Origin: an uncultured virus (IMG/VR IMGVR_UViG_3300031722_000022)
Taxonomy: Duplodnaviria; Heunggongvirae; Uroviricota; Caudoviricetes
Strand: one strand, 5' to 3'
DNA length: 20,000 bases
IMG/VR virus record: IMGVR_UViG_3300031722_000022
In this document: piece by piece, positions 1 through 20,000 of the stretch
Position numbering within the stretch: the stretch's first letter is position 1
Layout: every line of letters begins with the position of its first letter
Position numbers and translations under genes: made by a program
Notes under the pieces: model-generated
Told to the model about the DNA's origin: nothing
Seen by the model: the letters and a program-made list of their open reading frames with translations, nothing else
Database searches by the model: none

Positions 1-15
1 TATTTATTCTCCCTG

Positions 16-279
16 TTAATTCAACTTACCAGACATAGCCACAACACTAGGCGTAGCCGACATAATCATTTGCTTCAGTACATGCTCCACTTTCTCATTT
101 GTAATATCAACAGATGCTTTATCAAGCATATCTCCATACTCATCAAAATGATAGCCTGTTGCATTAATAGCAAACGTTAATGCTTGAATGTCTTCAAGAA
201 TATACATGTAGCCTGCTGTAGCAATTCCGATAAGAATGATATTACGCTCTTGTTCTGTTACGATGATGTTGTTAGTCAT
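16..279 (-). CDS. hypothetical protein (87 aa)
   Basis: ORF with AAGGAG RBS upstream, co-oriented and tightly packed with neighbours; another RBS (GGGAG) follows at the window edge. Confidence 0.75.
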   Translation of the reverse strand: MTNNIIVTEQERNIILIGIATAGYMYILEDIQALTFAINATGYHFDEYGDMLDKASVDITNEKVEHVLKQMIMSATPSVVAMSGKLN

Positions 280-288
280 TTGTTCTCC

Positions 289-612
289 TTAATCTGGTTT
301 CTTTGCAAGATAAATAGTCTTAGTGACTTCTTGTGGAAACACTTCACAGATAGTTGGCTCATCTCGTTCACTATCTGACCAATAACCACTATTGCTACGC
401 GAACAAGTTACCTCGAAATAAACGCCGCCAATAAGATATACATTTGAATTATAAACTGTCTTATACTCTACAATATCGACTCCTGCATCTACACAAGTTA
501 TGTTATCTTTAACATAGTCTTGAGCATTATATGGGCATTCCTCTTCTGCGTAATCATCAGCATACCACAAAACAATCTCAGCAATTTGCTTCTTAGTAAA
601 TTGTTCATTCAT
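289..612 (-). CDS. hypothetical protein (107 aa, acidic)
   Basis: AAGGAG RBS upstream, phage-like acidic composition, operon packing. Confidence 0.8.
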   Translation of the reverse strand: MNEQFTKKQIAEIVLWYADDYAEEECPYNAQDYVKDNITCVDAGVDIVEYKTVYNSNVYLIGGVYFEVTCSRSNSGYWSDSERDEPTICEVFPQEVTKTIYLAKKPD

Positions 613-637
613 GAGTTTTCTCCTTTATTTAAAGACG

Positions 638-739
638 CTACTTAGCCAGATAGTATACACCAATACACATTGAAAGTATTAAACAAGAAATTCCGCACAC
701 TCCCATGGCTATAAAAACGTAGTGAAAGAATTCTCCCAT
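638..739 (-). CDS. small membrane peptide (33 aa, MGEFFHYVFIAMGVCGISCLILSMCIGVYYLAK)
   Basis: Read manually (below ORF-track cutoff); GAGGGG RBS upstream; single hydrophobic stretch; fills the gap between 612 and 745. Confidence 0.55.
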   Translation of the reverse strand: MGEFFHYVFIAMGVCGISCLILSMCIGVYYLAK

Positions 740-744
740 GTTGA

Positions 745-945
745 TCACCCCTCTGCCAGCAGGTTAATGCTGCTACACATTTTCTCGTATGCTGAACCAC
801 ATTCCGTGCAGCGTAACTCTTTGCTGACACTAGCAAAGTCCTGCAAAGACAGAAGTACGACTCCCCTACTTGGGCGAGAAGTAAATCTACAGTATGATCT
901 AGTTCCAGATTTTTGTAAGTGAATCTTTTTAATCTTCGTTGCCAC
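745..945 (-). CDS. hypothetical protein (66 aa, possible Zn ligands H..C..CxxC)
   Basis: GTG start with AAGGAG upstream, overlapping the 3' end of the HNH gene; CTEC motif. Confidence 0.6.
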   Translation of the reverse strand: MATKIKKIHLQKSGTRSYCRFTSRPSRGVVLLSLQDFASVSKELRCTECGSAYEKMCSSINLLAEG

Positions 946-1513
946 TGTTTCTCTCCTTCAAGTAGTTGCGGTACGCTGCCACCCTCTTTGCTGCTGTGGA
1001 AAGCATTATACTATCAACTCCAAGTGAAGTCAATGTTTCTTTCTGTTTCTCTGAATTAAGTTTTTTGAATGGCAGAATGTATTTCTTCTCGAACATTGCG
1101 TCTTCAAACGACATTCCCTGCCTCTCAGAATAACTCTTAATTTTATGAGCCTCAACTTCTACGAGTTGCATATTATCATCATTTGTACATAAGTGTCTAG
1201 CAAATGATTCAATGTCACACCAATCTCGCAATGATGCTTCTCCAACAATGTGATCCACTTGCAACTTGCTATTACCAGTCCAAACACCTGTTAAAGCACA
1301 CACAGCACCAGACTTAGCCTTTCCTGTGTAGCCCTCTGGTGGTTTAGTTAAGTGTGACTTCTTGTAGATAATTTTTCCTGGGTATTTTTCCCATATTGCT
1401 CTACGAAGACCTCCACGTAGCCAACTAAAAAAGGATGCCCTAGTGGGCCATACTTCGGGGTAATATTCCCAAGGCTCTATGCTGTTTTTATTCATGTCAA
1501 GTTCCGTGCCCAT
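929..1513 (-). CDS. phage HNH endonuclease (non-AP2 type)
   Basis: WLRGGLRRAIW motif, CALTG, QVDHI, DDNMQLV...HKIKS HNH-like motif; typical of nucleases next to phage exonuclease genes; true start may be the internal Met (MNKNS). Confidence 0.75.
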   Translation of the reverse strand: MGTELDMNKNSIEPWEYYPEVWPTRASFFSWLRGGLRRAIWEKYPGKIIYKKSHLTKPPEGYTGKAKSGAVCALTGVWTGNSKLQVDHIVGEASLRDWCDIESFARHLCTNDDNMQLVEVEAHKIKSYSERQGMSFEDAMFEKKYILPFKKLNSEKQKETLTSLGVDSIMLSTAAKRVAAYRNYLKERNSGNED

Positions 1514-2060
1514 TTATATAACCTGCACCCTGTGCATTCAGTTCCTTAATCATTTCCTCGCGGTACTCACCCGCCAAACGAAAGGATACATCATAACCGA
1601 GTTTGTTAATTGAAAACCTTTTTCTATGTTTGTTACCCATCAAGTCTTGCCATTGAGATACAAAATACTCATAAATTTTTCCATCCCTATTAGTAACTAC
1701 GTCCTTAGAGACTCCAGTAACACCTGTTGAATTTCTTTTATGTTTTGATTTGTTTCTGCCACTAAGATTATTATCGACAAGTCTCAAATTCTCTACTCTA
1801 TTATTTGATTTGTTTCTATCTATGTGGTCAACCAATAAATCATAACATTTTGTTCCGTTTAATACCATTACAACCCTATGAGAACGATATAATTTACCTT
1901 TGAGTGCTACACACCAGTAACCACTCCTTGTCGAACAATAGCCTGCAACCGCTCCGGCCCTCATCCTTTTACTGATATTTACTTTCCATCTCAACCCTCC
2001 CGGAGAATTTTCATCATAGTAAAGGAATTCACCAAAATCAACGTTATATTTTTCTTCCAT
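1497..2060 (-). CDS. HNH homing endonuclease with C-terminal AP2-like DNA-binding domain
   Basis: YRSHRVV, VDHIDRNKSNNRVENLR HNH motif; NSTGVTGV...RKRFSINKLG AP2-like tail; GGGAG RBS. Confidence 0.9.
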   Translation of the reverse strand: MEEKYNVDFGEFLYYDENSPGGLRWKVNISKRMRAGAVAGYCSTRSGYWCVALKGKLYRSHRVVMVLNGTKCYDLLVDHIDRNKSNNRVENLRLVDNNLSGRNKSKHKRNSTGVTGVSKDVVTNRDGKIYEYFVSQWQDLMGNKHRKRFSINKLGYDVSFRLAGEYREEMIKELNAQGAGYINGHGT

Positions 2061-2077
2061 GTATCACTCCCAAAAGA

Positions 2078-2407
2078 TCATTTGATTTTTATCAAGATAG
2101 CACTACAAAACAACAGTGCAACCCCAACCCAGTTGACAATGCTCAATGTCTCTCCAATGAAGTGGCAAACAACCACTCGCATTGAGACATTAATACACGA
2201 GAAGATTGCCGCTGCAAGGAAAAGAGAATCAGCCCTCCTAAACCCCTCGAACAGACCAAGTTGTCCAATTAATATAGGCACAATAATATATGGCAAGGCT
2301 TGTAGGAATGTATCATAGTTTCCTGAGCGATAGGTATATTCAATGAAGGCTATTGCTATGTTGGATAATAGGAGCCATAGGCTCCATGTTGGAATGGCGA
2401 AAGCCAT
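2078..2407 (-). CDS. SMR/DMT-like 4-TM membrane protein (109 aa)
   Basis: Four hydrophobic segments, Glu in TM1 (IAFIEY), C-terminal GETLSIVNWVGVALLFCSAILI resembles the DMT/SMR last helix; start placed at the TGATG overlap with the upstream stop. Confidence 0.6.
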   Translation of the reverse strand: MAFAIPTWSLWLLLSNIAIAFIEYTYRSGNYDTFLQALPYIIVPILIGQLGLFEGFRRADSLFLAAAIFSCINVSMRVVVCHFIGETLSIVNWVGVALLFCSAILIKIK

Positions 2408-2739
2408 CAACTCACACAAACTTCATGAATCAAATCATATGTCTCGTCTTTGAAATACTTCTGCCAAGTGGTAATAGCCTTGGCGTAGTCATTATGAAAT
2501 GTAGATGGCTTAGGATAACTAAGATCAATACCAAGAATATAACCATATCCAGAGTAATGATTTAGAATGCTTCCAGAAATTTCCTTTTGACCATACATAA
2601 ACTCATTAAACCCGTCTTCTTCAATCAATTCAAGATCGTCTTCAGACAACACAATATATTGCTTATAAAATTCTTCAGCTTCACTTTGGTCATCAAATGA
2701 TTTGCCAAGGTAAAGTAGTGGACTATAACTTGTACTCAT
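2407..2739 (-). CDS. hypothetical protein (110 aa)
   Basis: AAGGAG RBS, operon packing. Confidence 0.8.
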   Translation of the reverse strand: MSTSYSPLLYLGKSFDDQSEAEEFYKQYIVLSEDDLELIEEDGFNEFMYGQKEISGSILNHYSGYGYILGIDLSYPKPSTFHNDYAKAITTWQKYFKDETYDLIHEVCVS

Positions 2740-2750
2740 GTTGTTCTCCT

Positions 2751-3692
2751 TTAATATGTTACACCAAGATGTTCAAGATGCTCTCTTAGCACATACATTT
2801 GTCCTTCACGCTTACGCAGCCACAGGAAGAAAGCCATGTCGCTAAGACGATCAACTCCATCTTCAGGCCATGCCAATTTGTAGGCATCAACAACTCTTTG
2901 TGCTGCTTCTTTCTCTGTCTTTACATCACAGAGAATCTTTGCCCCTGCAACCTTACCACAAGTGTTTGTCTTAATACCGTACTTCTTTTTTGTTTCATCA
3001 GACAGCTTAAGAATACCGTCGATGTTATCTGCTGTGTCTCCCACAAGACAACTTCCCCAAAAGCCTTTATACTGCATCTTCCGTGTGTTCCAGAATACTC
3101 CTCCATCTGGTTGCTTATAGTTATACAAAGCCCCAACAGAATTTTGGTGAATATCCTTGTCGCAGAAAGCTACAACAATGTTGCTGTCTTCTACATTACC
3201 TTTTGGATTAAAATTATTCCAGCTACTGTAGCAGACGAAGTCATCAACTTCTTCTGAATCAACAACAATAACATTCTTGTTCCACTTGCTCAAAACATAT
3301 TGGTATGTATCCTTGAACAGCAATGGTTTGTCACCTCGTTGACCTTTATAGGCAACGTACTTTGCTGGATAGTCCATCCTATAATTACCAGTTCCTTGAA
3401 TACAAATTTTGTAATCAGTGTGTGGAACTGCTTCAAGGATAGCAGAAATCTTTCGCTTTACAGATGAACAAGCATATGAAGTTTCTCCGACTAACTCTTT
3501 GACAACAGTAAATGAATAGTCCTCTTTAGGGTACTTTGAGTATTCCTTGTGCCACTCATTAAATGCGCTCTTGGAGGGAAACATTTGTGATTTCCCATTA
3601 TTATTATTTGTTGCTAGACACTTGTTAATCTCTTCTGTTGCAGCACTTGCATAAACAATTGTATCTGCATCAATTAGAAGTAGTTTACTCAT
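2751..3692 (-). CDS. 5'-3' exonuclease (T7 gp6 / FEN-like family)
   Basis: LLLIDAD, YKGQR, EEVDD, DKD, GDTADNIDGI motifs; AAGGAG RBS. Confidence 0.9.
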   Translation of the reverse strand: MSKLLLIDADTIVYASAATEEINKCLATNNNNGKSQMFPSKSAFNEWHKEYSKYPKEDYSFTVVKELVGETSYACSSVKRKISAILEAVPHTDYKICIQGTGNYRMDYPAKYVAYKGQRGDKPLLFKDTYQYVLSKWNKNVIVVDSEEVDDFVCYSSWNNFNPKGNVEDSNIVVAFCDKDIHQNSVGALYNYKQPDGGVFWNTRKMQYKGFWGSCLVGDTADNIDGILKLSDETKKKYGIKTNTCGKVAGAKILCDVKTEKEAAQRVVDAYKLAWPEDGVDRLSDMAFFLWLRKREGQMYVLREHLEHLGVTY

Positions 3693-3705
3693 GCAATCTC
3701 CTTAT

Positions 3706-3727
3706 GCCCACTCCGTTTGGAGTGGGC
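3706..3727 (-). terminator. perfect 9-bp GC-rich hairpin between SSB-like and exonuclease genes (weak terminator or mRNA stabiliser)
   Basis: GCCCACTCC-N4-GGAGTGGGC; on the minus strand it is followed by ATAAGGAG (RBS) rather than a U-tract. Confidence 0.55.
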
Positions 3728-3742
3728 TATGTTTAGTCTACA

Positions 3743-4675
3743 TCAAAATGGAATATCATCAAAGTCATCATCGTCTACAGGCGGCTCAGGAACCTTCTTG
3801 GTAGTCTTTTTCGCTGCTTCCTTAGCTGCTTGCTTAGGGGGAACCTGCGGTTCTCCCTTCTTAGCCTCACCTTGCCCCTCAGAAGCCCCTTGCTGACCAT
3901 TCTGTTGCTTCTCAAACTCCTTGATTGCTGCTTCCATAGAACTGCCAGCATAATTCTTAGCCAACTTAATCTTAGCAATAAGATTCTTACGCAAGAATTT
4001 AATCTGACTTGCTTCAGCATCATCAAAGCTAATAATCATTGCAGGAGTAGCCAGTGGCTTAATCTTCATTGGAGCCTCATTGCCATCGTCGTCCTCTACC
4101 ATAGGAACCTCCGAGGCTCCACGATAATTTACATTGGTGTAGACAACAGGATTACCGTCGTCATCCTTCTTGTCTTTGCTTTCAGTCTTCTTAACTTCAA
4201 CTTGCGCCATCAGAGCCTCGTTCAAGAATTCCTCAATGTCCATACTCTCAATTACTTCCGGCTTCTGAATAGCCTTAGCAATCTTTGTGAGAAGATTCTG
4301 TGGATGAAAGCCCCAAGCCTTGCCTTGAATCTGATTACCATCAGCATCACGAGGGGGAACAGCCGTAAAGTTCACACCTTGAGTCTCCCCTTGGAAAGTC
4401 TTGTTAAGGCAAAGACGATAGGGCATCTTGCCAATTGCATCACCATAATCAACTACGTCGTTAACAAGATCAGCAAAGACAACAACTTGTTGAACAGGCT
4501 TTTGTGGTTTTACCTCACCAGTTTTTTGATCCTCAAAGTCTTCACGCTCTTGGATACCCAAGTCTACTATGAGCGAAATTCTCGCAGGACGACTACCAGC
4601 CTTCGGTGTAGGATAATTATGCTTCTCAAATGTAGTAGTGATGCTGTGATTTTGTTGCTTAGGAACAAATGCCAT
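3743..4675 (-). CDS. putative single-stranded DNA-binding protein with acidic DDIPF tail
   Basis: C-terminus DDDDFDDIPF after a Lys/Ala/Gln-rich linker; lies between polymerase and exonuclease; strong AAGGAG RBS. Confidence 0.7.
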   Translation of the reverse strand: MAFVPKQQNHSITTTFEKHNYPTPKAGSRPARISLIVDLGIQEREDFEDQKTGEVKPQKPVQQVVVFADLVNDVVDYGDAIGKMPYRLCLNKTFQGETQGVNFTAVPPRDADGNQIQGKAWGFHPQNLLTKIAKAIQKPEVIESMDIEEFLNEALMAQVEVKKTESKDKKDDDGNPVVYTNVNYRGASEVPMVEDDDGNEAPMKIKPLATPAMIISFDDAEASQIKFLRKNLIAKIKLAKNYAGSSMEAAIKEFEKQQNGQQGASEGQGEAKKGEPQVPPKQAAKEAAKKTTKKVPEPPVDDDDFDDIPF

Positions 4676-4702
4676 AGTTAGTTCTCCTTTGTTGTTAATA
4701 AA

Positions 4703-4969
4703 TTATTTATTGCAAAATGTTACAGCCTTGTTGTAAGGCTTCCAATATTCTTCGTCCTCAAATGAAATCCAATCGTCGTCAATTCTACCAACCAATGATT
4801 CATCAAATGTGTTAACCAACGGGATGCCAGAATATTCACTCAATGCCAAAATAATACAAATGTGCTCATTGTAGCGAGGATCAGGATCAATACTTTTCAT
4901 CAAACAAGGATAGTCAATGATATATTCCTCTTGTTTATCTTCGTCTTCACTAATAATCTTCAGTGCCAT
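4703..4969 (-). CDS. hypothetical protein (88 aa, MALKIISE...)
   Basis: GAGGAG RBS before ATG at 4969; first gene after the promoter at 5038-5066. Confidence 0.75.
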   Translation of the reverse strand: MALKIISEDEDKQEEYIIDYPCLMKSIDPDPRYNEHICIILALSEYSGIPLVNTFDESLVGRIDDDWISFEDEEYWKPYNKAVTFCNK

Positions 4970-4998
4970 AGTTATCTCCTCTAGTAATGAACATAACA

Positions 4999-5037
4999 CC
5001 TTGTTCGTAGAACAAGGGCTTCTTCACTTGAAGAAGC
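4999..5037. repeat. two abutting 8-bp inverted repeats
   Basis: CCTTGTTC-GTA-GAACAAGG (4999-5017) and GCTTCTTC-ACTT-GAAGAAGC (5018-5037). Confidence 0.8.
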
Positions 5038-5066
5038 ATTATCTCATACTTCAACACTCTTGTCAA
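5038..5066 (-). promoter_or_regulatory. sigma70-type promoter
   Basis: TTGACA-17-GATAAT with extended TG; AGAAATGC immediately upstream of -35. Confidence 0.75.
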
Positions 5067-5745
5067 GCATTTCTTTAGCAATCTTTGTTGTACCGTTGGG
5101 TCTGTCGCCGTATAACTGCTCCGAGCGATTGTCGTAGGCTGTGGCTGCATCAAGCTCATTCAGAAAATAGCCAAGATTTTCCCTTGTCTTATTGTAAGTG
5201 ATTTGTGCACCATACTTACCAAAATCTTTATAATAATAAAATACCATGTGCTTTGAAGAGCAGCCACCACGCTTTCTCTTATTATGCATCTGTATATCCC
5301 ACTCTACCCAACGACAATTTTCTTTGCAATAATTTCCGTTAGTGTCGATACGATCTAGCGAAAGCCCTTCACGATATGTATCTCCCATGTCTGTCCAAAA
5401 GTTTTTAAAAGAATCTTCCCACTCCCGACACATAGTAATGCCTCTTCCACCATAGTCTTTCCATGCAGGATTATCTTTGTTATACACTCGACCTCTAATA
5501 TTTGCCCACGCATTATAAGCACTGTGCTTGTACATTCCATGCTTTGTCCTACTCGGCATGCCTCTATTTAAACACCCACAGGACTTACAACTTCCTGCTA
5601 ATAGACAGTACATGTCGACAATGTGTATATTACCACATTCACACTTGCATATCCACAAAGGTTTATTGCGCCTATTTCTTCCCACATATTCTAAAGCAAC
5701 CAACCTACCAAACACATCTCCGGTAATGTCCTTTATTTCTCGCAT
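5044..5745 (-). CDS. HNH-AP2 homing endonuclease
   Basis: FGRL...CKCECG...SCGC N-terminus, YGGRGITMC, LDRIDTNGNYCKENCRW, LGYF..ELDAATAYD AP2 tail. Confidence 0.9.
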   Translation of the reverse strand: MREIKDITGDVFGRLVALEYVGRNRRNKPLWICKCECGNIHIVDMYCLLAGSCKSCGCLNRGMPSRTKHGMYKHSAYNAWANIRGRVYNKDNPAWKDYGGRGITMCREWEDSFKNFWTDMGDTYREGLSLDRIDTNGNYCKENCRWVEWDIQMHNKRKRGGCSSKHMVFYYYKDFGKYGAQITYNKTRENLGYFLNELDAATAYDNRSEQLYGDRPNGTTKIAKEMLDKSVEV

Positions 5746-6425
5746 AACTCAACAGTCTCCTTTTTATTTTCATTAATGGTGCTTTTACTGTATCTTCTCT
5801 TCCCTTGTTTACCAATAGAAGAATTTATAATATCGGAATATAATTCAAGTATGCTCTGATCTACCGCTACATCATTATATAATTGGATTTTTTCTTGTTC
5901 TTGCAAAATACCCCACATACTCTTCCGCAAAGATTGTGAATCATAATGTGAATATCCTTTTGCGTATAACCAATCTATGATTCTGTTTACCCTCCATGAG
6001 ACAAAGATATTAAAATCCTCATATCCTAATATGAAACATCTTGGTAAAGTTTTATCATAAAAAGATTTGAAATTAAACGGCAGTTTAACATAAACATTAA
6101 CATAATCAAGTCTCTGAGATGTATCATACCAAGCATGAACTAATGCTTCTGTACATGCTAATACAAGTTTCTCATAGTCATTCTTAGTTGCTACTCTCAT
6201 TTGGCTAGTTTTCCATTTAGGCATCTTCCCCACAGGACGCCTCATTTTGGCTAGTTCACATTGTTCTGTTACGGATAGGCCCAAGTATACGCTCCCTTCG
6301 GGATGGAGAAAATATGGGCCTTTGTCAACGAGAGTAGCATTAACAATTTGTTGTGTCCAATTTCCATCTGGTAACTTGTAAGGGAAGCCCTCTGGCGTAG
6401 GAATTTTAATTTCGGAGTGTTTCAT
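5733..6425 (-). CDS. hypothetical protein (230 aa), translationally coupled to DNA polymerase
   Basis: TAATG overlap with the polymerase stop; long ORF with no recognised motif. Confidence 0.8.
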   Translation of the reverse strand: MKHSEIKIPTPEGFPYKLPDGNWTQQIVNATLVDKGPYFLHPEGSVYLGLSVTEQCELAKMRRPVGKMPKWKTSQMRVATKNDYEKLVLACTEALVHAWYDTSQRLDYVNVYVKLPFNFKSFYDKTLPRCFILGYEDFNIFVSWRVNRIIDWLYAKGYSHYDSQSLRKSMWGILQEQEKIQLYNDVAVDQSILELYSDIINSSIGKQGKRRYSKSTINENKKETVELCEK

Positions 6426-8530
6426 TAGTGCACAGCCTTCCAAGAATTTCCTACTTTTCCTTCTCCTGCCAGAGCAACCTTCATCTTAAAATACTCCCCT
6501 GCCTCCTTAATGCTTAGTTCTGCCATGACCTTAACCTCCTCTGCAATTTCTGCATCACATTCAAAGGAATATTCGTCGTGATAATAAATCACTCGCTTAA
6601 CTTCTTTTCCTTTATGCAGATAATATGGCCTTCCAAGATCGTCGATATACATTGTGCCCAACTTTGCATCCATGATACAACAAGCCAAGTCCATAACAAT
6701 TGCACCAAGACTCTGAAGGATATTATTCAGCAAAGAATGCTTAGAGCGTGTTCTAATAAGCCTGCCATCAACTGCTGGCACCCATGTTTTCTTTCCTGCT
6801 GTTTCCCAATACTTGCCAATGTTTTCTACAAGCTGCTTTAGCGCAGGGTTTGCATCCCAAAAAGCTTTGTGTAGGCGCTTCCCTTCCTTCTCTGGCTTTC
6901 CTAGGGTCTTAGCCAACTTAGACGGTGCGCAACCATAGATAACCGCATAGCCTCCAGTCTTTCCTTTCCCACGGAACGGCTTAAACTTCCTGTCTTCCTT
7001 ATCAAAATGTTCTGGTGTAAATCCGAGTCTCAACAATTCTGAAGGAAACCATGCAAAAGCTACCTTGGAGTGCACGTCACCATGCAGCAATTCTTCCGCA
7101 TACGCCCCATTGTCATACTTGAAAGTCATGTGTCCAGCGCAGCGTTGCTCCAGGCCAGATGCATCTGCTGCTGCAATCAACTTTCCTTCTTCAGAACAGA
7201 ACAAATCCCTGAACTCGTCTCCATAAATACTTTGTCCTCCGGCGCGTGGGACATTACACACAACTGCGTGGCATTGTCGATGAGAGTTTGCAATCTTAGA
7301 GGATGCTGTTGGAAGCCTTCCATCAAAAGCAAGTCTAGGGTTTGATAACCAGCCTTGCAGTACGCTCCGTCTATTCCTCAGCGAAAGAAACTTGACAACT
7401 TCCTTTACTGTATCTCCCTCAAGTTCAAGTAGGTTAGGACAAATTACACCTTGTTCTTGCAACTTAGGTGAAGTCTCAATGTAGTTTCCACGATCATCTC
7501 TAAGAGGCTTCCCATCTGGCCCTCGTTGGTAATTCCAAAATGTAGGAACCCACCCTTGTTCCATTAGCCATTCTTTGAACTGCTTCTGGTCGCCAATAAC
7601 CATTGGGAGCTTAATGTCCAAGATCGTCTTACTAACAACTGGATAGTCTTTCCCATAAAACTCAACGATGTTTCCTTCTTTAACTACTCCGCTGTGCTTT
7701 GTAATGAAGTTTTCCATGTGGCTACTAAAAGACCCGTCCAACTTATAAGGTTTCGCCGGCATTGTATAGTTTGCTTGCTCAGTCTTCTTTAATGAACGAG
7801 GAGGAAGTTTTGGAAGAACCTCTACTTCTAGTGCTGCCATATCAGTTTCAAGATTTTGCATCACTTCTTCAGCAAGCGGTCGATTAAAACCATGCCCTGT
7901 GTGTTCTTGGGCCTTCATAAGAAACTGTGACTTTGTTCCCATCTTCAAGCAAGGAGGTTTAACTTCCCCGTACAGTTCCTTCAACTCGCTCATTTGCTTT
8001 AGCATAAGGATACGAGTAGCTTCAACGTCAGCATCGCAATACTCGTCCATTAGTGGATTGTAGAATCCGAACTCGAAGCCCTTACACTCGTCCCCTGTCA
8101 TTACACCAGCATTAATCAAACTCTGTCGATAATCAATCTTCTCTGCGCTTGACCCTCGTGACAAGGCAGCAAGAGAGAACTCAGGGAGATTAGGATTAAG
8201 GAATTGTGCAACATAGAACGAGTCGAAGAAGGATACCAACTTGCTTCCAAAGTAGTCCTTCCCCTTCTTGCCAACAGTCGGCTTAATTCCAAGCAATTTC
8301 CACAGCACAAAGTGATCGTAGGAGAGGCCGTTAAAGGAGCCACACAAAGCCCCATCAGGGAAACTGTCAGCCCAGTCAATAATCTTCTGTTGTGAGGCGT
8401 CTACGCCCTCTCTGAAAGGGTATACGGACATAGCGCGTGTGCCATCAAGTGACTTGAAATTCCCGTACCAAATATCAGTGCAGCCTAGATAGAGGTCATT
8501 TCCCTCAAGGTCGAATACCCATCCTTCCAT
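6425..8530 (-). CDS. family A DNA polymerase (T7-like) with 3'-5' exonuclease domain
   Basis: ExoI FDLEG, ExoII FNGLSYD, ExoIII YCDADV; motif A DASGLEQR, motif B RGKGKTGGYAVIYG, motif C YYHDE; GGAGG RBS. Confidence 0.97.
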   Translation of the reverse strand: MEGWVFDLEGNDLYLGCTDIWYGNFKSLDGTRAMSVYPFREGVDASQQKIIDWADSFPDGALCGSFNGLSYDHFVLWKLLGIKPTVGKKGKDYFGSKLVSFFDSFYVAQFLNPNLPEFSLAALSRGSSAEKIDYRQSLINAGVMTGDECKGFEFGFYNPLMDEYCDADVEATRILMLKQMSELKELYGEVKPPCLKMGTKSQFLMKAQEHTGHGFNRPLAEEVMQNLETDMAALEVEVLPKLPPRSLKKTEQANYTMPAKPYKLDGSFSSHMENFITKHSGVVKEGNIVEFYGKDYPVVSKTILDIKLPMVIGDQKQFKEWLMEQGWVPTFWNYQRGPDGKPLRDDRGNYIETSPKLQEQGVICPNLLELEGDTVKEVVKFLSLRNRRSVLQGWLSNPRLAFDGRLPTASSKIANSHRQCHAVVCNVPRAGGQSIYGDEFRDLFCSEEGKLIAAADASGLEQRCAGHMTFKYDNGAYAEELLHGDVHSKVAFAWFPSELLRLGFTPEHFDKEDRKFKPFRGKGKTGGYAVIYGCAPSKLAKTLGKPEKEGKRLHKAFWDANPALKQLVENIGKYWETAGKKTWVPAVDGRLIRTRSKHSLLNNILQSLGAIVMDLACCIMDAKLGTMYIDDLGRPYYLHKGKEVKRVIYYHDEYSFECDAEIAEEVKVMAELSIKEAGEYFKMKVALAGEGKVGNSWKAVH

Positions 8531-8531
8531 T

Positions 8532-9200
8532 TTAGATTCCTCCTCCTGTTGCTAGTCTAGTTTCCTCAATCTTCTCTTTATAGTATTCTTGCTCTGCTTC
8601 TTTTCTTGCTAATACATCCTCATCAAAGTCAAAGAAGGTTTCTCTAAGGACAGTCTCTCCTTCTTTGTGGAGAGTAGCGACCCATTTACCTTTATATTTA
8701 TCAAAAGATACACCTGTTACACCTGATTTGTTATTTTTAAACAACTCTCTATTAAATGCCTGATTACTTGGTGTGTCCCATTTGCAGTTCTCTGGTGAGT
8801 AGTTTCCGTTTGTGTCTTTACGCTCAAGTGTTCTTCCTTCTGGCCTCTCTCCCATGTCGTCTAAAAAGTTAAAGAATCCAGTTGGAGACAATTCCCACTT
8901 CTCACAGACAACAATTCCTTTTCTAAGGTAATCCCCGCGCTTATCTTCTCCATCACACCGCTGATGCATTGATCTGAAAGACGACCACGTAGGGGTCTGT
9001 GACCAACCATCAAGAACATCACATTCTTTTCTATAACAACCACATGACAGCACATTACCGACTTTTAAGTGAAAGGTATTTTGATACGTAGTGTTTCCAC
9101 AATCGCAAATGCATTCCCATCCTTGCTTATCTTTACGCCAGCCTACAACAACCAATCGTCCATACCTCTCACCAACAAAAACAGTTTGCGGCAATGCCAT
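8532..9200 (-). CDS. HNH-AP2 homing endonuclease
   Basis: YGRL..CICDCG..SCGC, MHQRC, DMGERPEGRTLERKDTNGNYSPENCKW, NNKSGVTGV...ARKEAE; GGAGG RBS. Confidence 0.9.
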   Translation of the reverse strand: MALPQTVFVGERYGRLVVVGWRKDKQGWECICDCGNTTYQNTFHLKVGNVLSCGCYRKECDVLDGWSQTPTWSSFRSMHQRCDGEDKRGDYLRKGIVVCEKWELSPTGFFNFLDDMGERPEGRTLERKDTNGNYSPENCKWDTPSNQAFNRELFKNNKSGVTGVSFDKYKGKWVATLHKEGETVLRETFFDFDEDVLARKEAEQEYYKEKIEETRLATGGGI

Positions 9201-9215
9201 AACACCTCCTAATAA

Positions 9216-9752
9216 TTAACCAAACATCAACGTCTTAACCAAAGACTCACCATACTCAGGCTTAACCCCATATCCAACAAGTTCTTTAGTATGCTCTCGA
9301 ATAGTCTTCTTAGAGGGCTTCCTATAGTTTGCCATAGCACGAATCATTAAGCAACCTGCTTCTATATAGTCTGCGAAGTTCTCACAATACCAAGCAGCAA
9401 ATTCTTCTGCATGTGTGTAGCCCTGCTTCTCTTCAAACTCTTTTGTCTCTCGACTATAATCGTCTAGTGACCACTTATGAAGAGGAAGGAATGTATATCT
9501 ACGATACTGAGGATCAATGTATTCAAGTGTGTCTTTATCTTGCAACAGGAAATGATAACAGAATACACTTGAACTGTCAAATGATCTTCCTCCAATAGAT
9601 AGAACAATGTCCATTTGCTTATTCAGAGCAGCGTAATGTTTCTCAAACATGAATACATTATTAAAGCAAGCACCAGCTACACCATCTGGACACTTTGGAC
9701 ACTCGCCAAAATGCTTCATATCATAGTGATATGTATCAGCTTGAAAAATCAT
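9216..9752 (-). CDS. hypothetical protein, possible Cys-His-Asp (papain/transglutaminase-like) triad
   Basis: AGGAGG RBS; GACFNN ... YHFLL ... YIDPQY order of residues. Confidence 0.7.
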   Translation of the reverse strand: MIFQADTYHYDMKHFGECPKCPDGVAGACFNNVFMFEKHYAALNKQMDIVLSIGGRSFDSSSVFCYHFLLQDKDTLEYIDPQYRRYTFLPLHKWSLDDYSRETKEFEEKQGYTHAEEFAAWYCENFADYIEAGCLMIRAMANYRKPSKKTIREHTKELVGYGVKPEYGESLVKTLMFG

Positions 9753-9900
9753 ACAATTCCTCCTTCAAATATTTCTTACATTGAACATCAGCCTTAGCCC
9801 TGCAAACATGCTTGCCATGTTTATCCTCATGTTGAACATTACGAGATTGCCTAAGCATGTCATTCAACAATTTATGTCGTGGAGTCTTTGTACGTTGCAT
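9736..9900 (-). CDS. small basic hypothetical protein (54 aa, MQRTKTPRHK...)
   Basis: Read manually; TAAGGA RBS; its 3' end overlaps the RBS and start of the next gene. Confidence 0.6.
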   Translation of the reverse strand: MQRTKTPRHKLLNDMLRQSRNVQHEDKHGKHVCRAKADVQCKKYLKEELYDFSS

Positions 9901-9911
9901 GTTAATAATCC

Positions 9912-10073
9912 TTAATTAATATTACCACAACAATCACAATAATCCATGATAATGGGCTCAACATATGTTTGCTCTGCTACAAGCATTTCTTCACAATGTT
10001 CACAAATTTCATAGCCATTATTATCAAGGCTTCCACACACTGCACAGAATAGGCACATTGTTGTGTCTTCCAT
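9912..10073 (-). CDS. small Cys-rich (Zn-ribbon-like) protein (53 aa)
   Basis: Read manually: MEDTTMCLFCAVCG...CEHC...CDCCGNIN; TAATG coupling to the upstream ORF. Confidence 0.6.
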   Translation of the reverse strand: MEDTTMCLFCAVCGSLDNNGYEICEHCEEMLVAEQTYVEPIIMDYCDCCGNIN

Positions 10074-10222
10074 TACGAGCATCCCGTGGAGGCGAGTATC
10101 TTAAGCAAGTAGCCAACAATTACACCTGCCCAAAATCCATATACAAGGCTAATTGTCCACGTAGGAACAGGGCTACGTTGTGGAATAATGTGATATGTTC
10201 CAATAGGCTGATTAGTTTTCAT
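10073..10222 (-). CDS. small single-TM protein (49 aa, MKTNQP...)
   Basis: GGAG upstream, start overlaps the upstream gene end; hydrophobic ISLVYGFWAGVIVGYLLKIL. Confidence 0.55.
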   Translation of the reverse strand: MKTNQPIGTYHIIPQRSPVPTWTISLVYGFWAGVIVGYLLKILASTGCS

Positions 10223-10682
10223 TGATAGGCTCCAAGTCTTCTGCTGAATGAAAATCACAATCAAGGTTAATATTGGACATCATAGTTGTTGAACTATCAT
10301 TAACTGGATTGTCTACACGAAACACTTTAGTTCCTTCAGTACATCCCCACTTAGACATAAAATATGTCTTCTTAGGAATAAGCCTAGCATCCTCTTTGGC
10401 AATGTCTAATTGTTCCTGTGTTCCATTCTGCCATTTCTTTTGCTTAGGCTTCTTATCTTTATTTGCTGGAAGAAGCATGCTCAATGGGTACCATCCACAA
10501 TATCTACCGGTTGCTTCAACATTTAGTGGGATCATAAATATTGTATATGGGTCGTCTAGGGCATGTACTTGTCGGATAACCTCCTCGCCATCATACATAA
10601 ACACAGTGTCAAATGGCAACAATGTTGCATCATTCTTTGCTGCATCCAAGTCTGCTTGTGTGCCTTTTGCATATTTAGCCAT
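10212..10682 (-). CDS. hypothetical protein made of two tandem homologous domains
   Basis: AAGGAG RBS; KYAKGTQADLDAAKNDATLLPFDTVFM vs KWQNGTQEQLDIAKEDARLIPKKTYFM. Confidence 0.85.
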   Translation of the reverse strand: MAKYAKGTQADLDAAKNDATLLPFDTVFMYDGEEVIRQVHALDDPYTIFMIPLNVEATGRYCGWYPLSMLLPANKDKKPKQKKWQNGTQEQLDIAKEDARLIPKKTYFMSKWGCTEGTKVFRVDNPVNDSSTTMMSNINLDCDFHSAEDLEPINEN

Positions 10683-10694
10683 GTTAGTTCTCCT

Positions 10695-10817
10695 TTACTG
10701 ATTGTGTGCACCAATTATAGCAACTATTAGCATCATAATGTCAAGTAAAACAAATGCAATAATAGCTGGCCTATGAAATGGATGAATCCTGCTCCATAAC
10801 ACCTTTAACTTTGACAT
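10695..10817 (-). CDS. small membrane peptide (40 aa, MSKLKVLWSRIHPFHRPAIIAFVLLDIMMLIVAIIGAHNQ)
   Basis: Read manually; GGAGAGG RBS; basic N-terminus followed by a TM helix. Confidence 0.55.
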   Translation of the reverse strand: MSKLKVLWSRIHPFHRPAIIAFVLLDIMMLIVAIIGAHNQ

Positions 10818-10906
10818 TTACAAACCTCTCCATTGCACCAAATTAACAAGGCACTCTTGTTATGGAGTGCTCTTACAAGAGACTGATAGCTAAACTTAGT
10901 TTCCAT
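10805..10906 (-). CDS. small hypothetical protein (33 aa, METKFSYQ...)
   Basis: Read manually; GAGGAG RBS; first ORF after the promoter at 10940-10968. Confidence 0.55.
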   Translation of the reverse strand: METKFSYQSLVRALHNKSALLIWCNGEVCKCQS

Positions 10907-10939
10907 TCTGCTCTCCTCAGTTATTAACACAATGAAAGC

Positions 10940-10968
10940 ATTCTATCAGGAAGAATGTGTGTTGTCAA
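10940..10968 (-). promoter_or_regulatory. sigma70-type promoter
   Basis: TTGACA-17-TAGAAT with extended TG; AGAAATTGC upstream; the -35 contains the HNH gene's TGA stop. Confidence 0.8.
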
Positions 10969-11645
10969 GCAATTTCTGAATTAATCTTTATTGTTCCGTT
11001 CGGCCTGTCTCCATATAACTCTTCTGAGCGGTTGTCATAGGCTGTTCCTGCATCTAGTTCATTAAAGAAATATCCTAAGTGCTCTCTTTTTCTATTTTGT
11101 TGTATATTGGAAGACCACTTTCCCACTACAATGCTCCAATACACGCCCTTATAAGCAGACGAGCAATTATTTTTCTTCCTTTGGTTATGGCTCTGTTCTG
11201 TATCCGTAGCCCAACGGCAGTTTTCTTTGCAGTAATTTCCATTAACATTAATTCTATCTAAAGTCAAGCCCTCTTCCCATGTTTCTCCCATCTCATCCCA
11301 GAATGTCTTAAAAGACTTTCGCCACTCTCTACACGTTGTAATTCCTCTTCCTCCATAGTTATTCCACTCTTCATTCTTTGGATTTGTTGTTCTCTGGATA
11401 GCTCCGCTCCAAGACGAGTATGCCGAGGATTTACACATCCCGTGTTTTGTCTTCCTCGTATTACCTAAACATCCACAAGATAAAGATTTTCCGCTTGTAA
11501 GGTTTCCTTTATATACAACAACCTCCTTTCCACACTCACACCTACATCTCCATATAGTTCCAGAATAACCCTGCTGATTACCCTCCCTACAAACAATAGT
11601 AAGCAGACCAAAATGCTGGCCTGATATATCTATTAATTTACCCAT
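10965..11645 (-). CDS. HNH-AP2 homing endonuclease
   Basis: CRCECG..SCGC, YGGRGI, LDRINVNGNYCKENCRW, SSAYKGV, LGYF..ELDA..AYDNRSE; start at the TGATG overlap with the primase-helicase stop. Confidence 0.9.
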   Translation of the reverse strand: MGKLIDISGQHFGLLTIVCREGNQQGYSGTIWRCRCECGKEVVVYKGNLTSGKSLSCGCLGNTRKTKHGMCKSSAYSSWSGAIQRTTNPKNEEWNNYGGRGITTCREWRKSFKTFWDEMGETWEEGLTLDRINVNGNYCKENCRWATDTEQSHNQRKKNNCSSAYKGVYWSIVVGKWSSNIQQNRKREHLGYFFNELDAGTAYDNRSEELYGDRPNGTIKINSEIA

Positions 11646-13384
11646 CAGAAATCCCTTGGCCCATGCATTGACATGTACTCTACCTTGTCCCACAAAGTAT
11701 GCGTCGCAGAATCATAATACATTTCACAAGCAAGACCTGTCCACCCAGTTGAACGAGACTTCAATACATGAACACTTGTGGTGTTCTTAATCATCTCGTC
11801 TGGATTATTCTTATCTCGCTGCAAAGCAATGTTTACACCCGCACTACGATATTGTGTTCCTGATCCGATAATGCTTTCTTCTGTCAGGAAAGCCCCTTGC
11901 GAAGCAGCCTTCTCCCCGCTACCAGACTTTCTAACGTGTGAGATATTAATAATAATTACACCATACTGCTTGACTATCTTCTTTTCCCATGCCATCCACT
12001 TATCTACTTCTTCAATTGTCTTCCCTGCAAAAACATCAGACAGCACATCAATACAAATTACCTTGCAGTTGCAGGCGATAATCATCTCTTCGACTTTTTC
12101 TTGCAACTGTGAGTAATCCCCACGATCATCAAGCAGGTATAGGCGGCTTGTTCCATCTTGCCGCTTGAACAAAGTATTAGCAGCATCCTCTGCCTCCTTG
12201 CTGCCCACAAAAGCAATACGTTCTTCTTTGTCCTTAATAAGAGCAATCTTCTTGCCCATATAATGTGATAGCAAGTTCTCACCAAACTCTGCTGCCTCTG
12301 CCTCAAGGGACAGTACCGCAATGTTAAGATCAAGATCAATCATCCAATAAGCAATACACTGGTTGATTGCAGATGTCTTCCCTGATCCACTCCCGGCAAG
12401 AATGTTACAAATATACCCGTAGTTCACTCCGCCTGCCAATGCACGATTAACACCTTCCATCATTGGAGGAAATGGCAACTTGTCTACTTTAGCTCGTTCC
12501 TTAATTTCACTATAGATTTGGTCACTATCTACAATGCCAGACGGCGTCCATTGCTTTGCTTTCCAGAAATCATTGATGAAAGCCTGCTCTTTTCCGTGGT
12601 TGATATATTCATCAGCATCATTAAAAGACATCTTCATAATGAATGACTTGCCTTTAGGCAGAATCTTGCAGATTGCTTCGTTTGCGAGTTGTCCTGCATC
12701 GTCCATGTCCATGCACACAACGATCTTCTTGAATTGTGACAGCCATGAGTATTGCTTCTGTACCTGTTTCCAGGCACCATTTTCTCCGATGGTTGGGGAT
12801 ACGACAGCAATAGACTCGTAGTCTTCTTTGCCCCTGCGCTTCTGATCGTCAACAAGCATTTGATACGCTGCACGTTGCTTAATCTCGCCTCCGACAATTA
12901 GACATGTGTGGTTATTGTTCTTGAAACGGAACTGCCCAACGAGATCACAATCCTTTCCAACTACGCCAACTGGTTGTGAGAAGTCCTTTGGGAAAAGGCG
13001 CGTCTTATAGCCTACAAGTTCTGAGTCGATGGTTGTTGGGACATACTCCTTGATCGGCTCCCCATTTTCTTCATCGTATTGATAGCGAACACCAAAAAAC
13101 TGGTTAATCTCTTTACGAATTCCTCGAAATCCTTTTCCGTCCGTTCCGGTATAGGATTTAATTTTATCATTCTCTTCATCTGTAATACGTTCTCGTGTAG
13201 ACACTTCTTCCTCCTCTTCAACTGTATCAATGCCTCTGGCTTCCCGTTCACTGTCAGAAAGAATGGTGTGAGAACATGCGAAACAATACCCGCCCAAACC
13301 CTCCCCATAGAAGTAGAAGTTATCGCCTTTGTCATCATGTCCTTTTTCCCTACACTTAGGACAAGGATTCTTTCCAATTTTCAA
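11645..13384 (-). CDS. T7 gp4-like DNA primase-helicase
   Basis: Zn finger CPKC..CFAC, TOPRIM DMD and NDAD, Walker A AGSGSGKT, SLE, ISHVRK, GSG, LKSRSTG; TTG start with AAGGAG. Confidence 0.95.
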   Translation of the reverse strand: MKIGKNPCPKCREKGHDDKGDNFYFYGEGLGGYCFACSHTILSDSEREARGIDTVEEEEEVSTRERITDEENDKIKSYTGTDGKGFRGIRKEINQFFGVRYQYDEENGEPIKEYVPTTIDSELVGYKTRLFPKDFSQPVGVVGKDCDLVGQFRFKNNNHTCLIVGGEIKQRAAYQMLVDDQKRRGKEDYESIAVVSPTIGENGAWKQVQKQYSWLSQFKKIVVCMDMDDAGQLANEAICKILPKGKSFIMKMSFNDADEYINHGKEQAFINDFWKAKQWTPSGIVDSDQIYSEIKERAKVDKLPFPPMMEGVNRALAGGVNYGYICNILAGSGSGKTSAINQCIAYWMIDLDLNIAVLSLEAEAAEFGENLLSHYMGKKIALIKDKEERIAFVGSKEAEDAANTLFKRQDGTSRLYLLDDRGDYSQLQEKVEEMIIACNCKVICIDVLSDVFAGKTIEEVDKWMAWEKKIVKQYGVIIINISHVRKSGSGEKAASQGAFLTEESIIGSGTQYRSAGVNIALQRDKNNPDEMIKNTTSVHVLKSRSTGWTGLACEMYYDSATHTLWDKVEYMSMHGPRDF

Positions 13385-13387
13385 TGA

Positions 13388-13840
13388 TTATCTCTCCTTG
13401 TAGAATGAATGTGAACCTAATGTTAGTGTCTTCTTGAACACCCTTGTCCAAGCATTACGTACATGTTTCGTTGCGAAATGTGTAGCCCCTGCTGTGTCAT
13501 CAACATGCCCTTCACTATTATAACTCATAAACATATTATAAGCAACTGGCAGCGAAGCTGCTAACATATCCGCCGTAGGCGTCTTAGCCTTCCCATGCCA
13601 ACTGAACTGATGTCGTTCCGACATAATATAACAAACAGGCTTACGTCTCTTCTTGCTACGGTTCAACACCGTATTAGCTACAGCAATTTGTCCACGCAAA
13701 TGTTCTCCTCTTGACTCAAAATATACGACGGTAGCCAAGCAATATATTTCTTCTGCTTTGCTATTATTAATAACATGGTCATATGTCAAAGAGGGGAACA
13801 TTAACGCTATTATCAGGAATAGCTTAATTGCCAAAGTCAA
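13388..13840 (-). CDS. SleB-like cell wall hydrolase (Hydrolase_2 family)
   Basis: CLATVVYFESRGE, GQIAVANTVLNR, QFSW, GATHF, GSHSFY; hydrophobic N-terminal signal. Confidence 0.9.
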   Translation of the reverse strand: MTLAIKLFLIIALMFPSLTYDHVINNSKAEEIYCLATVVYFESRGEHLRGQIAVANTVLNRSKKRRKPVCYIMSERHQFSWHGKAKTPTADMLAASLPVAYNMFMSYNSEGHVDDTAGATHFATKHVRNAWTRVFKKTLTLGSHSFYKER

Positions 13841-14022
13841 TACTCATCCTCGACCCTGCCATCAAAGATATTGCCATAATAAAGTTTATCTTCCTCTTTA
13901 TCGTATTCCTCGTATTCCATATTATCAATACAACGAGGACACACACCTACATCAACATACTCCTCGTCTAGTTTCTTTTCACAGTATTTACATACTTGGA
14001 TACGTTGTGGCTCTACGATCAT
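13837..14022 (-). CDS. small Zn-finger-like protein (CxxC..CxxC)
   Basis: CKYC and CPRC; GGAGG RBS, TAATG coupling. Confidence 0.7.
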   Translation of the reverse strand: MIVEPQRIQVCKYCEKKLDEEYVDVGVCPRCIDNMEYEEYDKEEDKLYYGNIFDGRVEDEY

Positions 14023-14228
14023 TATTCAGCCTCCGTAACTACCAAAGTAAACTTATTGTAGAACTCAGTAACATCAAGTACATACCATGTAGCATCAGAT
14101 GTTCCAATGCTTGTATAAATTATTACAGGGGACATATCTGATGCACACGTAACATCGTAGGCAAGATTGATGTAGAAGTATTCAAGTCCAGATTCATTAT
14201 TTTTGTAGACATTCTTAATATCATTCAT
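14022..14228 (-). CDS. DUF1653-like small protein
   Basis: VYKN..GLEY...A......VIIY....WYV....EF..KF pattern; AGGAG RBS. Confidence 0.6.
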   Translation of the reverse strand: MNDIKNVYKNNESGLEYFYINLAYDVTCASDMSPVIIYTSIGTSDATWYVLDVTEFYNKFTLVVTEAE

Positions 14229-14262
14229 GTGTAATTCTCCTAGGTAAAATTAAACTTAATAG

Positions 14263-14862
14263 TTATGCAACAAAAGATGGAAACGATACAGTTAGCACAT
14301 ACGGTGCTATTGGCTTGCTCAATACACGTTCTGGCTTCTCTGAATATGTCTTAAGATTCCAGCCAACTTTGATCTTCATACAGCGCTTACTAGATAACTT
14401 GATTATAGCATAGAATCCCCAATAATTGTTGATCTTTGTAAAACAATATCCTGCAACACCTGCGGGCTTATCTTGAATAAACGGATTTCCTTTTGTCTGA
14501 ACACAATCTGTAGGAAGAATGTTTGCAACTACATAGGGAGCCCTCTCAAACCTCTGTCCAGGGTTACGTAGAAGCCAGCCAAGCCTTCCAAAATAATTTT
14601 GAATACAAGGGTAGCCAGAGAGCTTCGTTCGCCAAGCCCAGTGGTCTTCCTGCATCTCCTTCCACGCCATATCGCCAAGAAGGGAGTTATCTACTGTCTG
14701 AAACCATGGTAGCCAACCAGGAAGTCTTGGTTCAATTCCTATTGCGTCCCCATTGTTAATAGGCCCATTTGCATTGGAGTAGAACATTGATAATAGCCAT
14801 GCAAACAGATAGGCTACAACATTAACAATAATATGTAGAGGAAGGATTAATAGCCATTTCAT
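14263..14862 (-). CDS. conserved phage membrane-anchored hypothetical protein
   Basis: N-terminal TM; LPGWLPWFQTVDNSLLGD and WLLRNP motifs resemble a recurring phage hypothetical family (from recollection). Confidence 0.75.
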   Translation of the reverse strand: MKWLLILPLHIIVNVVAYLFAWLLSMFYSNANGPINNGDAIGIEPRLPGWLPWFQTVDNSLLGDMAWKEMQEDHWAWRTKLSGYPCIQNYFGRLGWLLRNPGQRFERAPYVVANILPTDCVQTKGNPFIQDKPAGVAGYCFTKINNYWGFYAIIKLSSKRCMKIKVGWNLKTYSEKPERVLSKPIAPYVLTVSFPSFVA

Positions 14863-14919
14863 ATTGTTTCTACTTTAAATTAGTAATTCAATAGCAACAC
14901 AATGCACCATTCAGAATCT

Positions 14920-14947
14920 ATTCTAACATGAATAGTGGGAATGTCAA
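14920..14947 (-). promoter_or_regulatory. sigma70-type promoter
   Basis: TTGACA-16-TAGAAT with extended TG; the -35 contains the TGA stop of the upstream gene. Confidence 0.7.
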
Positions 14948-15234
14948 GAGTTGTTTGCTTTAGAAATCGCGGCCTTAGCAGAAATGATTGCTTGACGCTC
15001 ACTGTGCACTAGACCAGTAGAAGGTAGTACAATTTCAAGTTGCTCTAGGCATAGCTTTAGCGCGAAAAGCAACTCATCACGTTGTTCTTTCATCTTGTCA
15101 CAATCAACAAGCATCCAATAAATCAAGCTGTCTCCACAAAGATCACGATCCCAATGTTCTCCGTGACGTAGAGCAGTGAGCTTGCCATCGTCGTTGATTA
15201 CTGTGTATTTTCCATCTGCGAAATCATGTTGCAT
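14944..15234 (-). CDS. hypothetical protein (96 aa, MQHDFADGKY...)
   Basis: AGAGGA RBS before ATG at 15234; C-terminal 'RDELLFALK...AKAAISKA' helix common in phage early proteins. Confidence 0.75.
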   Translation of the reverse strand: MQHDFADGKYTVINDDGKLTALRHGEHWDRDLCGDSLIYWMLVDCDKMKEQRDELLFALKLCLEQLEIVLPSTGLVHSERQAIISAKAAISKANNS

Positions 15235-15238
15235 AGTA

Positions 15239-15382
15239 TTATTCCTCTTCATTCAGATAATTTGTATCTACAGAACAACCATCCTTTAACATTTGATGCC
15301 TATCGTATTCTGCATCATCAATGTCGTCATAAGATTGATTACCGAACAATCCATTTGGGTGTATCCATGGTAGTTCATACAC
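15239..15382 (-). CDS. small acidic protein (47 aa), first gene of the left arm
   Basis: Read manually; AAGGAGA-N5-GTG, same spacing as the first gene of the right arm. Confidence 0.6.
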   Translation of the reverse strand: MYELPWIHPNGLFGNQSYDDIDDAEYDRHQMLKDGCSVDTNYLNEEE

Positions 15383-15412
15383 GTTCATCTCCTTGTTGAT
15401 TAGACAGACACC

Positions 15413-15449
15413 ATCTTACCACAATATTTACAGATGTCAACACATTTCT
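15413..15449 (-). promoter_or_regulatory. leftward early promoter
   Basis: AGAAATGTG-TTGACA-16-TAAGAT with extended TG. Confidence 0.8.
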
Positions 15450-15459
15450 TCAACAATGA

Positions 15460-15495
15460 GAAATAGCCCTCATCCATTGTAGGAGAGGGCTTTGT
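15460..15495. terminator. intrinsic terminator-like hairpin, possibly bidirectional
   Basis: AGCCCTC/GAGGGCT stem plus inner TCC/GGA; followed by ATTTCT on minus and TTGTG on plus. Confidence 0.65.
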
Positions 15496-15529
15496 GTGTG
15501 TTGTTTAATTTTATGTGCGCTTTGTAGCT

Positions 15530-15995
15530 AATGTTGTCTACGCTGAGAGGATGCATACCGTGAGGTATGCTCTAGGATGTGTACACTAGCCCGAAGGGCA
15601 GGTAGTAGACGTATACTAGCGCTGTAAGCGCCTTATACTGTGTTGTATACTTAGTTCTTATATTAGTTCTTTATAACATCAACCCGAGGTTCTTAGCGCA
15701 TTTCTCCCCTTATACGCAGAGAGGCATCAGAGATGCGCCTGTAACGTGTTCAGGGGAGAGGAAGCTATTGACAGAATGCGTTAGCATCAACCGTCGGAAC
15801 ATTAGCATTGGTGTGCTTTGCAAGAACACAACAACATGGGAAGTTTAAAGGGCATCTCTCAAGATGTGCATCCCCTCTTACCGGGCCTTCCCACTACAGT
15901 ATCCTGATTGAACAGGGGGCAACTGATGTTCCAGCACCCGAAATCTCTTTAAGTAGTTTCTCCACCCTTGCCAACATGGTATTTCGATGGCTACG
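15530..15995 (+). ncRNA. candidate large structured non-coding element (ncRNA or structured ssDNA origin)
   Basis: No RBS-supported ORF, higher GC than its flanks, more than 10 stems, many nested; wobbles are G-U on plus and would be A-C on minus. Confidence 0.5.
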
Positions 15996-16046
15996 ACACA
16001 GACGAACAAGTGGTCAAAAATTTCTGTGAAGTCGTGCATCAATTGC

Positions 16047-16075
16047 TTGACACACTAGAGTTAGTGTTATATTCT
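16047..16075 (+). promoter_or_regulatory. rightward sigma70-type promoter
   Basis: TTGACA-17-TATTCT; ACACTA/TAGTGT inverted repeat spanning the end of the -35 and the spacer. Confidence 0.6.
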
Positions 16076-16115
16076 ACAACCAAGAGAATCGCTTCCCTCT
16101 TCAACTCATACATAT

Positions 16116-16144
16116 ATTATATCCTACAATTGTTAAATTGTCAA
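16116..16144 (-). promoter_or_regulatory. perfect consensus leftward promoter reading into the non-coding region
   Basis: TTGACA-17-TATAAT exact consensus. Confidence 0.85.
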
Positions 16145-16178
16145 CACCAACACATAAATAAATTAACACAAAGAATGT

Positions 16179-16216
16179 AGAAATGTGTTGACAATATGAA
16201 GAGTGTGCTATAGAAT
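16179..16216 (+). promoter_or_regulatory. rightward early promoter
   Basis: AGAAATGTG-TTGACA-17-TAGAAT. Confidence 0.8.
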
Positions 16217-16244
16217 TGCTACATACATCAACAAGGAGACTATT

Positions 16245-16415
16245 ATGACCCGTGACGAAAAGAACTCTATGGCATATAATGATTGTTCCAACTATGAAGG
16301 CCCGAGTATGCCTTATGATGAAGAATATATGCAGCGTTATAACTTTTGGAGGCCAATTGCTAAGTTTCCACTGGACAGTGACGAATATTGGGGTTATGAT
16401 GACTTGGTGTATTGA
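16245..16415 (+). CDS. small acidic protein (56 aa), first gene of the right arm
   Basis: AAGGAGA-N5-ATG. Confidence 0.75.
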   Translation: MTRDEKNSMAYNDCSNYEGPSMPYDEEYMQRYNFWRPIAKFPLDSDEYWGYDDLVY

Positions 16416-16440
16416 CAACCCACAATTCCTGCTGTAGCAT
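16412..16440 (+). promoter_or_regulatory. sigma70-type promoter
   Basis: TTGACA-17-TAGCAT; the -35 contains the upstream TGA stop. Confidence 0.6.
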
Positions 16441-16471
16441 GAACACATTGAATAACGAATAGGAGGATGAT

Positions 16472-16633
16472 ATGGAAACTATTGAATATGAAGACTTGTC
16501 TGCTGATGACAAAGTTGAGTTGAAAGTTGTCGGAAAGTTTGATGTTGCTCAAGGGGTGACACTTAATCAGTATGTCTACTTTGAAACAGGGCTTACTGAT
16601 GGAAGTTACACTCTTGTTGCTATTGCAAAGTAG
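16472..16633 (+). CDS. small hypothetical protein (53 aa, METIEYEDLS...)
   Basis: Read manually; strong AGGAGG RBS. Confidence 0.75.
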   Translation: METIEYEDLSADDKVELKVVGKFDVAQGVTLNQYVYFETGLTDGSYTLVAIAK

Positions 16634-16765
16634 CCAATAAACCCACACAATAGCCCTACATTCAATTTATACACATAAGCCCATACGAACGTATAGGTAG
16701 CCATAAAATAAACGCTTATACGTTGTTTGTATGAATATAATTAATTGCTAATTAAGGAGATAATC

Positions 16766-16963
16766 ATGGTGCAAATTGTTAGCAGTATCCCAGATCGTTC
16801 AGTAGTCAAACAAGTTGTATGTCGTCATTGTGGAAGCACTCTTGAGTATGTTCCCAGTAACGTGAAAGAATATCATGGTAAGGATTACTCAGGAGGTTCT
16901 GATGGATACGAGTGGGTTGATTGTCCACATTGTTCAAAGAAGGCTATCATTCGTAGCTGGTAG
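16766..16963 (+). CDS. Zn-ribbon protein (65 aa)
   Basis: TAAGGAG RBS; CRHC..CPHC. Confidence 0.8.
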   Translation: MVQIVSSIPDRSVVKQVVCRHCGSTLEYVPSNVKEYHGKDYSGGSDGYEWVDCPHCSKKAIIRSW

Positions 16964-16966
16964 TTC

Positions 16967-16995
16967 TTGACATATACAACAACATGTGCAATAAT
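16967..16995 (+). promoter_or_regulatory. sigma70-type promoter
   Basis: TTGACA-17-AATAAT with extended TG. Confidence 0.6.
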
Positions 16996-17025
16996 AGGTC
17001 ATCTCGAATTAAAAGGGTCTATCAA

Positions 17026-17175
17026 ATGAAGATTAAACAGAGCAATAGCACATTTCGATTTCTGTTGTCAATCCCATTTGGATTCTTTGCAGAGTTATTT
17101 GCAGGGATTGCACTCATAATTAGCGGGGATCAGATAAATATTAATTTTGACTTTCTGAAGGAAGACTACAAATGA
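17026..17175 (+). CDS. small membrane protein (49 aa)
   Basis: AAGGG RBS; hydrophobic FLLSIPFGFFAELFAGIALIISG; ATGA coupling to the next ORF. Confidence 0.6.
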   Translation: MKIKQSNSTFRFLLSIPFGFFAELFAGIALIISGDQININFDFLKEDYK

Positions 17176-17351
17176 CCAACACAGAAGAACTTGATGCCGT
17201 AGCACAAGAATTTGTCATGAGCAAGTACGCTTCGCAACAGGCATTACGCGAAGCAATGTTGCAAGAGATTGTCATTCTCCTTGCGGAGAATGAGCATCTT
17301 CGTAAGAAGATTGATAGAATGTGTGATATATTGTCACAAGTTGAAGATTAG
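17172..17351 (+). CDS. small helical/coiled-coil protein (59 aa, MTNTEELD...)
   Basis: Read manually; ATGA overlap, AAGGA RBS. Confidence 0.65.
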   Translation: MTNTEELDAVAQEFVMSKYASQQALREAMLQEIVILLAENEHLRKKIDRMCDILSQVED

Positions 17352-17353
17352 TA

Positions 17354-17536
17354 ATGAACATTAGCCAACAAACACTTGACAAGATTCATGAGCAAGGCTA
17401 TCATGATTTGGAAGATTACTTGCGAAGTATTGCACGTTATCAGAATATCATGTATAATGACGTAAAGTTGCTTGCTGATTTCTATGGCGAAGATGAATTG
17501 TTTACGGGATTGGTTGACGCTGTTGCATCTATGTAA
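17354..17536 (+). CDS. hypothetical protein (60 aa)
   Basis: Operon packing, phage-like GY....DYL...A..Y motif. Confidence 0.7.
   Translation: MNISQQTLDKIHEQGYHDLEDYLRSIARYQNIMYNDVKLLADFYGEDELFTGLVDAVASM
17376..17404 (+). promoter_or_regulatory. possible internal promoter upstream of the HNH gene
   Basis: TTGACA-17-TATCAT inside the 17354 ORF. Confidence 0.45.
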
Positions 17537-17556
17537 TTAATTATTAAGGAGAGTCT

Positions 17557-18236
17557 ATGCGGGGCAAATTTATAAACTTAGTTGACCAGAGGTTTGGAAG
17601 ACTCTTGGTCACATCAAGAGGAAGTAACAAAAACGGGAAAGTAATGTGGAAGTGTTTGTGTGATTGTGGGGAAGAAGTCGCTGTTGTTAGCCAAGACATC
17701 CGTGAGGGTATTACTAAATCTTGTGGCTGTCTACAAAGAGACACTATTGCAGGAAGGAATACAACACATGGGATGACTAATCATCCATTATACTTTGTAT
17801 GGCCTGACATGAAGAAGCGTATATTTAATGAAGATTGTCCATCATACAAGCACTACGGTGGAAGAGGTATTAAGATTTGTGATAGATGGTTATCTATTGA
17901 AAACTTTATTGAAGATATGTATCCGTCTTATCAAGAAGGACTGTCTATACACCGAATAGATAACAATGGTGACTACACACCAGAAAACTGCAAGTGGGGG
18001 ACTGATAGTATACAATCTCACGTTCAAAGAAAGCAGTCCAATTGCTCGTCTGAGTATATTGGTGTTTGCTTCCACAGTCGAGAGCAAAAATTTATGGCGC
18101 AGATTTGTATTAATTCAAAGAACACGATCCTGGCCACTTTTTAGACGAGCATGAAGCTGCTGTTGCATATGACAATGCGTCTGAAAAGCATTTCGGTGAT
18201 CGCCCCAATAGCACCAAAGGAGTAGAGAATGCCTAA
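17557..18236 (+). pseudogene. HNH-AP2 homing endonuclease with -1 frameshift in the AP2 domain
   Basis: Frame stops at 18144, but the -1 frame from ~18132 reads GHFLDEHEAAVAYDNASEKHFGDRPNSTK, matching the paralog tails; DRID motif is HRID. Confidence 0.8.
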
Positions 18237-18504
18237 TAAACAATTGGTAGCATCGAACGGCGGAAGTAGCGACTATTACAAACTAACTATTACTCGCGTT
18301 AGCGATGGCGAAACATTTGATTGTGAAATGGGAGACATTATCTACTCCGTATTCGGAGGAGACTTTGACCTTGGCAATATTGTTAAAGCATGTCGTCGTT
18401 CATATTTGGCTACAATTGGGCAAGGGAAACAAGGAGCGCCAATTGACTACGATATGAACAAGGTAAAATGGTTTGCCGAAGACTTTTCAGCACGTAAAGG
18501 ATAA
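18229..18504 (+). CDS. DUF3310-like protein (T7 gp1.7-related family)
   Basis: GGSSDYY, F.LGNIVKA..R, YDMNKVKWF pattern; AAGGAG RBS. Confidence 0.6.
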   Translation: MPNKQLVASNGGSSDYYKLTITRVSDGETFDCEMGDIIYSVFGGDFDLGNIVKACRRSYLATIGQGKQGAPIDYDMNKVKWFAEDFSARKG

Positions 18505-18512
18505 CACAACTC

Positions 18513-18541
18513 TTGCACATTAACACTGTGCATGTTATAAT
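18513..18541 (+). promoter_or_regulatory. sigma70-type promoter
   Basis: TTGCAC-17-TATAAT with extended TG. Confidence 0.75.
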
Positions 18542-18571
18542 GCAAACTAATGTTACACAAAGGAGACAACA

Positions 18572-18784
18572 TTGATTTTACGTAAGGTGTTTGTACTGGC
18601 GTACAATAATAATGGAAACATTGAGTTATTCTTCCCTGTTGCAGATGTTGACTGTGAGAATACAATCAAGGAATATTATGACTCTGAAGATAAGGCTGTA
18701 GCCTCTTGGGAATTGTATAAAATGGAGCATGAGTGGTGTGCTCCTGTAGGCGTGTTTGTGCTTACACAATATCGTACATTCTAA
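18572..18784 (+). CDS. hypothetical protein (70 aa)
   Basis: TTG start with AAAGGAG RBS. Confidence 0.7.
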   Translation: MILRKVFVLAYNNNGNIELFFPVADVDCENTIKEYYDSEDKAVASWELYKMEHEWCAPVGVFVLTQYRTF

Positions 18785-18796
18785 TGTGTAATTATT

Positions 18797-18837
18797 TTAG
18801 CGATAATATTGCTTTATCGCTAATTGTATGCTACAAT
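18797..18837 (+). promoter_or_regulatory. promoter with a 10-bp perfect inverted repeat around the -35
   Basis: TTGCTT-17-TACAAT (extended TG); TTAGCGATAA-N7-TTATCGCTAA. Confidence 0.7.
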
Positions 18838-18867
18838 ATTAGTCTTCGTTTAAATTAAGGAGAATAA

Positions 18868-19083
18868 ATGAACAAGATTTATTTAGCAAGTATTGCATTG
18901 ACTCTTTCAGCATGTTCCCCAACAATTACAAGTGGAGAACTACAACGAGCAACTGATCGTTGCAAAGACAAAGGTGGAGTTGAACAATTTATTGCTCCAA
19001 CATTGTTTGCTATTACTGACTTCACCCGATTATTCCAAGTAAAGTGTAACAATGGTGAACTACACAATGTAAACAAATCATGA
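18868..19083 (+). CDS. small lipoprotein (71 aa)
   Basis: MNKIYLASIALTLSAC signal peptide II with LSAC lipobox; two further Cys; TAAGGAG RBS. Confidence 0.8.
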   Translation: MNKIYLASIALTLSACSPTITSGELQRATDRCKDKGGVEQFIAPTLFAITDFTRLFQVKCNNGELHNVNKS

Positions 19084-19238
19084 GCGATATTTGTATGTGC
19101 GACAATAAACAATGCCCACAATTTCAATCTTGTTATCGTGCTCAGGCGAAGCCTGATGAATATGCACAGAGTTATGCTGAGTTTAAGTTTGATATGGGAT
19201 TTTGTGATTATTATTGGCCTATTAAGGAGGAGAAATGA
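19080..19238 (+). CDS. small Cys-rich phage protein (52 aa, MSDICMCDNKQCP...CYR...CDYYW)
   Basis: Read manually; ATGA coupling at both ends. Confidence 0.7.
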   Translation: MSDICMCDNKQCPQFQSCYRAQAKPDEYAQSYAEFKFDMGFCDYYWPIKEEK

Positions 19239-19477
19239 TGAGAGTTGATTATTTTGATGTTGGAGAACTTGTTCGTGGAATGATGAATAATGATGATGCA
19301 GATAGTGACGAAGTTGAACAATACTTGTGGGATAAATATGAAGTCTCATTCGATAGTTTTCACAAGGTTATTGAAGCGTTGCTTCCATTTACAATTCCTG
19401 CTAAATCTGCACTTACTGAGGCAATGTTTCATGGTTCCGTTAAAGATGGAATGTTTATTGTGAAGAGTGAGCAATGA
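19235..19477 (+). CDS. hypothetical protein (80 aa)
   Basis: AAGGAGG RBS, ATGA coupling. Confidence 0.75.
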   Translation: MMRVDYFDVGELVRGMMNNDDADSDEVEQYLWDKYEVSFDSFHKVIEALLPFTIPAKSALTEAMFHGSVKDGMFIVKSEQ

Positions 19478-19794
19478 TAGGACATTGTGCAAAGAAAGTT
19501 GTAACATGCGACATTATTACTCTTGAGGGGGCTACGTATAAAGGGATGAACATTTGTTATAATCCACAAGAGACATGCCCCAGAGTTGGAAATGAAGGTT
19601 ATGAGAAATGTAAGAGTGTTTGCTTGCAGCCTTACCATGCAGAGATGTGGGCTTTAAGCGTAGCATTACACGATGGAGCAAATGTTAAAGGAGCTACCGC
19701 AGTAATTAGAGGAATTGGCTATTCTTGTCGTAATTGCCAGGAAGAGTTATATCGAGCAGGAATTAAATATATAACGATTGGAGAAGAATATTGA
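19474..19794 (+). CDS. dCMP/cytidine deaminase-family protein
   Basis: HAE and SCRNC zinc motifs, L...GI.. tail; adjacent to RNR. Confidence 0.8.
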   Translation: MIGHCAKKVVTCDIITLEGATYKGMNICYNPQETCPRVGNEGYEKCKSVCLQPYHAEMWALSVALHDGANVKGATAVIRGIGYSCRNCQEELYRAGIKYITIGEEY

Positions 19795-20000
19795 CAAAGT
19801 TTACAAATAGTTTTTCAGAGGAAGTATGGGAAAGCACACATAAATATTACAAAGATAAGAGTATTGATGATTCATTGCGACGAGTGGCTAAGGCTATTGC
19901 AAGTGTCGAAGCAACAGAGGAACTAAGGCAAGAGTGGGAAGAAAAGTTTTATGATCTTCTCTCCGACTTCAAGGCTACAGAAGGTGGGCGAATTTCGAGT
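19791..20000 (+). CDS. nrdJ: ribonucleotide reductase, probably class II (B12-dependent), N-terminal fragment
   Basis: Open to the window end from TTG (GGAG RBS, TTGA overlap): SEEVW...DDSLRRVAKAIASVE...W..KFYDLL.DF...GGRI; no ATP-cone. Confidence 0.7.
   Translation, partial: MTKFTNSFSEEVWESTHKYYKDKSIDDSLRRVAKAIASVEATEELRQEWEEKFYDLLSDFKATEGGRISS

What the first reader, a model, noticed from the sequence alone, without database searches (positions are those of the whole stretch)
15460..16144. Perfect consensus promoter drives a ~650 nt non-coding leftward transcript antisense to the folded strand
Seen: the only exact TTGACA-17-TATAAT I found (16116-16144, minus) points into the gene-free region, and a terminator-like hairpin lies at 15460-15495. 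The predicted RNA begins with a hairpin whose G-U pairs work on minus (AAGAGGG/TTCTCTT, 16082-16101), but its body is the complement of the plus-strand fold. Inference: it could be a primer/R-loop RNA for replication initiation (as at T4 or ColE1-type origins), or an antisense regulator of the structured plus-strand molecule.
Basis: partly seen in the sequence, partly recalled or inferred. Interest (0 to 1): 0.7.

Follow-up and report, generated by a model that had tools for sequence, protein, structure and literature searches.

The report
Folded phage RNA, candidate replication primer
An uncultured phage has, where its two early gene blocks diverge, a strong promoter and terminator around a roughly 650-base non-coding RNA whose fold recurs in a few related phages and matches no catalogued RNA family; it may prime DNA replication, but that role is unproven.

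Summary
The promoter (16144-16116, minus), 5' hairpin and terminator hairpin are real. The stretch between them is non-coding. With a sister phage, the consensus fold scores z -6.6 on minus and -2.0 on plus, and the A-U/G-U exchanges fit minus only. Four other phage lineages have a comparable unit at the strand switch upstream of the primase-helicase: sigma-70 promoter, a 350-430-nt folded core with shared motifs, a long hairpin (G-tract in four of five), an AT-rich tract, then a terminator. One has an HNH gene looped out by an 8-bp helix. Rfam and isolated phages give no match. Most likely mechanism (about 0.4): a transcription-primed origin that works like T4 oriF or ColE1 RNA II, with a folded pre-primer hybridising at the AT-rich tract. 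Close rival (0.33): a stand-alone trans-acting early RNA. Against the origin: four-fold-site skew does not flip here, a sister phage lacks the core, one member faces the other way, and the unit ends in a terminator. Transcription itself was not shown.

The parts
16116..16144 (-). Sigma-70 promoter TTGACA-17-TATAAT; start site inferred near A16109
   Evidence: promoter at the equivalent place in G001, G011, G022, L298
16082..16099 (-). 5' hairpin GAGGGAA-GCGA-UUCUCUU (GNRA loop)
   Evidence: two A-U/G-U exchanges versus G001 that pair only on minus
16066..16080 (-). Second hairpin, 6 bp
   Evidence: one double change and two one-sided changes versus G001
15932..16034 (-). Conserved core module: helix - YYRUA - helix with GAAA loop (15987-15981) - AAGG - GAG - UUUCG (15943-15939)
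   Evidence: top non-training hit of model R3 built without the window (17.6 bits, E 0.035)
15836..15894 (-). Nested helix domain (GUGGGAAG/CUUCCCAU) with UAAA bulge
   Evidence: several double changes versus G001
15810..15835 (-). Hairpin with CUUGCAAAG loop, identical in G001
15794..15798 (-). UCCGA, alternative partner of the UUUCGG segment
   Evidence: weak: not the best-scoring partner in the window; 8 bp in G001
15695..15766 (-). Long hairpin holding the G-tract (GGGG at 15709-15706)
   Evidence: z -5.5 with G001; GGG-TA(A)-GGGG in G001, G011, L298
15631..15680 (.). AT-rich tract (74% AT) with TATAAAGAACTA and TAAGTATAC; candidate unwinding element
   Evidence: most AT-rich 50-mer lies 350-430 nt from the start in all five members; motif shared with G011 and L298
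15535..15632 (.). Variable 3' hairpin cluster closed by a GUCUAC/GUAGAC helix; in G001 an HNH gene lies here
   Evidence: compensatory change 15590/15598 in a run X1 contig
15459..15491 (-). Intrinsic-terminator-like hairpin with AUUUCU tail
   Evidence: sequence; same type recurs in G008 and G001; terminator at the unit's end in G001, G022, L298
15413..15440 (-). Next promoter (TTGACA-16-TAAGAT, extended -10) that restarts leftward transcription behind the terminator
   Evidence: same arrangement in G022 and L298
16047..16075 (+). Convergent promoter (10/12); its transcript would overlap the first 28 nt or so of the RNA (the 5' hairpin)
   Evidence: a -35/-10 pair is kept in G001; none listed inside G011; none seen by eye in G022 or L298; 16018-16079 is replaced in run X1
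16188..16216 (+). Divergent promoter of the rightward early genes

Best explanation
Host RNA polymerase makes a roughly 650-nt non-coding RNA from the 16144 promoter (inferred; transcription not shown). The RNA folds into a multi-domain structure (supported by covariation with relatives). The unit most likely acts as a transcription-primed replication origin (inferred). The folded 5' 430 nt, with a segment that can pair either upstream or downstream, would set whether the nascent RNA stays hybridised at the G-tract/AT-rich tract (15710-15630). That R-loop, cut by an RNase H or exonuclease, would give the 3' end for the phage's family A polymerase and an opening for its primase-helicase. Transcripts that do not hybridise end at the 15491-15459 terminator. 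It would work like T4 oriF (promoter plus AT-rich element) and ColE1 RNA II (long folded pre-primer), without being related to either in sequence.
For: Shown. The same order (promoter, folded core, long hairpin, AT-rich tract) occurs in five lineages at the strand switch 1-5 kb upstream of the primase-helicase. The AT-richest 50-mer (74-84% AT) lies 350-430 nt from the start in 5 of 5, and a G-tract precedes it in 4 of 5. Isolates DC31 and P26059A have no detectable core but carry AT-rich AAGTATAAC/AAGTTACAAC-type repeats at the same switch, DC31 behind a promoter and G-runs. L297 lacks the core but keeps the promoter and G-runs. UUUCG can pair with the upstream GAAA loop or with a downstream CCGA/CCGG/CGAG-type segment in 5 of 5. 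A convergent promoter overlaps the 5' hairpin in 2 of 5. The window encodes primase-helicase, family A polymerase and an exonuclease. From papers (passages): T4 oriF/oriG are a promoter plus an A+T-rich unwinding element, and oriE/F/G lie near transcription strand switches (PMC3016281). ColE1 RNA II starts 550 bp upstream of its origin and its fold controls hybrid formation (PMC5043065).
Against: Four-fold-site GC skew does not change sign at the element in G001 (-0.10/+0.03 left, -0.09/-0.04 right) or G011 (0.09/0.13 left, 0.04 right); raw skew follows the coding strand. The core is missing from sister L297 (primase region 90% identical to L298) and was not detected in most relatives searched. 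G011 faces away from the primase while the other four face towards it. The G-tract is a single G4 in the window, is paired in a hairpin, and is absent before the AT tract in G022. Each downstream alternative helix is matched by 24-30% of shuffles in 4 of 5 members. The AT-motif count was built from these sequences and did not single out the element in G001 or G022. The HNH-looping helix lies downstream of the AT tract, which suggests the full-length RNA matters. Separate hairpin-cluster regions elsewhere in the genome are also origin candidates. No transcript or R-loop data.
Confidence: 0.4

Rival explanations
1. A stand-alone, abundant early phage RNA that acts in trans: a folded decoy or scaffold that binds a host or phage protein (for example a defence or RNA-processing factor). 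It is carried as an exchangeable cassette among accessory early genes.
For: Own promoter, own terminator and a fresh promoter behind it in the window, G022 and L298. Patchy presence, with sister L297 lacking it and a run X5 contig jumping from 15619 to 16156. Orientation flips in G011. An 8-bp helix loops out the 219-aa HNH gene in G001. Conserved loops (CUUGCAAAG, GAAAU(U)ACC). The relative PAK_P3 makes abundant small RNAs, one of them upstream of its primase/helicase (PMC10914365 passages).
Against: Does not by itself explain the AT-rich tract at a fixed distance or the fixed position at the strand switch. No partner protein gene travels with it: the flanking genes differ.
Confidence: 0.33
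2. A relic or variant of a self-splicing or other catalytic RNA (group I-like topology) that attracts HNH endonucleases.
For: An HNH gene sits inside the unit in G001 and follows the core-less version in L297. By eye, the helix order loosely resembles P3-P4-P6-P8.
Against: No Rfam match at E up to 1 in the window, and nothing near a gathering score at E up to 10 for three members. The P7-like pairing is no better than shuffles (null 0.28-0.82) and its sequence is not conserved. No interrupted host gene. Similar endonuclease-like genes are scattered through this genome.
Confidence: 0.1
3. A long regulatory leader or antiterminator for the leftward replication genes, or the mRNA of a small protein.
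For: Four of five members face the primase-helicase; alternative pairings exist; short ORFs of 24-54 codons lie on minus.
Against: A new promoter follows the terminator. G011 faces other genes. The switch segments lie 300-450 nt from the terminator and do not overlap it. No coding signature and no ribosome-binding site.
Confidence: 0.1
4. One reading: an antisense regulator of a structured plus-strand RNA or single-stranded DNA.
For: The plus strand folds as well as minus as a single sequence. Some 3' hairpins have GAA/GTA loops on plus.
Against: Consensus fold -77 (minus) versus -42 kcal/mol (plus); 17 versus 1 one-sided pair changes. The G011/L298 pair shows the same direction, more weakly. 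No strong plus-strand promoter for the body.
Confidence: 0.04

Closest known systems
ColE1 RNA II / RNA I primer system (PMC5043065 and PMC6380287, passages read)
   Same: Host-polymerase promoter several hundred bases upstream of the presumed priming site; long folded non-coding RNA; a convergent promoter over the 5' end in 2 of 5 members; family A polymerase available.
   Different: No sequence match (Rfam). The antisense overlap is about 28 nt rather than about 110, has no terminator of its own seen, and is not seen in 3 of 5 members. It has an AT-rich tract, which ColE1 does not need. Lytic phage with its own primase-helicase. Priming not shown.
T4 oriF(uvsY)/oriG R-loop origins (PMC3016281, passages read)
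   Same: Promoter followed by an A+T-rich tract, near a switch of transcribed strand.
   Different: T4 minimal origins are about 100 bp, use MotA middle promoters and need no specific RNA sequence. Here the promoter is sigma-70 type, and 350-430 nt of conserved folded RNA separate promoter and AT tract.
Small non-coding RNAs of Pseudomonas phage PAK_P3 (PMC10914365, passages read)
   Same: Phage with a related primase-helicase and SSB-like protein; a 162-nt RNA is reported upstream of its primase/helicase gene.
   Different: Those RNAs are 120-210 nt and derive from untranslated regions; no sequence similarity in the phage collection.
Large ornate bacterial/phage RNAs such as ROOL, GOLLD and HEARO (names recalled; no paper read on them)
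   Same: Several hundred bases, multi-domain fold; an HNH-type ORF embedded in one member, as recalled for HEARO.
   Different: No Rfam 15 model matches. No tRNA in the window. The embedded HNH is the common phrog_374 type and is present in only 1 of 5.

Membership tests
ColE1-type RNA II primer origin | Sequence/structure match to RNA I or RNA II | tested here: not met
   No Rfam match at E up to 1; only far-below-threshold unrelated hits at E up to 10
ColE1-type RNA II primer origin | Promoter about 550 bp upstream of the priming site with a folded non-coding RNA between | tested here: inconclusive
   Folded non-coding RNA supported; priming site unknown; AT tract at +430 to +480
ColE1-type RNA II primer origin | Discrete antisense RNA of about 110 nt over the 5' end | tested here: not met
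   Convergent promoter overlaps about 28 nt, in 2 of 5 members
ColE1-type RNA II primer origin | Persistent RNA-DNA hybrid processed by RNase H to a primer | not testable with these tools
   Needs experiment
T4 oriF/oriG-type R-loop origin | Promoter plus downstream A+T-rich unwinding element | tested here: met
   Sequence level only: 74-84% AT 50-mer downstream of the promoter in 5 of 5
T4 oriF/oriG-type R-loop origin | MotA-dependent middle promoter | tested here: not met
   The promoter has a consensus sigma-70 -35 hexamer
T4 oriF/oriG-type R-loop origin | Drives autonomous plasmid replication in infected cells | not testable with these tools
   Needs an isolate and host
Group I intron | Conserved P7 guanosine-binding core and match to the Rfam model | tested here: not met
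   P7-like helix not above shuffles
Group I intron | Interrupts a gene, with exons on both sides | tested here: not met
   The unit lies between its own promoter and terminator in a gene-free gap
tRNA/tmRNA | ARAGORN-detectable cloverleaf or tmRNA ends | tested here: not met
   0 genes
Any Rfam 15 family (including ROOL, GOLLD, HEARO, RNase P, 6S if present in the library) | Score at the family gathering threshold | tested here: not met
   Window, G022, G011

The most novel reading that the evidence does not exclude
A lytic tailed phage starts replication with a long, conformationally switchable pre-primer RNA: a ColE1-like, RNA-fold-controlled origin that arose independently in phages. Its UUUCG segment toggles between an upstream loop and a downstream partner, and a short convergent transcript over the 5' hairpin tunes it.
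Probability: 0.2. Interest if true: 0.85.

Novelty: new variant of a known kind. Interest (0 to 1): 0.6.

Why it matters
Origins of 80-90-kb phages with a T7-like replisome but a host-transcribed early region are, to my recall, not mapped; I found no description in my searches. This unit gives a defined, cloneable candidate with a clear test. If the folded core controls priming, RNA-fold-controlled initiation would extend from plasmids to lytic phages. If it acts in trans, it is an uncatalogued family of large phage RNAs with a conserved core, useful for studying host takeover or counter-defence.

Tried and rejected
Searches with no match. Rfam: none at E up to 1; only far-below-threshold hits for three members. 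Isolated-phage collection, distant blastn with the window, G011, G022 and L298 elements: only 28-43-nt hits.

Pattern scans. IMG/VR (7, 30 and 4 hits) returned only the window's twin record and G001; the rest showed no homology. The metagenome scan gave 2 hits, the own contig and a chance match. The GTDB scan gave 4 hits with no nhmmer match to the window/G001 profile or the G011 element. The leader GAGTKGAAG behind the -10 box first looked diagnostic (3 of 45 records), but it has 90 hits in IMG/VR, mostly unrelated promoters, so it was rejected as evidence of homology.

Covariance models. R1 matched 2 of 22 records (both training) and 0 of 42. R1 and R2 on 30 held sources found only the training pair plus one E 0.99 hit. 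R3 matched 0 of 87 loci and 1 of 50 records, the training one. With filters off it ranked the window first among non-training hits, gave G022 only E 1.7, and did not list G001. R2 was not run on whole records.

Expression. 21 runs were listed and 4 were laid, all contigs. The best contig continues about 2.2 kb into unlike sequence, and two runs are flagged as probably DNA. The one run on record as RNA has three short low-depth pieces. This is no evidence of transcription, strand or ends.

Other tests. The 5' half alone (15780-16109) folds no better than shuffles as a single sequence (z +0.2 minus, +0.1 plus); its support is comparative only. In run X1 the GUCUAC/GUAGAC helix gains one pair and loses one, and several other X1 changes break pairs of the single-sequence model. 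GC skew was rejected as origin evidence. No long complementary target was found in the own contig. A group II intron start (GTGCG at 15515, plus) was dropped because it is changed in X1.

Full report
Setting. The window is the reverse complement of part of a 40,133-bp virus record estimated 45% complete. It encodes a primase-helicase, a DNA polymerase, an exonuclease and HNH endonucleases. Its tail tube protein is closest to Limnohabitans phage DC31 (39%) and Curvibacter phage P26059A (37%) among isolates. Genes run leftward up to about 15,400 and rightward from about 16,245, so the finding lies in the gap where the two blocks diverge.

Observation. The exact promoter at 16144-16116 is real and is the only 12/12 site of 61 listed, against 0.009 expected. 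It is one of several such promoters in this phage: 2 in the contig and 3 in 20 kb of record G008, whose capsid protein is 100% identical. A perfect match therefore marks a strong host-polymerase promoter, not something singular. The terminator-like stem at 15465-15491 was not listed by the scan, but the same stem type with the tail GGGCTATTTC recurs at other sites in G008 and G001. A second leftward promoter follows at 15440. The stretch is non-coding by comparison with G001: frameshifting gaps, even codon-position changes, and excess non-synonymous change in all six frames.

Which strand folds. Single-sequence folds do not decide this (z -3.4 minus, -3.5 plus). Sister phage G001 (primase 96%, capsid 85% identical) carries a homologue that begins at its own TTGACT-17-TATAAT. 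It is 69% identical over 16121-15812 by blastn, with 260 of 445 alignment columns identical, while the neighbouring small genes do not align. The consensus fold is -77 kcal/mol on minus (z -6.6; 92 pairs, 20 with both sides changed, 17 with one) and -42 on plus (z -2.0; 58 pairs, 1 one-sided change). The strand difference of -35 compares with -9 +/- 6 in 60 column shuffles. The double-change count alone (20) is only just above the shuffle maximum (18), and two sequences are thin support. The 5' core and the G-tract hairpin each reach z below -5 on minus (0 of 50 shuffles). The 5' hairpin keeps a GCGA loop through two A-U/G-U exchanges that pair only on minus. So the promoter's own transcript is the folded molecule.

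The family. I looked at the strand switch upstream of the primase-helicase in relatives found with capsid and primase queries. Three more lineages have a comparable unit: G011 (L163 16017-16520, with a second record of the same sequence, L299), G022 (L279 about 11270-11800) and L298 (5115-5625). G011 and L298 align along their length and also fold better in the promoter's sense (core z -3.8 versus -2.0). All five share a module: helix, YYRUA, helix with a GAAA-like loop, then GAG and UUUCG. A descriptor written from these five finds only them in 2.85 Mb of partly redundant loci, and 1 hit in 8.5 Mb of shuffles; this is partly circular. A less circular test is model R3, built from G011 and L298 only. 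It ranks window 15932-16034 (minus) first among non-training hits in 90 kb (17.6 bits, E 0.035, rough), G022 at E 1.7, and misses G001. Homology of the window to the G011 group is therefore likely but remote. Downstream of the core, each member has a long helix region (with GGG-TA(A)-GGGG in three, GGGG in the window, and no G-tract there in G022) and then its AT-richest 50 bases. A terminator and a new promoter follow in the window, G022 and L298. In G011 a promoter comes before the terminator-like hairpin. In G001 a phrog_374 HNH gene sits between the AT tract and the terminator, flanked by TTGTCTAC and GTAGACAA, which can pair and loop it out. The unit is patchy. L297, whose primase region is 90% identical to L298 and which shares 88 bp of the promoter region at 94%, lacks the core. 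A contig in run X5 jumps from 15619 to 16156. Models found it in no other record searched, many of which are fragments. In run X1 a relative keeps 15432-16017 with 35 differences and 6 gaps while the flanking genes align only in short pieces.

Mechanism. Shown: a promoter-bounded non-coding unit with conserved minus-strand structure, a downstream AT-rich tract and a fixed genomic position. Inferred: transcription and function. I favour a transcription-primed origin (0.4). The promoter-plus-AT-tract layout near a strand switch is what defines T4 oriF/oriG (PMC3016281, passages), and a long folded pre-primer is the ColE1 solution (PMC5043065, passages). Related AT-rich repeats persist at the same switch in DC31 and P26059A, where no core is detected. 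The UUUCG segment has two mutually exclusive partners in all five members. That recalls the alternative pairings of RNA II (recalled, not read here), but the downstream helix is individually weak. Against the origin: four-fold-site skew shows no flip, raw skew tracks the coding strand, G011 is inverted, a sister lacks the core, and other hairpin-rich intergenic regions conserved at 73% between G008 and G001 are competing origin candidates. A trans-acting early RNA is nearly as likely (0.33): the cassette-like layout, patchiness, inversion and the helix that loops out the HNH gene all fit it. A ribozyme relic (0.1), a leader or small-protein mRNA (0.1) and the antisense reading (0.04) fit less well.

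Expression data. Of 21 runs holding part of the stretch, 4 were laid. All are contigs and show related phages, not transcripts with ends or strand. Transcription remains unshown.

Known or new. No Rfam family, no tRNA or tmRNA, and no isolated phage matches. Seven literature searches (listings and abstract starts only) showed no description of such an RNA in this phage group. Passages of the P26059A paper (PMC5964084) do not mention promoters, non-coding or intergenic regions. I read passages only, of PMC10914365, PMC5043065, PMC6380287, PMC5964084 and PMC3016281; no supplements were opened, and the library lacks most subscription journals. It works, most likely, like an R-loop primer origin but fails membership of the ColE1 and T4 types on sequence, antisense RNA and promoter class. 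Verdict: a real, uncatalogued large phage RNA family with a testable but unproven origin role; interest 0.6.

Noticed in passing
G008 C1 about 2200-2760 and 13650-14350 (L086); G001 L061 7690-8400: Gene-free regions made of many short hairpins (GCCGCTAAGCGGC, GCGAAGC, GCGCTTACAGCGC), conserved at about 71-73% between the two phages; one motif also occurs at window 15617-15635. Candidate origins or genome-end elements.
   Followed up: partly
window 15435-15452 / 16176-16193 and 15388-15400 / 16227-16239: The two outward-facing promoter and ribosome-site cassettes are inverted repeats (18 nt at 94%, 13 nt at 100%) that flank the unit and could allow it to invert.
   Followed up: no
IMG/VR, loci L188-L277: GAGTTGAAG/GAGTGGAAG occurs just behind sigma-70-type -10 boxes in 90 stretches from unrelated phages, more than my rough expectation; possibly a favoured initially transcribed sequence. 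No shuffled control was run.
   Followed up: partly
L348 5148-5500: Another promoter-led gap of about 350 nt at a strand switch upstream of a primase in a more distant phage, with no match to this family; possibly a different structured RNA.
   Followed up: no
L084 21372-21891 (P26059A) and L085 35153-35419 (DC31): AT-rich repeats (AAGTTACAAC, AAGTATAAC) at the strand switch upstream of the primase in two cultured phages; these are directly testable origin candidates.
   Followed up: partly
window 1497-2060, 5044-5745, 8532-9200, 10965-11693, 17557-18144: Five free-standing endonuclease-like ORFs. 17557-18144 is phrog_374 HNH; 5044-5745 and 10965-11693 are similar to each other and to the G001 HNH gene; the other two are judged by eye only.
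   Followed up: partly
window 5733-6443 (minus): 236-aa protein directly behind the DNA polymerase gene, with no PHROG or Pfam match, conserved in G001 (74% DNA identity).
   Followed up: no
L297 4813-5934: Core-less sister allele: shared promoter region, G-runs, a short AT stretch, then a phrog_953 HNH gene.
   Followed up: partly

What the first reader, a model, noticed from the sequence alone, without database searches (positions are those of the whole stretch)
15530..15995. Large nested structured non-coding element at the divergence point (candidate undescribed phage ncRNA or structured origin)
Seen: about 460 nt with no RBS-supported ORF that pairs extensively. Domain A is CCGAGGTT 15684-91/AACCGTCGG 15789-97, enclosing TAGCGCATTT 15694-703/GAATGCGTTA 15774-83, CTCCCCT 15704-10/AGGGGAG 15752-58, ATACG/CGTGT and GCATC-AGA-GATGC. 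Domain B is GGAACATTAG 15796-805/CTGATGTTCC 15923-32, enclosing TGGGAAG 15837-43/CTTCCCA 15887-93, GCATCT/AGATGT and CCTG/CAGG. Domain C is CGAAAT 15939-44/ATTTCG 15981-86. About six wobbles are G-U on the plus strand and would be A-C on minus, so the plus strand looks like the selected folding strand. I could not match it to tRNA, tmRNA or group I cores. Inference: a functional multi-domain RNA, or an ssDNA structure used in replication or packaging.
Basis: partly seen in the sequence, partly recalled or inferred. Interest (0 to 1): 0.85.

Follow-up and report, generated by a model that had tools for sequence, protein, structure and literature searches.

The report
Conserved non-coding RNA cassette in phage
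Between two outward-facing early promoters of an uncultivated phage lies a roughly 790-base non-coding cassette with its own strong promoter, conserved hairpins and a terminator, most likely a new structured early RNA read from the strand opposite to the one first proposed.

Summary
The helices are at the stated coordinates, and no frame there is conserved. Folding is better than chance only in parts. The 466 nt give z -2.3 on both strands. Domain A gives z -4.0/-4.3, Domains B/C about 0. No Rfam, tRNA or tmRNA match.

One diverged relative (L003) shares only window 15812-16121. There, inner helices of Domain B keep pairing through double changes: 7 of 26 core pairs, none broken. The outer stem of Domain B and the stem of Domain C are not kept. 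The consensus fold is stronger on the minus strand (z -4.2, 0 of 200 shuffles) than on the plus strand (z -1.6, 10 of 200).

A 12-of-12 sigma-70-type promoter, P2 (16144..16116), points leftwards through the finding towards a terminator-like hairpin (15465-15491). Contigs from four other sequencing runs hold about 15432-16224 at 80-99% likeness, with unlike flanks.

Best reading (0.55): an autonomous early transcription unit for a roughly 650-nt structured non-coding RNA or leader on the minus strand. Its function is unknown and no strand-specific expression data exist. A DNA-level role, such as an origin, is not excluded.

The parts
15413..15440 (-). P1: sigma-70-type promoter for the leftward genes (first start codon at 15388); left edge of the conserved cassette
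   Evidence: TTGACA-16-TAAGAT with TG, 10 of 12. Its 18-nt upstream box is repeated at P3 (I3). Contigs of other runs stop matching at 15432-15447.
15465..15491 (.). Terminator-like hairpin (7+3 bp, one bulge, 6-nt loop) with U-rich tails on both strands; proposed 3' end of the P2 RNA, directly before P1
   Evidence: Energy -17.8 kcal/mol on minus (z -4.1) and -16.8 on plus (z -3.05). No substitution is listed for it in X19, X21 or X22; only 2-nt length changes in the GT run at 15493/15498. The simple terminator scan missed it.
15549..15638 (.). Variable hairpin stretch: H1 15549-15573, H2 15579-15610, H3 15611-15638
   Evidence: Present in the folds. 15451-15600 is the most extreme of 133 windows. 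In X19, 20 of the 30 substitutions listed for 15432-16017 fall in 15500-15620. The H2 pair 15590-15598 changes C-G to T-A. H1 is mostly deleted in X21. H2 and H3 share a GTAYACTAGC+hairpin unit with a second region of the relative.
15651..15671 (.). AT-rich stretch with a TTAGTTCTT direct repeat (15651-59 and 15663-71)
   Evidence: Read from the sequence. One X19 change at 15667. Function unknown.
15684..15797 (.).
   Evidence: Energy -42.9 kcal/mol on plus (z -4.03) and -39.2 on minus (z -4.27), 0 of 200 shuffles each. In X19 only 15744 A>G and a 1-nt deletion at 15768, both in loops. No counterpart in L003.
15807..15893 (-). Conserved core: a hairpin at 15807-15835 and a three-tier hairpin at 15837-15893 (helices 15837-43/15887-93, 15847-52/15872-77, 15853-58/15863-66)
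   Evidence: 26 pairs, 7 changed on both sides, 0 broken between window and L003. 3 of 500 shuffles reach this; slid controls give 0. Independent single-sequence folds give the same helices. Helix 15847-52/15872-77 is 6 bp only on the minus strand, through G-U pairs. No X19 change is listed in 15745-15883.
15902..15917 (.).
   Evidence: Both phages fold a hairpin here on their own, TCCTG/CAGGG against CACTG/CAGTG. MAFFT misaligns it, so column counts show 2 of 4 pairs. The X19/X21 change at 15910 lies in its loop.
15997..16028 (.). Hairpin CACAGA/TCTGTG around a 20-nt loop that is 19 of 20 identical in L003
   Evidence: The pair 16002-16023 changes A-T to G-C. In X19 the 3' arm lies in a replaced segment, 16018-16079.
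16047..16075 (+). P4: weaker promoter-like site facing P2
   Evidence: TTGACA-17-TATTCT, 10 of 12. L003 has TTGACA-17-TAACAT. Replaced by 65 unlike letters in X19.
16082..16099 (-). Hairpin at the 5' end of the predicted P2 RNA, in the best-conserved block
   Evidence: 7 bp on the minus strand, including G-U pairs, in both phages. The plus strand folds nothing comparable: -3.1 against -8.2 kcal/mol.
16116..16144 (-). P2: consensus sigma-70 promoter firing leftwards; predicted start near 16109
   Evidence: TTGACA-17-TATAAT, 12 of 12. L003 has TTGACT-17-TATAAT with TG, 11 of 12. The four listed X19 changes (16115, 16125, 16145, 16151) all lie outside the two hexamers; 3 of X19's 7 changes in 16080-16184 are not listed.
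16188..16216 (+). P3: promoter for the rightward small genes (first start codon at 16245); right edge of the cassette
   Evidence: TTGACA-17-TAGAAT, 11 of 12. Contigs of other runs stop matching at 16224.

Best explanation
The finding is the inner part of a roughly 790-bp non-coding cassette (about 15432-16224) that separates two outward-facing early promoters, P1 and P3, of an uncultivated roughly 80-90-kb phage.

Inside the cassette a third promoter, P2 (16144..16116), matches the sigma-70 consensus perfectly and points leftwards. I infer that the host polymerase starts near 16109 and makes a non-coding RNA of about 650 nt on the MINUS strand. In order, that RNA would carry:
- a 5' hairpin (16099-16082);
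- a roughly 300-nt conserved part, whose hairpins at 16028-15997, 15893-15837 and 15835-15807 are kept by compensatory change;
- a lineage-specific part, made of the complement of Domain A and three short hairpins;
- the terminator-like hairpin 15491-15465, just before P1.

In the relative L003 the same promoter and 5' part lead straight into a homing-endonuclease gene, which is followed by a terminator-like hairpin. The conserved 300 nt can therefore also serve as a 5' leader.

Shown: the promoters as sequence matches, the helices, the compensatory changes, the absence of a conserved frame, and the conservation of the cassette beside unlike flanks.

Inferred: that P2 fires, that the RNA ends at 15465-15491, and that the hairpins act as RNA.

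Most likely role (a guess): an early structured RNA that works in cis, either terminating before P1 or reading through into the leftward genes. A role in trans on a host or phage factor is less likely. The cassette is exchanged between phages at its promoter ends.
For: Promoters:
- P2 matches 12 of 12. P1, P3 and P4 match 10-11 of 12.
- L003 keeps P2 (11 of 12, with TG), P3 and P4.
- The four listed X19 changes near P2 all avoid its hexamers.
- The scan finds no plus-strand site between 15428 and 16047.

Structure conservation between window and L003:
- Over 15806-16112 on the minus strand: RNAalifold energy -49.5, 72 pairs, 18 changed on both sides, z -4.21. 0 of 200 column shuffles reach either the energy or the count.
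- On the plus strand: energy -27.1, 43 pairs, 10 changed on both sides, z -1.64, with 10 and 11 of 200 shuffles reaching them.
- Within the finding (15806-15995): minus z -3.12 (0 of 300), plus z -1.92 (12 of 300).
- Core 15800-15900: 26 pairs, 7 with both sides changed, 0 broken. 3 of 500 shuffles reach this, and slid controls give 0.
- Two helices (16082-99 and 15847-52/15872-77) are complete only on the minus strand, through G-U pairs, in both phages.

Non-coding:
- Indels break every frame between window and L003.
- The X19 changes at 15899 and 15910 put stop codons into the only minus-strand frame. 15899 is also seen in X21 and X22, and 15910 in X21.

Conservation as a unit:
- Contigs of 4 of 4 laid runs cover parts of 15432-16224 at 80-99% likeness and run into unlike sequence at 15432-15447 and at 16224.
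- One contig of 2975 nt carries 2223 nt of unlike left flank.

Terminator hairpin: -17.8 kcal/mol, z -4.1.
Against: - There are no strand-specific expression data. All laid runs were contigs, which cannot show strand, ends or level.
- Only two diverged full sequences exist, so covariation rests on one pairwise comparison plus an incomplete table of variants.
- Several one-sided changes or wobbles favour the plus strand: 15609 A>G (X19), 15587 T>C (X21), the T-G pair at 15902/15917, and three G-T pairs in Domain A.
- Domain A forms its full continuous hairpin only on the plus strand (-42.9 against -39.2 kcal/mol).
- The conserved core is not unusually stable (z -0.3 to -0.7).
- The terminator has a modest U-tract, and the terminator scan did not call it.
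- The unit is itself mosaic. 16018-16079 is replaced in X19, and 15620-16155 is replaced by 796 other letters in one X21 contig. Left of 15800 is absent from L003. This does not fit a single indivisible RNA.
- Three relatives with 61-62% primase identity lack the element.
- Inverted repeats that change on both arms are also what a symmetric protein-binding site would show.
Confidence: 0.55

Rival explanations
1. A DNA-level element: a replication origin, or a control region whose inverted repeats are extruded or bound by proteins. The strong divergent promoters would supply unwinding or a primer transcript, as at the T7 and T4 origins and in ColE1 (comparison recalled, not tested).
For: - The cassette lies at the divergence point of the gene clusters, about 2 kb from the primase/helicase gene.
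- The cumulative GC skew has its minimum there, both in the own 40-kb record (at 4 kb) and in the relative's 80-kb record (at 14 kb).
- There is an AT-rich stretch with a 9-nt direct repeat at 15651-15671.
- The cassette is conserved without coding for protein.
- A second divergent region of the relative also carries an array of short GC-rich hairpins but no strong internal promoter.
- Arms that change together fit symmetric protein sites as well as RNA helices.
Against: - GC skew follows gene orientation here: there is a second minimum at 68 kb and a maximum at 36 kb in G001. So it does not single out an origin.
- Helices that are complete only through G-U pairs on one strand, and the strand asymmetry of the consensus fold, are expected for RNA, not for duplex protein sites.
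- There are no iteron array, no DnaA-box-like repeats and no initiator gene next to it.
- Nothing here measures origin activity.
Confidence: 0.2
2. One reading: a multi-domain RNA on the PLUS strand covering 15530-15995.
For: - Domain A folds into the complete nested hairpin only on the plus strand, using three G-U pairs.
- Some one-sided changes keep plus-strand wobbles: 15609 A>G and 15587 T>C.
- The plus-strand consensus fold is weakly better than its shuffles: z -1.64 to -1.92, with 10 of 200 and 12 of 300 shuffles reaching it.
Against: - The scan lists only a 9-of-12 plus-strand site at 15401-15428, left of the element. A terminator-like hairpin at 15465-15491 follows it directly.
- In L003 a gene on the other strand abuts the element, leaving about 120 nt with no convincing promoter.
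- The minus strand wins the comparative test clearly.
- The outer stem of Domain B and the Domain C stem, which define the proposed domains, are not conserved.
Confidence: 0.1
3. No dedicated RNA function. The region would be a promoter-terminator spacer whose hairpins merely stop and insulate transcription. Its conservation would reflect recent recombination at shared promoter cassettes, as with the PeSL motifs of T4-like phages.
For: - A terminator-like hairpin lies directly before P1, forming a composite terminator/promoter.
- P1 and P3 share an 18-nt upstream box, and the two divergent first genes share an identical 13-nt 5' leader with ribosome-binding site (I3, I4).
- Relatives diverge exactly beyond these promoters, and inner segments are swapped.
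- Similar short hairpin units recur elsewhere in the relative.
- The abstract of PMC4122927 describes such cassettes as points of genetic exchange.
Against: - This does not explain a 12-of-12 promoter aimed into a gene-free stretch, and kept in L003.
- It does not explain compensatory changes in non-terminator helices.
- It does not explain the near-invariance of 15620-15880 in X19 (two substitutions and one deletion) next to stretches with 10-17% change.
Confidence: 0.15

Closest known systems
5'UTR-derived and promoter-proximal non-coding RNAs of virulent Pseudomonas phages (ONT-cappable-seq study, PMC10914365; passages read)
   Same: A promoter is followed by a structured, ORF-free stretch and a terminator upstream of the genes. 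Such elements are conserved among close relatives. One PAK_P3 candidate lies upstream of the primase/helicase gene.
   Different: Those RNAs are mostly under 250 nt and were seen as transcripts. This one is predicted to be about 650 nt, has no expression data and shows no sequence similarity to any phage record (no match among 50,697 records). This phage's primase is only 44% identical to that group's.
PeSL composite promoter-terminator cassettes of T4-like phages (PMC4122927, abstract read; PMC2839356, search listing only)
   Same: An early sigma-70-type promoter sits next to a stem-loop terminator. The promoter sequence is repeated within the genome. Unrelated genes are exchanged at the cassette between close relatives.
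   Different: PeSLs are small motifs. Here the two promoter ends enclose about 650 nt with its own promoter and covarying helices. This phage is not T4-like.
ColE1 RNA II / RNA I, and the transcription-activated origins of T7 and T4 (recalled, no call)
   Same: A strong promoter makes a long structured non-coding transcript near replication functions. A facing promoter (P4) would give an RNA complementary to the first roughly 27 nt of the P2 RNA.
   Different: No Rfam match to RNAI or any other family. P4 is replaced in one variant. No origin activity is known.
HK022 put-type cis-acting antiterminator RNAs (recalled, no call)
   Same: Hairpins encoded just downstream of an early promoter, with a terminator further downstream and before the genes.
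   Different: No sequence or structure comparison could be made here. Read-through of the 15465-15491 hairpin is untested.
Group I introns with homing-endonuclease ORFs
   Same: A structured RNA with a homing-endonuclease gene beside it in L003.
   Different: No match to any Rfam family, group I introns included. There are no flanking exons, since a promoter lies directly 5' of it. The endonuclease gene is absent from this place in the window.

Membership tests
Any Rfam 15 family (including 6S RNA, RNAI, group I/II introns, HEARO, riboswitches) | Covariance-model score at or above the family's gathering threshold | tested here: not met
   0 matches at gathering score in the 20-kb window. In 15300-16300 at E up to 10 there are 5 matches of 13-19 bits against thresholds of 37-64 bits, all to unrelated families.
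tRNA / tmRNA | Cloverleaf or tmRNA fold found by ARAGORN | tested here: not met
   0 genes in the window.
Group I intron | Interrupts a gene (flanking exons) and has the conserved catalytic core | tested here: not met
   No interrupted ORF. Promoter P2 lies directly 5' of the element. No Rfam hit.
PeSL-like composite terminator/promoter cassette | Early sigma-70-type promoter next to a stem-loop terminator | tested here: met
   Hairpin 15465-15491 (z -4.1) lies 24 nt from the -35 box of P1.
PeSL-like composite terminator/promoter cassette | The same motif is repeated in the genome and lies at junctions where relatives carry different genes | tested here: met
   The 18-nt box is shared by P1 and P3, and GTGTTGACA by P1, P2 and P3. 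Relatives' contigs diverge at 15432-15447 and at 16224. The flanking genes differ in L003.
PeSL-like composite terminator/promoter cassette | A small motif with nothing but promoter and terminator; found in T4-like phages | tested here: not met
   About 650 nt with its own promoter and covarying helices lie between the ends. The primase's best matches are PAK_P1-type Pseudomonas phages, not T4-like phages.
Promoter-proximal / 5'UTR-derived phage ncRNA | A defined transcription start and a 3' end at a terminator upstream of the first gene, seen as an RNA species | not testable with these tools
   Only contigs could be laid; they show no strand or ends. Promoter and terminator are sequence predictions.
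Structured functional RNA (general criterion) | Base pairs kept by compensatory change beyond a shuffled-alignment null | tested here: met
   Minus strand: 18 double changes against 7.8 +/- 2.6 in shuffles, 0 of 200 reaching it, energy z -4.21. Core: 7 of 26 pairs, 3 of 500 shuffles. Caveat: only two sequences.
Replication origin | Origin activity, or an initiator-binding repeat array | not testable with these tools
   Only indirect hints: the GC-skew minimum, and an AT-rich stretch with a 2-copy repeat. No iteron array was found.

The most novel reading that the evidence does not exclude
A self-contained 'RNA-only moron': a promoter, a roughly 650-nt structured non-coding RNA and a terminator, passed as a cassette between otherwise different phages in peat, wastewater and other habitats. 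The RNA would be made in the first minutes of infection and would act in trans, for example as a decoy for a host defence or RNA-binding factor, or as a primer RNA for replication. It would represent an RNA family absent from Rfam.
Probability: 0.25. Interest if true: 0.75.

Novelty: new variant of a known kind. Interest (0 to 1): 0.55.

Why it matters
Few non-coding RNAs of virulent phages are known, and almost none has a function. This is a candidate with its own consensus promoter and helices kept by compensatory change. Its sequence is better conserved than the genes around it, across several habitats. If the RNA is real, it is a new family that can be tested directly by transcription, folding, deletion and partner search. 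It would also show that phages exchange RNA-only transcription units at promoter cassettes, as they exchange small early genes.

Tried and rejected
More homologues:
- Phage records: no match for 15390-16245 among 50,697 records.
- IMG/VR: four DNA-pattern scans and three protein-anchored scans. They gave only a 100%-identical contig and L003. L045 was a chance hit.
- Metagenome contigs: 20 stretches, of which only the window's own contig aligned beyond the 20-22-nt pattern.
- GTDB genomes: 10 stretches, none related by the covariance model (best E 0.92).
- Relatives with 61-62% primase identity: no homologue by BLAST (best E 0.05) or by model R1.

Coding readings:
- The minus-strand ORF 15878-16042 shares only a short similar stretch with the L003 ORF 1371-1607. 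Its changes fall at second codon positions, the frame shifts afterwards, and variants carry stops.
- The plus-strand ORFs 15808-16029 and 15968-16180 have no counterpart of 45 aa or more in L003.

Functional ideas:
- CsrA/Rsm sponge: GGA occurs 8 times against 8.9 +/- 2.6 expected.
- Antisense targets in the phage genomes: only 13-15-nt chance-level matches.

Other:
- Whether the coverage by RNA-library contigs (X22, X24) means expression: contigs cannot show it.
- The PAK_P3 sRNA1/2 are roughly 100-200-nt late RNAs near tRNA genes, a different thing.

Full report
WHAT THE WINDOW IS

The window is part of a 40,133-base virus record from a metagenome, with completeness estimated at 45%. It encodes a primase/helicase (11645-13384, minus strand; PHROG 239, E 5e-149). 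The best matches to that protein among 50,697 phage records are PAK_P1-type Pseudomonas phages, at 43-44% identity.

Genes left of 15388 run leftwards, and genes right of 16245 run rightwards. The finding lies in the 857-bp gap between them. The rightward genes are small ORFs without known families. The leftward set holds unknown genes, a cell-wall hydrolase and the primase. Two HNH homing-endonuclease genes lie further out.

CHECKING THE OBSERVATION

The plus-strand fold of 15684-15797 reproduces Domain A exactly.

The fold is better than chance only in parts:
- 15530-15995 as a whole: z -2.30 on plus (0 of 100 shuffles) and -2.29 on minus (2 of 100).
- Domain A alone: z -4.03 and -4.27, 0 of 200 shuffles each.
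- 15451-15600 (terminator-like hairpin plus H1): rank 1 of 133 tiled windows of the 20 kb, z -3.3 on plus and -6.7 on minus.
- Domains B and C: ordinary, z between +0.9 and -1.1.

Rfam gives nothing at gathering score, and only 13-19-bit noise at E up to 10. ARAGORN finds no tRNA or tmRNA.

PROMOTERS AND TERMINATOR

The gap holds four sigma-70-type sites:
- P1 (minus strand, 15440..15413, 10 of 12) for the leftward genes.
- P3 (plus strand, 16188..16216, 11 of 12) for the rightward genes.
- P2 (minus strand, 16144..16116, 12 of 12), pointing leftwards into the gene-free stretch.
- P4 (plus strand, 16047..16075, 10 of 12), facing P2.

P1, P2 and P3 share GTGTTGACA. P1 and P3 share an 18-nt box. 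The two first genes share an identical 13-nt leader with ribosome-binding site.

A hairpin at 15465-15491 has U-rich tails on both sides and lies just before P1 (-17.8 kcal/mol on minus, z -4.1). The simple terminator scan did not call it.

A transcript from P2 would start near 16109, cross the whole finding on the minus strand and meet this hairpin after about 650 nt. The scan found no plus-strand site between 15428 and 16047.

RELATIVES

Searches of phage records, IMG/VR, metagenome contigs and GTDB genomes gave one identical copy and one diverged relative. The relative is L003, part of the 80-kb record G001. Its primase is 96% identical in protein and 85% in DNA.

Only window 15812-16121 aligns with L003, at 69% over 324 columns. 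It is one of 15 alignable segments in the 20 kb.

L003 keeps P2 (TTGACT-17-TATAAT with TG), P3 and P4. Left of the shared part it has a homing-endonuclease gene (L003 1820-2539), a terminator-like hairpin (2614-2639) and other genes. Domain A and the hairpins left of it have no counterpart there.

Three relatives with 61-62% primase identity lack the element, by BLAST and by a covariance model of the core.

IS IT CODING?

No. Indels break every frame between window and L003. L003 has no ORF of 45 aa or more on the strand matching the window's plus strand. The two minus-strand ORFs share only a short similar stretch, with changes at second codon positions (sequence). Natural variants put two stop codons into the window's minus-strand frame.

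IS THE PAIRING SELECTED?

Folded on their own, window and L003 give the same hairpins at the same anchored places.

Core 15800-15900:
- RNAalifold predicts 26 pairs. 7 changed on both sides, and none is broken.
- 3 of 500 shuffles reach this count, and slid controls give 0.
- Helix 15837-43/15887-93 alone has three double changes.

A null that re-runs RNAalifold on column-shuffled alignments gives, for 15806-16112:
- Minus strand: energy -49.5, 18 double changes, z -4.21. 0 of 200 shuffles reach either.
- Plus strand: energy -27.1, 10 double changes, z -1.64. 10 and 11 of 200 shuffles reach them.

Inside the finding's own limits (15806-15995), the minus strand gives z -3.12 (0 of 300) and the plus strand z -1.92 (12 of 300).

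Two helices are complete only on the minus strand, through G-U pairs, in both phages: 16082-99 at the predicted 5' end, and 15847-52/15872-77.

- Outer stem of Domain B: 4 of 10 pairs kept.
- Helix 15837-43/15887-93: 6 of 7 kept, 3 of them by double change.
- Domain C stem: 3 of 6 kept.

VARIANTS IN OTHER RUNS

24 public runs hold at least part of 15400-16300. 18 are peat metagenomes, one of which may be the source of this DNA. The others come from wastewater, water and a mosquito sample.

I laid contigs of four runs (X19, X21, X22, X24) on 14800-16800 at 80% likeness or more. They cover parts of 15432-16224. They run into unlike sequence at 15432-15447 (the -35 box of P1) and at 16224 (the predicted start of P3).

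One X19 contig of 2975 nt covers 15432-16017 with 35 other letters and 6 gaps, then 16080-16184 with 7 other letters. Its 2223 nt of left flank do not lie on the window. So the non-coding cassette is kept while its neighbours differ.

The cassette is also mosaic inside. X19 replaces 16018-16079 with 65 other letters. One X21 contig replaces 15620-16155 with 796.

Of the 30 X19 substitutions listed for 15432-16017 (35 exist):
- 20 fall in 15500-15620.
- 10 fall in 15884-15983.
- Only 15667 and 15744, plus a 1-nt deletion at 15768, fall in 15620-15880.

Both changes in Domain A are in loops. In hairpin H2, the pair 15590-15598 changes C-G to T-A.

Read by hand from table 3:
- 15928 G>A and 15929 T>C turn two inner pairs of the Domain B outer stem into A-C on the plus strand. 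On the minus strand they become G-U.
- 15944 T>A and 15983 T>C break 2 of the 6 Domain C pairs.

Changes that instead favour the plus strand are 15609 A>G and 15587 T>C. The wobble evidence left of 15800 is therefore mixed.

Contigs cannot show strand, ends or expression. That two of the runs are metatranscriptome libraries is no more than a weak hint.

BEST EXPLANATION

The finding is the inside of a promoter-bounded, non-coding cassette. Its main content is an autonomous transcription unit: P2, about 300 nt of conserved hairpins, about 340 nt of lineage-specific stable hairpins (including Domain A), and a terminator-like hairpin before P1. In L003 the same promoter and 5' part serve as the leader of a homing-endonuclease gene.

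I put 0.55 on a minus-strand structured RNA or leader made early by the host polymerase. Its role is unknown. My best guess is a cis-acting early RNA that either terminates before P1 or reads through into the leftward genes. A trans-acting decoy or a primer RNA is the bolder option.

RIVALS

- A DNA-level origin or control region (0.2). GC-skew minima fall on the cassette in both records, but they also track gene orientation.
- A mere promoter-terminator spacer that is conserved because of exchange at its ends (0.15). The terminator-promoter ends do resemble the PeSL cassettes of T4-like phages (abstract of PMC4122927).

COMPARISON WITH WHAT IS KNOWN

Promoter-proximal non-coding RNAs of virulent Pseudomonas phages are the nearest described kind (PMC10914365, passages read; PMC4933390, passages read). 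They are shorter and unrelated in sequence.

The element belongs to no Rfam family. I have not seen it in print. My two literature searches were aimed at related phage RNAs and PeSLs, not at this sequence, so this is not a claim of absence. The supplements of these papers were not read.

LIMITS

- Only two diverged sequences are available.
- The variant table is incomplete: 48 substitutions and 13 indels were not shown.
- The host is unknown.
- There are no stranded RNA data.

Noticed in passing
L038 7556-8389 (G001:C1 about 67,556-68,389): The relative has a second non-coding divergent region of about 830 nt, packed with short GC-rich triloop hairpins (8 perfect 5-bp stems). It includes GTAYACTAGC+hairpin units like window H2 and H3. 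It has one strong rightward promoter at its right end, and no Rfam or tRNA match.
   Followed up: partly
window 15388-15400 and 16227-16239; 15435-15452 and 16176-16193: The two divergent first genes have an identical 13-nt leader with ribosome-binding site (ATCAACAAGGAGA). Promoters P1 and P3 share an 18-nt upstream box (17 of 18 bases). This looks like a duplicated promoter cassette.
   Followed up: partly
window 10965-11693 (-), 17557-18144 (+); L003 1820-2539: Three paralogous HNH homing-endonuclease genes (PHROG 374). The L003 copy sits directly downstream of the conserved element, where the window has Domain A and the hairpins.
   Followed up: partly
window 3151-3750: Strong local folding signal (z down to -5.0 on plus and -3.7 on minus in 150-nt windows), in a stretch that long ORFs cover almost completely. 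It ranks second among the 133 windows.
   Followed up: no
window 16572, 16595, 16726, 16731, 16732; window 19621-20000: The window differs from its 'own' contig at five positions, and its last 380 bases lie off that contig. The window therefore comes from a near-identical but not identical record.
   Followed up: no
window 16047-16109: P4 and P2 face each other, and their predicted transcripts overlap by about 27 nt (16082-16109), across the best-conserved block. This arrangement could give transcriptional interference or antisense pairing. P4 is replaced in variant X19.
   Followed up: partly
L037 19123-19198 (G001:C1 about 59,123-59,198): A single tRNA-Thr (anticodon TGT) gene in the relative's genome. 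The window has none.
   Followed up: no
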